Shown here: piece by piece, positions 1-64,000 of the stretch | How positions within the stretch are numbered: position 1 is the first letter of the stretch | Layout of the letters: each line of letters begins with the position of its first letter | DNA from: a virus | IMG/VR virus record: IMGVR_UViG_3300048074_000120 | Span: 1-64,000 of that record | Length of the DNA stretch: 64,000 nt | Strand: one strand, 5' to 3' | Position numbers and translations under genes: made by a program | The notes under the pieces: model-generated | Told to the model about the DNA's origin: nothing | The model's database searches: none | The model's input: the letters and a program-made list of their open reading frames with translations, nothing else

Positions 1-209
1 AGTGTCTTCGAGATCTGCTTGGCGAGGGCATAGACCGTTTGCTTGCAACTCGGGCAAAGACAATCGAACTTCGCTTGAACGGGAGCCCCACTATCGCCAA
101 AGTCCGCTTTGATTTCAACCGAGCACGGCGGCTCTGGCTTACCCTCATCGGCATACCAAACGCTGGGGCAACGGTCACACTCGTACTGCAGAACTTTCTT
201 GGGGGGCAT
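1..209 (-). CDS. Small CxxC zinc-binding protein (runs off left edge)
   Basis: Manual translation MPPKKVLQYECDRCPSVWY...CLCPSCKQ; GGAGAAG RBS upstream of ATG at 209; not in ORF track. Confidence 0.6.
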   Translation of the reverse strand, partial: MPPKKVLQYECDRCPSVWYADEGKPEPPCSVEIKADFGDSGAPVQAKFDCLCPSCKQTVYALAKQISKT

Positions 210-267
210 TGAACTTCTCCGAATGAGTTTTCCACAACAGATAGGTCTCACTATGGTATATGGCAGT

Positions 268-789
268 ATGCCTGACAAGAGAAATACCTACCTGACTTTG
301 TTACATGAGGAGGGGCCAGACGATCACGGGAATACTTGGGCAGTATGCAGGTGCATCTGCGGGGGAATTACCAGGGTGATGCGACGCCAATTCAGGTTGA
401 AGATTACCAGATCTTGTGGGTGTAAAAGAGGAGAGCTCATAGCAGCCAGTAAGCTCAAGCACGGGGCGGCCAGGCACGGGAAACTTCGAACCACCGAGTA
501 CAGAATATGGTCGTTAGTACTTCAGCGCTGTAACAACCCTAATAATCCAGCGTACGAAAGCTATGGTGGGCGCGGTATTACTGTCTGCAAGCGCTGGCTG
601 AAGTTCGAGAACTTCCTAAAAGACATGGGTAAAAGGCCAGCTGGGCTGACGTTGGACAGGAGAAACAACAGCAAGGGATACTCTAAATCGAACTGTCGCT
701 GGGCAACTCGTCTTGAACAGGTGCACAACCGCCGGCCTTATGGCACTTGTACCAAAGGTAGGTCTTCAACACGGCTCGCTCGGACTTGA
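268..789 (+). CDS. HNH homing endonuclease
   Basis: EYRIWSLVLQRCNNPNNPAYESYGGRGITVCKRW...TLDRRNNSKGYSKSNCRWAT is a typical phage HNH; start moved from 109 to ATG 268. Confidence 0.9.
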   Translation: MPDKRNTYLTLLHEEGPDDHGNTWAVCRCICGGITRVMRRQFRLKITRSCGCKRGELIAASKLKHGAARHGKLRTTEYRIWSLVLQRCNNPNNPAYESYGGRGITVCKRWLKFENFLKDMGKRPAGLTLDRRNNSKGYSKSNCRWATRLEQVHNRRPYGTCTKGRSSTRLART

Positions 790-940
790 TCAAAGGATCA
801 TTACCCAGCTCCCGCTGAAAGTACTCGTCGAAGCGGGCAACGTCTTCGTCTACCGCCTGCTCTAATTCCGTACCTGTCAAATCGACGGTATGTTGAACTT
901 TTATGTTCTCTTCAGTGACTATAGCAGCTACGTTGGCCAT
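683..940 (-). CDS. Hypothetical protein
   Basis: ORF track 683..970; likely start ATG 940 (MANVAA); overlaps the end of the HNH gene convergently. Confidence 0.55.
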   Translation of the reverse strand: MANVAAIVTEENIKVQHTVDLTGTELEQAVDEDVARFDEYFQRELGNDPLIKSERAVLKTYLWYKCHKAGGCAPVQDELPSDSSI

Positions 941-961
941 GTACCTGGTATAACATGGGTC

Positions 962-1357
962 GTGGAACAAGTCACTTCAACTAGCTCCGATGAGTTGGCG
1001 GCACTCGATGCCTTGCTGTTCCCCGAGAACTGCTTCAACGAGACTACGTTCGCTAGAGAAATCGACCTTGGCTTTTGCCTGGTGGAATGGGTACATCGTA
1101 CGATTGTCGCTTACGCTCTGGTTCGCCGCGGGGAAGTCTATGACCTGCTCCGGTTAGGGGTTCACCCGGATTACCAAGGGCACGGCCTCGGCTCGGACCT
1201 ACTCCATAGGATTCAAGGCATGGGCGTGCCCTTGATGTTGACGGTACGTGAAGGCAATACAGGCGCCCTTCGACTCTACCTGCGCAACGGGCTCAGAGTC
1301 ATCGGACGCCTGCAAGAGGGGCAGGGCTGGGTGCTTAGGTACGACCGAGTTTCTTGA
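962..1357 (+). CDS. GNAT N-acetyltransferase (RimI-like)
   Basis: LRLGVHPDYQGHGLGSDLL (acetyl-CoA motif A) and LTVREGNTGALRLY (motif B); likely GTG start at 962. Confidence 0.85.
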   Translation: MEQVTSTSSDELAALDALLFPENCFNETTFAREIDLGFCLVEWVHRTIVAYALVRRGEVYDLLRLGVHPDYQGHGLGSDLLHRIQGMGVPLMLTVREGNTGALRLYLRNGLRVIGRLQEGQGWVLRYDRVS

Positions 1358-1547
1358 CGACGTACCGAGTACCGCCAGGGGTCTTCATGATCGGGGAACC
1401 GTCAGGGGCCCTGTCCGGTACCGCGAGTTGATGGGTCCCTGGGCATCGCATCTTGCGCATCCCACCGGGCGCCGCTTCATGCGTCACCTGGATTGGCGTT
1501 CCTTCAACCCGGCGCGCTCGCCGCTCCCCCGGCACTAATTTCGACAT
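1335..1547 (-). CDS. Small basic hypothetical protein
   Basis: ATG 1547 preceded by GGAGAGGA. Confidence 0.5.
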   Translation of the reverse strand: MSKLVPGERRARRVEGTPIQVTHEAAPGGMRKMRCPGTHQLAVPDRAPDGSPIMKTPGGTRYVVKKLGRT

Positions 1548-2100
1548 GTGGCATATCCTCTCCGCCGAACGTTGTGTCGGCATAGTCGCTATCGGACTCG
1601 TCAGGTACTGATTCTACCAAGGGCGTGCTGTCCTGCTTGGACTGCTTCTCCGCTAGTTTCAAAAGGTTCACGTAGCTGCTGATGTACCCCTCCCAGAACG
1701 GCTGCTGGCGAGTGACGTTCACCCCGTTCTCATCCTTGGTAGCAACACCCACTGTGGTGAGAATGGTCTCATCAAGCAAGCCTCGGGAACGAAGCACCTC
1801 TGTGATGTCATTGGCGACCAGCATAAGGGCGCCAAGCCTGGCATCCATGTGCTGAATAGCGTCTGTGTACGTTCTGAAGTTCTTGTTGAACGCACCGATG
1901 ATCTCGTTGTAGCCCCTACGGTTTTCCTCGCACTGACGTCTTAGCTCGAGGATTGCTGGGTTTTGGTCCGCGTCGCTTAGCTGCTGCAGGTTCACTACGT
2001 GCCGGGCTACTTTCGCCCGCTCCCTGACCTGCTGGCGTTGTAGTTTCTTCTTTAGAACCTTTGCTCTTATCTTGCGCGGCTGCTGCCCATTCTTGCTCAT
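1504..2100 (-). CDS. Hypothetical coiled-coil protein
   Basis: 198-aa ORF with GAGGA RBS; basic N-terminus, acidic C-terminus. Confidence 0.7.
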   Translation of the reverse strand: MSKNGQQPRKIRAKVLKKKLQRQQVRERAKVARHVVNLQQLSDADQNPAILELRRQCEENRRGYNEIIGAFNKNFRTYTDAIQHMDARLGALMLVANDITEVLRSRGLLDETILTTVGVATKDENGVNVTRQQPFWEGYISSYVNLLKLAEKQSKQDSTPLVESVPDESDSDYADTTFGGEDMPHVEISAGGAASAPG

Positions 2101-2359
2101 TGCGTTCCTCCGTAGACATGAATTGGTATTGCTGCATTTCCCGTTTACGATTACCCGCCATGTTGCTCAACCTGGCGGCCACACCGATCCAGACCTCTTG
2201 TGTCACCTCGCACTCGCTTCGAGGGAGGTCTTCGCATTCCACCACCGCCAACGGATCGTCTGCCCCTTCAATAGGAAGGAAACGCTCCTGAACGATGCGT
2301 GACAGCGCCATGAGCGCTGCGCTTTCTTGAGCTAGTCGAACGTAGGCTGGGGTAGTCAT
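1916..2359 (-). CDS. Hypothetical protein
   Basis: 147-aa ORF start-coupled to upstream gene; low-complexity tail overlaps the next gene by 185 nt. Confidence 0.6.
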   Translation of the reverse strand: MTTPAYVRLAQESAALMALSRIVQERFLPIEGADDPLAVVECEDLPRSECEVTQEVWIGVAARLSNMAGNRKREMQQYQFMSTEERNEQEWAAAAQDKSKGSKEETTTPAGQGAGESSPARSEPAAAKRRGPKPSNPRAKTSVRGKP

Positions 2360-3042
2360 GCTGTTAGGAATGCGTAGATGCGGTTGAGGAGGCCTGCGCC
2401 TGCAGAGGTATCCTTGATTATATTGCGTAGGGGGTAGATTGCACGAGCTCTTTTTGCTCGAGCATTTTCCAGACGCACGCTTCCACGGTAGGTTTGCTTG
2501 TTCACCTGGGCTAATGCCGCCGTCCGTATGTCAGCGGGGGCAAACTTCAAGTAGATGTCACAGTTGTACTCCAACAGACGAAAGTACCGATAAACTGCCG
2601 TTGACCAAGTGCGCATAGGCAGGTTGAAGAACAACTCCCCAATGACAACATCATGCGGCCAGATGGTGCCGCACGCGGGGCAAACGACGCCCTCAGTGAC
2701 GTTGTAGGACTCCTGCATGATCGCATGGCAGTTACTTTTACCCAAGGATGAGCCCGGGCACAGGTAGAGTTTGTCGTCCCCACCGCCATGGAAACGGGCT
2801 CCGCTATGCCAAAAGCTCATAACCCCAGGAGTGGGTGCTGAGTTCGAACGGGCCTTACCGAAAAGGACTTCGAGCTTGTATTTAGCCACGACCTCCTTGT
2901 CGGTAAGCAGCTTCTTGAGCCGCTCAGCCTCCTCGTTATAGATGCGGGTCTCCTCTGGCGTCAAAACTAGAGGGCCCGAGCGCACGTCGTCATAGCGAAG
3001 CGCGCCCCTAGCCTCCTCGCGAGAAATCTCAATGATGCTCAT
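2356..3042 (-). CDS. Hypothetical Cys-rich (Zn-binding) protein
   Basis: 228-aa ORF with LYLCPG...NCH...VCPACG; 4-nt overlaps on both sides. Confidence 0.75.
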   Translation of the reverse strand: MSIIEISREEARGALRYDDVRSGPLVLTPEETRIYNEEAERLKKLLTDKEVVAKYKLEVLFGKARSNSAPTPGVMSFWHSGARFHGGGDDKLYLCPGSSLGKSNCHAIMQESYNVTEGVVCPACGTIWPHDVVIGELFFNLPMRTWSTAVYRYFRLLEYNCDIYLKFAPADIRTAALAQVNKQTYRGSVRLENARAKRARAIYPLRNIIKDTSAGAGLLNRIYAFLTA

Positions 3043-3512
3043 CTGGAGACACCCCCATTCGCCCGTTGAACTGCCATCGGCACCGTACCCGCTGCTGAGG
3101 CTCCCTTACCCTTGGCATTGACTCCGCCGCGCGTTTGCCCTGGCTTATATCCCGGCAGCAGCATGGACTCCACCTCAACTCGAGCTGGACGCTGGGCGGC
3201 AGTGATCGTGGCGATAATCTGCTCGTAGTGTCGAGCAAGATCATCCCCTTGGAAGATGATTCTCCATCCGTAGAGGACTTTACCTTCACGGAGGATATAC
3301 ATCTTGGAGATGTCGCAGGTCCATAAGGCTGTTGGCTGACCCGATTGAGTCAATAGTGCATGGATAACGGGCAGCAAAAAAGGCCAGCGCTCGTGGTCAC
3401 AGCTGCCAATGATGCGAAGCTGCTTGGGGGTCTCGTTGTCCTGCTTGACTTCGAAAAAGCACTTCTTGGCAAGTGCGATGTAGATGTCAGCTCTTGTGTA
3501 CTGATTTGCCAT
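3039..3512 (-). CDS. Hypothetical protein
   Basis: 157-aa ORF with AAGGAG RBS, coupled operon. Confidence 0.7.
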   Translation of the reverse strand: MANQYTRADIYIALAKKCFFEVKQDNETPKQLRIIGSCDHERWPFLLPVIHALLTQSGQPTALWTCDISKMYILREGKVLYGWRIIFQGDDLARHYEQIIATITAAQRPARVEVESMLLPGYKPGQTRGGVNAKGKGASAAGTVPMAVQRANGGVSR

Positions 3513-3978
3513 GTCGCTCCTTGACCGGCACGCACAGCATGAATGCCTTGTTGCCGCCGAAGTAGAGTTCAGTAACGTCGCTTACAAACACCTTGCGGCG
3601 CACATCGAGGATGTGGCTCTCCCCATTCGTCATGATGTCGACGATGGAGTCAGCATTCCAGGGGATGATGTACTCCCCCAGGGTGGATACACCAAATTCT
3701 ATCTCTAGCGTGCCGCTGCCCTTGCTGGTTACAAGGTGAAGCTTCCCCTTCCGTTTGGTGCGGAGGAACTGCTTTAGTACATCGAGGTCGGTTGCACGAA
3801 CCTCCACCTGCTCTTGGCCCGTCATGGCCTCTTCGATGGCTTCGATCGCCTCTTCAGGGCTATCGTACAAGTCCGTGTCGTTTGGAATCTCCACAGGCAG
3901 CTTCCACTTGGAGAACTCCTTGAACATCCCAGGATCGATTGCGCCCGATAGGGCCACTGCCTTGGTCAGATCGCTCAT
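3487..3978 (-). CDS. Hypothetical protein
   Basis: ORF track 3487..4056; likely start MSDLTKA at 3978 just after the upstream stop. Confidence 0.7.
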   Translation of the reverse strand: MSDLTKAVALSGAIDPGMFKEFSKWKLPVEIPNDTDLYDSPEEAIEAIEEAMTGQEQVEVRATDLDVLKQFLRTKRKGKLHLVTSKGSGTLEIEFGVSTLGEYIIPWNADSIVDIMTNGESHILDVRRKVFVSDVTELYFGGNKAFMLCVPVKERHGKSVHKS

Positions 3979-3980
3979 GG

Positions 3981-4517
3981 TTAGCCTCGCGGGATAGTAA
4001 TCTTGTAGCTCTTGGCTGTGTCCACTAGTGCTGCATTCCTTCCGTAAGCAGCACAAAGAAACAGTGTTTCCTGCGGGAGCTGGTTATCGCACAGCAGCGG
4101 AAGGCCATACATCTCATTTGAGGGCAGCACAATCCCTGTCGTACTCGCATGCCACTTGCGCAGGTTAGGCTCATTGCCGCACACAAACGCTATGGGATTC
4201 AGCCCATCTAAGTGAGCTTGGGCCAGCATCTGCGCAATGACTACCGCCGCAATATTCGTAGAAGGCTGAATTTCCAACAGGTCGTGGTTACGAATGACTG
4301 CGTAGGGAAGCAGCGTGGATAGGTCCGTCCCAACAAGACGTTCCGGCTCCTCCGGCTTCTTGTAACGGTGATACCGCATGAACCCCGGAGTAACGACTAT
4401 TGTTACTGTATCGACCATGGGGAGGGAAAGGATCTCGTCCAACACCGTTAGGTACGCCTTGATACCAGCCGCCTTGGGAATCTCTATGGTGCGTTCCTCT
4501 TCTTCATAGGTTGGCAT
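3981..4517 (-). CDS. Hypothetical protein
   Basis: 178-aa ORF in a tightly packed operon. Confidence 0.7.
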   Translation of the reverse strand: MPTYEEEERTIEIPKAAGIKAYLTVLDEILSLPMVDTVTIVVTPGFMRYHRYKKPEEPERLVGTDLSTLLPYAVIRNHDLLEIQPSTNIAAVVIAQMLAQAHLDGLNPIAFVCGNEPNLRKWHASTTGIVLPSNEMYGLPLLCDNQLPQETLFLCAAYGRNAALVDTAKSYKITIPRG

Positions 4518-4519
4518 GG

Positions 4520-4711
4520 CTAGATTTGCTCCGCTTCTGGGACTCTAGGCGCTTCCTCTGCTGCTAGTAGCTCCAGAAAGTACTTGGTAACGATGGACGT
4601 CAAGTTGGTGTGGTGCCGCTTGGCATAGTCGTGCATACGCACTTCAATCTCAGCGGCGACCCGCAGATGAAGACGCCCACCCTTCTTGGACCTGATACGT
4701 TTAGCCGTCAT
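4520..4711 (-). CDS. Ribbon-helix-helix (Arc/CopG-like) DNA-binding protein
   Basis: RLHLRV beta-ribbon followed by two short helices (AAEIEVRMHDYAKRHHTNLTSIVTKYFLELL), 63 aa. Confidence 0.7.
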   Translation of the reverse strand: MTAKRIRSKKGGRLHLRVAAEIEVRMHDYAKRHHTNLTSIVTKYFLELLAAEEAPRVPEAEQI

Positions 4712-4964
4712 GGGATTCCACGAATTTTACGCCGTCAAGATATTCGAAGAGCCCTTTCTGGTGCGGGAACTTTCGAACAAGTATTGCCAACAGCTGTTGA
4801 TGGGCGGTGTCCAATAGATCATCCGTCAGTGCCTGCCCGACAATAGTTGGCGAGAGCTCGACTTCTAGTTCACGAATCAGCCCTTCGTTCATGCCAATCC
4901 AAGTCGGAAGCCAACTCCAATTCAGCTCTAACTTACCTGGACCGGTACGATCTACAAACCTCAT
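4701..4964 (-). CDS. Hypothetical protein
   Basis: 87-aa ORF coupled to neighbours. Confidence 0.65.
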   Translation of the reverse strand: MRFVDRTGPGKLELNWSWLPTWIGMNEGLIRELEVELSPTIVGQALTDDLLDTAHQQLLAILVRKFPHQKGLFEYLDGVKFVESHDG

Positions 4965-5380
4965 GTGGCACCTTCCTTGGGTGCTGGAAACGCTCCTTTT
5001 CCGTTAGGCCAAGTCCCCATGCGTGTTCGACTAGCTTGCAACGGATATACATCAAGCTGCCGTGTGCAGGCAGGGTACCAGCAGTCGCGCGCACTTCCAC
5101 CGCTACCAGAGGATAGATGTAACTCTTCCCACTTGGTAGGTTTCGGGTAAATCCAACGAAGTTTCCCACCAGAGAAATAGAAAGCCTTCCTCGCGTCTGT
5201 CCCGCAGTACACCTTATGCTCGTGAATCAACTCTCTACTGGTCAACGAAAGCACAATTACGGGTGGTAACTTTGCTAGCACATGTACTAACCAGGCATCG
5301 TAGGCTAATTCTTTCAGCTGCCAGAAAGGGTAATTCAACAACTGAAGGGGCGTCATTTGCAGCAATTTACCGATGATCAT
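4961..5380 (-). CDS. Hypothetical protein
   Basis: 139-aa ORF coupled to neighbours. Confidence 0.55.
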   Translation of the reverse strand: MIIGKLLQMTPLQLLNYPFWQLKELAYDAWLVHVLAKLPPVIVLSLTSRELIHEHKVYCGTDARKAFYFSGGKLRWIYPKPTKWEELHLSSGSGGSARDCWYPACTRQLDVYPLQASRTRMGTWPNGKGAFPAPKEGAT

Positions 5381-5391
5381 TGAAAAACCTT

Positions 5392-5712
5392 TTATAGGGT
5401 AACTGCGACGTCCTCTTCCATAACAAACAGCACATCATTCTCGCGAACAAGTGCCTCATTTTCTTCCAGTAAAAGCCCGAGGGCGTGCCCTTGCTTGGTT
5501 TCGGTTACCGCCTTGAGGAAAGGAAAACGGTCCCCTGCCTTGAGCTCCATAGGCACAAGAACCCCGCGTCGGTTACGACGTCCTGGTCCCGTGTCGAGCA
5601 CCGTGGCTGTGCGAATTGGTACGGCGCCTACGAGGTGAATGCCTCCACTTGACTGCGTCGGAGCCGGGTCAATCCTAACCAGCATCCAGTCATGCTTGAG
5701 CTTGAGCTTCAC
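5392..5712 (-). CDS. groES: Co-chaperonin GroES (Cpn10)
   Basis: KLKHDWMLVR...TQSSGGIHL (mobile loop)...ATVLDTGPGR...LKAGD...LVRENDVL matches the GroES pattern. Confidence 0.88.
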   Translation of the reverse strand: MKLKLKHDWMLVRIDPAPTQSSGGIHLVGAVPIRTATVLDTGPGRRNRRGVLVPMELKAGDRFPFLKAVTETKQGHALGLLLEENEALVRENDVLFVMEEDVAVTL

Positions 5713-6067
5713 TGGAGTCCTCGTCGCCTAGAATGTCAACGGAGTCGGTCTTTGCGATCTGCTCAGCACTGATGGACACGCGTGCCTTGCCGTCAAGCTC
5801 CTTACGCATCCACTCAGCCATTGGCCGCAAGCGGCCACACCACTCCGTAGTGTCGGGGGTAGAGTAGTAGTCATCACCAACCTTGAAGTACATGGCAAGT
5901 GACGGATTGCCTTTCACATCGTTGTGCCAGACGAAGACCACCGTGGCCTCCGCTACGCCAGTTACCGTGTTAGGAAGACCGCGCTGAGACGGTGTGCCGT
6001 CTACGGCAACCTTCACGCCTGCCATCCGCGCTGCTAGGACGTTTGAACCACTTCCGCCGATTGACAT
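5690..6067 (-). CDS. Hypothetical protein
   Basis: 125-aa ORF in operon. Confidence 0.6.
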   Translation of the reverse strand: MSIGGSGSNVLAARMAGVKVAVDGTPSQRGLPNTVTGVAEATVVFVWHNDVKGNPSLAMYFKVGDDYYSTPDTTEWCGRLRPMAEWMRKELDGKARVSISAEQIAKTDSVDILGDEDSSEAQAQA

Positions 6068-6726
6068 AGAGCTACCTTTTCCTCTTCGAATTGCTCAAGC
6101 AACTCGATCAATTGTTCTTTGGTTATCCAACTTCGATGCGGGTTCCATTCCCGCGGAAGATAAAATCTCGAGTTTTGAGTCCTCAACAGGTCAGCAACAC
6201 GGATGCCAACCCAGCCAAGCTCCGGTGTGACCACTTCCGTAGGGGCGGCCTTCAACCAACTCTCAAGCGTCTGAAGCGTCACCCACCGCCCATCATTAGG
6301 ACTCTCAACGTTGTTGTTACGCATGCGCGCATAAACCACCTCACCAAAAGCCTCCGCAATGGTGTCGTGTCCAGCGCGGATGCCACTTGACTTTGGTATC
6401 TCGACGCGTTCACCGCGCGCTAATGCGTGCTGCCCTTTGCGGGACCCGCGCATGTCCACGGTGATCGGCTCTACCGTGTGCTTTCGGATGTACGTCACAG
6501 GATCGACGCGGAGTAACTCCACGTCCTCAGGGGCTACCTCAACCGGCATCAAGCCAGGACGTTCCGTGCGCTGCATGATCAGCCGCGCCTTGGGCAGTTT
6601 GACCAGACGCATGTGCACTAAGGTCATCATCTGGGCAAACGTCTTACCTGAAAAGGCTTGGCCTTCAATGGTGCCTTCGTAGGCTGTGCCATGCCTTTCG
6701 TAAGAAACTACAATCTCATCAGACAT
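6034..6726 (-). CDS. Hypothetical protein
   Basis: 230-aa ORF with GGAG RBS. Confidence 0.7.
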   Translation of the reverse strand: MSDEIVVSYERHGTAYEGTIEGQAFSGKTFAQMMTLVHMRLVKLPKARLIMQRTERPGLMPVEVAPEDVELLRVDPVTYIRKHTVEPITVDMRGSRKGQHALARGERVEIPKSSGIRAGHDTIAEAFGEVVYARMRNNNVESPNDGRWVTLQTLESWLKAAPTEVVTPELGWVGIRVADLLRTQNSRFYLPREWNPHRSWITKEQLIELLEQFEEEKVALCQSAEVVQTS

Positions 6727-7192
6727 CCAGAGTCTCCTTCATAGTAGAAACATACGAGTGGGGCTTTACGATTCGGTAGATGACCGCCCCTTGCGGGCTA
6801 GGCCCTACCTGCATGCGGGTCCCGTCTGGGAAGGTCAACTCTTCCAAGATGTACCGAGTTTGCCCGCGCAGTTGTTTGCCCTTCACCCGAAGCCCAACCT
6901 GCTCAAAGTACGGAAGAATCACCTCTTCACAGCAAGTACGCTCCGCTGGGACACCTAGGCCATTCAGTGCGGCGAACGCCTCGTCTGGGTTTACGTCCGT
7001 CACGATCAACGTCTGAAACACCAAGGGGCTTACCTCGGGCGTCAGGTACCCCACCGCGGTCGCTCCGCAGTTGTAGCAAGAGTACTTGTCTGGCCAGTAC
7101 TCGCTGGCTTGACCGACAAGTGAATCCACGTCACGCACCTCGCCATTGACGCGGAGAGCATACTTGCACTTGTCGCAGACGATAGTGATCAT
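6719..7192 (-). CDS. Zinc-ribbon protein
   Basis: CDKC...CYNC pairs at the N-terminus. Confidence 0.7.
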   Translation of the reverse strand: MITIVCDKCKYALRVNGEVRDVDSLVGQASEYWPDKYSCYNCGATAVGYLTPEVSPLVFQTLIVTDVNPDEAFAALNGLGVPAERTCCEEVILPYFEQVGLRVKGKQLRGQTRYILEELTFPDGTRMQVGPSPQGAVIYRIVKPHSYVSTMKETLDV

Positions 7193-7884
7193 ATCTGGGC
7201 GGCTTCTCCCTGCTCCGTTGTGCTATTCGTCAAATCCAGTGGATCTACAAGGCCAGCGCCCTTTAGGACAGGATTGCCTCTGGCATCAGGTTCAACCGTC
7301 ACGGTGGCTAGAGATGTTTGCACCTTACTTCGAAGATGCGTTCTTTCCGGTGGACGCTTTTCATCGGAAGCCCACTCGGGAACGGGCATGGGCGCGGCAG
7401 GCTTACTGAGCTCAGCTGCCGCGGAGACTAAGCCGCCTGTAGCCGCCGCTTGGTACACGCGTTCTGATGCCTGCCTAAAGTTTTGCTGCAGCTGCGCTAC
7501 TTCAAGGTCTTCCGTGTCACCCGTGGTATTGGGGCCGCGGTAGTCGCCACCAAACTCGTACTCCTCTTCGTCCTGAATGTGCAGCGGGGTGTAGTCACTA
7601 GCGACCTTCTCTCCGCCATTCGACTTCATAGGATTGGTCAAGGCAGGATGAGCCACCGGTGCCGATGGATCTGCCTGCTGCACGGGGGCTTGCGCCTGTG
7701 CAACGGCGCGAGCAGCAGCCTCTGTTCCACTAGTTACAAAAGAGCTAGTCAATGCTTGTATCGTGTCGTCGTCAATGGGGGCTTGGATACGAACCCCACT
7801 GGGAAGTTCCATCAGCATGTAGTTGGCTGACTCCCCATCTTCAAACGACAGCTCTTGTCGAACACCTATGATTCTTGCTTGCAT
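7189..7884 (-). CDS. Hypothetical protein, largely low-complexity
   Basis: 231-aa ORF, TAATG-coupled to upstream gene. Confidence 0.7.
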   Translation of the reverse strand: MQARIIGVRQELSFEDGESANYMLMELPSGVRIQAPIDDDTIQALTSSFVTSGTEAAARAVAQAQAPVQQADPSAPVAHPALTNPMKSNGGEKVASDYTPLHIQDEEEYEFGGDYRGPNTTGDTEDLEVAQLQQNFRQASERVYQAAATGGLVSAAAELSKPAAPMPVPEWASDEKRPPERTHLRSKVQTSLATVTVEPDARGNPVLKGAGLVDPLDLTNSTTEQGEAAQI

Positions 7885-8147
7885 TAGGATACTCCCGGTG
7901 GTTTCTGCGCACGCTGTGCGGTGGCCTGCGCCTTCTTGTGAAGATCAACCAAGATGACAAGATGCTTACCCGCTCGCTCAGCATTGACCAGTAACAAACA
8001 ATGCGCCCAGTTCTCTCCAACATAAGCGGGCCCTTCTGGAGCTTGTGGCAAGTACGCCATACAGTCTGCTCCGCACACCCGATCTTGGTTCAAAAAGCAG
8101 GAGAGGTGACTCTTTACTGGCTCTGGTTCTAACTTATCAATTGGCAT
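7884..8147 (-). CDS. Small Cys-containing hypothetical protein
   Basis: 87-aa ORF, CFLNQDRVCGADCMAY. Confidence 0.65.
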   Translation of the reverse strand: MPIDKLEPEPVKSHLSCFLNQDRVCGADCMAYLPQAPEGPAYVGENWAHCLLLVNAERAGKHLVILVDLHKKAQATAQRAQKPPGVS

Positions 8148-8544
8148 TGTCTGCTCCTTGCGGTTGTGCTGCCGCCTCTACAGAGAGTCGCTTACGTTCT
8201 TCGAATACGGCAACGAGCAGCGCTTTAGCGATGGCCACTAGGTAACGGGTAAATGCCACGCGATCTGCAACGCCGTTTGTACTCTTCACAAACCCCCACT
8301 TGACGAGAAACTTCAAGTAGGGGACACCAAGTTCGCCGGAGAGCATGACGCGCAGGTCATTCATGAGGCCACGCACCATGCCTTCATCGCTGAAGAAGTC
8401 ATGGCAGAACGGCACCATGAATAGGTCGTCGGTGGAACCAACCCAGTGACAGTTGCCGCAGGTGGCGTTACCTCCTGCCAGCTCCGAGAATTCCAGGTTG
8501 GCACTGCCGCATCGAGGGCAGAACTTGACTTTACCTTCGGTCAC
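8137..8544 (-). CDS. Protein with N-terminal TFIIB-like zinc ribbon
   Basis: FCPRCGSANLEFSELAGGNATCGNC. Confidence 0.65.
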   Translation of the reverse strand: MTEGKVKFCPRCGSANLEFSELAGGNATCGNCHWVGSTDDLFMVPFCHDFFSDEGMVRGLMNDLRVMLSGELGVPYLKFLVKWGFVKSTNGVADRVAFTRYLVAIAKALLVAVFEERKRLSVEAAAQPQGADNAN

Positions 8545-8969
8545 AAGATTCCTCCAATCTGCTTAGACAAACGACGTGACTGAGCACGCTGCTCTTCCTC
8601 CGTCCGTTGAATGACTCGTGTCTTGAGCCGACTCCTGACCTGCTTGGGCATGATGGGCGTGACCTTGAGTGCACCTTTCGAGACCTCGTCCATGAGGCGC
8701 TTGATGTGCTGCTGCCTGTCCTTGTTCTGGACACTCTGCAGGTAAGGCATCTGAGTATCGCGATAGGAGTCAAGAGCTTCTTGTGCCTTCTCTTTGTTGA
8801 CCAGAGCTTGCACAAGAGCGCGCGTGCGCATGTACTCGATCTGATCTTTGCGTATGAGGAGAGCCTGCAATACGTAAGATTGAAGAGACCCCCGAGGTGG
8901 CGGCTCCCTCAGAGTCGCAAGCAGTAGATTTGCCTGCGCCCAGCCCTCGGGGGTCTCTATCCATTTCCC
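8541..8969 (-). CDS. -1 frame extension (gpT-like) of the tail assembly chaperone
   Basis: Frame is open from the GGGAAAT slippery site (8963-8969) to the stop at 8541; closed by TAG four codons upstream of the site; includes track ORF 8541..8870. Confidence 0.75.
   Translation of the reverse strand, partial: GKWIETPEGWAQANLLLATLREPPPRGSLQSYVLQALLIRKDQIEYMRTRALVQALVNKEKAQEALDSYRDTQMPYLQSVQNKDRQQHIKRLMDEVSKGALKVTPIMPKQVRSRLKTRVIQRTEEEQRAQSRRLSKQIGGIL
8884..8969 (-). other. Programmed -1 frameshift signal: G GGA AAT plus perfect 14-bp stem
   Basis: Heptamer in frame one codon before the stop of ORF 8957..10303; inverted repeat AGAGACCCCCGAGG at 8884-8897 / 8945-8958. Confidence 0.8.
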
Positions 8970-10303
8970 AGTGTCTCCGCTCTAAAGAGCTTTCGAACCC
9001 GGATGTCAAACCAGAACCAGTTCACCATCAAACTGGCCATCATGTGGTAATTGAACCGAGCCACGATGGCGTACTTGGCCCAAAACTTCTCCTCGGAGAA
9101 GGCACCCTTATGGTCACGGTAGTCAGGTAGGGGCTTTCGATTGATGGCAGTAACGGCAATGGTGAGCCCCATCAAGTGGTACTTGTCCATCAAGTAGCGG
9201 TCACTGGGACGAAGGCTCACAGCTTCCTCACCGATCATGCGCTTTACGACAAGGTCTTCCTCCGCTGCGTATGATTGAAACTCCGCTTCGAACACCCCAG
9301 GATGTATCGGCACCGTCTGGGACACACGCCCAGTGATGATGAGCTCGCTCAGATCAAGGGGCTTCAATCGAGCCTCGATGATGGCTTTCTGCTCCTCGTT
9401 GTTGAGCATGTCCTTGAAGAGGGCGTTCTTCAATCGGCTCAGCTGGAACTCATCCATGTCATCGAGGAGTTCCTTCTTGGCCTCCTCGGAGAGGGGCTTT
9501 TCAGTAGACCCAGCACCGCCCGCAGGCCCCGCCATAGAGTCCTTGATTTCCTGCTGATCTTGATTGGCTTCGCCAGACTCTGATCGTTGGCGAGCTTGCT
9601 GGAATTCTTCCAGAGCCTTTAGTCCATCGACAGTTTCCGGGCGTAGACCACCCGTGCCGGCGGCAGATGCACCGCGAAGCTGGGCAGGCGAGATGAACTG
9701 CTTATTGCGAATGACCCCGTGCTTGAGCGCCATCGCCGGCTGATTTGCCGCGAACATGCTGCCAGGACCCGTTCTAAAGTCGGGGTCCTGTGTGGCCTGC
9801 TCGGGCAGCATGTCATCCCGTCGCAGGTTTGCCGGGAGCTGCTGCGTTGCCGTGCGTGTTTGGACAGGTGCCTGCTGGTGGGTATCCCCTGCGATGATCC
9901 CCGGGCTGCCATAGTTCAAGGCAGGCTCGTTCCCCAAAGAGGAAAGGACTGAGTCCAGGTTGGGAATGATGCTTGGCTGAGGCATCCCCCGCTGTCGACG
10001 CGCTTGATCTGCCATGGTGCCGTCCGTTGCATCGCTGGCCAGGTGGGGGACAGGCACGTCCGGTCCACCGGCAACTGGCTCGTTGTAGCGAGGAAGTGGC
10101 GCGGGTTGTGATCGCCGGCGCCCCTCAGCCCCCCGTGCGTATTGGAGAGCAACTGGGCTTGCCACTGCCGGATCGATGAAGGGTTGCCGCGGCGCCCGCG
10201 GATCGGGCCCAAGCCGCGTAGGGTTCGCCTGATCCCGGCGTGTGGTGGTGGGGGCAACACCTGGTCCGCCCGGGTCCGTTACACTTCCGACGTCTCTTTT
10301 CAT
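8957..10303 (-). CDS. Tail assembly chaperone (gpG-like) with long P/Q/A-rich N-terminal region
   Basis: C-terminal ~160-aa globular region ends ...TLGNG* on a lambda-G/T-type slippery heptamer; function inferred mainly from the frameshift architecture. Confidence 0.6.
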   Translation of the reverse strand: MKRDVGSVTDPGGPGVAPTTTRRDQANPTRLGPDPRAPRQPFIDPAVASPVALQYARGAEGRRRSQPAPLPRYNEPVAGGPDVPVPHLASDATDGTMADQARRQRGMPQPSIIPNLDSVLSSLGNEPALNYGSPGIIAGDTHQQAPVQTRTATQQLPANLRRDDMLPEQATQDPDFRTGPGSMFAANQPAMALKHGVIRNKQFISPAQLRGASAAGTGGLRPETVDGLKALEEFQQARQRSESGEANQDQQEIKDSMAGPAGGAGSTEKPLSEEAKKELLDDMDEFQLSRLKNALFKDMLNNEEQKAIIEARLKPLDLSELIITGRVSQTVPIHPGVFEAEFQSYAAEEDLVVKRMIGEEAVSLRPSDRYLMDKYHLMGLTIAVTAINRKPLPDYRDHKGAFSEEKFWAKYAIVARFNYHMMASLMVNWFWFDIRVRKLFRAETLGNG

Positions 10304-10348
10304 GCAACATCACTCCTGGCGTACAGCGTACGCCTAATAAGTAGCTAG

Positions 10349-10381
10349 AAAAAAGGCTGGGGTCAAGAGACCGATCCAGCC
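10349..10381 (-). terminator. Rho-independent terminator
   Basis: GGCTGG-ATCGGTCTCTTGACC-CCAGCC followed by TTTTTT on the minus strand. Confidence 0.6.
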
Positions 10382-10845
10382 ACAAGAATCTCGAGCACCT
10401 CAGCGGACGACAGTCCATCGGGTATTTCCCGCAAATGAGCTAACTTCAACCCAGTAAGTGCCGGGCGAGATTGCCAGTACTTCCAAGAGTCTACTCGAAG
10501 AAGTACATGAGCGAGGGGGCCCGTAATACGGTTTGCCCCCCGCCGTAGCTCATGGTTGGGGATGAGAATGTCGGAAAGCTTCTGCCCTTGTAGTAGAAGT
10601 AAAGCCGCCTTGTGACTCAAGTACATCGTGGAGATTTCAACAAGGCCCCAGTCGAGCCTCAGTGAGCCACTGACATGCGTGCGCCGCTCGAAGGCGAATG
10701 ACGTGATAACTCCGGCGGCCCTCCCCCAATCGGTGCGATACCAGTCTATTTCTCCGGAACCTTTGCAAATCCTTTCGGGGCCGGGGGCGGTGGTGGCTGG
10801 GGTGCTGTTCTCACTTTCATTGAATAGCGTCTGCAAATTGGGCAT
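10363..10845 (-). CDS. Hypothetical protein
   Basis: 160-aa ORF with GGAG RBS. Confidence 0.6.
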   Translation of the reverse strand: MPNLQTLFNESENSTPATTAPGPERICKGSGEIDWYRTDWGRAAGVITSFAFERRTHVSGSLRLDWGLVEISTMYLSHKAALLLLQGQKLSDILIPNHELRRGANRITGPLAHVLLRVDSWKYWQSRPALTGLKLAHLREIPDGLSSAEVLEILVAGSVS

Positions 10846-11012
10846 TTTCCAAACTCCGGTCGTGATCCGTCCGGGGGAATCAAGTCACCAGGCTTTAGCC
10901 CGGCGGAGATCCCATGCTCGAACTTCAACTGCCCACTACACCCGATTCGGGAGCAACAGGCAATGTATTCTCCATAGAGGGCGTCACTAGGCCCTGCAAC
11001 TCTGTAGGACAT
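10746..11012 (-). CDS. Small Cys-rich protein with Pro-rich tail
   Basis: Likely start MSYRVAG at 11012; CCSRIGC...CPIC. Confidence 0.5.
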   Translation of the reverse strand: MSYRVAGPSDALYGEYIACCSRIGCSGQLKFEHGISAGLKPGDLIPPDGSRPEFGKCPICRRYSMKVRTAPQPPPPPAPKGFAKVPEK

Positions 11013-11299
11013 TGAGATTTTTCCCTGGCTTCCTGCATGCGTAAAATCGCCTGCAATACCTCTCGCTTTGATACTTCTTGGGCTCCCCCCTCGGGGAAAG
11101 AGAACTTCCCCTCGAGGAGTGCCAGTCGTATCGATTCCTTTGCCATGACCAGGAGGTAGCGAAGCTCCCGGTCGAGTTTGTCCCAGAAATGAACGGCCAT
11201 CGTGTGGCAGTCCTCGCAAACAAATACCTCGGCGAACAGCTTGGCCCTGCTGGGCTCAACCAACCTCTTACAGTTCATGCAGGACAGTCCATCAGCCAT
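10925..11299 (-). CDS. Zinc-finger protein
   Basis: Likely start MADGLSCMNC at 11299; second pair CEDC. Confidence 0.65.
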   Translation of the reverse strand: MADGLSCMNCKRLVEPSRAKLFAEVFVCEDCHTMAVHFWDKLDRELRYLLVMAKESIRLALLEGKFSFPEGGAQEVSKREVLQAILRMQEAREKSQCPTELQGLVTPSMENTLPVAPESGVVGS

Positions 11300-11603
11300 G
11301 GTCCACCTTCTTTTGCTTACGGACTTTCTTCTTGGACTTACCAGCCTTTGGATTCTCACCATCCCAGAGCACTGTCCATTCAGTCCCTTCACGCGCTTCT
11401 CGTTGTACGTCGATGAAAAGGACTCGTTTGACAGACTGCCAAGGGACAACAATAGCTGCACTGTTGTCAGAGCTCACCATGGATAGGGCCACGTCAGCCA
11501 CGACAGAACGCTCTACTGCGTGGCGCAGCACTTTTTCATCCACGTACAAAAACTGGTAGTAGTTGCCCTCTTTGTTCTCGATGGCAACGTCGACTAAATT
11601 CAT
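11292..11603 (-). CDS. Hypothetical protein
   Basis: 103-aa ORF coupled to neighbours. Confidence 0.65.
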   Translation of the reverse strand: MNLVDVAIENKEGNYYQFLYVDEKVLRHAVERSVVADVALSMVSSDNSAAIVVPWQSVKRVLFIDVQREAREGTEWTVLWDGENPKAGKSKKKVRKQKKVDHG

Positions 11604-11932
11604 GGTTTTACCTGTTGTAGGTATTGTAGGTTTCGATTATCGGTAACCGCCGAGACGCGAGCCTCTTCCCGCTTGGCGATGATTGTGGCAACTGCCTCGG
11701 GGATCTCTAGTTGGCTGGCTAGGATGAAATCCAGCACGGTATCGAGGTCACCCCTGCAATCTGCCAGAAGGGTAGCCGCCTCATTGAAAGCTTTGACTAC
11801 GCTCTTGTGCTGCAGTTCAAGCAGCCCGTGTTCCTGCCGTAGGCGATCAAGCTCTAGCTCTTGCGCTTGTGGCCGGTACCCTGCTATCTGCTGCTTGATT
11901 CGATCAGCAATTGAATCATTTGAAAAAGGCAC
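11600..11932 (-). CDS. Coiled-coil hypothetical protein
   Basis: 110-aa ORF with heptad-like pattern. Confidence 0.65.
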   Translation of the reverse strand: MPFSNDSIADRIKQQIAGYRPQAQELELDRLRQEHGLLELQHKSVVKAFNEAATLLADCRGDLDTVLDFILASQLEIPEAVATIIAKREEARVSAVTDNRNLQYLQQVKP

Positions 11933-12311
11933 TGATTTGGGTCCAACCCACGGTCGCCCCGGGGTCTTTTGTTACCAGTACGTTTGTGGGATTCCTGGCC
12001 CTTGACGCGAGCATGGTGTCGACGTCGCTTCGCGTAATGGGGCGGGATGTGAGCGCTAAGTAAAAGCGCATTGAGGGAGGCCAGTTCTCTGGGAACTGTG
12101 TCCCTGCGGGCAAGGGGGCATCTTGTTCTTGCCACTGTACCCAGACGGCATAGCGATGTATCCCGCTGGCTTCCTCAAGGGTCTTCAACCAAGCGTCGAG
12201 TGCGCGTGCCTTCTCTGTCTTTACGTTTCCGCTAGCATCCAGCGTTCCGAGACGAGCAAATTCAACAAGCGTCTCGTAGTCGTGCTGTTGCAGCGTAATT
12301 GGGAATGGCAT
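11916..12311 (-). CDS. Hypothetical protein
   Basis: 131-aa ORF in operon. Confidence 0.7.
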   Translation of the reverse strand: MPFPITLQQHDYETLVEFARLGTLDASGNVKTEKARALDAWLKTLEEASGIHRYAVWVQWQEQDAPLPAGTQFPENWPPSMRFYLALTSRPITRSDVDTMLASRARNPTNVLVTKDPGATVGWTQISAFFK

Positions 12312-12314
12312 GAA

Positions 12315-13139
12315 TCACCTGCCTTGAATGGTACCACCCTCTGGTTTCTTCCTGAGGAAAGGTGGGGTATCCACCTGGTCCTCATCGAAGGGGATAATTT
12401 TCCCCTTGAATACATCGACCATTGTATCGACAAGCATCTGCAGCATGTGCAGCGTCCCTGAGTTCTCAATGACGTAGTCAAACTTTGAGTCGTCCCAAAG
12501 AAGGAGTTCACGCTCGCTCGAGTGCGTGTGATCCATCACTTCCATATCGAAAGGTTTGTCCACGTAGCGTTTGACGCGCACAACTTTCCCACCCTGGTCG
12601 CGTACTCCGTAGTACTCGTTGAAGTACCTTAGGTCGCTGAACACTACGCCCTCTGCCGGGACCGGAGGGATTTCAGCGATAGTGCCGTACTCCACCAACG
12701 TTGGCTTGAACACACCACGCCATGGTAAGTACCGGCGCTCTTTATCGCCCAGCAGTAGCTTTGCCTGACGCACACCGTACTCAACCCAAATATCCTCGTA
12801 GCAGGAGCGTCCCCAACCAGTGCCGAGTGCTTGCAAAGCATACCTTGGGGTCAAGTACTCAACGTCATGAACAGTCACGTCCGTTGAACCGTCCAAAGGA
12901 CGATCCTTTGGGCGCGGGTAGCGCATGTCCGGAAGGACGCGTAACTCGCTGGTACCCCACAGCTGCTCCCTACTAAATCCAAAGATCTCCATGCAGAAGC
13001 GCTTCAGCGGATCTGCCCAAGCAATAGGGGAAAACCTGTGCTTCACCATCAAGCATTTCGCTAGCTCATCTTTACCAGCGCCAGCGATACGACGGTGCCC
13101 TTTGGAGTCTTCACAACACCCAGTGATTCCTATGATCAT
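12315..13139 (-). CDS. Deoxynucleoside monophosphate (dNMP) kinase
   Basis: IIGITG...GAGKD P-loop, WADPLK, PRYALQALGTGWGR, VFSDLRYFNE, HSSE, DYVIENSG as in T4 gp1/T5 dNMP kinases. Confidence 0.9.
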   Translation of the reverse strand: MIIGITGCCEDSKGHRRIAGAGKDELAKCLMVKHRFSPIAWADPLKRFCMEIFGFSREQLWGTSELRVLPDMRYPRPKDRPLDGSTDVTVHDVEYLTPRYALQALGTGWGRSCYEDIWVEYGVRQAKLLLGDKERRYLPWRGVFKPTLVEYGTIAEIPPVPAEGVVFSDLRYFNEYYGVRDQGGKVVRVKRYVDKPFDMEVMDHTHSSERELLLWDDSKFDYVIENSGTLHMLQMLVDTMVDVFKGKIIPFDEDQVDTPPFLRKKPEGGTIQGR

Positions 13140-13408
13140 GTGGTTCCTTTTCTCGCACTAAGGACCTCAGCTATGAATTGTTCAGCCATGCGCGCAGCGC
13201 AGCCTCCTCTGCCTCCGAGAGTCTTGACAGAGTCCTCGTTGTAAAACTTACCGTGTCTGCCACCCTGCCACACCGCGACTAGGGTAAACGTATTGCCGTG
13301 CCCTGCAGGCTGGACTGTTACAACCGCACCCGTTTTCTGGCTGAGCCAAGGGGTGTGCTTGCTGAACTCCGCACGCAACAGTTGCAGTAAGTGCTCTTCT
13401 CGCTTCAT
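13136..13408 (-). CDS. Hypothetical protein
   Basis: Track ORF 13136..13456; internal ATG (MKREEH) avoids overlap with the divergent gene. Confidence 0.5.
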   Translation of the reverse strand: MKREEHLLQLLRAEFSKHTPWLSQKTGAVVTVQPAGHGNTFTLVAVWQGGRHGKFYNEDSVKTLGGRGGCAARMAEQFIAEVLSARKGTT

Positions 13409-13417
13409 AGTTGACCG

Positions 13418-13846
13418 GTGCCAACAGAATATACTCCTGAGGCGAATCCAGCCCACAGCAGATTGCTCGAGCTAGCGGCACGTGTCATCCCGACCGTGCT
13501 CGACTTATGGCGCGAGCATAAGAGCATCGAACCTACACTTCTACTGTGGCCGACGCGTGTGATAACCGCGAGAACGGGGGAACCCGTTACGCTGGTGACC
13601 GTGGACCTACCGACAGACGCAGCTCAGCGACGCCCCAAGATACTTGAAGCCGCCAAGGCGTGCGACGCCTACGGACTACTGCTCACCGAGCAGCTAGAAG
13701 ATTCAGTACGAATGATCCTCGAGAGTAAGCACGGGACCAGGACGTGGAGGTTCCCCATAAAAAGGCATGGAGACGTCTGCATCCTCGGTCAGCCGAGCTA
13801 CAGGGATAACTCCGAGTCTATCGGAGTGCGCTGGCAGGCGAACTAG
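13418..13846 (+). CDS. Hypothetical protein
   Basis: 142-aa ORF, isolated plus-strand gene. Confidence 0.6.
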   Translation: MPTEYTPEANPAHSRLLELAARVIPTVLDLWREHKSIEPTLLLWPTRVITARTGEPVTLVTVDLPTDAAQRRPKILEAAKACDAYGLLLTEQLEDSVRMILESKHGTRTWRFPIKRHGDVCILGQPSYRDNSESIGVRWQAN

Positions 13847-14859
13847 AGTTCGACGCTCTGGTTATTGCTGCCGTTTGCCTTGGCTGCATGCTCACGAGCT
13901 AACTGCATGTTCAAGCGGTCGGCGTCCGTCAGCTCGTCACGGTCGAGCAAGTCCTGATCGATGATGACCCCATTGACGCGGTAAACGCCGTCCTCGAGTT
14001 CGCCTTCGATTTCATTCTCAGCTTTCTCAACCACCACAGGAGCTGGACCCTTTGTCTTTTTTACCTTCTTGGCCGCCGTCTTTGCCGCAGCAGTACTCTT
14101 TGACGTAGAGGCAGCGGGACTACTCCCACCAAGGACGTCCTGCTCTAAGCGAGCCACGGCCTTTACCATCGCACTCTGCGCAGTGCTGACGCCTTCGTCA
14201 AACGACACTTTTGGGAAGGAGGTCTTCGCCGACTCCATGGTCTTGATGGCCATGGCGATACTCTCGATGACCTTTCCCCAGCAGCTGATGTCTTCCATCA
14301 CCGGGCGCAGAGAGGCCTGCTTGCCATTCGCCTTGCGGGCGGCTGGGGTTGCCGACGGTTGCGCTGCTTGGGTGACAGGCGCAACTTCAATGTCCTGCTG
14401 CGGCTTGGCGCGAGGTGCGCGCTTTGCCGGGGTCTTCTTGCCCTTACCCTTAGCTCCCTTACTGACCTTGGCAGGCTTTGCTGCCGCAGCTTCCTTGGCC
14501 TTTGGTGGTCTCCCAAGCTTGGTCGGCTTCTCCGCGGGCTTTGCCGCAGCTTTCTTGGGGGCCTTCTTCGCCGTCTTCTTCGCAGCTTTCTTAGGCGCCG
14601 CCGCTACCTTGGCGGGTTTTGCCGTCTTGGCAGCGGGCTTTGCGGGCTTTGCCACTTTCTTCTTAGCCGCAGGTTTCTTAGCAGCATTCGTATCGACGCC
14701 AAAGTGCGAGGCCACAAGCGCCTTTGCCTTTTTCTTGTCTGCCTCGGAGAGCTCCTGAGTCTTGCCGATGGCGCGGTTGGCGCCTGTGGCATCTTTGTAC
14801 TTCCCTGCCTTGAGGTTTTCTTTGATTGTTGCGAGAGTGAATTTCTTATAGCTGCTCAT
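13843..14859 (-). CDS. Histone H1-like Lys/Ala/Pro-rich protein
   Basis: About 100 aa of AAKKPAAKKKVAKPAK-type repeats, a helical domain and an acidic C-terminus. Confidence 0.75.
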   Translation of the reverse strand: MSSYKKFTLATIKENLKAGKYKDATGANRAIGKTQELSEADKKKAKALVASHFGVDTNAAKKPAAKKKVAKPAKPAAKTAKPAKVAAAPKKAAKKTAKKAPKKAAAKPAEKPTKLGRPPKAKEAAAAKPAKVSKGAKGKGKKTPAKRAPRAKPQQDIEVAPVTQAAQPSATPAARKANGKQASLRPVMEDISCWGKVIESIAMAIKTMESAKTSFPKVSFDEGVSTAQSAMVKAVARLEQDVLGGSSPAASTSKSTAAAKTAAKKVKKTKGPAPVVVEKAENEIEGELEDGVYRVNGVIIDQDLLDRDELTDADRLNMQLAREHAAKANGSNNQSVEL

Positions 14860-14952
14860 GATCGTGTACCTATTCCATGTGACAAAACAAAACTGAGTCG
14901 ACCAGCTGCTGCTGGACGCTGCGATTAGTGATTATGCTGCCCACGTCGGGGT

Positions 14953-15396
14953 TCAAGTGTCTTTCGTTACAGCCTTTGCCGGCACTGGCTGCGGAGCGCT
15001 GCTCGGTCTAGCAGGGTAGACGGTGTCGTAGTGCCGCTTTATCGAGGTAAGCTGAGCCATGGACTCCTGCCTAGCTAGCCCAGTCCTGTGCGGGACGTTG
15101 AGTGCCGACACGACTTTCCCTGGGCCAATGATCTTTTGCGTGTCGTAATGAATCTCGTACCCCCCACCATCTACTTCCATGACGCTAACAACGGGGGCAT
15201 ACCCGATGGGTACCTCATCCAGTACGAACCAAAGCAAGTCTCCTGCCACAGGCAGACCGCCCTTTGGCTCTGAGGCAAGGGGGACAAAAGCGTCTCCGCC
15301 GACATCCCACTTGTAGAAGAAGAACCAACTCTCCGTATCCCCACCAGCGGCAGGTGCGGGGTCCTTACCGTTCATTGCATAGACGAAGTAGCGCAT
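14953..15396 (-). CDS. Hypothetical protein
   Basis: Likely start MRYFVYAM at 15396 with AAGGAG RBS (track ORF extends antisense into the next gene). Confidence 0.6.
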   Translation of the reverse strand: MRYFVYAMNGKDPAPAAGGDTESWFFFYKWDVGGDAFVPLASEPKGGLPVAGDLLWFVLDEVPIGYAPVVSVMEVDGGGYEIHYDTQKIIGPGKVVSALNVPHRTGLARQESMAQLTSIKRHYDTVYPARPSSAPQPVPAKAVTKDT

Positions 15397-15510
15397 GGAA
15401 CTCCTTGAAACTTGCCAGTCAAATAAAAGCACGAAGGCGTTCGAAGTCAATAGGATTGTAGCAACTACAACAAAACGAGCCCTCATGCGGGGATAATAAG
15501 CCTGAGGAAC

Positions 15511-16425
15511 ATGAATTACGAGGAAGCTCAAGCCATCATGGACCAGCACCGCGCAGCGGTGCAGAAGTGCGCAGGGGCAGTAAAAGCCAAGGCCAGCCCT
15601 ATTCGCCGCCGTCTGGAGAATGAAACTACATTGAATGTTGTATCGGAGGTCTTTACCACAGGCTGCGCCCCCGAGTACGAACTGAGAATCTTCAACAACC
15701 CCATCATCATCTACCAAAAGGGCCACTTTTCCATCAACGACCACGGCTGGTATAGCCGAACAACACATATGCGGCTGAACCAATACATGCCGCAAGGCTT
15801 CAGCATACGTACTCGTAGGATCCCCCAGCTACCTGGCATCAAGTATGTGGGTTTGGTCAAAACCCCGTTTGGCACGTACCCCTACAATATGCCAATGTCA
15901 TTTGGCTATGACGGCGCGTACATAGCCAGCTGGTACACACACGAGGCAGAAGCCGCCCTCGTGGCGATGCCGGGCTACATCGAGGAGTACCTCAAGCGGC
16001 TGCTCGATCATTCCCCGTGGGACAACGAGCGTAGCTACGACTACTCCTTACTCGACAAGAACCCCTTCGGGCATAGTTGCACATTGGCGCGTTGCATCAT
16101 CGAGAACTTTCACCTCGATACCTTAGCCATGACCGCGCTAACCGCCATAGAGACCACGGCAGCTTCACCCGATGAGTTTCACGAAGGTCTTACTCTCTCC
16201 GAAATAATCGGGGTTCTTACCAAGGATGGAGCGGAGCCCTTCAAGACCCCTCGCACGGCAAGTCAACTTGCCTTTCGTGAGGAAAACGCAATCAAGTATC
16301 GACACAAGATCCCAAACATCCCAAAGGCTTGGATCCTGGCAAAGCTACGACCAGTCCTCTATGAGTACATCGTCAACTCTCTAGGATTTGCCCGGGCAGA
16401 ATGGAATAGGCGCAACAATGGTTAG
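15511..16425 (+). CDS. Hypothetical protein
   Basis: 304-aa ORF with GAGGA RBS. Confidence 0.75.
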   Translation: MNYEEAQAIMDQHRAAVQKCAGAVKAKASPIRRRLENETTLNVVSEVFTTGCAPEYELRIFNNPIIIYQKGHFSINDHGWYSRTTHMRLNQYMPQGFSIRTRRIPQLPGIKYVGLVKTPFGTYPYNMPMSFGYDGAYIASWYTHEAEAALVAMPGYIEEYLKRLLDHSPWDNERSYDYSLLDKNPFGHSCTLARCIIENFHLDTLAMTALTAIETTAASPDEFHEGLTLSEIIGVLTKDGAEPFKTPRTASQLAFREENAIKYRHKIPNIPKAWILAKLRPVLYEYIVNSLGFARAEWNRRNNG

Positions 16426-16921
16426 AGTTCTAGTTCAGCATTCAATATTCGTTGAAGTCCCCATGGAGCTACCCACGAGCTGCCCGCACTGCCACGCCTG
16501 GTTCGAGGACATAGACGAAAGCAACCTACTCATCTACCGCTCGGTCAGGGTGCAAGGAAGAACATCCCTAGTAATGGGGACTGGAGCGTTGGCAGAAGTC
16601 CTTGATGGCTACGATGAGGTCAATGGCGACCACGGGAAGATCGTGGGATTTGGTTGTCGTCGTTGCAAAAAACCAATTCTTTCTCCCCACTCCCGCACGT
16701 GGACTCTCAAAGACATGCTGCCATCAACGGCAGCTCAACTGAGGACCTTGCTGTACGACAGCAACGTTCGGGATCCATTCATTCGTCAGAAAGTATTTGG
16801 GTCCCACAAGGATTCGGGCTATCAAGGCGATTGCGAAGCGTGCAACATTGAGGCAAGGATAGGTACAAGAGATGTGCCGCATCCTATCGATGCACGACTT
16901 CATACCTGCAAACGCCAATGA
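16388..16921 (+). CDS. Cys/His-rich zinc-binding hypothetical protein
   Basis: CPHC, CRRC, CEAC...H...HTC. Confidence 0.65.
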   Translation: MPGQNGIGATMVRVLVQHSIFVEVPMELPTSCPHCHAWFEDIDESNLLIYRSVRVQGRTSLVMGTGALAEVLDGYDEVNGDHGKIVGFGCRRCKKPILSPHSRTWTLKDMLPSTAAQLRTLLYDSNVRDPFIRQKVFGSHKDSGYQGDCEACNIEARIGTRDVPHPIDARLHTCKRQ

Positions 16922-17664
16922 CATCCACAAACCGTAACCCCGCTGTTTATCATGAAAACTATGAAACACCCCGCTGGGTGGTACACCGTTTACTCGAGGA
17001 GGTTTGGCTGCCCCCAGGGCATTGGATTGAACCCTGTGCTGCCAACGGCAGGATCATCCAGGCTGTTTGTGAAGACCGCCCCGGATGCATCAGCTTCACT
17101 GCCGTGGAACTGAGAAAGGAATGTCTACCCAACCTGCTACTAGCGGGACCACAGCTACTGGAGGCTGGACGAAAAAAGAACGACCCACGTCTAATCCATT
17201 GCCCGCGGGACTTCATCAAGGGATTTAGCCCGAGTGAACATCGTCCACTCATCGAAGGGACTGGCAGCTACTTCGACGTAGCCATCACAAACCCGCCCTT
17301 CTCAAAGTCCTTTGAGATTCTATCGAAGTGCCTGGTCATTGCCGAGTATGTCGCCATGCTCCAACGCACTGACTGGCTCAGCGGTGGGTCAAACAACGGT
17401 AAGAACGAGTTCCTGCGAAGCTACCCGCCCAACGTGCATCCTCTTCCCGATCGCATCAAGTTCATGGTCAATGGGCAATTCCCTCGCTACCCCATGGACT
17501 TCGAGAAGGTAGAGCTTCGAGGCAAGACAATGCCCGGAGATTCTAGCGACTACTCTTGGTTCGTGTGGCCACCTAAAAATGAACGACGACGAGACTTTGG
17601 CCTAGTAAGAAACTTAGGGATCACTTCTTTGGAGGAACGTACACAGAATGAACTATCTGGATAA
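16918..17664 (+). CDS. Orphan DNA amino-methyltransferase (N6-adenine likely)
   Basis: WIEPCAANG (motif I), AVEL (motif II), AITNPPFS (motif IV). Confidence 0.85.
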   Translation: MTSTNRNPAVYHENYETPRWVVHRLLEEVWLPPGHWIEPCAANGRIIQAVCEDRPGCISFTAVELRKECLPNLLLAGPQLLEAGRKKNDPRLIHCPRDFIKGFSPSEHRPLIEGTGSYFDVAITNPPFSKSFEILSKCLVIAEYVAMLQRTDWLSGGSNNGKNEFLRSYPPNVHPLPDRIKFMVNGQFPRYPMDFEKVELRGKTMPGDSSDYSWFVWPPKNERRRDFGLVRNLGITSLEERTQNELSG

Positions 17665-18115
17665 ATTCTGGCGTAAGGTCAACAGAGAAGGCCCAATACA
17701 TCCAAAACTAAAGACACGTTGTTGGCTTTGGCTAGCTGGAAAATTCCCTAGTGGGTACGGTTCTTATTACATAAATGGGCATGACCGAGGAGCGCACCGG
17801 GTAGCCTGGTATCTAGTGTACGGGAAATGGCCGGCACAATTCTGTTTGCACAAATGCGACAACCCTTCCTGCGTACGCCCAAGCCACTTGTTCAATGGCA
17901 CGCCTAAGGACAACATGCGTGACAAAATTATGAAAGGCCGCGATACACGCGGGGAAAAGGTCTGCACCGCTAAGCTGAAGATCAAAGACATTAGGGCGAT
18001 TAGAGCAAAGTACGCCAGTAGAAAATATTCACAGGCACAACTAGCGGCTATGTACAAGGTGGTACAACCGCATATCTCGCGTATAGTTCGTGCCGCTTCT
18101 TGGCGGCACGTCTAA
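17648..18115 (+). CDS. HNH homing endonuclease with C-terminal HTH
   Basis: FWRKVN...CWLW...GYG...AHRVAW...LHKCDNPSCVRPSHLFNGTPKDNMRD. Confidence 0.92.
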   Translation: MNYLDKFWRKVNREGPIHPKLKTRCWLWLAGKFPSGYGSYYINGHDRGAHRVAWYLVYGKWPAQFCLHKCDNPSCVRPSHLFNGTPKDNMRDKIMKGRDTRGEKVCTAKLKIKDIRAIRAKYASRKYSQAQLAAMYKVVQPHISRIVRAASWRHV

Positions 18116-18135
18116 CTGCTGCTACCCTTGGTTGA

Positions 18136-18825
18136 ATGACGCAGCTCGAACAACGCTATGGCCGCTGGGGACCCAAGTTGTTTCCTGAAGTGTGGGAGCT
18201 CCTCAAGATGTACACGGTTGTCATCAACGACCGTTTGAAATCTCAGGGGCTCCCTCCCGTCAGTCAAATCAAAGTCATGGGGGCAATCTGCTCCGACTTT
18301 TTATTAGCTATCCGTACGGGGATCATCAATGACTACCAAGAAGCGTCGCAACGAAAAAAGCTCAACTACCCAGCAGACTACATCGCAGCCAGGGTTGACG
18401 AGCTTGCCCGAAGTGCCGCCCCTCGAGGCCCCGCAGTTTCCTACCTTCCAGGAGCTCGTAGACCTGGAAGCAACGACTACGAGGGAGACGGGGAGCCGTC
18501 GTCTTTCGGACCTCTTCGATGGAACTCTAGGGGACCAGACCCGACTGGTCGAAGACTTCCAGAGGAACCCAGAAAAGTACGGCGAAGAGTGCCACGGCCT
18601 ACTGCGACGCCTGGAGTCTGGGAGCTCATCAGTCGATCACTTGAGCCCCGAAGACAGACGTTTGCTGAATCTGGCTACGTTCGATTTCCACCAAACGGCG
18701 CCGCCCAAAAAGCCAGCAACGACACCCAAGAAGTCCCCCGTGAGTATGCAGGCGAAACCCCGTCAACGGACGGGGCGCTTCAACAAGGTCCGGGTAGAAA
18801 CACAGAAGCCCCGCCCCGGTATTGA
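18136..18825 (+). CDS. Hypothetical protein (C-terminal two thirds overlap the next ORF)
   Basis: N-terminal ~95 aa look globular; the rest overlaps 18329..18868 in another frame. Confidence 0.4.
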   Translation: MTQLEQRYGRWGPKLFPEVWELLKMYTVVINDRLKSQGLPPVSQIKVMGAICSDFLLAIRTGIINDYQEASQRKKLNYPADYIAARVDELARSAAPRGPAVSYLPGARRPGSNDYEGDGEPSSFGPLRWNSRGPDPTGRRLPEEPRKVRRRVPRPTATPGVWELISRSLEPRRQTFAESGYVRFPPNGAAQKASNDTQEVPREYAGETPSTDGALQQGPGRNTEAPPRY

Positions 18826-18868
18826 TGTCCCGGTGACGGAGCTTCCCGTGTACTGGTGGCTGTCTTAG
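18329..18868 (+). CDS. Hypothetical protein
   Basis: 179-aa ORF with a helical core and C-terminal LPVYWWLS. Confidence 0.6.
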   Translation: MTTKKRRNEKSSTTQQTTSQPGLTSLPEVPPLEAPQFPTFQELVDLEATTTRETGSRRLSDLFDGTLGDQTRLVEDFQRNPEKYGEECHGLLRRLESGSSSVDHLSPEDRRLLNLATFDFHQTAPPKKPATTPKKSPVSMQAKPRQRTGRFNKVRVETQKPRPGIDVPVTELPVYWWLS

Positions 18869-19902
18869 ACAGTCACATCCTGATCGCTGGTCGCATCGTA
18901 CTCATAGTAGATGGCGTAATCCGTAGCACCGTCAGGAGGCGTATTCGGAGAGTACGTGCCGTAGGGCTTTGCCGTCGAAGCTGCTACCACCGATCCATTT
19001 GTGACGACTGAGCCGGCCGCAATCTCCTTCAACAGGCCAAGGTAGCCCGCGCGCGACTTGATGGGCTTGCGCAGACCAATAGCCGCGGCAAACGTGATGG
19101 CAATCGTTGCCCCTGTGCCGTCGCCAGCAGCGTAGGCAATCGATGTAACCTTGGCATACGAGTACACCGTGGTCACCGTCGTGGCCGTCTGCGGCAGGGT
19201 CACTGTCTCGCTGATGGGGAGGCCGTTGATGTCCTTGCCAGTGACCACGCAGCTAGCGGGGGCATGGGCAGGGGTCGTGCCGGCAACCGTGAACACCAGA
19301 GCGCGGGGGTAATTGGCCAGATCAGTCTGAACGAGGTCAGCCGCGTGCAGCGTAACCGCGGTAGTGACCGTGGCCGTAGCTGCCTTCACGACTGCAGCGC
19401 CGATGCCTATGGACACGGTAGCCCCCGTGCCGTCCGCGGCAGGGTAGTCGACCTTGGTTACCGAGCTCCACAGCTTCGTTCCATTCGCGATAGTCGCCGT
19501 CTGCGCGAGGTTCACAGTCTCCGTCTGCGCCGCCCCATTCTGATCGAGACCAGTAATTGTCGCGGTGGCGGGGGCATCGGCAGGAGTTGTACCAGCCGTG
19601 GTGAACGATAGCGGGCGAGGCCACAGCACCAACTGGGACAAGCCGGCTGCCTTCATTGCAGCGGCGAGCACAGTTGTGGGGGCCACGACGGTGGCGGCTG
19701 CATCCAATAGGGCTGCTGCGCCAGGTGCCGCGGTACCTGCGGCATTCGTGAACTCTTCCACGGCTAGTGCCGCAAGAGAGCCAAGAGTCGCCGCGATATC
19801 CTTGCGAAGGTTGAAGAACTCCGCTTGAAAGCCACTACCGGGCTTCACCAAGTGGGTCAAACGCGCCTTCATTGAGCCAAACAAACCTGAACCGATTGTC
19901 AT
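18865..19902 (-). CDS. Thr/Ala-rich virion structural protein with duplicated beta-rich domain
   Basis: GGAGG RBS; two copies of AGTTPA.AP...TG.D.NG....ETV.L.QTAT...V..I.Y.A.DGTGAT. Confidence 0.7.
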   Translation of the reverse strand: MTIGSGLFGSMKARLTHLVKPGSGFQAEFFNLRKDIAATLGSLAALAVEEFTNAAGTAAPGAAALLDAAATVVAPTTVLAAAMKAAGLSQLVLWPRPLSFTTAGTTPADAPATATITGLDQNGAAQTETVNLAQTATIANGTKLWSSVTKVDYPAADGTGATVSIGIGAAVVKAATATVTTAVTLHAADLVQTDLANYPRALVFTVAGTTPAHAPASCVVTGKDINGLPISETVTLPQTATTVTTVYSYAKVTSIAYAAGDGTGATIAITFAAAIGLRKPIKSRAGYLGLLKEIAAGSVVTNGSVVAASTAKPYGTYSPNTPPDGATDYAIYYEYDATSDQDVTV

Positions 19903-19968
19903 GATTTCCTCCGATACATTGCCCGGAACTTGCGGGCCAGAGCGGCCCAGATTTCGAACTATCTTACC

Positions 19969-20589
19969 TCAACCCATGGTCGGAACTCCGAATTGACTTA
20001 CGCCAGTGGGTAGAGCCGCGTTGTGACCTCCCCACTCTTGCACGCCGGAGGGGGCCTGCATGAAGTTGTTCGCCGCACGAAGGCCCTTTGTAGCCAAATA
20101 GCCAGCGCCCAGGGCACCCGCGCCCACTAAAGCCTTCGTTTTCCAGCCTGGTTTGATGGCATTCCCTAGGGCTTTGACTCCGCCCATCACCGCCCCACCA
20201 ATACCAGCCTGCTTGGCAAGGATTCTTCCAGCGGCTACACCGGCTACCGATGCCCCTTTGTCGAACATCGACATGTCACCCACAGCGTTACTGTCGGCGC
20301 GCTCGTTGTTGTAAATTGAACTGCCCACAGGGCTAAGCGGAGCGCCTCCACGTAAAGACGCATCGGTGCCGGCAAAACGATTTGACTCAAAGGCGCGGTT
20401 GGCCTCCTCACGAGCTGCCGTTGTGGCTGCATCGCGCTTGGCTCCGCGGTGCATTCCGCTGTAAAGCAAAGCGCCTCCCACAAGGGCCGCCAATGGAACA
20501 CCGCCAGACAGGGGCTTCCACTCAGTCTTCGCGGCCAGTTTATCTGTGCCAAATGCTGTAGCAATTGCTTGATTCATGCGGGTACCCAC
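19969..20589 (-). CDS. Gly/Ala-rich putative head-internal protein
   Basis: DKLAA, DKGAS and AKQAG motifs plus glycine-rich hydrophobic segments. Confidence 0.6.
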   Translation of the reverse strand: MGTRMNQAIATAFGTDKLAAKTEWKPLSGGVPLAALVGGALLYSGMHRGAKRDAATTAAREEANRAFESNRFAGTDASLRGGAPLSPVGSSIYNNERADSNAVGDMSMFDKGASVAGVAAGRILAKQAGIGGAVMGGVKALGNAIKPGWKTKALVGAGALGAGYLATKGLRAANNFMQAPSGVQEWGGHNAALPTGVSQFGVPTMG

Positions 20590-20864
20590 CTACCTTCTTT
20601 TATGTAGCCATGATTGCCACACGTTCGGCAAAGCAAAGACTCTACGAGAGTCAACGGCGCCATGGATTGCACCTTCCAAACGGGGGTGTCCTCACAGCGG
20701 GCTTCTGTTGGAACGTCGAAGAACACAAACCCTTGGCACTCTCGTGTAGGGTTACGTTTATCGGGGTGCCATTCATGGAGGCCAACAACAACCCCATTGT
20801 AGTCGGCCAGCTTGATATAAAAACCCGGGCCAATGGAGATTCTGTTCGCTGTGATGTCAGGCAC
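20574..20864 (-). CDS. Small Cys/His protein (DUF6527-like by recollection)
   Basis: W....PLTLVESLLCRTCGNHGYIKEGRW. Confidence 0.5.
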   Translation of the reverse strand: MPDITANRISIGPGFYIKLADYNGVVVGLHEWHPDKRNPTRECQGFVFFDVPTEARCEDTPVWKVQSMAPLTLVESLLCRTCGNHGYIKEGRWVPA

Positions 20865-20905
20865 AATGAGCTTTATCCTACGCCAGGCGCCTTCAGAAAG
20901 ACAAC

Positions 20906-21562
20906 TTACTGCGGCTTTGGGGCTGGTACCAACGTGTGCGTTACAACGGGGGTTTGCCGCTTGGCTCCGCGGGGCAATGGATCTGCCTGAATCGCTACAG
21001 GTATCGCACCAATCTCAGCACCAGGGACTTTTACGCCGGCATTAGGTAACGCTGCTGCCACGTACCCAGAGAGTTTTGCCACTACTTCCCGTAGGTCATT
21101 GTTGGAACGAGAAACATCCGAGATGCGCTGCTCCAAACTATCCGTACGTTTTTGCATCTCGGCGTACGTGTCCTTCATCGCCGTGTACTGGCGCTTCATC
21201 TCCTGCCAGTCGTTGATCAGGGCCCAGACCAACGGGATGGCCGCGGCTACAACGGAAATGGGGATGGCAATTTTCCACTGTTTCCCGCGCACCGTAATGT
21301 TCTGTGGAGACACAGAAAGAGGCTTCTCCGCAGGAGTAGCCTCAACTACTTGCGGCGGAAACGCCGGTTGCTGACGGAGCTGTTTTGCCGCCCGCAGCTC
21401 ATTCAGCTCATTTTCTAGCTCCTCACTGCGCCTAGACTCTTCCTCAGCCATGCGCAAGGCTGCCTGCGCACGCGACTCGGCTGCATCCAAAAGGGACACG
21501 GCTTCCAAATCATCGCTGCTCTTGGAGCGAGGAGGTCTACGAGGAGGAATTGCAGCGGCCAC
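20906..21562 (-). CDS. Single-pass membrane coiled-coil protein
   Basis: IAIPISVVAAAIPLVWALI hydrophobic segment between two coiled coils. Confidence 0.6.
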   Translation of the reverse strand: MAAAIPPRRPPRSKSSDDLEAVSLLDAAESRAQAALRMAEEESRRSEELENELNELRAAKQLRQQPAFPPQVVEATPAEKPLSVSPQNITVRGKQWKIAIPISVVAAAIPLVWALINDWQEMKRQYTAMKDTYAEMQKRTDSLEQRISDVSRSNNDLREVVAKLSGYVAAALPNAGVKVPGAEIGAIPVAIQADPLPRGAKRQTPVVTHTLVPAPKPQ

Positions 21563-21576
21563 GCTGCTATAGCTTA

Positions 21577-21957
21577 TCAGCCAAGGAGGCGTACGCGAAT
21601 CACTGCGTCGCCCGTTCTCTCGACACTCAGTGAAGTAAGGCCAGACACGGGCGCGGGGCTGGCAAAAAGCAACATGCCTCCCGGTGTGAGCTCCAAGTCG
21701 TCCGTCGACCCGTTGAGATGCAGCTGTACCGCCACAGCACCTTCAGCTGCCTCATACTCCAGCAAAAGGAGCTTTGCGTTGACCACCGTGCCGAAAGGTA
21801 CGTTAGTCGTACCTGCGCCGGACATGACGAGCCGCGTGTCGGTCAACGCCGTAAAGGACCCTGAAAGCCCAAAAGGCAAGGGCTCCGGAGAGGATCCTTG
21901 CGCAGGTGGGTAGCTCAGGGTGCCCTGCAGCTGAAACGGGTTAGTAGAGGCGCTCAT
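21577..21957 (-). CDS. Small beta-rich virion protein
   Basis: TAATG-coupled to the tail tube gene. Confidence 0.65.
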   Translation of the reverse strand: MSASTNPFQLQGTLSYPPAQGSSPEPLPFGLSGSFTALTDTRLVMSGAGTTNVPFGTVVNAKLLLLEYEAAEGAVAVQLHLNGSTDDLELTPGGMLLFASPAPVSGLTSLSVERTGDAVIRVRLLG

Positions 21958-22721
21958 TACGACCCGGGAATCCCAAGGAAGGTAGCGTTCGCGTTAGCCC
22001 CACCCGCATTGGGGTTGGTCGCACTCGAGATGAGCGTAAGCGCTGAGATCGCCACAGGGACCGCACGCTCGAACTGCATCGCCACCGACTCTTGAATGAG
22101 CACGCCCTGAGCGTCCGTGGCCCAGGTGTGGTTCGGCAGGTAGCAGGCCTCGAAGTACACGGCGCCAAGAGCATCCTGGTTGATGTCCCGGACGTACATG
22201 AGCAGCCCCACCGGCTGCGTGAAAAGGTCTGAAGCCAGGTTGATGTAGATGTTCTCGTACCCTGGCGGGATGACCACGTTGTGCGGGTTCGACATGCTGG
22301 CCGCGCCTGCATTGAGGAACATGGCCGGCACCACCGTCGGCGGGAGTAGGTCCTGGTAGTACGCGTACAGCGTGCGAAGGAGCGACGCACCATGATAGTA
22401 AATGCGGCCAAGACCGAGCTGCCCCACGGTACGGCCCGTGATGAAGTAGCTTCGCTCTGAACCAATTTCAAAGATGCGGTTGAACTGGCGGGTGTGCGAG
22501 AGCTGAAAGTTCTGCACGATGCCGACAGGCAACACGATCTGGTTGGCGTTCTGCCCGGTGCCACTCACCGCTTGAGCAAACGCAGCCGCACCACCGATGT
22601 TGGCGATGCGAGGCGGGCCGGCGGCGAGCATAGTGAAACCCGCATTGGCATACGCGCCATCAACTAAACCGGCCTGCACATAATTCGAATAGGGAGACCA
22701 GTCACTGAAATTGCCAGCCAT
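21957..22721 (-). CDS. Tail tube protein
   Basis: Downstream of the sheath; GIVQNFQLSHTRQFNRIFEIGS...YFEACYL...QESVAMQFE tube-like pattern; AAGGAG RBS. Confidence 0.75.
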   Translation of the reverse strand: MAGNFSDWSPYSNYVQAGLVDGAYANAGFTMLAAGPPRIANIGGAAAFAQAVSGTGQNANQIVLPVGIVQNFQLSHTRQFNRIFEIGSERSYFITGRTVGQLGLGRIYYHGASLLRTLYAYYQDLLPPTVVPAMFLNAGAASMSNPHNVVIPPGYENIYINLASDLFTQPVGLLMYVRDINQDALGAVYFEACYLPNHTWATDAQGVLIQESVAMQFERAVPVAISALTLISSATNPNAGGANANATFLGIPGS

Positions 22722-22759
22722 GTTGTATTGCTCCTTGTCTCAGTCTATCACGGTAAAAA

Positions 22760-23029
22760 CTAGCGACCCACTTCCGTCACTCGGGCTCTAGGACAATCAA
22801 GAACTCGAGCCAAGGTCTTGGCTGGGCCCTTATCGAGAATCCGGTCCCACTCTTTGACGGAAACTCCATCCGGCGGCGGGGGTTCTGCTTGCTTGCACAA
22901 CTCAGTCGCTGACTTGACGAACAGCACATAGTCGACTGGGTTGAGACCGCCCCGAGCCGAGGCAGCCTTCTCTTCGAAGAACTGCTCGGCCCGAATTCGC
23001 AGCACCGCCGAATGGAACGGATCACTCAT
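22760..23029 (-). CDS. Small protein with K-x-A motifs
   Basis: EKAAS, VKSAT, CKQAE in 89 aa. Confidence 0.6.
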   Translation of the reverse strand: MSDPFHSAVLRIRAEQFFEEKAASARGGLNPVDYVLFVKSATELCKQAEPPPPDGVSVKEWDRILDKGPAKTLARVLDCPRARVTEVGR

Positions 23030-23084
23030 GCTTGGAACTCCTGAGCTAAGAAAAAGGTGGGTGAACCCAATCCTTTTTCAGATG

Positions 23085-23891
23085 TTAGCCACGCTGGCCT
23101 TTGGTCAAACGTGCATACTCGTCGGGATGATTCGTCTTGAAGTACTCGAGCGCTCGTTGCGCCTCTACCAGAGTTACTCCATGACCTGGCGGGTGGCCTT
23201 CTCCATGCCCTTTGCGACCATCGAGAATCTGTAAGTTCTCGATGCGATTGTCGGAGCGAATCCCGTTGATGTGGTGAACAATCTCCCAGTCTTCCAGCAA
23301 GCGCCCTAGCTGTTGCTCCATTACAAGGCGATGTTCGAGTACTCTGCCATCCTTGGTGCGGCCAGTGTAGCCGTCGGGGGCTACTACAAGTATGTACCCA
23401 TAACCATTTCTGATTGGTCCAGGGTAATGCTTCTTTCCGCCCTTGTAGGCATCTCGACGAGGTTCTCCATGCTCTGAGATACGACCACGGTCCCTCAGAT
23501 GTGCGTGTCGTTGACACATACCCTTGCTGGTAGCTCTTTCGTTGCACCCGTACATCAGACAAGGTATCGCAGCTCTTACTGACCGTTCTCGCAACGGCCC
23601 TAACTCTCTTCCATGAGTTTGTGCCAACCAATGTGCCTGGCATAACCCCAACGCTTTGGGGCGCCTGCCACATCCTTGTACAGAGCAAAGAGCGCCATCC
23701 CCATAGCTTGCTATCCGTTGTGGCTCGCGTAGGCGTTTCCCTGTTTGCAGGTCGAACTCGCCTCTCCGTGCAGCAACATAATGCGAATGACAAAAGCCGT
23801 GTGCTCCGCCTTTCGTTGTGCTGCCGCACTGCTGAATTTTGCAAGCTGGCCATTCTACCTGTGGTGGTCTTCCTGGTTTACGTTCTGTCAT
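23085..23891 (-). CDS. HNH homing endonuclease with three N-terminal C-x4-C...LC..H zinc repeats
   Basis: CKIQQC..GFCHSH, CSVQGC..GLCQAH, CLMYGC..GMCQRH; LEHRLVMEQQLGR...VHHINGIRSDNRIENL. Confidence 0.9.
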   Translation of the reverse strand: MTERKPGRPPQVEWPACKIQQCGSTTKGGAHGFCHSHYVAARRGEFDLQTGKRLREPQRIASYGDGALCSVQGCGRRPKALGLCQAHWLAQTHGRELGPLRERSVRAAIPCLMYGCNERATSKGMCQRHAHLRDRGRISEHGEPRRDAYKGGKKHYPGPIRNGYGYILVVAPDGYTGRTKDGRVLEHRLVMEQQLGRLLEDWEIVHHINGIRSDNRIENLQILDGRKGHGEGHPPGHGVTLVEAQRALEYFKTNHPDEYARLTKGQRG

Positions 23892-23894
23892 GGC

Positions 23895-23923
23895 TAAGAG
23901 CCCCTTTAGAAGCTCTTATACCA
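23895..23923 (-). promoter_or_regulatory. RBS-sequestering hairpin with TGGTATAAG motif upstream of HNH gene
   Basis: UAAGAGCUUC-UAAA-GGGGCUCUUA 10-bp stem covers the AAGGGG RBS 9 nt before the ATG. Confidence 0.65.
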
Positions 23924-23955
23924 CATATTGTGTCTCTATTGATTATAGATAACAC

Positions 23956-26900
23956 TCATATTACAAGGGTAATTCTGATGTAATTACAAGGGTAGGGCGG
24001 GTCGATGAGCACGTCGACCAGCACGGTGTCTGGGGCGCTCTCATCCTGGATGATGTTGTTGAGGTTGAAGCCGACGAGAACACCGACCTCCGTCAGGTAA
24101 CCACCGAGGCCGCCTGTCACCGTGCCGAGCTGATCGAGGAAGGCCTGCGTGATGTTGAACCGGCCGATGAAGTTCTTCAGGCCACGCCGTAGGAACTTCG
24201 CCGTGAAGTCCACCACCTTGGTGATGGAATCCGTCCGGGTCTCAACCGACGTCATGTCCGTCGTCAGAGCCATGCGCGCGATGAGCGGTGCGCTCGGCGC
24301 GTCCTGCACGATGATGTAGGTACCTCCCGCCGCCATGACGTTCATCTGGCGCTCGGAGAAGTAGTTGGTCGACCCGATGACTCGAGAGTACCCGGCCATT
24401 GGGAAGTTGGTGAAGGACTGCTGCGGAGGCTGCTGACCAATCATGCCGACGATGCCGGCGTTCATGTAGAAGCCCTCGAGCACCTGCTCGACACCACCGA
24501 TGGTTGCCGCGCACTGATCGGGCATCGTGTGCCAGAAGCGACGGTTCCCATAGGCCTGGCTCATCCCAGCGTAGGCTGAGGCGATGGCATTCTTGTCGGG
24601 GCTACCATCGACCGTTACCAGCGCAGCGCCGCGGATACGCACCGCGAAGGCCTCCTGAATGAGCTGCGTCGGCAGCGGAGGCACGTTGAGCGCAGTGGTC
24701 GAGTAAAACCCATCATCGTTCGTGCCGGCCGTGAACGTCGTTCGGATGGTGACGATCGACCCATTGACCGCCGAGATGGAATAGTTCTTGGCGTCGCTGG
24801 CGATGTCGAGGAACACCCCGGCTGCAATGGCGATAGTCCCAACCGGGTTCACGCCCTTGTTGAGCAGCAAGGCTGCCAAGTTCGGGATGCCAGTGTCGAA
24901 GCTCAGGCCAGTGGTACCTGCACTGTTGCCGTTGCCGCCTGATCCGACAAGCGTGTCGAGGGCGTGCGTCGGCTGCATCGAGTTGAACAGCACAATGCGC
25001 TCGCCCTTCTCGGTCGGCTCGGACATGAAGTTGACGTGAGTGTTGAACAGCTGACCAACTTCGGCGGAGTGCGTCAACGGCGCCAAGGCATAAACCTCGA
25101 ACGCCTCGAGGAACTCAGCGGCCTTGTTGTAAGCCTCGACGGTGCCGTAAGGCTCGTCAGCGCTCACCGCGTCAACGCCGAGGCCCGTAATCTGCACACC
25201 CGGGGCATTCACCAGGGCAAAGAACATCCCCAGGCCTAGCGGGTTCACCGTGCTAATCGGGGGAATGGCGGACTCGAGCTGCGTCTGGTTGTCGAACCGT
25301 AGAAGGCTGGCATTCCTAGCCGAGGGCGACACATCCTTACGAATGGCCGTGTACGACAGGTACACCGGGGCGCGCGCCGCGGTCGGCGTAATCGCATTGC
25401 CGTTGGTGTCCCGAAGGATGCTGTTCTTCAGCGTGGTCGTGCTGTTGGCATCCACCACTAGGTTCGGCGTCGGACGGCCCACACCACCCGGAAGGTTCTT
25501 GGCGATGATGTACCAGTGGTTGCCGTAGTTGCTCGTCAGCGCCTTCTGGTTGTTCAGCTTGAGCATGTCGGTGTGGCCGCCGGGGGCAACCGTCACGATG
25601 GTCCCCGCCGAGATTCCATCGACAAATAGCTCGTCACCGACAGCCACCTGGCCCAGTGCTCCATGAACCTGTGTGTCCGCGGTCAAGCCGAGCGTTGCCA
25701 AGGCCGTACCGCCCTGCACCCAGATGAACGCGTCAGCACCCGTGTTGGTACTCGTGAGCACCAAGTAATTCGTGCCACCGGCCAAAGTAGCTAGCAGTCG
25801 ACCACCGGCGGCCGCTCCCATCACACTGTTGATGTAGGCGATGAGATCTGCGGCACTAGCCATAGACGTCGAAGGAATCTCGAGCGTCTGCAGCTGCTGG
25901 CCATCACTGATGATGATGGTCTTGCCCTGTACCCCGGTGGGATACGACAGCCCTGTAAGATCCACGGTGCCCGTCACCACAGCGGCGGTGCTCGCAGCAT
26001 TGAAGTTCACGCCCGTGAACTGCATCAAGGGGGAGAAGTTGTCCCCATTGCCGTCATCAATAACCGCGATGGAAGCGCCTGACGCCGTCTCACTCGTTGT
26101 AAAACCGAGCGTGGTGTTGGCCGTGCCGGCCCCGATAGTGAGCGAGGACGAAGCGCTCGTCGAATCCGCGGTGAGCACCAAGTAGTGCGTTGTGGCAGCT
26201 TCGGAGGCGACAAGGCCTGTTGTTGACGAATTGATCTTCGCCAGCAGCAGAGCAATTGAAGTCTCTGACGAGGTGAAGTTTACCGTCTGGTTGGCAGTGC
26301 CATCTACGGAGATAATGAGCGTCTTGCCTGCTACATCCGCGCCCAGCGTCAAATTCAACGTGGTCAGGTCAATCGTGCCGGTCAGCACCGCTGAGGTATC
26401 GACCGAGCCATTGCGCAGGAAGGCTTCCGTGCGAAGGACCTCGATGAAGTTCGAACTCGAGAACGCCAAAAAGGCCCGGATGCTGGCTGGCTCGATCACG
26501 AGCTCATCGAGATTCCCTCGAGGATCAGGCAGGTTCACCGCGGGGATAGCCTCTTCCAACTGATTGTAGTTGTCGACGCCATCATAGGACTTACCCGGCC
26601 CAACGCCAAACGCTGTGCACACAGCGGGCGACGTCGTTTCATCTACGCGAATGCTTTGATACTGCCCCGTGGCAAGCGTGCGCAGGCGGAACTTCGTTGT
26701 ACCAATGAGCTCAGCCACCGCCGAAGTAACACCGGCAGCGGTCAATGCCGCATTGATAGCTGTAATCACTGCGGTCGGCGTCAGCCCTACCGCGGGAGAG
26801 TCAGTGAACAGTACATCAACATTGACCCCGTTATTCACGGAGAAAATGAGGTGCAGCCCATTGAGGCCACTGTAAACCGGGGGCGTCCCGGTGGCGGCGT

Positions 26901-27102
26901 TTGCCAGGAAAAACGCAGGCAAACTAATGAGCGCGTCCCCGTTCAGCGTCTTGCTGCCACTGCCATCATCAACCAACAGATCGACAACTTGTCGGGCAAC
27001 GCCGACAACGCAAGGAACGAGCGTAGGAGTAACCACCGAGGGGGTAGTTGTTCGAATGACTTGGACTACTTCAACGCCTGGGCGGGGTAACTCTGCGGCC
27101 AT
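23956..27102 (-). CDS. Tail sheath protein (large, with inserted domains)
   Basis: N-terminal RPGVEVVQV...VPCVVG and C-terminal sheath core (TSVETRTDSITKVVDF...NIIQDESAPDTVLVDV...PYPCNYIRITL); 1048 aa. Confidence 0.9.
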   Translation of the reverse strand: MAAELPRPGVEVVQVIRTTTPSVVTPTLVPCVVGVARQVVDLLVDDGSGSKTLNGDALISLPAFFLANAATGTPPVYSGLNGLHLIFSVNNGVNVDVLFTDSPAVGLTPTAVITAINAALTAAGVTSAVAELIGTTKFRLRTLATGQYQSIRVDETTSPAVCTAFGVGPGKSYDGVDNYNQLEEAIPAVNLPDPRGNLDELVIEPASIRAFLAFSSSNFIEVLRTEAFLRNGSVDTSAVLTGTIDLTTLNLTLGADVAGKTLIISVDGTANQTVNFTSSETSIALLLAKINSSTTGLVASEAATTHYLVLTADSTSASSSLTIGAGTANTTLGFTTSETASGASIAVIDDGNGDNFSPLMQFTGVNFNAASTAAVVTGTVDLTGLSYPTGVQGKTIIISDGQQLQTLEIPSTSMASAADLIAYINSVMGAAAGGRLLATLAGGTNYLVLTSTNTGADAFIWVQGGTALATLGLTADTQVHGALGQVAVGDELFVDGISAGTIVTVAPGGHTDMLKLNNQKALTSNYGNHWYIIAKNLPGGVGRPTPNLVVDANSTTTLKNSILRDTNGNAITPTAARAPVYLSYTAIRKDVSPSARNASLLRFDNQTQLESAIPPISTVNPLGLGMFFALVNAPGVQITGLGVDAVSADEPYGTVEAYNKAAEFLEAFEVYALAPLTHSAEVGQLFNTHVNFMSEPTEKGERIVLFNSMQPTHALDTLVGSGGNGNSAGTTGLSFDTGIPNLAALLLNKGVNPVGTIAIAAGVFLDIASDAKNYSISAVNGSIVTIRTTFTAGTNDDGFYSTTALNVPPLPTQLIQEAFAVRIRGAALVTVDGSPDKNAIASAYAGMSQAYGNRRFWHTMPDQCAATIGGVEQVLEGFYMNAGIVGMIGQQPPQQSFTNFPMAGYSRVIGSTNYFSERQMNVMAAGGTYIIVQDAPSAPLIARMALTTDMTSVETRTDSITKVVDFTAKFLRRGLKNFIGRFNITQAFLDQLGTVTGGLGGYLTEVGVLVGFNLNNIIQDESAPDTVLVDVLIDPPYPCNYIRITLVI

Positions 27103-27117
27103 AAACAGGCTCCTTCC

Positions 27118-28083
27118 TTATACTTTCAGCTTGATAGGCGGTGTCGAGTCCGATTCTTCCACGCAGCTCTGAGCTATGGGAATAGCGCGCCCACCCATTG
27201 ACGGAGGTCGCAGACCCGGACGAAATGGATGGATGGTCCTCACTACGACCGTTCTCGACGGATCGAGCGGATGCGCCGCGTAACGAGGGGGAGGTGGAAG
27301 TCTTCCACCCGGGTCCGGAGTTCTCCCATATGCGTCAGACGCCGCTGGGAAAAAGGCCGGTGGCCCTTGCTCACAGGTGCTAATCCCAAAGTCAGCGCTG
27401 TTCGGGCTCGTCGTTGGTCCACCAGAATTGAGCGCCCGTAGCTGCATCAGCTGTGTTCTGATCTGCAGCTCGATACCTTGTACTATCTGGCGGTTCAACG
27501 GGGTAACTTGTGACGTCCTTGGGAACTGGAAAGGGGAAGTGACCGTGGTGCAGTACCACTCGTCCCCGGCATCCATCACCACAACACCTTCGGCAGGAGT
27601 TGGTGGAGAGATTTGAGCTTGCCGCCCAATCTCAAAGAACAGGTCGAGCCCCATCAGCCGTTCACGCAGCATCCAAAGATGCTCGGCAATAATCCAAGCG
27701 ATACGCTCGCTCTCAATGTCAACACGGGAACTACAATTGATACTCATCGTACCGGGGATGAGTACACCCTTTGTCTTTCGGCCAGACTCGAACTTGTAGT
27801 CGAGCATGTCGTCATTACCGAGCGAATAGAACTGCACGGCAGAGCGCGTAAAGCTCACCGCGGGACGCTTACCAATCACGGCAGATTTCACGGGATGCTC
27901 GTCGCTAATGTAGATCTCCGAGCCTTCACCTTGGCACCAGTGATACGAACCCCGAGGCGCTGCGCTAAACAACCCTTTGACAAAGGCGTTGTACAGCGTC
28001 CGCAGCTGCATCAAAGGTTCGTCTTTGAAGCTGCTAAGCGGGTACTCGCCTCTCGGATTGACTATTGTGGGCTTCGAGGGCAT
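27118..28083 (-). CDS. Putative tail terminator / neck protein
   Basis: Position just upstream of the sheath; RPAVSFTR...GTMSINCSSR...SERIAWII alpha/beta pattern. Confidence 0.55.
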   Translation of the reverse strand: MPSKPTIVNPRGEYPLSSFKDEPLMQLRTLYNAFVKGLFSAAPRGSYHWCQGEGSEIYISDEHPVKSAVIGKRPAVSFTRSAVQFYSLGNDDMLDYKFESGRKTKGVLIPGTMSINCSSRVDIESERIAWIIAEHLWMLRERLMGLDLFFEIGRQAQISPPTPAEGVVVMDAGDEWYCTTVTSPFQFPRTSQVTPLNRQIVQGIELQIRTQLMQLRALNSGGPTTSPNSADFGISTCEQGPPAFFPAASDAYGRTPDPGGRLPPPPRYAAHPLDPSRTVVVRTIHPFRPGLRPPSMGGRAIPIAQSCVEESDSTPPIKLKV

Positions 28084-28450
28084 CGTGCAACTCCTTGTTC
28101 TCGCGGGACTTGTATTGCTGCATCGCTAAACCAAACGCACCGCCTAGAACGGGGACTGCAACTCGCTTCCAAGTGGGAACGTCCGCTGGACCCATTTTCA
28201 AAAGCTTCTCTGCACCACGTTGACCCATGTAGCCCGCAGCTGTCCCTACGCCAAAGGCGGCGGCAGGAAGCGCCACAGCTTTCAATGCATGTAGGATTGG
28301 ATGCTTGATCTCCTGCTTAGGAGTAGCAACAGGGTGACGAACTTCCTCTTGAGGCGCTTCACCAAAATCAGGCGGTGGCTCAGGGAGCTCTGCTAGCTTC
28401 AAGAGTTCCCGCGCCATGGGTAGGTGTTGCAGACTTACTCGAGAAATCAT
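28034..28450 (-). CDS. Putative head-internal protein with hydrophobic segments
   Basis: LKLAE motif; AVALPAAAFGVGTAAGY and VAVPVLGGAFGLAM segments. Confidence 0.6.
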   Translation of the reverse strand: MISRVSLQHLPMARELLKLAELPEPPPDFGEAPQEEVRHPVATPKQEIKHPILHALKAVALPAAAFGVGTAAGYMGQRGAEKLLKMGPADVPTWKRVAVPVLGGAFGLAMQQYKSRENKELHDALEAHNSQSERRVPA

Positions 28451-28541
28451 GGTCGCCTTCGCTTAGACAATTCTATGCTACAAGAAAAATGCCCCCATGC
28501 CAATGCCACTCGGCTGGGGACCCGCCCAAAGGATACAGCCG

Positions 28542-28622
28542 ATGGACCATAAACTAATTGCACGATTTTGGAGCAAAGTCGATAAGAACGGCCCCTTACA
28601 TCCAATACTCAAAACACATTGA
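28542..28622 (+). pseudogene. Truncated HNH endonuclease remnant
   Basis: MDHKLIARFWSKVDKNGPLHPILKTH* matches the N-termini of the HNHs at 17648 (FWRKVNREGPIHPKLKTRCW) and 44724 (FWARVNKNGPIAPGMKTCCW). Confidence 0.7.
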
Positions 28623-28623
28623 A

Positions 28624-29523
28624 TCAAACTCGACGAGCAGGTTGATACAGGTCAAAAATCCCGGGTATCTCGTTGGCCTCAAAATTGGAGAGGTTCGCAG
28701 GATTCGTGTAGTTTCTCGCAGGAGTAAAGAACAAATTCTTCAAGGCTGTGGAGAAGTGCACAGGAATCGCATACTCGATGTCCAGCTCGGGAACACGATG
28801 TATTTTCACTTCCTGATGAACCGCCGCTCGAGAGTGCTCCGTTTGCGTCTGCTCTTCGACACGCCAACGAATGTTCTCCGCCTCAATGATCAAGTCGTGC
28901 GGCTTGACACTGGGGTAATACCCCATGCGCATCGTTGTATTGTCCTGCTGAGTCTCACCAGGATTGTTATGCTGCTGAGACTTAGTACTTGGATCAACCT
29001 GGATCCATGCCTCAATAGGGTGCATGTACCCGCGGTTGAAGCCCGTGTCGTAGCAAGTCAGACACCCGCTCTTGGTCCTTTTCTCAAGTACCGGATGCCA
29101 GCAATCAGGGCAACGCTGACCAAAAGTACGAACAGGAAGGACGATACATCGTCTCCCTGCGAACTCCTGGAAGAGTACTCGGAGGTGTCGTCGTAGTTCA
29201 ATGGCGACAATGTCTGGTTCTGGTTCATGGGAAACTGGCCCAAAGTCTTTGGTATCACCCGTTGTCTTTTCACGAATACGAACGATGTAGTGGTACGTCC
29301 GCCAACGGTGGAGTACCTGCAGGATGTTATCTACGAAAGAATAACGATCTTCGAAGGGCCCCGCCAATGATTCGTAGGGCCCTTCCTCCGCTTCAGAACG
29401 AAGCACCTCGAACTGAAAGTCCAAGATATCAACTGAATTAGAGGCCACAGTCCAGGACACCTCATGGAAATCGATGTCCAATGAGGTGACCTTGAGATCG
29501 CGTAGTTCGATAGGTACAGGCAT
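28624..29523 (-). CDS. Putative head-closure/neck protein with N-terminal FN3-like domain
   Basis: Beta-sandwich N-terminus (VSW...FEVLRS...F.D...Y.Y.VR); CPDC...CLTC zinc site; located in the neck cluster. Confidence 0.6.
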   Translation of the reverse strand: MPVPIELRDLKVTSLDIDFHEVSWTVASNSVDILDFQFEVLRSEAEEGPYESLAGPFEDRYSFVDNILQVLHRWRTYHYIVRIREKTTGDTKDFGPVSHEPEPDIVAIELRRHLRVLFQEFAGRRCIVLPVRTFGQRCPDCWHPVLEKRTKSGCLTCYDTGFNRGYMHPIEAWIQVDPSTKSQQHNNPGETQQDNTTMRMGYYPSVKPHDLIIEAENIRWRVEEQTQTEHSRAAVHQEVKIHRVPELDIEYAIPVHFSTALKNLFFTPARNYTNPANLSNFEANEIPGIFDLYQPARRV

Positions 29524-29525
29524 TA

Positions 29526-29696
29526 CAGATAGGGGTTCGTTGCTTCCGCTAGACTTCGTAACTTGCTCTTGGCTCCTTCGTACTTCTTCGACAGGCTGAA
29601 CAGCGCGTCCATGCCTTTGTCTTCGAAGGTGCCAATGACCTCTGGCACGCCGCCTCGTCCATAAGCGTCGTGCGCCAGAGCCTTTACTCTAAAGGG
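29526..29696 (-). CDS. -1 frame extension (55 aa) of the 557-aa head protein
   Basis: Open from C CCT TTA to a TAA that overlaps the ATG of the next gene (TAATG 29521-29525); translates RVKALAHDAYGRGG...ATNPYL. Confidence 0.7.
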
Positions 29697-29712
29697 AGTT
29701 GGCGAGCTCCTT
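29640..29712 (-). other. Programmed -1 frameshift signal: AAGGAG-N10-C CCT TTA-N9-stem-loop
   Basis: Heptamer at 29690-29696 one codon before the stop; stem CTCTGGCGC/GTGCCAGAG at 29672-29680 / 29640-29648. Confidence 0.75.
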
Positions 29713-31357
29713 CCGCTACGCCACGAAGGCTGAGCGAGGCCACCTTAGGCTGTGGGCGGCTCATCATCCTGCCGGCGAGAAGACCTCCACCAGCGGCAAT
29801 TCCAGCCGTTGCTAGCGGGTGCGCTTTGGCAAGCCCACCAGCCACATTTCCAAAGGACTTCGCCACTTGACCCATACCGCCGCTCTTGAGTGCGCTGGTT
29901 GCTAAATTCTTGCCTGCGCTCAGTACATCACCGATGCCAGCGGTTTTCGCCTTGGGGGCAAGACTTGGGTGCTTGGCAACGATGGCCTTGTGCAAGGCTG
30001 CACGTTCATCCTGAGTGCTGGCTTTCTTCTCTTTGGCAGGTATCCCACGCGTCTGCATGTACTTCTCGATCTCGTTGGCGTCATTGTGAAACTCAGCGCC
30101 ACTTGGGCGAGGCAACATTGAAAGCGCCCCAACACCAGCTCCACCGACTAGAGCTCCTAGGGCAGGATGCCCTCCAGCTCCACCCAACAATGCACCGCCT
30201 AAACCACCAGCTGCTGCGCCCAACAACCCTCTGTGCAATCGAACTTTATCTGGGTTGTTATCGATGTAATTCCCAGTCTCGCGATTGTCAGCGATATCCG
30301 CCTGCAAGGTATCGGGATGAAGTTGGCCTAAAAACTCATTGGACAATTCGCGATCTTCAGCACCCGGCGTTTTCAATGCACCTTTGAGTGCGCCGATGCC
30401 ACCGCCGATACCTGCCCCCAATAGCCCACCGGCAACTGGTGCCTGCGGGTATTTTCTTCTAACGAGCGCACCAAGCAGCATCCCACCATAGGCGCCAGCG
30501 CCAGCGCCCCGTAAGCCACTGCCCATGGCGGTCCCAATGCGCGAGCGTACGGGGTGTTTCTCCTTGTCCGTCGCTCTACGATCATGGTGCCTCTGCTGAA
30601 GCTCTGTGTTCAATAACTCATCGTAGGCAGTTGCGCCTGCAGCGGCAGTCTTATCCACCTGAATGTTGCCAGTAACTGTCTCTGACGGCTCAGGGGTGTA
30701 GTTCCCTGCGCCCGCGCCTTGTGCATGATCTCCAGCGGGTGCTCGCCCCAAGCTGCGCGTCTCTGGGATTAGTGTATTGAGGACGCTGCCGACTTTCACT
30801 TCGGCCTTGGGCGGCGCTGCTGCCTCTTGCTGCTGCGCCTGCCTGAACTGATTCAACGCAGCGGTCTCTGCCTGCTCATGCGGCTCGTTGCCTTTACCTT
30901 CTGCAGTCTCTTGAGCTTGTGCCTGCTCAATCAGCTGCGCCCCTTGCTCTTCCTTAGCCTCAGGGTTGGCGCCTGTTTCTTGTGATGTGGCAAGCTCGAG
31001 GTCAAGCAAGCGCTGCTTCAACTTGAGCGCATCACGCATCTCATAGAAATCGGTACGGGGGGCTTCCTCCTGCTCGGCGGCGCGGCGCGCGGCGCGCTCT
31101 TCGTTTTCTTGCATATCGATCTGCAAAAGCCCCTTCTCGAGCTCAACGGCCTGCTCAAACAGGGGAGTGCCTTTGTACTTGTCGATCCACTGCTTGTCGT
31201 CAGGGCCATCCGCAGAAGCCAGCTTCGAACTCGGATCACCCGATGCCGCCTTGAGGAGTTCCTCGAGCGGCAGTTGCTTCATCCGGTCAATAAGCTCGCG
31301 AGAAGCCGTCTTTTGCTGATCACGCTTGTATGCAACCGCTACCCATTGGTCAAACAT
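29684..31357 (-). CDS. Putative head-internal/ejection protein with glycine-zipper repeats
   Basis: Likely start ATG 31357 (AGGAG RBS); QKTAS, LKAAS, SKLAS, DKTAA, EKKAS, AKTAG, PKVAS; two GxxxG-rich hairpin modules. Confidence 0.75.
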   Translation of the reverse strand: MFDQWVAVAYKRDQQKTASRELIDRMKQLPLEELLKAASGDPSSKLASADGPDDKQWIDKYKGTPLFEQAVELEKGLLQIDMQENEERAARRAAEQEEAPRTDFYEMRDALKLKQRLLDLELATSQETGANPEAKEEQGAQLIEQAQAQETAEGKGNEPHEQAETAALNQFRQAQQQEAAAPPKAEVKVGSVLNTLIPETRSLGRAPAGDHAQGAGAGNYTPEPSETVTGNIQVDKTAAAGATAYDELLNTELQQRHHDRRATDKEKHPVRSRIGTAMGSGLRGAGAGAYGGMLLGALVRRKYPQAPVAGGLLGAGIGGGIGALKGALKTPGAEDRELSNEFLGQLHPDTLQADIADNRETGNYIDNNPDKVRLHRGLLGAAAGGLGGALLGGAGGHPALGALVGGAGVGALSMLPRPSGAEFHNDANEIEKYMQTRGIPAKEKKASTQDERAALHKAIVAKHPSLAPKAKTAGIGDVLSAGKNLATSALKSGGMGQVAKSFGNVAGGLAKAHPLATAGIAAGGGLLAGRMMSRPQPKVASLSLRGVAEGARQLPLE

Positions 31358-31379
31358 GGTGTTCTCCTGAACTGGCCAA

Positions 31380-31760
31380 CTAGCCTTTGTGAAATGAAGA
31401 GGCTTCTCGCCAAAGACTGGACACCTCTCCCGGTAAAGTCGCACCCGTTGCCGCTCCAAGCGCACCAAGCGCCAAGGTAGAAGCCACGGGATGGGCCTGG
31501 ACCGCTTCACCGAGCGTCAACATGGCTCGGTCCTGCACCAGATCCATGGAGCGTGCGAAGTTGCGCAGCCCCGGTTGCTTCATCTTCTCGTCCTTCGCAG
31601 CAATGCGGTCACGCAGCTTATCTAAAGAAGGACCGTGACCAGAGGCCTCGAGCGCTGTAGCGCCGCCCGCAAGCAAACCCCCAGCGACGCCGCCGAGGAC
31701 GCGCGGGTCGCGCAGGTACTGGCCAATGCCGGCAGACTTTATCTGCCCGCCGCTAAAGGG
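31380..31760 (-). CDS. -1 frame extension (124 aa) of the 368-aa protein
   Basis: Frame opens (after TGA) three codons before C CCT TTA; encodes IKSAGIGQYL and glycine-rich hydrophobic segments; no ATG/GTG before the track's TTG at 31676. Confidence 0.75.
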   Translation of the reverse strand, partial: PFSGGQIKSAGIGQYLRDPRVLGGVAGGLLAGGATALEASGHGPSLDKLRDRIAAKDEKMKQPGLRNFARSMDLVQDRAMLTLGEAVQAHPVASTLALGALGAATGATLPGEVSSLWREASSFHKG

Positions 31761-31778
31761 AGCCGCTGCTCACCCTCC
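31731..31778 (-). other. Programmed -1 frameshift signal: GGAGG-N13-C CCT TTA-N6-hairpin
   Basis: Heptamer at 31754-31760 three codons before the stop; hairpin GGCAGA-TAAAG-TCTGCC. Confidence 0.75.
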
Positions 31779-32845
31779 AGGCGATCCAGCAGCGCGATGA
31801 GGCTGGGATTGCCAAAGGAACCCACCTTGATGGAAACCTGCCCTTGGCGCTTTGCCGTCGGGTCTTGCTCGGGCTGCGACGGTTGACCGTCGGTGTTGGA
31901 CTGCGGACCCGTGCCAGAACCAGCACCTGCTCCACCGGAAGTATCCCCCGGGGGTTGGGGTTGCGTGCCGGGTGCGGCGGCACCGGCCGCCTCCGTAGAA
32001 GCTTCCTGCCCCGGCATGCCTTCAGCGTTCGCTGGTTGACCTTGCTGGTTCAATCCACCCGCGCCTGGACCAGCGGCAGCAGTCGCCTCCTGCCCTTCGG
32101 TCCCTTCTGCACCCTCGGCGCCTGGCGGGGCACCTGGAGCGGCAGCCGCTGGAGGGGTTGGATTCAACCCTTCGGCGGCATTGCCTTCGGCACCGAGCTC
32201 GGGTTCCGTCCCCGGCAGGCCCTGCGCTGCCAGATCGAGGAGCTGACTGCGCAGCTGCTGCTGCTGAATCTTGGCCGAGGTCTCGGTCGTCTTGGCCTGC
32301 AGCGCGCGGTTCTCTGCGTCCACAGCCTGTTGCATAGCTGTGGATGCCGCCATGTTGGCGCTCTGCACCTGCTGCATCGCCGCTTGCTGGGCGATCTGAC
32401 CTTCCTGCTGAACGGCTGAAAGCTGGCTGTCATGCTCAGCCTGCGCTGCCTCGAGCTGCTGCGTGCGCTCCTCGGCCTCCTGTGCCGCTTGCTGCGCCTG
32501 CGCCGTCTCACCCCGGAGTTGCTCGAGCAACTGCTGGTAGTACTCCACTGCCGCTGTATTCTCGGCTTCCAGGCCTTGTGCCTCGTTCGCCAAGTACTCG
32601 GACTGCTCAGGGACTCGAGCCGGTGTTGGCGAAGACATAGACGCCCCTTCTTGAATAGGCTCTTCCTGCTCAGCGGCAATCTTACGAAAGCGCTCGAGCG
32701 GAGATGCCAGGGCGCTCTCCGCCGCCTGCTTGGCCATCGACAGCTGCTCAGCAGAAGGACGCTGCCACGTCTTCATCCCCACAAAGAAGGAAGCTGCCTT
32801 CTCCAGAGGGATCGCTCGGCTCAAACCACGTTGAAATGCGTCCAT
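31739..32845 (-). CDS. Acidic Gln/Ala-rich coiled-coil head protein (scaffold-like)
   Basis: EKAAS, AKQAA, RKIAA; long QQ/AQ coiled coil followed by a disordered G/P/Q tail. Confidence 0.75.
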   Translation of the reverse strand: MDAFQRGLSRAIPLEKAASFFVGMKTWQRPSAEQLSMAKQAAESALASPLERFRKIAAEQEEPIQEGASMSSPTPARVPEQSEYLANEAQGLEAENTAAVEYYQQLLEQLRGETAQAQQAAQEAEERTQQLEAAQAEHDSQLSAVQQEGQIAQQAAMQQVQSANMAASTAMQQAVDAENRALQAKTTETSAKIQQQQLRSQLLDLAAQGLPGTEPELGAEGNAAEGLNPTPPAAAAPGAPPGAEGAEGTEGQEATAAAGPGAGGLNQQGQPANAEGMPGQEASTEAAGAAAPGTQPQPPGDTSGGAGAGSGTGPQSNTDGQPSQPEQDPTAKRQGQVSIKVGSFGNPSLIALLDRLEGEQRLPLAAGR

Positions 32846-33303
32846 TAGTCCACCTCGACAGTAATGTAGATAGCGCCGTACTCGGAAACGAAGCCTAGGT
32901 ACTTGGGGTTAGGTCCTGCTGGAGCGTTCAAGAACTGCCCAGCAAGCACCGCGTTATTGGCAAACCCCAAAATGATCCGGGCGGGTTCATTCAAGGCAGC
33001 CAAGCTGATGTTTTCACCGTGGGTCCTTCGATAAAAGACCAACTTGTTGTCGAGCGTTGCCACTACAACATCAGCCAGCGCCGGCACCGCTTCAATTTGG
33101 GACTTCACGTCAGAAAAACGAAGCTGACCCATAGCGGTTGTCGCCGGCTGAGTGAACGTGCACGCGCCCGCTGGGTCTGAAAAAGTAATGGTGAGTCCCA
33201 CTAGGTTCTCAAACCGTTGATTCACCTTGGTGCCGCCAATGATGCCGCCTCGAATCTTGACGTTGGCTTCATCCTTTGTGGCGTACTTATTGATCACAAT
33301 CAT
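32845..33303 (-). CDS. Small virion protein resembling the sheath insertion domain
   Basis: GLTITF...TF...SDVKSQI....VVATLDNKLVFY...ISLAAL..ARIILGF pattern; in the structural operon. Confidence 0.6.
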   Translation of the reverse strand: MIVINKYATKDEANVKIRGGIIGGTKVNQRFENLVGLTITFSDPAGACTFTQPATTAMGQLRFSDVKSQIEAVPALADVVVATLDNKLVFYRRTHGENISLAALNEPARIILGFANNAVLAGQFLNAPAGPNPKYLGFVSEYGAIYITVEVD

Positions 33304-33335
33304 GGCGTTTCCTCGGTAACTTCCAAGACGCTAAA

Positions 33336-33371
33336 ATAAAGTGCCAATGAAGGGTCCGCTGGGCACTTTAT
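33336..33371 (-). terminator. Inverted repeat / possible terminator after HNH gene
   Basis: ATAAAGTGCC-N16-GGCACTTTAT followed by TTT. Confidence 0.4.
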
Positions 33372-33379
33372 CCTGCAAA

Positions 33380-34063
33380 TCATAACGATGGATCTTTCAA
33401 TTCTTCAGAAACCACATTGTACGATCCGCAATCACGGCAGCGGAAGACAGATCCCCTACCGTGGTTGCCCACGCAGAGTTGCAGATTACTCAAATCATTG
33501 TTGGATGGATCTCCGTCCTTGTGATGAACGGTCTCATCCCGTGTAAGACAGCGCCCTAGGTGCTTGGCCATTACAAGACGATGCTCTAATACATACTTGG
33601 CATCATCTACTTTTGTTTGTGCCATGGAGTAATAGGGATCATCCGGATGAATTCGTACAAGGACGTAACCCTGCTTATGCGCGATACGGCCCCCTTGCCA
33701 TCCGTGATGATCTTCCCCAAATTGAAAACCTGGCCTTCGTAACTTCACACTAGCGGAAGTCATCCTGTAGGCAATTGTTCCTGCTGAGACTCCGTACTCT
33801 TTTGCTAATTCTTCAGTGCTAGCGCCGGCATCATACTTTGCTATCAGCAATTCCAAAGCTGCGTCATCCAATACCAACTTTCTATATCCAGCCCGCCCAC
33901 GCAATGGGATCCCTGCCCGCCTCAACGCATAACGCACAGTTTTCTCATTCACGCCTAATTTACGCGAGATACTAATGAGGCTACTGTTCGCTTGATACAT
34001 CTGAATGACTTTTTCTTCTTGCGATTTACTAAGTTTGTAGTCAGGACCTGTTCTACTTTTCAT
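33380..34063 (-). CDS. HNH homing endonuclease with two N-terminal HTH units
   Basis: SISRKLGVNEKTV and ELAKEYGVSAGTI; YVLEHRLVMAKHLGR...VHHKDGDPSNNDLSNL. Confidence 0.9.
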   Translation of the reverse strand: MKSRTGPDYKLSKSQEEKVIQMYQANSSLISISRKLGVNEKTVRYALRRAGIPLRGRAGYRKLVLDDAALELLIAKYDAGASTEELAKEYGVSAGTIAYRMTSASVKLRRPGFQFGEDHHGWQGGRIAHKQGYVLVRIHPDDPYYSMAQTKVDDAKYVLEHRLVMAKHLGRCLTRDETVHHKDGDPSNNDLSNLQLCVGNHGRGSVFRCRDCGSYNVVSEELKDPSL

Positions 34064-34068
34064 CGGTA

Positions 34069-34095
34069 AAGAACCCTTCCGGAATTCTTATACCT
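34069..34095 (-). promoter_or_regulatory. RBS-sequestering hairpin with AGGTATAAG motif upstream of HNH gene
   Basis: AAGAAUUC-CGGAA-GGGUUCUU 8-bp stem covering GGAAGGG; same GGTATAAG as at 23915-23922. Confidence 0.6.
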
Positions 34096-34115
34096 GATAA
34101 TACTACCGTATTCTA

Positions 34116-34634
34116 CTAGAACTGGGCGTATGTGCTGTTGGTCGCCCAGTATTCACTAAACACCCCGCTGTTGGTCGGACCCAGAATGCCCTCGATGTTG
34201 AGGGCAACCTTGACCTGTTGCTTGCGCTGATCCGTGAATGCCCTGAAGTACTGGAGCCAGTTCATCAGGAGCGGTGTCTTGTCGTTGATGCCGACGTTGA
34301 TGCCGCCGGTCGAATAGTTGATGTGGTTCCTGGTCTGGAGCAGGCCGACTTGTTCGATGAGCGAGATTACCGTCATGCGGAGCAGCAAGTACTGCAGGTT
34401 GCGACCCAGCATGTCGTCCAAGGACATCGTGGTGAAGTGAGGAGTGCCGTTGAAGTCGGACACTGCATCCAAAACGGACCAGGCAATCTGCCGATCCGTG
34501 GACTCCTCACCTGCCAGCAATCGATTCAGCTCTGGGAAATCTCGCGTGTACAACCGCACAGCCTGCACGAATGCCCGGAAAGTCGGTGTGACCCCGGGCA
34601 GTCCTTGCAATGTGTCACGGTTCACGTTGGTCAT
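34116..34634 (-). CDS. Putative head-tail adaptor
   Basis: 172-aa helical protein two genes downstream of MCP; SLIEQVGLLQTRNHINYSTGGINV. Confidence 0.6.
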   Translation of the reverse strand: MTNVNRDTLQGLPGVTPTFRAFVQAVRLYTRDFPELNRLLAGEESTDRQIAWSVLDAVSDFNGTPHFTTMSLDDMLGRNLQYLLLRMTVISLIEQVGLLQTRNHINYSTGGINVGINDKTPLLMNWLQYFRAFTDQRKQQVKVALNIEGILGPTNSGVFSEYWATNSTYAQF

Positions 34635-34999
34635 GACCGGTCTTTTCTTCTACCCTTCAACACCACAGGGCGTTCGGTAGTAGGAGCCACAGTGCCCTTA
34701 GGTTCACCCACCACCTGCGTCTCTTGAACGTCAATGTGCCGAACAGGGAGGCTGCCAAAGGTACCCGATTGAGGTGCCAGTAGCTGCTTTGCTCGAAGGT
34801 AAGCCGGGGGTAATTGGTCAATCGACACCGCACCGACCGTAAGCACATGTGATAGCCGTGCCCGCATCGTGGGAGTGTCCTCGACCTCCACAAACTGGCC
34901 GGGCTCGATGACGCGACGGTGCGCCACAATCTGCTGGTTGAGCAGGCTGTAGCGCTCAAGAACCGGCGTTGAAACGTCCGTAAGGTTGTAGACGCGCAT
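34631..34999 (-). CDS. Small virion-associated hypothetical protein
   Basis: Coupled gene in the head operon. Confidence 0.65.
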   Translation of the reverse strand: MRVYNLTDVSTPVLERYSLLNQQIVAHRRVIEPGQFVEVEDTPTMRARLSHVLTVGAVSIDQLPPAYLRAKQLLAPQSGTFGSLPVRHIDVQETQVVGEPKGTVAPTTERPVVLKGRRKDRS

Positions 35000-35910
35000 T
35001 AGCGCCTCCGCTTCTTGCCGTGCGTCGTTGACCGACTCAGGGCAGGATCACTAGACGCCGAGGGTGCTGAAGGCGGTGGCGGAGGTTCCTCCGTTGCCGC
35101 TTCAGTGGATTCCACCGCTGAATTCGAGACCTCGATTTTCTCCTCAACCGCCGGACTTTCCTCAGTAAGTTCGGGTTCATCCACAGCGGGGGTCTCTTCA
35201 GTAGCCCCTTGGCGAATAGCTTCCGTCTGCTTTTCAGCAGTGATGCGCTCAAGCGCACGCTGCGCGGCAGGGTCTCCCGGGTACGTCCCGTCGATGTAGG
35301 TCGGCAAAGGATTGCCAGCGGGCGTGTCGTACGCGAGCGAATCCAAGCGACGATTGTACTGGGCCGGAACTGGCGGGGCTGCCGCAATGACAGGGATGCC
35401 CGCCTTCAACTGCACCAAGTCCAGCCGTCGACCGTCCTTCGTGTGCACGGACAATCTCCCAACCGCTTCATGCTCAATGAAGCTGTCCACGTTTTGAACA
35501 AGGTCACGTGCCGTAACCACCACAGGCCGACGACGGGTCAACCGCTTGTGGGGATCACCCAAAAGGTACTGCTTGAATCGATGCCGCGTGGGGTGCTGCG
35601 TGCGCACCGTACGTGTTGCCACCTTGCGCACTTGGCTATGGACGACGAGAATCTCCGGCAGCCCTAGCTCCTGAATCACCTCGTCAAGTGCGTCTGGCTT
35701 CCTCGGCGCCCTTGTCTCAGCGGGCTTGACCCACTTGGGATTGCTCCAGGCTGGGCCCCAATCTTCGCCAAAGTAGTTCTCGTAGAGCTCGGGTGCGTAC
35801 CCGGCAGCCACAAACTCTTCGAGGCAGGGCCGCTTCAACTTACCGTCAGCCTCACGCGGCTGATTGGGATACTGCTCTCTCTCGTCCATCGTAACCTCCA
35901 CGTCGAGCAT
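34999..35910 (-). CDS. Hypothetical protein downstream of MCP
   Basis: 303-aa ORF with acidic Pro-rich tail. Confidence 0.7.
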   Translation of the reverse strand: MLDVEVTMDEREQYPNQPREADGKLKRPCLEEFVAAGYAPELYENYFGEDWGPAWSNPKWVKPAETRAPRKPDALDEVIQELGLPEILVVHSQVRKVATRTVRTQHPTRHRFKQYLLGDPHKRLTRRRPVVVTARDLVQNVDSFIEHEAVGRLSVHTKDGRRLDLVQLKAGIPVIAAAPPVPAQYNRRLDSLAYDTPAGNPLPTYIDGTYPGDPAAQRALERITAEKQTEAIRQGATEETPAVDEPELTEESPAVEEKIEVSNSAVESTEAATEEPPPPPSAPSASSDPALSRSTTHGKKRRR

Positions 35911-35927
35911 ACAACCTTCTCAGAACT

Positions 35928-35963
35928 AAGAAAGGGCGCCGGGCCCACGGCACCGACGCCCTT
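35928..35963 (-). terminator. Rho-independent terminator after major capsid gene
   Basis: AAGGGCGTCGG-N10-CCGGCGCCCTT 11-bp stem followed by TCTT. Confidence 0.7.
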
Positions 35964-35988
35964 CCGCGTTCCTGCTTACTGCTGCAGG

Positions 35989-37107
35989 TTAGAACTGAGA
36001 GACTTGCGGGAACTTCAGCCCATCGCCCACGCGATTGTTGACCGCGCCGAGTGCGTCTTCCGACCTCGGGATGAAGTTAGAAATCAGGCTGTCCGCATCG
36101 GTAGTCGGGTTCGCGTCGCCCGAGTACAGCTCGAGCTTTCGAACTGAAGCGATGTTGATAACCGACATGCCGATGTCTTCCCAGGCCTGGAACGTGATCG
36201 TGTTGGCGATCTTGTCGATGTAGAACTTCGTGTTGTTCAGAACGTAGAACTTCCCGAAGAACTCAGGCTTGGTGAAGATGTAGACGTTGCCAGGACGAAG
36301 AATGTCGGTCTTGATGGTACGAATGTACGAACGACCCAGCAGGGTGTTGTACTTGTACCCGTCGACCGTAGTCTCGGACTGCACGCGGTCACCAAAGTCT
36401 TCCACCGTCCATTGCAGGACGTCGTCCCAATCGACCTCAGTCATGAGCATACGCTCTGACCGCAGTCGGTTCCCGTCCAACATCTTGAAGAGGTTGACGA
36501 GATCGGGGCGCTGAATGGGGAGAACTTCAGCACTGTTGGCCAAGGCATTACGTGCGAGCTCGCCCTTGCGGACGGAGAACTCGACCGTGCTGCCGATGGT
36601 GCCAACGTGCAGGGCTGCCGCCGTGCCACCGTTGGCTTCAGTTTGCAGTGCTTGCACCGCAGCTTCGATGTGGATCGTGAACTCACGGTCCTCGATTTCC
36701 TGGATGTCCTTCACCGAGTTCTCTTCGATGACCTTGGTGATGGGCATTTCGTACGCCAAGAGTTCCTGCTCCGTCTTTTGGAACATCTCAGAACTGATGG
36801 TGTAGAAAGCAACCTCAGCCTTGTCGCCACGGATGAAGCGGGCTTGAGGTGATCCACGGAATGTGATCGCCATGGCGCGAGACTGCGGCTCGATGTCCAC
36901 AATCTTGACCAAGGTGTCGTGGTTGACCGAGCGCTGACAGTCTGCACGCGTGACCTGCTCCGGCGGTATGACTTTGCGGGCAAAGCTCACCTCACGGAGG
37001 CGGTCACGGATGTAGGAACCACCATACTCGGCGATCTTTTCTTTGCCCTCACTCGTACCGAGTTTGGAAGCAAAGAGCTCGTTCATAACACTCGCCGGAA
37101 CTGCCAT
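35989..37107 (-). CDS. Major capsid protein (HK97 fold)
   Basis: 372 aa; AAGGAG RBS, strong C/G-ending codon bias, own terminator; order protease-scaffolds-decoration-MCP-adaptor. Confidence 0.8.
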   Translation of the reverse strand: MAVPASVMNELFASKLGTSEGKEKIAEYGGSYIRDRLREVSFARKVIPPEQVTRADCQRSVNHDTLVKIVDIEPQSRAMAITFRGSPQARFIRGDKAEVAFYTISSEMFQKTEQELLAYEMPITKVIEENSVKDIQEIEDREFTIHIEAAVQALQTEANGGTAAALHVGTIGSTVEFSVRKGELARNALANSAEVLPIQRPDLVNLFKMLDGNRLRSERMLMTEVDWDDVLQWTVEDFGDRVQSETTVDGYKYNTLLGRSYIRTIKTDILRPGNVYIFTKPEFFGKFYVLNNTKFYIDKIANTITFQAWEDIGMSVINIASVRKLELYSGDANPTTDADSLISNFIPRSEDALGAVNNRVGDGLKFPQVSQF

Positions 37108-37161
37108 TGGGGTATCTCCTTGTAGTATCCCTTGTGTTTTTGCCTACGGGTATTCCAGCGG

Positions 37162-37686
37162 TTAGCTGCGGTATCCCGAGATGAATCTGAGCTTACCACC
37201 GTTGCTGGCAGGAAGCCGAGTGACGTAACCCACTACGGGTGATGCATCTGACGAACCGCCGTGGCCAACAAGGCCAACGTAGTTGCGGCTGCCAACGGTG
37301 ATGGTTGCAACCTTGAGGGGCTGCAGCACGGTTGTGATCGCGGCGCCTGAGCCGAGGGCGACAGAAGCATCGAATACGCGGGTGTCGGCCTCGTACTCAC
37401 CACGGAACAAGCCCGTAGTCTTCTTGTCTGCCATGCCCATACGGTCCGAACGACCGCGCTCGCTGAAGCAAATGAAGCTTCTCACGGTGGCAAGGGTGCC
37501 GGGGGTGGCTACTGCCGCGGCACGAACCCACTTGTAGTTCGTGTCAATCGTCAGCCATTCGCCATCCACGAGGGCAACGGCGTTTGTAGGATCAGCCAGC
37601 GACGCATCTGCGAGCGGGAGGTCTTTCCTCCAGACGGGCAGAATATCGCTGACGGGCTCAAAATTGACCTTCTGAATCGTCGACAT
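37162..37686 (-). CDS. Putative capsid decoration/cement protein
   Basis: 174-aa beta-rich protein directly upstream of MCP; AGGAGG RBS. Confidence 0.6.
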   Translation of the reverse strand: MSTIQKVNFEPVSDILPVWRKDLPLADASLADPTNAVALVDGEWLTIDTNYKWVRAAAVATPGTLATVRSFICFSERGRSDRMGMADKKTTGLFRGEYEADTRVFDASVALGSGAAITTVLQPLKVATITVGSRNYVGLVGHGGSSDASPVVGYVTRLPASNGGKLRFISGYRS

Positions 37687-37714
37687 TGTATTACTTTCCT
37701 CCTGTCAGCCTCTG

Positions 37715-38068
37715 TCAGCCAAGCAAAAACCGCTCAAGGTCGCTGGACCCTGCGGAACCCGAGAGCTCGTCGGACACGGCGGCATGCTTTCCCATGTCCG
37801 TTCCTACGAGCTGCACAGCTTGTTCGATGGCATCGATGTTGACGGAGCCGGTAGATGCCGACTTCTCCAATTCGTTTGCCACGGTCTGAACATCACCATC
37901 ACGAATCCCTTTTTCGATCATCGTGCTGGCAATCTTCTCAATTCGGTTTCGGGATTGTCCCGCCAGGTACGCGTCTCGATAAAAGTCGCGTTCCTGTGCG
38001 AGTTTGAGCAATGTACCGGGAACTTCCGCCAGAACTGCTCTCTGATCTTCTGCACTTAGCTTGTTCAT
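37715..38068 (-). CDS. Small helical scaffold-like protein
   Basis: Start MNKLSAE at 38068; LKLAQ, EKIAS, EKSAS, GKHAA. Confidence 0.65.
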   Translation of the reverse strand: MNKLSAEDQRAVLAEVPGTLLKLAQERDFYRDAYLAGQSRNRIEKIASTMIEKGIRDGDVQTVANELEKSASTGSVNIDAIEQAVQLVGTDMGKHAAVSDELSGSAGSSDLERFLLG

Positions 38069-38084
38069 CTTAGGGGTTCTCCAA

Positions 38085-39476
38085 TTACATTGCCGAGCTG
38101 GCCGCGCCGCCAACCTGGGGAGCCTGGAAAGCACCCATGCCGGCGCTTACCTTTTTCTTGGACTTACCATCGGGGCAGGCTTCTGCAGCCAGCTTCTCGA
38201 GGACAGCCCGCGCGGCCATGGCGCGAACTGAGGAGGCGATCTTGACGCCGGCTTTGCCGGTGTTGTCGAACGCTTGCTCCAGCGTGCGGTCATGCGCCGC
38301 CGATAGAGCAGGCTCGGTCAGAACATGTGCCAGCTGTGCCTTCACTGGGGCTTTCGCCTCACGCTTCTGGTAGTTGATGGCCGCTTCATTCGAACCGACG
38401 AGGCCTCGAGGGCCTTCCGGCATGCCACCGGCAGGAGCTCCACCAGACTCGCCCGCCATTGAAGTCTCAGGGGGCACAGCTGCGCCCGCTGAAATCTTGG
38501 CAGGATTGATGGCGTCTTCCGCGGCTTTGACCATGGACACGAAGTAGTCTACCAAGCGGGCGTCAACAGCCGAAGCTTCTTTCTCGCCTTCACCGCCGCC
38601 CGCCTTACGCTCTTTGGCTTCGAGCTTCTTCTCAGCAGCTTGTTCTGCCGCAGGTTCGCGTGTCTTGTCGTCCTTGTTTTCACCCTTACCAATGGGGAAC
38701 TGAGCGACCTTACGGAGAAGCGCAACGTGGCTGAGCTTCACCGGTTGCTCTTTGTGCATCATCGAGGCGTTATCCTCGAGAGCATTGGCGGGGCCCTTCG
38801 GGGTCTCGGCCGGCTTGTGCTCGCCGGGATTCTTGGGGGGTACATGTGCGGGCGTCGCCGTCCCACTGTGGCCCGCTTCAATCTCGTTGTTGGACGAAGT
38901 TGCCTCCAACACTTGAAGCGCGTTAGGGCCAGTTCCGGCACCTTCCTCGGCGACCTTCATGGTGTCCGCGACATAAGCCACGGCCGCCGCAAGCTTTTCG
39001 ACGTAGTTAGTGGGAATGGACTCGATGCCAGAAGCTTGTGCCGCTTTGGCAGAAGCCACCTTCTCGCCAGCGTTGGCGAGTTGCCGATTACCTTCGAGAG
39101 CAACCGACGCATGATCAGAGACGCTTTGCGTAGCCGCCTTGATCATATCCTGAATTGTGAAACGTTGGGTCATCGCAGACATAGGAACCTCATGGTGAGC
39201 TACCTTGGGTGGAAGAAATCCTTGTGGATCTGTAGGAAGCCCCTTTTGAGTTGAGGCACCCAAATCCGCGGGAGGAGGAGAACCGGAATTGACGCGTGAG
39301 TAGTTGGTGCGTGGGGCCAAGCCTTTCGGACCCGAGAGCCCTGGTGCTGGCTTGTTCCCCACCGCCAACTCGGGCAGGGGAGCCGTCGCAGCTGCGCCTA
39401 CTGCCGGATCGGCAAGAGGCACGGAAGGGGCGCCTGCCACCTTCCTGAACTGCGATAAAAGCTCCCATGCTTGCAT
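38085..39476 (-). CDS. Ala/Pro-rich head-internal or scaffold-like protein
   Basis: About 13 K-x-A motifs; an internal start at MSAMTQRF is possible. Confidence 0.7.
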   Translation of the reverse strand: MQAWELLSQFRKVAGAPSVPLADPAVGAAATAPLPELAVGNKPAPGLSGPKGLAPRTNYSRVNSGSPPPADLGASTQKGLPTDPQGFLPPKVAHHEVPMSAMTQRFTIQDMIKAATQSVSDHASVALEGNRQLANAGEKVASAKAAQASGIESIPTNYVEKLAAAVAYVADTMKVAEEGAGTGPNALQVLEATSSNNEIEAGHSGTATPAHVPPKNPGEHKPAETPKGPANALEDNASMMHKEQPVKLSHVALLRKVAQFPIGKGENKDDKTREPAAEQAAEKKLEAKERKAGGGEGEKEASAVDARLVDYFVSMVKAAEDAINPAKISAGAAVPPETSMAGESGGAPAGGMPEGPRGLVGSNEAAINYQKREAKAPVKAQLAHVLTEPALSAAHDRTLEQAFDNTGKAGVKIASSVRAMAARAVLEKLAAEACPDGKSKKKVSAGMGAFQAPQVGGAASSAM

Positions 39477-39508
39477 CTTTCGACCATTCCAGAGGGTTCA
39501 ACTCGCTC

Positions 39509-40324
39509 TTACTGTACTTGGCTCCAATCCACCTGGAAGCCGGCTGCGTCACAGATCTCAAGAGCACGATACTCGAGAGCCTTGTTCTCATCAGCCGCCG
39601 ACGCCATCTTCACGCTCTCAGGGAGGCCGAGGACGTACGCGGCATTGACGCGCTCGAAGGCAACCTTCGCATCAACGTTGGCTTGCTTCAGCATGTTGAT
39701 GGCGTGCCACGCGGCAATCTCATCGAAGTTCGGCGTGCTGGTTGAGCCCGGAACGCTTGCAGTCTTCGCCTGCTCAAAAGCAGCGATGATCGCATTGGCG
39801 CGTGCGACGGAAGCTTCCTTCTCACCGCCCTCGTCCTTCTTGCCTTCTTCCTTCTTTTCCTTGCCCTCTTCCTTACACTCTTTGCCTTCTTCCTTCTTGG
39901 CAAAGGGGAAACCGCCCATGGCGGCCGAGACTTTGGCCATCTCGTCAACAAACGAATGCGCCATGATGCGGCCCATCGCTTCGGCTTCGGCACACTTCAC
40001 GGCAGCCGCACGCTTCTCTTGGTACTCAGCGCGCGCAGCAGCTTCCTTTTCCTTGAGAGCTTTCTCCTCGATCTTCTCTTCAGCCTTGGTTTCTTTGGCT
40101 TCGTGCTCGGGCTTGCCCTCGCCAGCGGACTTGATTTGCATGGCAACCTTGAAGAGGTCAGCGACCTTCTCATCGGTAAGCTGCGAGACGTCGATATTCT
40201 CCTTGCGGCAAAGTGCGCCGAAGAATTCGTAGTCAGCCTGCTTCACCAAGTCTTCTTCGGTGTGCGCGGCGGCCGTCTTTGTGTTGAACACGTCTGCGAG
40301 TAGAGAGCTCATGGATTGCGACAT
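39509..40324 (-). CDS. Prohead scaffold-like protein (E/K/A-rich)
   Basis: Immediately downstream of the protease; highly charged helices; about 13 K-x-A motifs. Confidence 0.7.
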   Translation of the reverse strand: MSQSMSSLLADVFNTKTAAAHTEEDLVKQADYEFFGALCRKENIDVSQLTDEKVADLFKVAMQIKSAGEGKPEHEAKETKAEEKIEEKALKEKEAAARAEYQEKRAAAVKCAEAEAMGRIMAHSFVDEMAKVSAAMGGFPFAKKEEGKECKEEGKEKKEEGKKDEGGEKEASVARANAIIAAFEQAKTASVPGSTSTPNFDEIAAWHAINMLKQANVDAKVAFERVNAAYVLGLPESVKMASAADENKALEYRALEICDAAGFQVDWSQVQ

Positions 40325-40336
40325 ATTGATCGACTC

Positions 40337-42103
40337 CTAACTGGAATGCTGTCTTGTTCCTAATCGCGTGGTCTCCAAGGGGAGTGCCCTCTGCACGCTG
40401 GCCGTAGCCGGGTAGCTTGATATCTTTACCACCCCCTGCCCTGAAGCCCCAACAGGTACTTCATCGAGGAAGGCACCTGACAGGTATTGAAATGACAGAG
40501 GAGTAAAGAGCTGTTCTGCAGAAGCGCCAGCAAGCTTACGCAAAGCGACGTCACTTTGTGACATCGAAGACTCCATCAAGTCTTGAGCGTGCGGTACAAA
40601 CTGCATGAGGTTTTCTCGATAGCCGTTGTAGGCTGCCCCAATCTTACGGAGTAGTTCCGAGGAATGGGAAGTACTTGGCTTTGAGGTCTTGGACGAAGAA
40701 CCGTCGATAATCACCACGCGATGCTCAATTATTGGCCCGAATGCAGAACGATCTGCCATCAACGGCGCCAGAATCTGCGCTAACGCGGGGCTAAAAGAAG
40801 CGGTGTCCATCGGTGTATCGGTTTTCTCGTCTGTCCTCGGGAATACCTGACCCATGGATTCTAACTGATCGGCTAAATCTCCCTTGCCGAGACTGATCAA
40901 CGTCACCCGTTGAAACTCCCGGGGACGCAGCACCATGCCTAGGCCTGCCGTCGTCGATAACGCCTGCGAAAGGCCAGAAGATCCAAGAAGACTTTGAATC
41001 TCCTCAGGCAAATCGGGCTCATGCTCAGTGAGAAGGGGGACGGCTTTACCAGCAAGCTGGTTTGGCACCACCTCCTTGTTCATGGCCTCCTTAGGCGCTG
41101 CCACCATCTCGGCCAAAGCCCGCACTCCCCTTTCGGTAAGCAGAGCTGCCGTCTTTTCCTGCACATAGTTAGGAACCCAGAGGCCTGTGTACTCCGAAAG
41201 CTTTTCGGCAAGCTCGGCTGAGCCAATACTGTAGACGCGGCCGTTGTCGGCAATCTTCAGCATGGCCTTGGCGATCTTGTCGGCGCCGATGAACACAAAG
41301 CTGATGTCGAAGAAGCCCGGAAAGTCGTTATCCACCCAGACTTTGCGCCCGTCGGGGAGGATGTGGTTCATCATCGTGCGCGCATACGTTGAATAGTCGT
41401 TGCGCGTAATGCTCAGCCCACGGATGCCAACGCCGTCCTTCTCTTTGAGCTTCTTGTGAAACTCGAGGATGGCTTCGCCCGGGCTCTTGTGCTTCCTTGG
41501 ATCGTAGGTCCCCCACGCCTTCAAGTACAACTCACGGTCTAGCGTGATGGAGCATGTGTCGAAAGGGACCTTAGTGCCCATGCTCACGTCGGGAAAATCC
41601 CCCGCCTTGAGCTTGTCCCAAATGCCTTCGCCCCCGTACTTGCGGCACAGCTGCTGGTCAAGACGCGTCACCAGCTCCACCCGCTTCATGTGGCTGTTCC
41701 ACGCAGCTAGCTCAACAAAACCTAACGCCCGGGTGGCGTCCTTGTTTCTATGGTGGGGAAATACATGAGCACGATAGAACGTCGGAAAGCCGTAGGCCCA
41801 CTTGGCCCCAAGGACCTTATCCACAGCAGGTATCCCCGTCCAGTTTGCCGGCTTATGTACTAACGCCGCCTCAGAGAAACGATCTCCATTGATGTTTGAA
41901 CCGTAGTACTCGCCGGCGCCCATCGCATTGACGAGTACATATTGTGAGTCATTCCGAGGTTGAAGCTGAGCAATGTAGCTTGCTACCTCCGGCAGCAAAT
42001 TTACCGAAGCAGTCTTCTCGAAATACGAGTCGGCGGCTCCAAACAGTGGAACCGCCGCAGGACCATACTCCTCGCTACCTTGGAATAAGCTGACCTTGAT
42101 CAC
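40337..42103 (-). CDS. Prohead (maturation) protease with C-terminal extension
   Basis: SNINGDRF, HVFPHHRNKD...ALG.V, DVSMGTKVPFDTCSI, FFDISFVFIGAD: HK97/herpes-type serine protease pattern as recalled. Confidence 0.7.
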   Translation of the reverse strand: MIKVSLFQGSEEYGPAAVPLFGAADSYFEKTASVNLLPEVASYIAQLQPRNDSQYVLVNAMGAGEYYGSNINGDRFSEAALVHKPANWTGIPAVDKVLGAKWAYGFPTFYRAHVFPHHRNKDATRALGFVELAAWNSHMKRVELVTRLDQQLCRKYGGEGIWDKLKAGDFPDVSMGTKVPFDTCSITLDRELYLKAWGTYDPRKHKSPGEAILEFHKKLKEKDGVGIRGLSITRNDYSTYARTMMNHILPDGRKVWVDNDFPGFFDISFVFIGADKIAKAMLKIADNGRVYSIGSAELAEKLSEYTGLWVPNYVQEKTAALLTERGVRALAEMVAAPKEAMNKEVVPNQLAGKAVPLLTEHEPDLPEEIQSLLGSSGLSQALSTTAGLGMVLRPREFQRVTLISLGKGDLADQLESMGQVFPRTDEKTDTPMDTASFSPALAQILAPLMADRSAFGPIIEHRVVIIDGSSSKTSKPSTSHSSELLRKIGAAYNGYRENLMQFVPHAQDLMESSMSQSDVALRKLAGASAEQLFTPLSFQYLSGAFLDEVPVGASGQGVVKISSYPATASVQRALPLETTRLGTRQHSS

Positions 42104-42109
42104 AGTAAT

Positions 42110-42118
42110 ACAATACCA
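42110..42118 (-). promoter_or_regulatory. Extended -10 element, probable leaderless start of protease gene
   Basis: TGG-TATTGT-ATTACT-GTG, no SD before the start. Confidence 0.45.
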
Positions 42119-42127
42119 TCTAGGCGA

Positions 42128-42724
42128 TTACCCATAAGTATTGTCCGTCATCTCAGTGTTCTTCCAACCTTCTGTTTGCGGATCGAACTGATGCTTCACT
42201 TGACGCACCAAGTTCTTCTTGCCCTCAGACGGTTTCAACCCAGAGCCAAGAACTTGGCCAAATGCACTTTGAGCGGCGTCTGCGCCGGGGCCCTTGCGCG
42301 GTTGCTTGAGGTCACCCATGGCACGCACGCCCACCATGCCGCGACTCTCCTCGGGAGTCTCCATGGCATTGCGCATGTAAGCACCAGCCACCATTGGCTC
42401 CCGCGTAAAGTCGGGAGCAAAGGTGCGAAGTGAAGTAAACATACGATTGAACCCAGCCGGATCAGCCTGTTGGTGTGCCCGCAGGTCCGGGTTGGCTTCT
42501 AGCATTTGACGAAAGTCATGCGCCTTAGTGGCCGCCAAGTACATCTTCTCCGTAGCGCCTACTGCACCAGCAAAGCCTGCGGCACCAATGCCCGCACCCA
42601 CGGCGGCAACCGCGGCACCACCAACACGTCTTGCCGTAGGTGATGTCAGCGCTGACCGCATCCCTCCGAGATTGAGCCCCAACGCCTGCTTCGTGAGAAA
42701 AAACTCTTCAACGGGATTTGCCAT
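42128..42724 (-). CDS. Putative head-internal protein with N-terminal glycine-rich hydrophobic helix
   Basis: TKQAL; VGGAAVAAVGAGIGAAGFAGAVGA. Confidence 0.7.
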   Translation of the reverse strand: MANPVEEFFLTKQALGLNLGGMRSALTSPTARRVGGAAVAAVGAGIGAAGFAGAVGATEKMYLAATKAHDFRQMLEANPDLRAHQQADPAGFNRMFTSLRTFAPDFTREPMVAGAYMRNAMETPEESRGMVGVRAMGDLKQPRKGPGADAAQSAFGQVLGSGLKPSEGKKNLVRQVKHQFDPQTEGWKNTEMTDNTYG

Positions 42725-42726
42725 AG

Positions 42727-43989
42727 TTACTGCCCTGTCATGTTACGGTATCGACGATTTTGATACTCTGCGGTACCCGGCACGATTGACTTGACCGCCT
42801 GCAGGCTACCCTGCACTGCAGGGCGGTCGGTAACGTTCTGCAGGGCTGCGTTCCCCGCCAAACCGGCACCGGCCAAACCTAGGATCTTGGTTCCTTTCGC
42901 GAGCGCGGGAGCCACACGCTCAGCATCTTTGGCGCCAACCAAGACATGCGCCACAGGCTTTGCCGCCGCATCGATGCCGCGGCTAACCAACGAGAGGCCC
43001 TTTCTTGCTGCCCCAACAACACCCCCGGCCCCTTGCTTCAGCAGGGACTCCGTTGTGGAAGCGCCTTCCTCGAGCTCAGTCTGCAACGCCCGGATCGAAG
43101 CTAGCTTATTCAACGTCTCAACGAACTCGGCGTAGGTCTCTACAAGCGGGTGCTCAGTATTCACCTGACCACGCGAAGCGCGCTTTTCGAGCGACGCACC
43201 GATGGCATCTAACGACTCAAACAGTCGATCACGCTGAAAACGTGGAGCGAACACATCGAAGGCTACCTTCACGTACACAGGCTCGGTGGTGACCTCCGAC
43301 CATGCATTCACGATGTCGCCTAGGCTGGTCCCGTCAAGCGACGCTTGCTTCACCTGGCCATAAAGCCGATTGCAGACCTCAGCGTAATCGACCTCGAGAC
43401 TATCGATCTCGGCGCTGAGCGCATCGCGCGCGCCCGCCAACTTGTGCCGCAGATCCATGAGAGGACGCATCGGCTCGGCATAAGCCATGCCAACCTCGCG
43501 ACCCCCGCCCAACATCTCCCACAAGTGCTCTTCATACCTTGACGCGGTCTTGGGCGCTTCAACAGAGGCTGTCTTCTCCAATGAAGTTGTGCCACGCTCT
43601 GCACAAGCCCGCTTGGCCATCGATGGCGGCATTGAGTAGTCGAGCGTGCCACGGTCCCACAGGGAGCCGCCGCCTCCATCATTCAAGTCTTGAAGCACCT
43701 GCGAGGGAGACGCCGGTCCGCAATCAAAATGAATGACCTTGTGTCCGCTGGACTCTTTCCTAAATTCCTTCAGGTAGGCATCGCCGTTGGTGAACTCGAC
43801 CACGCGGCACACCTGCTCGGGGGAAAGCTGCTCGCCACGGATGGTATTCACGACCGCATCATTCAGCGAAGCGTACTTCCCCAGCGTCCAATCTTCGGCG
43901 GCCTTCTTCCCAAGAACCTCGAGGTGTTCACCGGAAACGGGTCGCGCGTCTCGTTGCTGAAGAACGGTCTGCAGGGGGGCGTCATTCAT
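42727..43989 (-). CDS. Putative head-internal protein
   Basis: Start MNDAPL at 43989; EKTAS, PKTAS, HKLAG, VKQAS, EKRAS, NKLAS; C-terminal ILGLAGAGLAGNAAL. Confidence 0.75.
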   Translation of the reverse strand: MNDAPLQTVLQQRDARPVSGEHLEVLGKKAAEDWTLGKYASLNDAVVNTIRGEQLSPEQVCRVVEFTNGDAYLKEFRKESSGHKVIHFDCGPASPSQVLQDLNDGGGGSLWDRGTLDYSMPPSMAKRACAERGTTSLEKTASVEAPKTASRYEEHLWEMLGGGREVGMAYAEPMRPLMDLRHKLAGARDALSAEIDSLEVDYAEVCNRLYGQVKQASLDGTSLGDIVNAWSEVTTEPVYVKVAFDVFAPRFQRDRLFESLDAIGASLEKRASRGQVNTEHPLVETYAEFVETLNKLASIRALQTELEEGASTTESLLKQGAGGVVGAARKGLSLVSRGIDAAAKPVAHVLVGAKDAERVAPALAKGTKILGLAGAGLAGNAALQNVTDRPAVQGSLQAVKSIVPGTAEYQNRRYRNMTGQ

Positions 43990-44053
43990 GGCACTTGCCT
44001 TTCTCCATTGCAACAATACATCGTCCCCTAGAAGTAACACGCCGGCCGGATCC

Positions 44054-44758
44054 ATGGGAAGGCAAGACACCAACCTCAGTCACACCAAAACGGCAGAGAT
44101 ACTGGGCATATCTCGTCGACACCTATGGAGATTGGTGAACCAAGGGTACATCTTCCCAGCGGAGACTTCATTCTATCGAAAGGAACCTCGCTACAACGAG
44201 GCTGAGGTTTACGCCTTGCTCGAGCTACGCATGCGACGGCTCGATATGCCATCGGTGGCGGCCATGGCGCTTCGAGCACAAGCGGCTAGCCGTACCGCCG
44301 GGGATCGGCTCGCCCAGATCTGTAACCTCCTAGGCATCAACGACACCAAGCTTGGCACCGATGAAGAGTCCATCTTCGACCTATACGTGAGGGTACGGGC
44401 GGCAACACGAGAGGACCATGGCACTTGGGAGACCGGCGCTGTCATGGAATGGGCTGCCACCCTGAACACCATCGACGAGGCCTACCTCGAACTGCTCGCC
44501 CATCACACGATGGGGGATAGCCCCTGGGAGTATTTCCTTCTGCTTGCCAACAAGGTCATGTTGCACCGTGGAACTGCCACTGATGCCAACCTAGACTTTG
44601 CTTTCTCCTGCATGGACGCAGCCCGCCGCAACCTTCGCTGTGTCGCTTACTTTTATGTGCTGCGTCGGCACGGGCATCGCATAGCAAACAAGACCTTTTC
44701 CAAGGATGAAGCGACCAACGCAGTCATCGCCCAACTGTATCCTCAGGCAATTGCCTAG
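44054..44758 (+). CDS. DNA-binding protein with N-terminal MerR/excisionase-type HTH
   Basis: LSHTKTAEILGISRRHLWRLVNQGYI...RYNEAEV. Confidence 0.7.
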   Translation: MGRQDTNLSHTKTAEILGISRRHLWRLVNQGYIFPAETSFYRKEPRYNEAEVYALLELRMRRLDMPSVAAMALRAQAASRTAGDRLAQICNLLGINDTKLGTDEESIFDLYVRVRAATREDHGTWETGAVMEWAATLNTIDEAYLELLAHHTMGDSPWEYFLLLANKVMLHRGTATDANLDFAFSCMDAARRNLRCVAYFYVLRRHGHRIANKTFSKDEATNAVIAQLYPQAIA

Positions 44759-45323
44759 TCTGTAAATGGGCCCAGCGCTTACCGCCGCAAATACGACTTA
44801 CCTGCATGGTCCCTACGCCAAATTTCACCGACAGTTGCTCTAACGTCCAGCCCTTGCCGCGTAACTTCAGTATTTGAAGTACATTCTTCTCAGTAAGCTT
44901 AGATCTGCCGTGAGCAGATCCTCTGGCCTTATTCGCACGACCCTTGCGCAGCATACCCTGCATGTTGTCTCGCTGTGTACCCAGGAACAGGTGCCTGACA
45001 CAACTTCGAACATCACACCTATGGAGCACCTGCATGCCCGTCGGCACCTCCCCATGCTTCATTTCCCAGGCTGCCCTGTGTACTGACACCTGGTTTCTTG
45101 AGTCCTGACGTTTCACCCTGGCATATCCATTACTTTCCAACTTCCCGGTCCACAGCCAACAGCAAGTCTTCATACCAGGGGCTATTGGTCCGTTCTTATT
45201 GACTCGTGCCCAGAATCTACTGGCAAAGTCTCCACGAAACTCCCTGGCGCAATCTCTAGAGCAGCACACGTTAGAAAGACTGGTTGGGCTGAACCTCACC
45301 CGGCAATTGGCACAAGCTCGCAT
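44724..45323 (-). CDS. HNH homing endonuclease with C-terminal HTH
   Basis: RFWARVNKNG...CWLW...HRAAW...VLHRCDVRSCVRHLFLGTQRDNM. Confidence 0.9.
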   Translation of the reverse strand: MRACANCRVRFSPTSLSNVCCSRDCAREFRGDFASRFWARVNKNGPIAPGMKTCCWLWTGKLESNGYARVKRQDSRNQVSVHRAAWEMKHGEVPTGMQVLHRCDVRSCVRHLFLGTQRDNMQGMLRKGRANKARGSAHGRSKLTEKNVLQILKLRGKGWTLEQLSVKFGVGTMQVSRICGGKRWAHLQTRQLPEDTVGR

Positions 45324-45329
45324 AACCTC

Positions 45330-45357
45330 ATTCTAACGAGTATTACTTTGGTGTCAA
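45330..45357 (-). promoter_or_regulatory. sigma70-type promoter for the HNH gene, probably leaderless
   Basis: TTGACA-N16-TAGAAT, then 6 nt to the ATG at 45323. Confidence 0.6.
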
Positions 45358-45366
45358 CCACTAAGG

Positions 45367-48249
45367 TTAGCCCTGGTAGGTTGGGCCCGAGTACGAGGAC
45401 CAGACACTACCCACAGCGTTGGCATCCTTGCTCGGAGCAATGACGTCAGGACGTGGCTTCGTTATCATGGAAGCTAGGAAACAATAGAGGATCGAATGGA
45501 AGGCATCATCAGTCTTGCCTGCCGTATGCCCGTATTGAATCATGCGAATCTTCTCGTTGTACTCACTGAAGATGTTCAGCATGTCCTGCCCGTAGGGGGC
45601 CTTGAATTCCTTCCAGCGAGGGAACTCGAGAACGGTGCCACGCTTGATGGAATTGAAGATGGCGCTCATCACTTCTGTGCGGTGGGTTATCCAGCGCTGT
45701 AGCTTGTTCTCCCAGCGGACCTTGGCTGACAGTCGAGCTGCGTACTGATAACGCATCACACGCTCACGCCCAAAGCGGCGAACCAAAAAATCGTTTGGGT
45801 AATGGCCACCACCATAGTCGGCGCCAATAATACGGACGTTGTACGCGCGCAGCACTTCTTCGATCTTCTGCAGCTGTCGCTCAGGCTCAGTGTCCTCACC
45901 GACAAAACGGTGAATGTAGAAAATCCGAAACTTACTCCCGATGTACGTGCCAAGACTCAGCACCGTGTAGCTATGCTCGCCCGTATTCCCTTGATAAGAA
46001 ATGCAACCATTGCGCTCAGTAACAATATACCCAGTAGGTACGGCACAACAGTAAACTCTGCCCTTGTACGGGACATGCGCGATCGAATTGGATGGGGTAT
46101 TGAACGAGTAATCCCCCGCCATAGACCACATAACTCTCCACCGTGGTTTTCTATTACCCTCAGCGGGCTTGTGCAAACGAACTACAGCGCGCAGCCCAAT
46201 ACGAATACAAAGCTCCTGGAAATCTTCGCAAAGACCCTTTGAGGTTGAGTAGAAAGCCCCTCCAGTGCAGCCTTCACGGGGATCGTCATAGCCATCCCCA
46301 TCTACCAGAGCCCGAAACAATACCCAAAGCTGCTCTGGCGCTAATTCCAAGAACTCCCGGGGTATACGCTTACTATCACAAGAAACTCCGATACTGTCTG
46401 CGTACCACTGCCAATACTGCTTTCCGTAAATTGTCCAATTCACATCACCAGTACTCGCGTTTGGGAACGTGCTGAACTGCACGCCCATCCGCTCCATGCA
46501 GCTTTGCATCTTCAGGTATGTCTCATAGTTGACAGTTTCGCGCTGAGACATTTTCAGACAGGATGGGCGCCCCTTGTCAAAGCACAGACCGCCCTCAGTA
46601 ATCAAATACCCGAGTAGTTCAAGCCAGTCATTCATTTTGAATGTAACGGCGTCAGAGCCCGAATACCCGGAGCTGACAGGTAAGCCTGGCAATACGAAAT
46701 TTTCCCTAAACTCACCAACCCAATTCAGAGCACCTACGAACTTTACGTTTCCGCCTCGATCTGCGAGTTGCCCAGCTGACTCAGTAACCCACTTCTCACC
46801 TTGTGAAGTCCCAACGCGCATGCGGTGAGTATGCGTCACCATCAAGTCCATCCCGCCCTTAGTTTTGAAATGCAGTAGAGGCTGGTCCCACTCTCGAACA
46901 GTCCTAGCCTTGGGTAGTACGAAGGTCATCTCTCGGCTGTCAGGATCCCACTGAGCTACCTTATCCGCATCCGTCAGATCCCTAAAATACTTGAAGCCAG
47001 TCCCTGTAAGTATCCTCGTCTCTTCGTCATGGCAGCCCCAGTCGATCCCAGCAAAGATCTCCTGACCAAAGCCAAGCGCCTGGTACTTGTGGGCGTCGGC
47101 CATGAACACATTCTCGTTGCAACACGCACGAATCTGAGCATTCGTCAGCGGGCGCAGCCCCGTGTCGTAGGAAATCCCAAGGACTTCGTTGTAGAACTTG
47201 TTTCGACCGTAGTGCTCGAAGTTGTAGAGAAGTTCATCCCAGTCGAGCCACGGCACCATGAGCTGAGGGATGCGGAACCCCTCAAAGGGCGTGTGCACTG
47301 GGTCGTACTCAACGGAGCATGCCCACTGGGCATCGTCCGTCATCGGGAAGATCTGTTTGCCGCACTTCTCACAGATGAGGTGGTGCAGCCCAATGTTCTT
47401 CTCGCCAAGAATGTTCCAGAACCTGCCTGCCTCACCGATGGTGCAGTCGCAAGGGACAACCCACTGGTTCTGCGTGGAGCGATTTGCCCAGTAGTCTTCA
47501 ATAACGTTGTCCAGCGTTAGCGGCGTGCCTGAGTAAACGTATCGCTTCAACTCCTCAGGCGAGTGGGATAGGCACTGCTCGATGACGGGGATGTTATCGG
47601 CAAGGATGTTCTGAATCTCGTCGATATCCAGCATGTGCGCGGGGACGCCGCGGGCACGGTCTGCATTCAAGAAGGCATTACGGAGGGTAATCTTCGACCG
47701 ATTGACGAACTGCTTTTCGAAGATGTTCTGCGAGAGCATGTGCGTTGTGAACGCGCGCAGCACCGGGCTTGTCTCGATGGGCTCCTTGATACGGTCATTC
47801 GAAAAGGTCTTCGTCTGCGTCGCCGACGGACTGACGTAAAGAACTTTGTAAGAAGGGATGAGGCAGCAGTAGCTCAACGAGCGGTTACCAAGCAGCGTGG
47901 ACTTCTCCACCTGGCGACCACACATAAGAAGGATTCTTCGAATCGGCGTGTCGTAGATTTGACGGAGGTGCCGACGGCCTTCGAACGAGAAGTTCTCATA
48001 CCCATCCGGCGTGGGCATGCGAAAGGCATACTCGGTAAACGCCGAGGGAAGTATCTGAGGCATGACGTCGTTTTCGACGTAAGGATCAAACTCATCCTCA
48101 AAGCAGTCCTGGTATTCCTCTGCCTCGGGAACCCAGTAACCCCCAAATTGTATTTTCTGTAGCTCCTCATCTGAAAGCGGTGTACCCTCAGCACCAGTAT
48201 CGTCTGGATGCTCAGAGATGTCTGACGGGTAAACCTCAACGGCGGCCAT
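45367..48249 (-). CDS. terL: Terminase large subunit (GpA-like) containing an intein
   Basis: CGRQVEKST Walker A-like, MLDIDEIQ Walker B, YSGTP, CEKCG zinc site, nuclease GIDWG...DDAFHS. Confidence 0.9.
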   Translation of the reverse strand: MAAVEVYPSDISEHPDDTGAEGTPLSDEELQKIQFGGYWVPEAEEYQDCFEDEFDPYVENDVMPQILPSAFTEYAFRMPTPDGYENFSFEGRRHLRQIYDTPIRRILLMCGRQVEKSTLLGNRSLSYCCLIPSYKVLYVSPSATQTKTFSNDRIKEPIETSPVLRAFTTHMLSQNIFEKQFVNRSKITLRNAFLNADRARGVPAHMLDIDEIQNILADNIPVIEQCLSHSPEELKRYVYSGTPLTLDNVIEDYWANRSTQNQWVVPCDCTIGEAGRFWNILGEKNIGLHHLICEKCGKQIFPMTDDAQWACSVEYDPVHTPFEGFRIPQLMVPWLDWDELLYNFEHYGRNKFYNEVLGISYDTGLRPLTNAQIRACCNENVFMADAHKYQALGFGQEIFAGIDWGCHDEETRILTGTGFKYFRDLTDADKVAQWDPDSREMTFVLPKARTVREWDQPLLHFKTKGGMDLMVTHTHRMRVGTSQGEKWVTESAGQLADRGGNVKFVGALNWVGEFRENFVLPGLPVSSGYSGSDAVTFKMNDWLELLGYLITEGGLCFDKGRPSCLKMSQRETVNYETYLKMQSCMERMGVQFSTFPNASTGDVNWTIYGKQYWQWYADSIGVSCDSKRIPREFLELAPEQLWVLFRALVDGDGYDDPREGCTGGAFYSTSKGLCEDFQELCIRIGLRAVVRLHKPAEGNRKPRWRVMWSMAGDYSFNTPSNSIAHVPYKGRVYCCAVPTGYIVTERNGCISYQGNTGEHSYTVLSLGTYIGSKFRIFYIHRFVGEDTEPERQLQKIEEVLRAYNVRIIGADYGGGHYPNDFLVRRFGRERVMRYQYAARLSAKVRWENKLQRWITHRTEVMSAIFNSIKRGTVLEFPRWKEFKAPYGQDMLNIFSEYNEKIRMIQYGHTAGKTDDAFHSILYCFLASMITKPRPDVIAPSKDANAVGSVWSSYSGPTYQG
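45985..47034 (-). mobile_element. Intein with LAGLIDADG homing endonuclease (350 aa)
   Basis: GIDWG|CHDEETRILT...VTHTHRM...LGYLITEG...LVDGDG...VYCCAVPTGYIVTERNGCISYQGN|TG. Confidence 0.9.
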
Positions 48250-48646
48250 GTTTCCTCCAGAACCTACAAAGAACCCCCAAGTGCTGACTCAAAACATGTG
48301 GGGATCTCTCAAGCGAGCAGCAGATGGGCATTGGGGGGATGAAGCAACCGTAAACCCAGAGGGCCAAGGGTTCAAGATTACATTACGACTCTCGCAAAAG
48401 ATTGAACCCTCAATTTGGAAGATTGCCTCCAAATACATCCAAAGATACTCTCGAGCATCCCACTGGAAAGTATCGAGGCTGTCGCATCGACGTGGCTATA
48501 TCGAGCTGTACGCGGAGTATTCGCCACCCAAACCTAAGAAGAAGTGGGATGGGCGTAAGCGGCGTCGATTGCCTGGTCCAGTTGAGCAAAAAACTTCAGA
48601 ACAAAAGACTCCGGGTCCAGCTGCCGGGCAAACCCGCCAGCCTTGA
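48248..48646 (+). CDS. Basic hypothetical protein
   Basis: 132-aa ORF divergent from terL, sharing the CATG. Confidence 0.45.
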   Translation: MFPPEPTKNPQVLTQNMWGSLKRAADGHWGDEATVNPEGQGFKITLRLSQKIEPSIWKIASKYIQRYSRASHWKVSRLSHRRGYIELYAEYSPPKPKKKWDGRKRRRLPGPVEQKTSEQKTPGPAAGQTRQP

Positions 48647-48974
48647 AGTACCAACTGGTCATCTCCACGATGTACTGGGCCATGATGACAGGGAGCGTGG
48701 CCTTGAAGTAATGCTCTGCCACGGGGCTTAGTACTTGCGGGAATGCCCGCTGCCAACGCAGCAGATGCTCTTCAATCATCTTGAAACCATCCCCCACTTG
48801 CACGTACTGCTCCCGCGGCGGGAAGAAATGAATGATGATGTCGCCGTCTACGAAGGCGTACTCTGCAAGAAATGTGGTGTACTCCTCAACCTTGGTGAAC
48901 TTCACCGTGGCATCCAGCACATTGGCAACGGCCACAGGTATTCCACCTAGTTCTTCTTTAGTCACGGTCTGCAT
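48534..48974 (-). CDS. Hypothetical protein
   Basis: Track ORF 48534..49019; likely start MQTVTK. Confidence 0.6.
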   Translation of the reverse strand: MQTVTKEELGGIPVAVANVLDATVKFTKVEEYTTFLAEYAFVDGDIIIHFFPPREQYVQVGDGFKMIEEHLLRWQRAFPQVLSPVAEHYFKATLPVIMAQYIVEMTSWYFKAGGFARQLDPESFVLKFFAQLDQAIDAAYAHPTSS

Positions 48975-49977
48975 CGGCTGGATCCATCCCTTCGAATTCT
49001 GAGGCATCCACACCCTCAATCACATCTTCCTCATCAAGGTCATCCAAGATGTCTTCTTCGGGCTTGGGCTCAGGCTGTACGTTGATAGTATGGTTACCAG
49101 CAGTGAGCTGGCGCAAGGTAGGAACCACATTAGGCGTTGTAGCCACCGTGATTCGTTTCAGGTCTTCCCTCAAATTGGTCTCGGGATTGACCACGGCTTC
49201 CTTCAAACGGGACATCGTCTCGGCGACAGCGCCATATCCTTGAGAAATCTGTGCGCCGTTCTGACCGCCCATGATCGTGCCCTCTAGCGTCTTGAGCGTT
49301 GAGGTAATCATCGTGGCCTGGACGACGTTCTCCAGGTTGAGCCGCTTTGGCATCACGCCAAGGCCAAGCTGTGCGATGACAGAAGAGATGGGGGAAGCTG
49401 GCAGGCGAGCGGCGATTACCCGGGGGTCGTTGTGACGATTCTTGGATAGCGCAGGGAACTGCGTCATGTACTCGCTGCCCTCGGACCCATGATGAAAACC
49501 CCCGGTGTAGCGGAGTTCCAACAGCGAACGCAGCTGTGTGCTGTCGAGCAGGTCAATATTCCAATAGAAGAAACGATAGAGACGGATGGTGTCAGCATCC
49601 GCAACAAATCGATGGCGCACGCGAAGCGCATGCACCACTGCCTCGAAGGGGGCCTGTGCGATCAGAAGCGTCTCTACGAGTTCCCGCCAACGTGGTCGAC
49701 TAAGAATCCTGTTGGCCTTCTGCATTGACTTACCCGGGAGAAAGGCCTGCACCAAGTTCTCACGCAGCAGGTACTGGTACGACTTGATGTGTGACTGATC
49801 CTCTGGGTAGAAAGGCACCGGGGGACGCATCCGGTGCCTCAACCATTGGATGTACCAGTCTCCAAGGTAATCGAGGCCAAGCTCCATGGCCACATCTTGG
49901 ATGTGACCATCGGTGTAGCACTCGGGGTGAATGATCAGATACTTGAAGTAGTTCTCTGCGGGAGAGTGTCGGATCAT
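48958..49977 (-). CDS. Hypothetical protein; candidate terminase small subunit
   Basis: Upstream of terL; HTH-like RELVETLL...VVHAL...IRLY, helical C-half, acidic tail; function is inference only. Confidence 0.4.
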   Translation of the reverse strand: MIRHSPAENYFKYLIIHPECYTDGHIQDVAMELGLDYLGDWYIQWLRHRMRPPVPFYPEDQSHIKSYQYLLRENLVQAFLPGKSMQKANRILSRPRWRELVETLLIAQAPFEAVVHALRVRHRFVADADTIRLYRFFYWNIDLLDSTQLRSLLELRYTGGFHHGSEGSEYMTQFPALSKNRHNDPRVIAARLPASPISSVIAQLGLGVMPKRLNLENVVQATMITSTLKTLEGTIMGGQNGAQISQGYGAVAETMSRLKEAVVNPETNLREDLKRITVATTPNVVPTLRQLTAGNHTINVQPEPKPEEDILDDLDEEDVIEGVDASEFEGMDPADADRD

Positions 49978-52133
49978 CCCTGGAAAGCTATCACCTTCAG
50001 GCCCTCGATGACATCCTCGAGCGCACGAATAGCGCGTTCGATGGAGCCCTCCGGTACTTCACGTAGCCCAATCCTTGAACCAATCAGAAGCTCACAGAGG
50101 CGTCGTTGCGCCTCATCGAGCGTCGGAAGGTAGCCAACATACGTCGCCAAGTTCTCAGGATTGATGAAGCCGAGGGAGAGCACGGTGTCAACGGCAACCG
50201 GGTCCGTAATGGCTGCCGCTTCTTTCCACAGGCGGTGCCTAAATACCGGCGTTGACTCAAGAAATGCCTGAGCCGCCGTGTAACTCTCTCCACGCAGTTC
50301 AGACGCCAGCTTCAACTGATGCCCCACCCGCACGGTCTCCACACGGCTTGCGCCGGCGCAGGCCGAGGCGAGCTTCTGCTGGGCATAGCTGGGGTTGGCC
50401 CCAAGACCTACCAAAACAAATAGCGCACGGTCCTGGGTCAAGAACTCACGATCATCCGAAGCCAACTTCTCCACAGGAAAGCCGCGCAACGAGAAACAGT
50501 CGGCGCCGCCCGAGCGAACTTCCACCGAGGCAAGCTGACGCTGCACGGACGCCGTCTTACCCACATCCGCAGGGGACTCCGCCAATGAAATCTCAGCAGC
50601 CTGGTCCAAAGGGATCCAGCACCATCCGTCAGGGATGATCATCGTCCCATCAACGCCGACCACCGTCGCGACATAGGGCTGCACGCTCACCTGCACCTGC
50701 CGGCCATCAAAGGTCTCCGCCTGAAACCTGGGCTGATCATCCGTGCCTGGGCTCTGCATCGTGGCGCCAAGGGTCAACGGGAGCGTTGCGCACGGAACGC
50801 CACCGGCATCCGTGAAGAACACTCCGTGACCACTAGCCTGCCCGGCCGGCACTGAACCGGGAGGAGTGAACTCACCCACGGGCACGCCGGAGATATCCGA
50901 CTGCACCGCGGCATGCACACCATCGGTAAAGAGCGCGATCGGCAATGAGCTGCCATCAGTGTCGAGGAGATTAGGCAGCACCATGCCCGTCAGCATCTCA
51001 CCGTCGACGGCCTGCACCTGGTACATCCCCGGGGCCGAAATGGGACCAGCACCGGTGCCAAGAGGCGCACCCATGCCCGCTTCCGACACCCCTTCGCCGT
51101 CTGCCATCGTCACAGCGCCGGACATATCTGCGGCAAGCGCCACTTTGCCCCCGTAGCGTCGAACCACTTCACCACGATCTACGGTTTCAGACGTGGGCTC
51201 CCACGCATGATGACTCGCCGTCTTGACGGAGTAACCTTCAGCGAGCTTGACGACCTGCGTCACGCTAGGACGAATGTGGCTTTGTAGCGCTGAGGCTCGC
51301 TTCTCAATCGTGGTTGGAGTCGCAGAGCCAATACGCAAAATGGATCCGTGCGCGGCAACGTTCTCGGCAAAGGCCAACTTGATGTTGTGGTCACGAAGGC
51401 TCTCTTTGAACGCCTGCAAGTCAGTCACATTTGCCGTAGGCAGCACGGCATCCAGGATGGACGCAGTCTTGGTGGGCGACTTAGCCACCGCGGCATCTAG
51501 CGCAGCCAAGCGCATTCCGTGCAGCTGCTTTGATGAAGTGGCGGCTGCCGTCTTCTCAGACGAGCACTCACTTTCTAGCCATTGCTCGAGCGAAGCCGTC
51601 TTTGACGCGGTCTTTCCACCCATACCGGCACCAGCGGCAACACCGCCTCCGCCGAAGCCATAGTTCTGGCGGTAAGGCGGGTACAACTGCCCAATCATGG
51701 ACTGGTCGCCGGGGGTCTTACTGGTGACGTCAAAGTTCTGCGGGCGGAACATCGCTTGGCGCAAGCGCCCTTCCGTCAACGGCAGTGCCCGCGCATCATC
51801 CGTGAGAACTACATCAAACGGAGAGAGTTTTCCGTCCTTGATGATGACAGGAATACGCGCCGTGCGAATCCCCGCTGCCTTGAGCTGCTCTGGAGGAGAT
51901 GTCATTGGAGCCTCTGTCTTGTTCGTCACTTCAACGTGACCAAGGCCATACCCGCGCTCCCCATCAACCGTCTCCATGTTCACGTGCATGTCGAAGTCGG
52001 CCAAGTAGGGGACCTGCTTATATAGCTCCTGCAGCACAGCATCAATCCACTGATTGGGATCTTCCGGCAGCGCGGTCTCCGCAGCTGTCTTTTCAAATAC
52101 AAGTTGCGGAACGGTGTAGAGTGCCTGAGTCAT
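49974..52133 (-). CDS. Large putative head-internal protein
   Basis: 719 aa with about 16 K-x-A motifs, mostly KTAS/KTAA/KLAS. Confidence 0.75.
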   Translation of the reverse strand: MTQALYTVPQLVFEKTAAETALPEDPNQWIDAVLQELYKQVPYLADFDMHVNMETVDGERGYGLGHVEVTNKTEAPMTSPPEQLKAAGIRTARIPVIIKDGKLSPFDVVLTDDARALPLTEGRLRQAMFRPQNFDVTSKTPGDQSMIGQLYPPYRQNYGFGGGGVAAGAGMGGKTASKTASLEQWLESECSSEKTAAATSSKQLHGMRLAALDAAVAKSPTKTASILDAVLPTANVTDLQAFKESLRDHNIKLAFAENVAAHGSILRIGSATPTTIEKRASALQSHIRPSVTQVVKLAEGYSVKTASHHAWEPTSETVDRGEVVRRYGGKVALAADMSGAVTMADGEGVSEAGMGAPLGTGAGPISAPGMYQVQAVDGEMLTGMVLPNLLDTDGSSLPIALFTDGVHAAVQSDISGVPVGEFTPPGSVPAGQASGHGVFFTDAGGVPCATLPLTLGATMQSPGTDDQPRFQAETFDGRQVQVSVQPYVATVVGVDGTMIIPDGWCWIPLDQAAEISLAESPADVGKTASVQRQLASVEVRSGGADCFSLRGFPVEKLASDDREFLTQDRALFVLVGLGANPSYAQQKLASACAGASRVETVRVGHQLKLASELRGESYTAAQAFLESTPVFRHRLWKEAAAITDPVAVDTVLSLGFINPENLATYVGYLPTLDEAQRRLCELLIGSRIGLREVPEGSIERAIRALEDVIEGLKVIAFQG

Positions 52134-52143
52134 TCGCTAGCTC

Positions 52144-52788
52144 CTAACTGATCTTGATAATACCGCCCATAGCAGCAAAAACGGCAGGGTCTTCAGTCAC
52201 GAGGATAACCCCACTGACTATTCTGCTCGGGGGAATGGGGTCGTCCGGACCAAGTCCCACCGCAAAAGCCGCTGCGATCTCATTTCCGGTCAAACCCAAT
52301 GGGTCTCCTGTAAAGGACAGAAGATGTACTGGGCCTGCCGATAGCGCTGCCGTAATCTGGGCTACAAAACGCAACGCTGGAATCTTCACGGCAACTCCCG
52401 CAGCTAAAAGGGCACTGATGCCACCGAGCTTTAGGGCAAGACTTGCTTGTAGCGCTGCCATCGCTGAGATCTGTGCGCTGACTTGAAGCGACACCATGGG
52501 CAACCCCAAGGACAGGGCAAGCGCCAAAGATGCCTGCAGATTGGCAAGCGCCATGATAGTGGCTTGTATTGCCAGCGCCGGAGAAGACAAGCTGAGTGAC
52601 AGCTGAAGTTGTGCTGATATCGCCGCGGAGAACTGCGCCTGAAGGTCCGCCATAAACGGACCAAGGCCAAACTGCCCTGTAAGAAACAAGTCGAGTTGTA
52701 GCAACAATGGGTTTAGCAAACCGATGCCGGCAAGGAGACCAATATTGATCTCACCCAAGGTAAAACTACCAACGCTCGTCAATGCCAC
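52144..52788 (-). CDS. Extremely hydrophobic Leu/Ala-rich protein
   Basis: Central ~100 aa almost free of charged residues; directly downstream of the spike gene. Confidence 0.7.
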   Translation of the reverse strand: MALTSVGSFTLGEINIGLLAGIGLLNPLLLQLDLFLTGQFGLGPFMADLQAQFSAAISAQLQLSLSLSSPALAIQATIMALANLQASLALALSLGLPMVSLQVSAQISAMAALQASLALKLGGISALLAAGVAVKIPALRFVAQITAALSAGPVHLLSFTGDPLGLTGNEIAAAFAVGLGPDDPIPPSRIVSGVILVTEDPAVFAAMGGIIKIS

Positions 52789-52790
52789 GG

Positions 52791-54062
52791 CTAGCCACCA
52801 TTCCCTAACAGCGTCGCATCACCAGATGTGACTGAACCAGCAATCTGTAGCATCATAGGTACTCCGCCAATCGGGGCAAAGCCTGGAGGCCCCGGTACCG
52901 CCATGAGCAAGTTTGGTGGAAGGGTACAGGTAACGGTGGACCCAAGCGTGGCAATGGGGGTCTTACCTCCATTGAACTTGATGACCTTGCCCGTCAGCTC
53001 AAACGTACCGCCTACGGTGACCTTGGCGTCGTTCTTCACGCTCATGTTGAAGGTGTTGTCAGCAAAAATCTCCATCTCCTGCTTTACGCGAAGCCGCAAC
53101 TTCTTTGTGCAAAGGAGCCCCACGTTGCCATTGAACTTGAGAAAGGCATTACCCGCTCTATCAAAAGAAAACTTCAGCTTCACAAGAGATCCGGTGTTTG
53201 GCAACAGCGAGCTGTCTTCCCCGTTGAACCCGCCACGGGCCAGTGTCAGCTCGTACACGATGGGCTCGGTCTTGCCGAGCTCTGCAACCTGTTGATCAAC
53301 GAGGGCATCCTCATCGACCTCAGGCACAGGATCATGCACACGCCCCGCCGCGATACGGATATCGGCGTACTTGTCGTTCGCGTACACACGCAGCGCCTGC
53401 TTATACTCCGTTGGCAGGTTTGTAATGCCTTCCCCCTCCTGAATGCCCCATCGAATGGAACCCCCAGCCGTATGCATCGCATAGTTCTCAGCAAAGTCCA
53501 TCACCATGTTGTTGAGTGGCACGTAGATGCGCTGCGACAGCTCATTGGCACCTATCTGCAGCACACCTCCACGATGAAGCACGATGAAGTTCCCATCGCG
53601 CCCCCGCACGAACATATCGCCGGGCTTTGCCGTAGGACGCCCGCCAGCAAAGCTTGCGTTCGTCGCAGACTGGTTGTCGCTCCCGTGGCTTGTAGTCCCA
53701 TCGGGGGCGTCCGGGCTCGTTGCCATAGGGATCGTCTCGTGCGGCATCACAAACGCCAGCACGAAAGGAGGAGAGCTATCCCCTGGCCAACACACAGCAC
53801 ACTTGGCGCCGACCTCGGGCATGACGCTAAAGCCATCCCCACGATTCGCATGCAAGTAAGGCGAGCCAACAGGGATCTGAAAGCAGCGCTGCTGGTCGAA
53901 CTGGCTAAAAACGTCTACGGTGTAGTTCACCAGATCGACGTTCACCACGCGACCGAGGAAGATATCCGTTCTGCCCAGGCCCTCGGGGGACGTCATGGAA
54001 GAGCGGAACTCTGTCCGCGGCATCCGTGCCCCACGGGCTGCACTAAGTCCTTGCCTGGGCAT
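52791..54062 (-). CDS. Baseplate central spike (gpV/gp138-like) with PAAR-like C-terminus
   Basis: GRVVNVD...TVDV...MPEVGAKCAV OB-fold; beta-repeat region; terminal PIATLGSTV...GSVTSG. Confidence 0.75.
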   Translation of the reverse strand: MPRQGLSAARGARMPRTEFRSSMTSPEGLGRTDIFLGRVVNVDLVNYTVDVFSQFDQQRCFQIPVGSPYLHANRGDGFSVMPEVGAKCAVCWPGDSSPPFVLAFVMPHETIPMATSPDAPDGTTSHGSDNQSATNASFAGGRPTAKPGDMFVRGRDGNFIVLHRGGVLQIGANELSQRIYVPLNNMVMDFAENYAMHTAGGSIRWGIQEGEGITNLPTEYKQALRVYANDKYADIRIAAGRVHDPVPEVDEDALVDQQVAELGKTEPIVYELTLARGGFNGEDSSLLPNTGSLVKLKFSFDRAGNAFLKFNGNVGLLCTKKLRLRVKQEMEIFADNTFNMSVKNDAKVTVGGTFELTGKVIKFNGGKTPIATLGSTVTCTLPPNLLMAVPGPPGFAPIGGVPMMLQIAGSVTSGDATLLGNGG

Positions 54063-57000
54063 TAGTAGGCGTGCCTCGGTACATTGTGCAGGTGCGACAA
54101 AGCCAATCGTCCTTTAGCGTGCTCAGCGTTCAATCCAAACTCGCTGCCCACAGCCATGCCTGGGATCGGGTGCAAGCCATGCAGGTTCGACCTAGCACCA
54201 ACATTGGCGGCATCAAGCAGCGTGTCCGTTAGTCGCTCGTGCTGAAGCTTAGCCATCCAATCTTCCTGCAGCGACAACGGCATCATCTCCACGCCCTTCA
54301 AAACGGGCTCATGCTCGATTAGCCGCTTGCCGCTTCTGGCCAAATCCCGATTGACCGCACTAATGACTGAGGTGGGATGAAACTCACCCCGAAGTATACC
54401 CTCACCGTCACCAGGGTCCCGAATCTTGGTGAGGTTACTCATGGCCTTGACGACGGTCTCGATGTGACCCCGCTTGATGCCTTCGTCCTTGTACAGGCGA
54501 TGAATCTCATCGGCCATATAGTTCTGGACGGACTCAATGCTGCCCGTGGCCTTGTAGAGATCGTGTGGATTCACGATAGTACGGCGCGGATCGCTCAACA
54601 GCTGACCACGCTCCACATGCATCCCCACATGCGGCGGGGCCCAGCCTGCCACGGGTTCATCAGACGCCGGTCGCCACAGCGGCGTACCGCCAACGTCTTT
54701 GCCCACATGGTGCTTCTTGCCGCCGACGAAGACGTTCACACCCGTAGAGTCCTTCTCGACTCGCTCGATAGTGCCTGACTTCATGGCAACCGCGGCCACC
54801 GTCGGATCACCAGGCTTTGGCTTCGGTAGCGTCATCAGCTGATTGAACCGGTCAAATCCGCCAAGCACTTTTGAACCGCCACCTGTGTCGACGGAGCCAC
54901 CCGTATGGAAAACGCGCAGCGTCAGCTGCATAGCGCGCTCGCCTAACGACTGGGCCGCTACAACGCCAATATTCTCACCGATGTCGTGCATGTGACCGTT
55001 CGCTGAAATGCCCATACACTTTTGGCAAACGCCCTTGGCATGCTCGCACTTCAAGGGGCTACGTACCTCAATCTTAGCGGTCTTGTCCGCTGCCCGCATC
55101 TTCGAAACAACATCAGAGGTAAGCAGCGTGCCGGCAGGTACATGCATGCCCTTGGCGCTGAAGTCCTTCTGCAAGAACCGATCGTGGACATCATTGTCAA
55201 CAACCGGAAGCACAATCCCTCGAGCCGTCCCACAGTCGTGCCCTGACACCACCATGTCCATGGTGTTAGCCATCATCAACTTCGATAGGTAACCAGGCTC
55301 GCGCACCTCTTGTACTTTCATCACGGCACCGTGCCGGGCTCCGTGCATCTGCGTCCAATACTCCCCGGTATCCAAGCCCTCCGCATAGCTCTTAGTAATC
55401 GGCGTTGGAATGACCCTGCCCGACGCATCCTTCACGAGCATAGGTGCTAACGTGAGCTGCTTGTATTGGTTCCAATCCGGCTTTACCCCAGCAAGGTGCA
55501 TGGTCATCAGGTTACTCGGGCCGCCCGCATGCCGCAGCAAATGCTCGTGCTGCATCTTATCGGTGGCTTCCTTCCAGATGCGAACGAGCTCTCTGTCCCC
55601 CTTGGCGCCCTGCATGTGCTGATTGTTGGTGACCGCGTCTGCCTCTTTCCTAGCAGCCGAAAGCACGCGCTCTCGCGTTGCAATGTCAGGCGCTAAATCC
55701 GCAAGGCTCAAGGTGTGCACCCCAATCGGGATGTACATACGCTTTGACGGGTCAAGTCGATCAGCACCTACGTAGCCATCGTGCTCAACCGTAATGACGC
55801 CGCTTGCCGCACCGTTACCAATATCTTTCAGCTTGTCAGCCACAGCACCGTAGTCGCTGCTGTGCTCTTTGCCCACTTGCGTGAGTACCTTGTCCAACCC
55901 CTTCTTGTTCAAACGAAGGCTGAGATCGGTCAAGAACTTCCCCTGCATGGGTTCTGGCAGCGCCGCCGCCATGAGGATTCTGCCGGGGGTTGTTGTCTGC
56001 GACCCGATACGTATCTTGTCATTCACGGACAACTTACCCTTTTGGACGGCAATCAGCGCGTCTGCTGGGTGAGCCATGTCGTGAACCTTCGACTCCTCAT
56101 TTACTCTCGAGAGCTTGTAAAGGCCTAGCGCCGCCTCTAGCGTTGGCTGGTACATGGCCCTTCCGGAGGCCTCACTGAAGAGGTTATGCGAAGGGAACAT
56201 CTTACGGGCCTCGGCCACAGCCTCGTCACTGACTGGTACAAACACGCTCATCGTATCGCCATCGAAGTCCGCGTTGTACCCACCAGTAACTAGCGGATGA
56301 ATCTTGACAGCATTACCTTCCACGACGCGCGGCTTGAACGCCTGCACGCTGTACTTATGAAGCGCCGGATCTCGCTTCAAAAGAACAGGCCGCTCCTCGA
56401 GTACGGTCCGAAGTGCCCTCTGCGCCGCAGGCGTGTTCTTGGTAACCATGCGCTGCGCATCTAGCACCGTAGCGGCCATGCCAGACTTCTTCAACTGCCC
56501 TACGACAAACGGGGCAAACAACTTCATGGCGTGCTCAGCAGGCAGCCCCACCTCGTCCAAAGACAAGGAAGGCTCGGGCACGATGGTTGAGCGCATGCTC
56601 AAGTCTTGCTTACGGCTAATCAGCGTGCTCTGGAAGTACCCGGTCTTTGGCTGCGCGCCTTTGATCTGGTGCAGTAGCCCTTTATGCTTTGCATCCGCGT
56701 ACGGGATACCAACCCCCGTCAGCGCCTTGACGCCGTCATAGAGACCGGCCCGGAGCGAGGACTTAGCCTCTTCCGTGAGGTTGCCGACCAGGGTGGGATC
56801 CTTCAGCTGCATATTCAACTGGGCAAACTGTGAATAGAGCTCGTTGATGTCCGAGACCTTGAAGTTCCCATCCGGCAAAACAGGGATTGGGCGCATTGCG
56901 GGGGGAAGCACAGGAATGCTGTGCAGCACATAGGCCTCCGCTGGAGAGAGACCCGCCTGCTGCAATGCCTGCAGACGCTTCACCTTCTTCAAGATGGAGT

Positions 57001-60000
57001 CCACCTTAGAGGTAGGCGCCGAGTCCAACTGGCGCTTTGCCGACTTCAACTCGCTGTCCACATTTACGCCAGACAGTAGATGGTAGATAGCCGAGCCACC
57101 CGTAAAGCCTTTGCCCAAGGCAACCGGTTTACCCGCCGCATCGATGGCCTTTCTGCCCTCAACTAACCCGGTGTAGTCCTCTGCACTCAATCCCGTGATG
57201 GCTCGGATAGAACTCTCAAAGACTGGGTTCGGCACTGGCTCTGCTAGCTCGATGCGGCTCCACTTCTTGCCGCCGTGCCCACCCGTTAGCTTCTCGTCAA
57301 AAAGGCCCCCGGGCTTTGGCTTAGGCTCACCTGACTTTGGGTCAAGCTTTGCATAAAGCATCTCAGCGGGCTTCGGTAACACGCGATCTTCCGTCAACGC
57401 CTTGATGTGAGCGTCCGTCAACGGAGAGAGCACAAACTCATGCCCCTTCTTCTCAATGTTGATGCCAGCACCGATGAGCATGTCGGTGAACTTCTTGAAG
57501 GCAAACGTAGGCTTTGGTACCGGCAAGGGATCCCCATGCTGAATGGCGTCCCACACATCATGGTGCTGGCTCTGCCACTGCTTCTGGGGACTTGCCGACA
57601 TGTCCGGGCCTTCGCTCTTCCAGGTCTGCATTTCCCGGATATTCGCGCGGGCGCCATGGGCGAGCATCGCGTAAAGGCCCAGAGGATCCATGGACTGACC
57701 ACCGGCGTGCCCGCCGCCTGACGGCTGCAAGTTGATATCGTACTTCCCGGGCTCCTGCCCAGGCAGGTTCAACCCAGAACGCACCGAGACTTTCTTGTCC
57801 ACCTGATGGTGCAACTTGATCATGTGCTGGTAACCAACCAGCGCTTGACCCAAATCTTGGCCCGTCGTGGGATCAACCAGATGCTCGGTGTCACTGATGC
57901 CGTGCTCTTTCAACTCACGCTGCACCTTGGCCAATTGGTTTTGTACACCGAAGTTGTTCACCACGTAGGGCTTACCAGTCTTCTTGGCAATCTTGCTTGC
58001 TGCCGTCTCGAGCACTTGTCCCACATTCATTCGACCTGGTACACCAGATGGATTGAGCGCCACCTCAATGTGCTTGCCGTCCTTGGTATGCGGCATCTCC
58101 TTGTCAGGAACTACCTTCGTAACGATGCCTTTGTTGCCGTAGCGGCCCGCTATCTTGTCGCCCACCTGCATGGGCTCAATAGCCTTGATGTGAACAATGA
58201 CCTCGCCACCTTTACGAAAAGCCCCAACAACTTCACCGGGACCTTCCCCGTGCCACACCAAAGAATGGTCAGCGTACTGATCCCCGAGGCTCTTACGAAT
58301 CGCAGACAAGCCCGTTCGATCTTGCGTACTCGTCTTCTTCATCGCTAGGATCAGCGGGTCACCGGGTGACACACGAGACCCAACTCGAATGACGCCGTCG
58401 TCACCTATCGAGCTGACCTGGTCCCTGTTATAAATCCCGATATGCTGGGTCAAGTAGCGACCCTTGGCAAGCACAGTGTCGTCGTCCACCGCCAGGTTGT
58501 GCTTATGCAAATGGACACTGCTCAGCTTCTTGGCGGCGCTTTCACTAACAACGACGCCGTCTTCGAAGTTGTAACCCTTGTACGGGATATAGGCCACTCG
58601 CAGGTTTGTGCCGAGCGCAATCACACCCTGCCGTGAGAAGTTTGTATCAGCCACCACTTGGCCCTTACGGACGTGGTCACCAACCTTCACCAAGGGAGTT
58701 GAGTCGAGCACTGACTTGGCGTCATTCAGTGGGTAGTTACGATAGATCTGAACCTCATGGTCCCTACCGTCATGACCTGCGATAACAACTGAGTCGTTTC
58801 CTACCTTCTTCACGGTACCAGCGGCGGGGGCATGGTGCGAAGCCTGTGTCCCGATAACTTCTTCGAAGGTGCTTGCCCCTTCCCAGTCGCGGCCCGTCCC
58901 TACCCGCACGAGCGGTGCCTCTCGATGTTCGAGTGAAATGGCCTGTTCCATGTGGCGCGTCGCCATGGAGGCACGCCCGCCAGAGGTGTTGTTGATGAAC
59001 GGAATGAGGTTACTTGTGACGTTGAAGAATTGAGACGGATGCCTCATCACATAGTCGGCATCCTTCAAGTGCCCCTCGGCAATCTCATTGCCAGGCGCTG
59101 ACCACTTCACCGTAGAGGACTTCGGGGTTGGGTGGTCATCGTGCCACTCCACCTGGTCAGGAAGTACAACCTTGGACTTCAGGAACTTGGCCGGGCCCAC
59201 GTACTCAATCTGTCCGGTCGACATATTGTAAAGAGGCACCTGCGGCTCGTTGCCGTGTTTTCGCACGCCTAGTGGCATGCGCAGCGTCACTCCCGTTTTA
59301 CTTCCTTCCGGTGTGTGGATGGGATCCAGGAAGCACATGTGCGACGGGTTGACGAACTTGACCTCGTCCAAGATGGCATTCTCTGACTGAATACCGCCCG
59401 GGCCCATCACCGTGGTCTGTTGCGCGGCAGAGACCATCTCGACGGGATTCACCTGCTTTGCTACCTGCGCGGCCGAGTTCTTGTGAAAGGTCTCTCGGAT
59501 GGGCTTATTGAATGCCTCAAGACGAACGACGTCCCTAGGATTACTTGCCTCGTTGATCTGTCGCATCATCTTGCGGCGGATTGCTGGGCCTTCCTGCATT
59601 AGCTTCTCGTAGGAAAAATCACCCACGCTACGCAGATCCTTGAACACCAAAGAGTCTCGATCATCGGAAGGGGCACCGCCGTGCACATCGAGCATCTTCT
59701 TAGTCGCCCGCAGCATTACATCGCTATCCACGTGATCCGCAGGCTTACCAAGGGTGAGGGCGGTGGCATCCGGACGCATATCGAACTCTTTGAAGTGCTG
59801 AGTCACATTGGCCACAGCCGCTGCGTGCGAAGGAGGGTCTACCCTGCGCGTTGTTCGATAGAAGCTGTCCACGGCGCCTGCCACATTGCGGGCACCTTTG
59901 TTGGCAGCCAAGATGTCCTTGCCCCAGGACTTCTCTAAATCGGCGTCGGAAACGCCAAGGGTCGTTAGCAGCGGATAAAGCGGGATGCGTGCCTTAGTGC

Positions 60001-60469
60001 CGAACTCGACACGGAACTCTTTCGAGTCGTCGTCGAAGGTCACCTTGAAGGAAGGCTTTTTGGAGGATTGAAACTGGGTCTCGATCTGCCCTGTCTGCCT
60101 GCGTCGTACATAAGCTCCGGGCTTGAGCTGCCACTGGTTGTCTACTTGGTACTCCTGCCCAGAGATAATCTGGCTGTGCCGGCAAGTGACCTTGGGTAGC
60201 TCCGCAATTCGCGTCTTCGCCCGAGTCTCTTTGCCGCTCACTTTGTCCCGAAGAACCAAGTGTGCAATCACAGGCACTCCCCAGGTCTGCCCGGTCACCT
60301 TGGCCTGGTGTTGGCTGCGGATGTCATCCGGGTCAAGGCTGTCCTGCACCTCGAGGTGCTCCAACTCCAGTACTTGATTTCGGCCGTCGACTGGAAACTG
60401 CTTCCTAATCGCTTCAAGCGAACGGTCACGGTAGTGGTCAAAGGCTTCGGTTGGGTCCAAGTACGACAT
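54062..60469 (-). CDS. rpoBC: DNA-directed RNA polymerase, single-chain beta-beta' fusion
   Basis: beta: TPEG, GYNFED, GDKIAGRYGNKG, NPSGVPGRMNVGQ, GGQ; beta': PVLPPAMRP, NADFDGD (56255-56275), HGAR bridge helix, QLTLRVFHTGG trigger loop; ATG 60469 with GGAGAA RBS. Confidence 0.97.
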   Translation of the reverse strand: MSYLDPTEAFDHYRDRSLEAIRKQFPVDGRNQVLELEHLEVQDSLDPDDIRSQHQAKVTGQTWGVPVIAHLVLRDKVSGKETRAKTRIAELPKVTCRHSQIISGQEYQVDNQWQLKPGAYVRRRQTGQIETQFQSSKKPSFKVTFDDDSKEFRVEFGTKARIPLYPLLTTLGVSDADLEKSWGKDILAANKGARNVAGAVDSFYRTTRRVDPPSHAAAVANVTQHFKEFDMRPDATALTLGKPADHVDSDVMLRATKKMLDVHGGAPSDDRDSLVFKDLRSVGDFSYEKLMQEGPAIRRKMMRQINEASNPRDVVRLEAFNKPIRETFHKNSAAQVAKQVNPVEMVSAAQQTTVMGPGGIQSENAILDEVKFVNPSHMCFLDPIHTPEGSKTGVTLRMPLGVRKHGNEPQVPLYNMSTGQIEYVGPAKFLKSKVVLPDQVEWHDDHPTPKSSTVKWSAPGNEIAEGHLKDADYVMRHPSQFFNVTSNLIPFINNTSGGRASMATRHMEQAISLEHREAPLVRVGTGRDWEGASTFEEVIGTQASHHAPAAGTVKKVGNDSVVIAGHDGRDHEVQIYRNYPLNDAKSVLDSTPLVKVGDHVRKGQVVADTNFSRQGVIALGTNLRVAYIPYKGYNFEDGVVVSESAAKKLSSVHLHKHNLAVDDDTVLAKGRYLTQHIGIYNRDQVSSIGDDGVIRVGSRVSPGDPLILAMKKTSTQDRTGLSAIRKSLGDQYADHSLVWHGEGPGEVVGAFRKGGEVIVHIKAIEPMQVGDKIAGRYGNKGIVTKVVPDKEMPHTKDGKHIEVALNPSGVPGRMNVGQVLETAASKIAKKTGKPYVVNNFGVQNQLAKVQRELKEHGISDTEHLVDPTTGQDLGQALVGYQHMIKLHHQVDKKVSVRSGLNLPGQEPGKYDINLQPSGGGHAGGQSMDPLGLYAMLAHGARANIREMQTWKSEGPDMSASPQKQWQSQHHDVWDAIQHGDPLPVPKPTFAFKKFTDMLIGAGINIEKKGHEFVLSPLTDAHIKALTEDRVLPKPAEMLYAKLDPKSGEPKPKPGGLFDEKLTGGHGGKKWSRIELAEPVPNPVFESSIRAITGLSAEDYTGLVEGRKAIDAAGKPVALGKGFTGGSAIYHLLSGVNVDSELKSAKRQLDSAPTSKVDSILKKVKRLQALQQAGLSPAEAYVLHSIPVLPPAMRPIPVLPDGNFKVSDINELYSQFAQLNMQLKDPTLVGNLTEEAKSSLRAGLYDGVKALTGVGIPYADAKHKGLLHQIKGAQPKTGYFQSTLISRKQDLSMRSTIVPEPSLSLDEVGLPAEHAMKLFAPFVVGQLKKSGMAATVLDAQRMVTKNTPAAQRALRTVLEERPVLLKRDPALHKYSVQAFKPRVVEGNAVKIHPLVTGGYNADFDGDTMSVFVPVSDEAVAEARKMFPSHNLFSEASGRAMYQPTLEAALGLYKLSRVNEESKVHDMAHPADALIAVQKGKLSVNDKIRIGSQTTTPGRILMAAALPEPMQGKFLTDLSLRLNKKGLDKVLTQVGKEHSSDYGAVADKLKDIGNGAASGVITVEHDGYVGADRLDPSKRMYIPIGVHTLSLADLAPDIATRERVLSAARKEADAVTNNQHMQGAKGDRELVRIWKEATDKMQHEHLLRHAGGPSNLMTMHLAGVKPDWNQYKQLTLAPMLVKDASGRVIPTPITKSYAEGLDTGEYWTQMHGARHGAVMKVQEVREPGYLSKLMMANTMDMVVSGHDCGTARGIVLPVVDNDVHDRFLQKDFSAKGMHVPAGTLLTSDVVSKMRAADKTAKIEVRSPLKCEHAKGVCQKCMGISANGHMHDIGENIGVVAAQSLGERAMQLTLRVFHTGGSVDTGGGSKVLGGFDRFNQLMTLPKPKPGDPTVAAVAMKSGTIERVEKDSTGVNVFVGGKKHHVGKDVGGTPLWRPASDEPVAGWAPPHVGMHVERGQLLSDPRRTIVNPHDLYKATGSIESVQNYMADEIHRLYKDEGIKRGHIETVVKAMSNLTKIRDPGDGEGILRGEFHPTSVISAVNRDLARSGKRLIEHEPVLKGVEMMPLSLQEDWMAKLQHERLTDTLLDAANVGARSNLHGLHPIPGMAVGSEFGLNAEHAKGRLALSHLHNVPRHAY

Positions 60470-60517
60470 GCGTTCTCCAGAGTATAGCCGCACAGGCTGG
60501 CCAAATGCTCATGGAAT

Positions 60518-60739
60518 GTGCGCAAGGACAACGGAAACACCGAGATAAGAGCTTTGATGGAAAAACGCAACCGAGCTCCGGAAGACACCAGAGCTCAAAA
60601 GGCACAAGAAAAGCCCGAGCCCACCCAAAGCTCAGGCCTGCGCTACGAGAATCTAGTAGCCAGCTTGTTCTGCGGTAGGGACAAAAGCCAGCCGGTCTAT
60701 GCGGACCCTGGTGCAACTACAACCGGCAAGAAGAGATAA
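60518..60739 (+). CDS. Small hypothetical protein
   Basis: 73-aa ORF divergent from the RNAP gene. Confidence 0.45.
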   Translation: MRKDNGNTEIRALMEKRNRAPEDTRAQKAQEKPEPTQSSGLRYENLVASLFCGRDKSQPVYADPGATTTGKKR

Positions 60740-60746
60740 GAAATAC

Positions 60747-60866
60747 ATGAGAGCTCTCATGATCTGGGCGTTCATCACCGGGCTGCTGAATGGAGTCCTG
60801 ATGCGGCTACAAGACTTTTTCAGGGAGATGGAGGAGCTAGATGCTAGTGAACCCGTATGCCGCTAA
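60747..60866 (+). CDS. 39-aa small protein with hydrophobic N-terminus
   Basis: MRALMIWAFITGLLNGVLMRLQDFFREMEELDASEPVCR; fills the intergenic gap; not in track. Confidence 0.35.
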   Translation: MRALMIWAFITGLLNGVLMRLQDFFREMEELDASEPVCR

Positions 60867-61452
60867 TAGCGGTGAACTAGCAGCAATACCAGGCACGAAT
60901 ATCCTAGTAGAATCGTGGGGGGTGGTTGGGACGACGTTCATCGACCCAGCCTACCCCGAGCGAGAGTGGACAGTCCAGGGGCTGTATCTCCCAGTGACAG
61001 GCAGAGCACTCGGGGGAATTCGGGCAAGAGTGATGGACCAAAAGGGGTTCATGAGCTTCTGCAACCAGCGGGATCTCGAAGTCCTCATTGAAGAGTCCAC
61101 CCCTGGGACATTCTGCCGATGGCTAGGAGAGGAGTACCTGGAGCCAGGTGATCCTGGCTGGTGCGGTCTTTGTGTAGACAGTGAAGACCTCGTTGACGAC
61201 CTGTTCGAGCGAGAGCTTGAAATGCGTGCGCAGTACCCCGAGGGGGCGCAATTGCCAAATGGCCTAACCATTGAGAGGCGAGTACACGACGGCAAGTACA
61301 ACGACTACATAGAAACTCTGATGCTGCTGTGGGATTACAACACGGAAGAGAACTTCGGCCCAGACCCACGGCTGGAGACAGTGCAGCAGCGCTGGAGAAG
61401 CGTGGAGCGCACTAACGGAAGGGAACGAATGCACTTATGGAGCAGGCTGTAG
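60841..61452 (+). CDS. Hypothetical protein
   Basis: 203-aa ORF with GGAGG RBS. Confidence 0.7.
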   Translation: MLVNPYAANSGELAAIPGTNILVESWGVVGTTFIDPAYPEREWTVQGLYLPVTGRALGGIRARVMDQKGFMSFCNQRDLEVLIEESTPGTFCRWLGEEYLEPGDPGWCGLCVDSEDLVDDLFERELEMRAQYPEGAQLPNGLTIERRVHDGKYNDYIETLMLLWDYNTEENFGPDPRLETVQQRWRSVERTNGRERMHLWSRL

Positions 61453-62027
61453 ACGACTACGAGGATGACCTCGAAGACGAAGAAGCAGTAGTGCTTGAAG
61501 AGCCAACCGGCTGCCAGTGCGTGCAATGCACAGACGAAATTGAGATGGTGGCTGAGGTATTCCTTCTGCGAATAGTTCAGCCATACTTCGTTGATGGGCA
61601 GCTACAACACATTGACGTTGCTGGTCCAGACGGCGGGTACGCCTATGACCCGGCGTTCTATTGTTTCGACTGCTGGGAGGAAGTACAAGAGCAGCTAACT
61701 GAGCAGATGGAAGATGCCCCGCCGCTGCAACACCCGGCTGGGCTTCTGCTGTGCGATATCTGCCAGAGCGATGTGCTCCAAGGCGAGATAGTCGGAATGG
61801 TGAGCTTCGGAGAAATACACTGGTCGGAGCGAGCCCCCAACCACGAACGAAGCCCCGTGTTCGTTGACATGGACAATGGCGAGCCAAAGCACATCTGCAT
61901 TGGCTGCCTATACCACCTTGAAGAGAATAGAGATCACCCACTCTGGGTAAATGGGGTAGAGCCCATGCCCGGAGTCACTGCGCCAACCCTTGACGATTTG
62001 TTTGGACGAACCTGGAGAACACGCTAA
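61437..62027 (+). CDS. Acidic protein with two zinc-finger-like modules
   Basis: CVQC...CFDC and CDIC...CIGC. Confidence 0.7.
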   Translation: MEQAVDDYEDDLEDEEAVVLEEPTGCQCVQCTDEIEMVAEVFLLRIVQPYFVDGQLQHIDVAGPDGGYAYDPAFYCFDCWEEVQEQLTEQMEDAPPLQHPAGLLLCDICQSDVLQGEIVGMVSFGEIHWSERAPNHERSPVFVDMDNGEPKHICIGCLYHLEENRDHPLWVNGVEPMPGVTAPTLDDLFGRTWRTR

Positions 62028-63284
62028 ATGGCCACTAGAAAAACTGCCGCAACCACAGCCGACGCACTCACCGCTGCCTCCCTGCGGAGCAGCGAGATTG
62101 ACGAAGTTATCGAGGTATCAGTCTCAGCGCCCATGGATGGGTACCCCGGGCAACCTGACTGCAAGTGGGGGTTGCCGCTGCTCATTGAAGGGGACTCTGG
62201 CATCGCCAAGACTGCCCGAATCAAAGGGGTAGCTACATCGCTTCAAACGACGTTGTCCACCATCTACGCCGCGCCCCATCCGCCAGAAGACTTCGGTGGC
62301 GCACTCATCCCCGACGGCGAAGGCGATGCCAAGCAAATCGCACCGCTGCCACAGATCCGAAAGATGGTCAAAGAGAAGGCAGGCATCCTCTTCTTCGACG
62401 AGATCAACGGCGCCATGCCTGCTACGCAGGGCGCGCTCATGAGTCTCATCCACGAGCGGCACACAGGCGACGTAGATATACCTCCACGCGTACGCATCCT
62501 CGCCGCCATGAACCCAGAAGAGATTGCGGCTTGTGGCTTTCGGCTATCGCCACCCTTGGCGAATCGCTTCATCCACGTCACCGACCCTGGGCCAGATGCC
62601 CGCGAGTGGATCACCTGGCTGATGGGATCCTCTGCGACAAAGCTGCAAGGATCCCTTGATGCCATCGAGAAAATCGTCATTGAGGAATGGCCCAACCGGT
62701 ACCCCGAAACACAGAGCCTGTTTGCCGGCTTCATCGAGAAGATGCCCTCGCTGCTGCATAAGCGGCCACCCATGTCTGACCCCCAAAGCGGTAAAGCTTG
62801 GCCCTCCCACCGTACGTGGGACTTTGCTACACGCGGCTGGACTACGGCCATCATCCTAGAAAAGAACGACTCCATTCGAGACGCCATGGTGGAAGCTGCC
62901 GTTGGGCCCGGTGCCGCTGAAGAGCTCATTCGCTACTTCAGGGAGGCAGACATCCCTAAGCCCTTGGACGTACTCAATGGTAAGTGGAAGATCAACATTG
63001 ACCGGCTCGATGTTGTACTTGCAGCGTACACAGGCGCTGTTGCCTACGTTCGGCAACGGCCCAGCCGCGAGGAAAAAGAAGACCTAGCACCACTCGCCTG
63101 GCAGTCTATTGCAAAGCTGTTCAACGCGGGCCTTGCCGATATCGTCATCCCCGCCGTCGAAGGTCTCATCAAGGAAAGACTCGGGCACAACTCCGGGAAT
63201 AAATCCATCAAGGAAGCAGCCAACCTTGTGCTGGTCCCTCTATCAAAGAGCAAACTCGCCAGTCACTTAGACGCAAGGGTATAA
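62028..63284 (+). CDS. MoxR-like AAA+ ATPase
   Basis: LLIEGDSGIAKT (Walker A), ILFFDEIN (Walker B), ILAAMNP, LSPPLANRF. Confidence 0.88.
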   Translation: MATRKTAATTADALTAASLRSSEIDEVIEVSVSAPMDGYPGQPDCKWGLPLLIEGDSGIAKTARIKGVATSLQTTLSTIYAAPHPPEDFGGALIPDGEGDAKQIAPLPQIRKMVKEKAGILFFDEINGAMPATQGALMSLIHERHTGDVDIPPRVRILAAMNPEEIAACGFRLSPPLANRFIHVTDPGPDAREWITWLMGSSATKLQGSLDAIEKIVIEEWPNRYPETQSLFAGFIEKMPSLLHKRPPMSDPQSGKAWPSHRTWDFATRGWTTAIILEKNDSIRDAMVEAAVGPGAAEELIRYFREADIPKPLDVLNGKWKINIDRLDVVLAAYTGAVAYVRQRPSREEKEDLAPLAWQSIAKLFNAGLADIVIPAVEGLIKERLGHNSGNKSIKEAANLVLVPLSKSKLASHLDARV

Positions 63285-63287
63285 CGC

Positions 63288-64000
63288 ATGACTCTCACAC
63301 CAACGAAGAAGGGTTGGGCGGCGCAAGACAAGACGTCCAACCTCACGTTGGCCCGTGCCTATGTGAAACAGTACGCCCCGTACATGAGCTCAACTCTGTA
63401 CGGGCTTGTACCTTCACCGGTGCCCGGGCTAACCGCACTTGTGCACGGACCCATGGCTGTCTCGGAGCGACTGGTCCTGTACTACGACCCAGATTGGGTT
63501 GAAACAGTCAGCATGCTCATCGTGGCCACAGGGCTCATGCACGAATGCATGCACGCCCAGCTGCTCCACATCAAGCGAGGAAAGGCATTCGCAGACTCCA
63601 AACGGTTCAACCGCGCTGGTGACCTTTTCATCAACAGCTCCATGCGCCGCCAGCAAAAGCAGGTCAGGGTCACTAAGGGGACTACAAGCTCAAGCGGCGT
63701 CATTACCGAGGACATGTGGGAATTCCCTGACTGGGCACTCATGCCAGAGCGGTATGGGTTTCCAGAAGGGCTCACGGCTGACGAGTACTACGCGCTGCTC
63801 GAGCAATTCGAGAATAAAGCGAAAGGGCAAAGCCAAGAAAAAGGATCAGGGAAGGGCCAATCCAAAGACGGGCAAGACCCGTCCGAAGACGGCGAACCCA
63901 GCCCCGGCGAGGGCGACTCAGGGAAAGGAAAGATACTTGCGGGCTGCTGCGGCGGCATTGCGGGTAACCCCGTCAGCAAGGAACTAGAAAAAGCCCATGA
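63288..64000 (+). CDS. Putative metallopeptidase (DUF2201/VWA-associated), runs off right edge
   Basis: LYYDPDWV...MHECMHAQLLH (HExxH)...NRAGDLFIN; usual partner of MoxR ATPases; not in track. Confidence 0.8.
   Translation, partial: MTLTPTKKGWAAQDKTSNLTLARAYVKQYAPYMSSTLYGLVPSPVPGLTALVHGPMAVSERLVLYYDPDWVETVSMLIVATGLMHECMHAQLLHIKRGKAFADSKRFNRAGDLFINSSMRRQQKQVRVTKGTTSSSGVITEDMWEFPDWALMPERYGFPEGLTADEYYALLEQFENKAKGQSQEKGSGKGQSKDGQDPSEDGEPSPGEGDSGKGKILAGCCGGIAGNPVSKELEKAH

Follow-up and report, generated by a model that had tools for sequence, protein, structure and literature searches.

A known case of programmed -1 frameshifting in Escherichia coli is dnaX (tau/gamma), in which the slippery heptamer A AAA AAG is preceded by an SD-like element ~10-13 nt upstream (placed at 10 nt in PMC5009743) and followed, a few nucleotides downstream, by a stem-loop. 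SD-like stimulators act from 6-17 nt upstream of a slippery site, and in E. coli the heptamer C_CC.U_UU.A, which genes avoid, shifts at >0.1% even when no stimulator is present (PMC4066793). The same heptamer, CCCUUUA, is the gag-pol -1 site of Giardia lamblia virus (mentioned in PMC8230311), a eukaryotic dsRNA virus with another ribosome, another stimulator and no SD, so that its likeness to the sites described below is restricted to the heptamer. In phages lambda (G/GT) and P2 (E/E+E'), a virion-module gene has a conserved -1 slip near its 3' end, by which a start-less domain is appended at the C terminus. In the T7/T3 capsid gene 10A/10B and other C-terminal extensions of phage structural proteins, a late structural gene yields a minor extended form through a -1 shift just ahead of its stop. 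To our knowledge, programmed frameshifts in phage structural genes have rarely been documented beyond tail chaperones and a few capsid genes.

Here we describe two adjacent genes of an uncultivated phage (genome 188,971 bp), located on a 64,000-nt stretch of IMGVR_UViG_3300048074_000120 (the window), which resemble these systems (Table 1). Comparative data support the earlier proposal that each contains a programmed -1 frameshift site, with a dnaX-like upstream SD stimulator, and yields a short and a long product; we consider this highly probable because the heptamer and SD are conserved, the -1 frames are under selection, no conserved start codon is present and fused homologues exist. No description matching the twin sites was found in the literature searched.

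Table 1. Positions of the two genes, their recoding signals and extensions, and the adjoining gene, in window coordinates.
Feature	Position	Strand	Remarks
Gene 1, 0 frame	31739..32845	-	368 aa
SD-like GGAGG	31774..31778	-	13 nt upstream of site 1 heptamer
Site 1 slippery heptamer C CCT TTA	31754..31760	-	phase X XXY YYZ
Site 1 hairpin GGCAGA-TAAAG-TCTGCC	31731..31747	-	6 bp, begins 6 nt past heptamer
Extension 1, -1 frame	31383..31754	-	124 aa, SGGQIKSAGIG...
Gene 2, 0 frame	29684..31357	-	557 aa
SD-like AAGGAG	29707..29712	-	10 nt upstream of site 2 heptamer
Site 2 slippery heptamer C CCT TTA	29690..29696	-	in-phase
Possible stem-loop CUCUGGCGC ... GCGUGCCAGAG	29640..29682	-	begins 9-10 nt past site 2 heptamer
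Extension 2, -1 frame	29526..29690	-	55 aa, RVKALAHDAY...NPYL
Next gene	28624..29523	-	299 aa, CxxC...CxxC; homologous to Salmonella phage Arash virion protein gp234

From its N terminus, the gene 1 protein runs through a conserved motif (IPLEKAASFF), a Gln-rich stretch resembling a coiled coil and a low-complexity stretch rich in Pro, Gly and Ala to a terminal VSIKVG...EGEQRLPL; the 3' end of the gene reads CTC CCT TTA GCG GCG GGC AGA TAA (0-frame stop at 31741-31739). Gene 2, whose length in relatives ranges from 501 to 803 aa, encodes several glycine-zipper modules and, at the N terminus, a QQKTASRE motif; it ends in CTC CCT TTA GAG TAA (0-frame stop at 29686-29684). The first-pass annotation had noted CTC CCT TTA 1-3 codons before each stop; the string does lie near both, with the distances corrected to four sense codons after TTA in gene 1 and one in gene 2. 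Its other observations on the layout were borne out: C CCT TTA is in the correct X XXY YYZ phase at both sites, the SD-like elements GGAGG and AAGGAG have the spacings that it gave, each -1 frame is open up to the next gene, and the long forms measure 488 and 611 aa. The stop of extension 1 lies 22 nt before the gene 2 ATG and that of extension 2 overlaps the ATG of the next gene (TAATG). Extension 1, in which two glycine-zipper hydrophobic segments flank a charged helical part, has no ATG or GTG, its sole start-like codon being a TTG at +84 nt, and the K-x-A-G-I-G signature is present in all three of the forms proposed (KSAGIG, KTAGIG and KQAGIG). A TGA in the -1 frame three codons upstream of the site 1 heptamer limits the possible shift window to ~10 codons; at site 2 the frames overlap by ~20 codons.

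The arrangement is rare within the genome. With both strands of the 188,971 bp counted, the 10-mer CTCCCTTTAG is confined to these two sites, and of the ten genomic copies of CCCTTTA only those of sites 1 and 2 have a long 0 frame upstream that soon meets its stop, together with a long -1 frame. In other bioreactor samples, independent DNA contigs and contigs from RNA libraries span both heptamers without an indel, on which ground assembly error was dismissed.

Relatives were drawn from independent JGI, ENA and Logan assemblies and comprise eight diverged lineages of the frameshift type; the site 1 signal was compared in 12 lineages (these eight and four in which gene 1 and extension 1 are in frame) and site 2 in eight. 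Phages of this ~190-kb clade come from bioreactor, wastewater and other environmental metagenomes. The check on CCCTTTA that had been suggested gave a clear answer, the heptamer being kept in 8/8 frameshift-type lineages at site 1 (11/12 overall, with CCCTTTC in the remaining one) and in 7/8 at site 2 (CCCTTTT in one), while the preceding codon varies between CTC, TCC and GCC. Only 4.7% of Leu codons are TTA, which makes it the rarest of them, and 24% of Pro codons are CCT. Judged from the rare TTA and a flanking dS > 1, the heptamer is evidently conserved beyond the amino-acid requirement. At site 1, GGAGG at a 13-nt spacing is found in 11/12 lineages, including the in-frame clade, with GGGGG in L007. 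At site 2, AGGAG, AAGGGG or GGAGG lies 10-13 nt upstream in 5/8 lineages, and a weaker AAGGG(A/C/T) is seen in the other 3/8. A putative upstream SD-like stimulator within 6-17 nt of the heptamer is thus both present and conserved, and the motif doubles as coding sequence for a conserved Leu-Glu.

Both downstream frames are under strong constraint, as expected by the proposal that purifying selection acts on them: among close lineages extension 1 has a dN/dS of 0.07-0.26 and extension 2 one of 0.02-0.2, with synonymous sites saturated (dS mostly >1). Against the frameshift reading, extension 1 of the L020/L029 lineage is broken by an amber codon. The dN/dS values bear on whether the frame breaks are merely sequencing or assembly indels, or the recent inactivation of once-fused genes, for which the single-frame arrangement of gene 1 and extension 1 in distant relatives and the extra T at site 2 in one lineage could be cited. 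We assign this a negligible probability: the frame offset at the heptamer is identical in eight lineages from differing samples and assemblers, and together with the indel-free contigs and the selection on both frames this refutes an origin by error or decay in practice.

No conserved start codon for extension 1 or extension 2 was found across the lineages. The candidate start at site 1, 15-18 nt past the heptamer, is GTG in four lineages and ATA or GTA in the other four (this phage, L025, L003 and L004); at site 2, a GTG lies 9 nt past the heptamer in three lineages. In L003/L005 an ATG preceded at 7 nt by GGAGG stands in the -1 frame, two codons ahead of the site 1 heptamer, and extension 1 could therefore start independently in that lineage. 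Such codons, together with the separate ORFs of 49-128 aa that gene callers report for the extensions in relatives, are what could be expected if the extensions were separate small genes with weak or non-canonical starts of their own, or translated by termination-reinitiation, and the heptamer were kept for another reason. This explanation is very unlikely, since the GTG is replaced in half of the lineages at site 1, residues of the -1 frame are conserved upstream of every candidate start, and distant homologues are single ORFs; it would also leave unexplained the invariant rare TTA and the fixed GGAGG-N13 spacing in lineages that have no second ORF.

A search of 1.8 billion proteins returned 31 homologues of extension 1, the stronger of which are mostly the C-terminal parts of single-ORF proteins of 400-860 aa. 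In the fused homologues that were retrieved (445-637 aa; for example P0054, 488 aa) the N-terminal part aligns with gene 1. In distant relatives gene 1 and extension 1 thus form a single ORF, and the long form is therefore a real protein.

The most telling feature is the reversed arrangement in sister lineages. In L007, L010, L032 and L033, which form one clade in the tree, so that their shared features do not represent four independent events, gene 1 and extension 1 are in frame. This clade nevertheless retains the in-phase CCCTTTA (L033: CCCTTTC) and, exactly 13 nt upstream, the GGAGG (L007: GGGGG), and its -1 frame meets a TAA after 1-4 sense codons because T is always the last base of the codon (GGT, CCT, TCT or GAT) that precedes the Lys of K-x-A-G. 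As read from these sequences, the long form would here be the 0-frame product and a slip would yield the short form. A comparable reversal is seen at site 2 of L003/L005, where a T insertion, CCCTTTTAG (CCCTTTT), present in two independent assemblies, places the long form in frame (P0009, ...QLPFRVK...) with an immediate TAG in the -1 frame. The sister clade and L003 site 2 match the geometry of dnaX, in which the 0 frame gives the long form and a slip leads to a stop within a few codons, whereas in this phage it is the slip that would yield the long form. In a third clade gene 1 and extension 1 are fused and no slippery site is present, and the gene 1 short form is therefore not universally needed.

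The downstream hairpins are a less secure part of the signal. The first-pass annotation had placed one at each site, and both are present in this phage, but they show no covariation and are not common to all lineages. The 6-bp stem of site 1 is retained in 7/8 frameshift-type lineages, takes in the 0-frame stop TAA and shares nucleotides with the Lys codon of the -1-frame K-S-A-G motif; at site 2 the pairing partner differs in L003, L020 and L021. Both hairpins sit within conserved codons and vary from lineage to lineage, and no compensatory changes were found among the lineages compared. Stem z-scores fall mostly between -0.8 and -1.7, the site 2 stem giving -1.0 in this phage and -3.5 in L004. 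The small downstream structure, lacking covariation support, is a further difference from dnaX, as are the heptamer and the unrelated proteins.

These elements suggest how the two sites might operate. On the late mRNA, a fraction of ribosomes on C CCU UUA would slip back by one base, tRNA-Pro re-pairing from CCU to CCC and tRNA-Leu from UUA to UUU. A likely helper is pairing of the ribosomal anti-SD with the GGAGG of site 1 or the AAGGAG of site 2, and the small downstream stem is perhaps an additional one. Ribosomes that do not slip would terminate four codons (site 1) or one codon (site 2) later and release the 368-aa and 557-aa proteins, while those that slip would append 124 or 55 residues. 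As in lambda G/GT and P2 E/E+E', the long form would be a minor product of set proportion.

The likeness to the lambda and P2 genes raises the question of whether site 1 is a tail-assembly-chaperone frameshift and gene 2 a tape-measure protein, in which case the frameshifts would still be real but the genes would belong to the tail rather than the head. Both genes are situated downstream of the major capsid gene in a virion module, among neighbours that match virion proteins of myovirus Arash. The first has a frameshift near its 3' end, and the second encodes a long, hydrophobic, Gly-rich protein whose length varies; the usual order is said, after the work of Xu, Hendrix and Duda in 2004, to be a frameshifted chaperone gene and then the tape-measure gene. 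Gene 1, at 368 aa, is nonetheless much longer than the ~100-150 aa of G-type chaperones, and a whole clade has the fused form alone with the slippery site absent. The length range of gene 2 is hard to square with a tail-length ruler when its 299-aa neighbour is highly conserved (71-88% identity among the phages). PHROG returned no family for gene 1, extension 1 or gene 2, and Pfam two sub-threshold matches, one of them to gene 1, that are unrelated to chaperones or tape measures. A tail assignment thus seems unlikely. A G/GT-type pair would be expected between a tail tube gene and the tape-measure gene; none of the neighbours was assignable, the 172-aa and 299-aa ones giving poor predicted folds (pLDDT 48 and 37) and no PDB or atlas lead. 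The locus also departs from the lambda and P2 systems in having a second site with an identical heptamer in the next gene, in its fused or polarity-reversed relatives, and in proteins that share motifs with a block of head genes; from T7/T3 10A/10B it differs in that neither gene is the major capsid gene (35989-37107), that two sites stand in tandem, and that an extension is a hydrophobic glycine zipper.

These motifs form the basis for a head assignment. The gene 1 and gene 2 proteins carry an N-terminal (E/Q)K(T/A)A(S) that is met again close to the N terminus of other proteins encoded in the 29.5-52.2 kb block; this block contains the capsid gene and, adjoining, the terminase gene. KTA[GSAT] is ~14-fold enriched in the proteins of the block (odds ratio 14, p = 7e-10), with copies at residues 12-30 in several of them. 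A copy of the motif directly precedes extension 1 in both frameshifted and fused homologues, the K-S-A-G lying six residues past the site 1 junction. This enrichment suggests that the products of gene 1 and gene 2 may be head-interior proteins with N-terminal propeptides. The T4 internal proteins, with their capsid-targeting sequence, and the phiKZ inner-body proteins likewise have short conserved N-terminal segments ending in a recurring motif, which here is K-T-A-(S/A/G), a putative cleavage site. Prohead protease sites are L/I-x-E in T4 and S/A/G-x-E in phiKZ, and the K-T-A motif is unlike either; no protease was identified by family in this phage, and the head reading gained no family or fold match. 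A prohead protease would cut the gene 1 and gene 2 proteins at the K-(T/S)-A motifs, and extension 1 would ride sub-stoichiometrically on its carrier and then be released.

A broader and more tentative reading, which we regard as possible but doubtful, is that a single ancient cassette, its polarity flipped by one-base indels, doses a glycine-zipper head cargo and has a second copy in gene 2. The cassette would consist of GGAGG-N13-C CCU UUA and an other-frame stop built on the Lys codon of the K-x-A-G protease site. For polarity flips to be nearly neutral, slipping would have to be close to 50%, as it is in dnaX. The cassette would act as a dosing device that sets the share of carrier proteins loaded with the membrane-active glycine-zipper domain. 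Within the capsid the prohead protease would release this domain, to be ejected together with the DNA; the second copy would have been acquired by the neighbouring gene.

The value of the locus lies in its two adjacent sites, a heptamer unusual for bacteria and deep comparative support. The in-frame fusion, reversed polarity and site loss in relatives serve as natural 'mutants' that show the worth of each isoform, and the sites supply compact cassettes for testing C CCU UUA with an upstream SD in bacteria. For the clade of ~190-kb phages the annotation would be corrected from four ORFs to two genes with two products each and, if the cargo-loading reading is true, recoding would be tied to the stoichiometry of head-packaged proteins.

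The first-pass annotation described gene 1 and gene 2, two adjacent genes, as each ending at a -1 slippery heptamer, C CCT TTA (site 1 and site 2), and the sequence confirms that both end in CTC CCT TTA near their stop. Gene 1 closes with CTC CCT TTA GCG GCG GGC AGA TAA and gene 2 with CTC CCT TTA GAG TAA; the spacing of 1-3 codons that had been given between TTA and the stop therefore holds for gene 2 (one codon) but not for gene 1 (four). Counted from the last base of the heptamer, the -1 frames (extension 1 and extension 2) run for 124 and 55 residues as originally reported, extension 1 stopping 22 nt short of the gene 2 ATG and the stop of extension 2 overlapping the start of the following gene as TAATG. 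The flanking elements are likewise in place, with SD-like motifs 5' of the heptamers (GGAGG at 13 nt for site 1, AAGGAG at 10 nt for site 2) and stems beginning 6 nt (site 1) and 9-10 nt (site 2) on their 3' side. In the -1 frame of site 1, a stop lies three codons 5' of the heptamer, which confines any frame change to about ten codons. CCCTTTA occurs 10 times in the genome, both strands counted, and only at two of these, site 1 and site 2, does a long 0 frame lead into the heptamer, stop within a few codons of it and leave a long -1 frame open; the heptamer-containing 10-mer CTCCCTTTAG occurs at these two sites only.

Coordinates of features in the window and in related loci (L0xx)
Feature	Coordinates	Location	Remarks
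Large terminase	45367-48249	leftward block	960 aa; weak LAGLIDADG_3 match, residues 645-704
Major capsid protein	35989-37107	leftward block	PHROG 2522
Gene 1	32845->31739	leftward block, minus strand	368 aa
Gene 2	31357->29684	leftward block, minus strand	557 aa
719-aa protein	49974-52133		seven K-T-A-(G/S/A/T) copies
G+C-rich hairpin, then TTTCTT	~35915-35960	directly after major capsid gene	between capsid gene stop 35989 and next start 35910
Homing-type endonuclease genes	33380-34063; L004:3384-4001; L023:590-1543		
Glycine zipper, charged helix, glycine zipper with His-Pro	29687-30460; 31383-31754		first range in gene 2, second is extension 1, which resembles the middle module of gene 2
Amber codon (TAG) in extension 1	L020:3640-3655 (ENA)		same position in L029 (JGI)
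CAG instead of TAG	L028:2009-2024		third assembly of the same lineage
Candidate further -1 site, G GGA AAT	8963-8969	end of 448-aa ORF	ORFs 8957-10303 and 8541-8870; no PHROG family for either

The two genes lie within a long leftward block of a 188,971 bp virus record (G+C 55%), of which the window is the first 64 kb. Searches of 50,697 phage records with the window as DNA, or with the gene 2 and extension 1 proteins, gave no match, nor did an initial scan of viral contigs with a single protein. Among isolates, Salmonella phage Arash, an orphan myovirus (capsid identity 28%), and three Vibrio phages come nearest. Neighbours of 172, 299 and 1048 aa match Arash gp233, gp234 and gp236, all three of which were found in virions by mass spectrometry (PMC10585845). 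Near-identical DNA is present in many bioreactor metagenomes and metatranscriptomic libraries of 2025 (runs X1-X19), with smaller shares in wastewater libraries, and such bioreactors appear to harbour the phage recurrently. The conserved hairpin after the capsid gene (GGGCGTCGGTGCC...GGCCCGGCGCCCTTTCTT), also present in the equivalent upstream region of loci extending that far, is terminator-like and may lower expression of downstream genes, gene 1 and gene 2 included. Homing-type endonuclease genes occupy differing positions in the otherwise syntenic module: the window, L020, L023 and L032 have an HNH gene, and in L004 an Endonuclease_7 gene separates extension 1 from gene 2; the weak LAGLIDADG_3 match in the large terminase suggests an intein or endonuclease insertion.

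Many samples contain gene 2 homologues, on contigs of 186-200 kb, and syntenic loci were taken from JGI, ENA, Logan and IMG/VR. These include eight distinct window-like lineages (the window itself, L025, L002, L004/6, L023/24, L003/5, L020/28/29 and L021/22). At site 1, all eight lineages carry CCCTTTA in the same phase, with a 0-frame stop 1-4 codons after the heptamer, a -1-frame stop three codons before it and a GGAGG exactly 13 nt upstream. At site 2, seven of the eight have CCCTTTA followed by one codon and the stop, and a good SD-like motif lies 10-13 nt upstream in five. The codon preceding the heptamer varies in residue (CTC, TCC, GCC) and always has C as its third base. TTA is the rarest Leu codon of the genome (4.7%; CCT makes up 24% of Pro codons) and synonymous divergence among the frameshift-type lineages is mostly above 1, which together argue that the invariance of the heptamer is selected at the nucleotide level.

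The extensions themselves are under purifying selection: among the closer lineages extension 1 has a pairwise dN/dS of 0.07-0.26 and extension 2 one of 0.02-0.2, and third-position changes predominate in both -1 frames. By comparative sequence both frames are coding and lack a start of their own. Extension 1 of the window contains no ATG or GTG, and the sole recurrent start-like codon 3' of site 1 is a GTG in four lineages, replaced by ATA or GTA in the other four. The exception is L003/L005, where a GGAGG-N7-ATG lies in the -1 frame two codons 5' of the site 1 heptamer and independent initiation of extension 1 is possible. A search of 1.84 billion representatives returned 31 extension 1 homologues. 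Among the stronger matches, the majority form the C-terminal domain of a single-ORF protein roughly 400-860 aa long; in the retrieved homologues of 445-637 aa the N-terminal part aligns with gene 1, and one (P0054) is exactly 488 aa long. This homology indicates that the long form of gene 1 is a real protein. A stand-alone match, P0058, sits on a contig of just 531 bp and is uninformative. One lineage has an amber codon inside extension 1 in two assemblies and CAG in a third, a natural nonsense polymorphism within the frameshift-dependent domain.

Taken with the fused homologues of gene 1 and extension 1, the retained heptamers and the selected -1 frames support the original reading, and programmed -1 frameshifting at both sites is likely. 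In E. coli, C_CC.U_UU.A belongs to a set of 18 heptamers which are avoided in genes and shift at more than 0.1% when no stimulator is present, and SD-like stimulators are effective 6-17 nt upstream (PMC4066793); the stimulatory SD of dnaX lies at 10 nt (PMC5009743). The phage's own start sites carry AGGAG-type SDs, and recognition of the internal SD-like elements by host ribosomes is therefore to be expected. The downstream hairpins are weaker evidence than the other features: the site 1 stem is present in seven of eight lineages with no compensatory change and lies inside conserved codons, while site 2 stems vary among lineages, are mostly no better than shuffles, and share no stem in an RNAalifold consensus. 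Both heptamers are spanned, with no indel, by contigs of two additional DNA samples and of two metatranscriptomic libraries, which removes assembly error as an explanation. Transcriptional slippage was rejected because the runs are only 3 nt and the RNA-library contigs, which drop rare variants, carry no indel; a phage-encoded shifty tRNA was rejected because the genome lacks tRNA genes. Reading CTCCCTTTAG as a DNA-level signal was rejected too, since its codon phase is constant and lineages of reversed polarity pair the motif with a stop in the other frame.

On a tree built from the 299-aa neighbour, a conserved protein, the lineages fall into three clades: the frameshift-type lineages (support 99/98), a four-lineage clade of L007, L010, L032 and L033 (86/84) and a plain-fusion clade (100/99). 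The four lineages encode gene 1 and extension 1 in a single ORF and keep the in-phase heptamer (CCCTTTA in three, CCCTTTC in one), with GGAGG (GGGGG in L007) exactly 13 nt upstream and a TAA in the -1 frame after 1-4 sense codons. This TAA arises because the codon before the Lys of K-x-A-G ends in T in all four (GGT, CCT, TCT and GAT, four different residues). A slip here would yield the short form, as in dnaX. At site 2, L003 (ENA) and L005 (IMG/VR) carry CCCTTTTAG, which puts extension 2 in frame (protein P0009 reads ...QLPFRVK...), and the -1 frame meets TAG at once. The plain-fusion clade lacks any slippery site close to the junction and more distant relatives have no extension 2, so the older form is the long one for gene 1 and the short one for gene 2.

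PHROG placed gene 1, gene 2 and extension 1 in no family, and most of their neighbours have no family either. Pfam gave sub-threshold matches only, to ISG65-75 (gene 1) and the DUF883_C glycine zipper (gene 2), and none for extension 1; PDB profile searches and a protein atlas gave no usable lead, the atlas returning only a weak glycine-zipper lead for gene 2. Structures predicted by AlphaFold for two neighbours (172 aa, pLDDT 48; 299 aa, pLDDT 37) were too poor for structure search. Extension 1 has two glycine-zipper hydrophobic segments flanking a charged helical part, and is weakly similar to gene 2 residues 299-428 (hhalign probability 64%, E = 7e-5; not significant by BLASTP), so a duplicated glycine-zipper module is possible. 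Within the 29.5-52.2 kb block, K-T-A-(G/S/A/T) occurs 16 times in 7,197 residues, versus 8 times in 51,546 elsewhere (~14-fold, p = 7e-10), often at residues 12-30 from the N terminus. Both gene 1 and gene 2 have an N-terminal copy of this type, and in homologues of either layout, frameshifted or fused, a K-(T/S/V)-A-G copy stands immediately ahead of the extension 1 domain. The motif looks like a maturation-protease site, and its pattern fits putative processing by a prohead protease and a possible location in the head interior. The rival reading, in which the two genes encode a tail chaperone and its tape measure, is less probable. Against it stand the 368 aa of gene 1, a clade with nothing but the fusion, and gene 2 lengths of 501 to 803 aa in close relatives.

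Phage late genes are already known to use programmed -1 frameshifting; the papers searched gave no description of these tandem sites. The functional account of the gene 1 and gene 2 products is one that we infer. What is new is the tandem arrangement, in which two neighbouring virion genes, neither encoding the capsid, share one unusual heptamer, together with the retention of the two sites throughout a clade of ~190 kb uncultivated phages and the natural flips of polarity at both.
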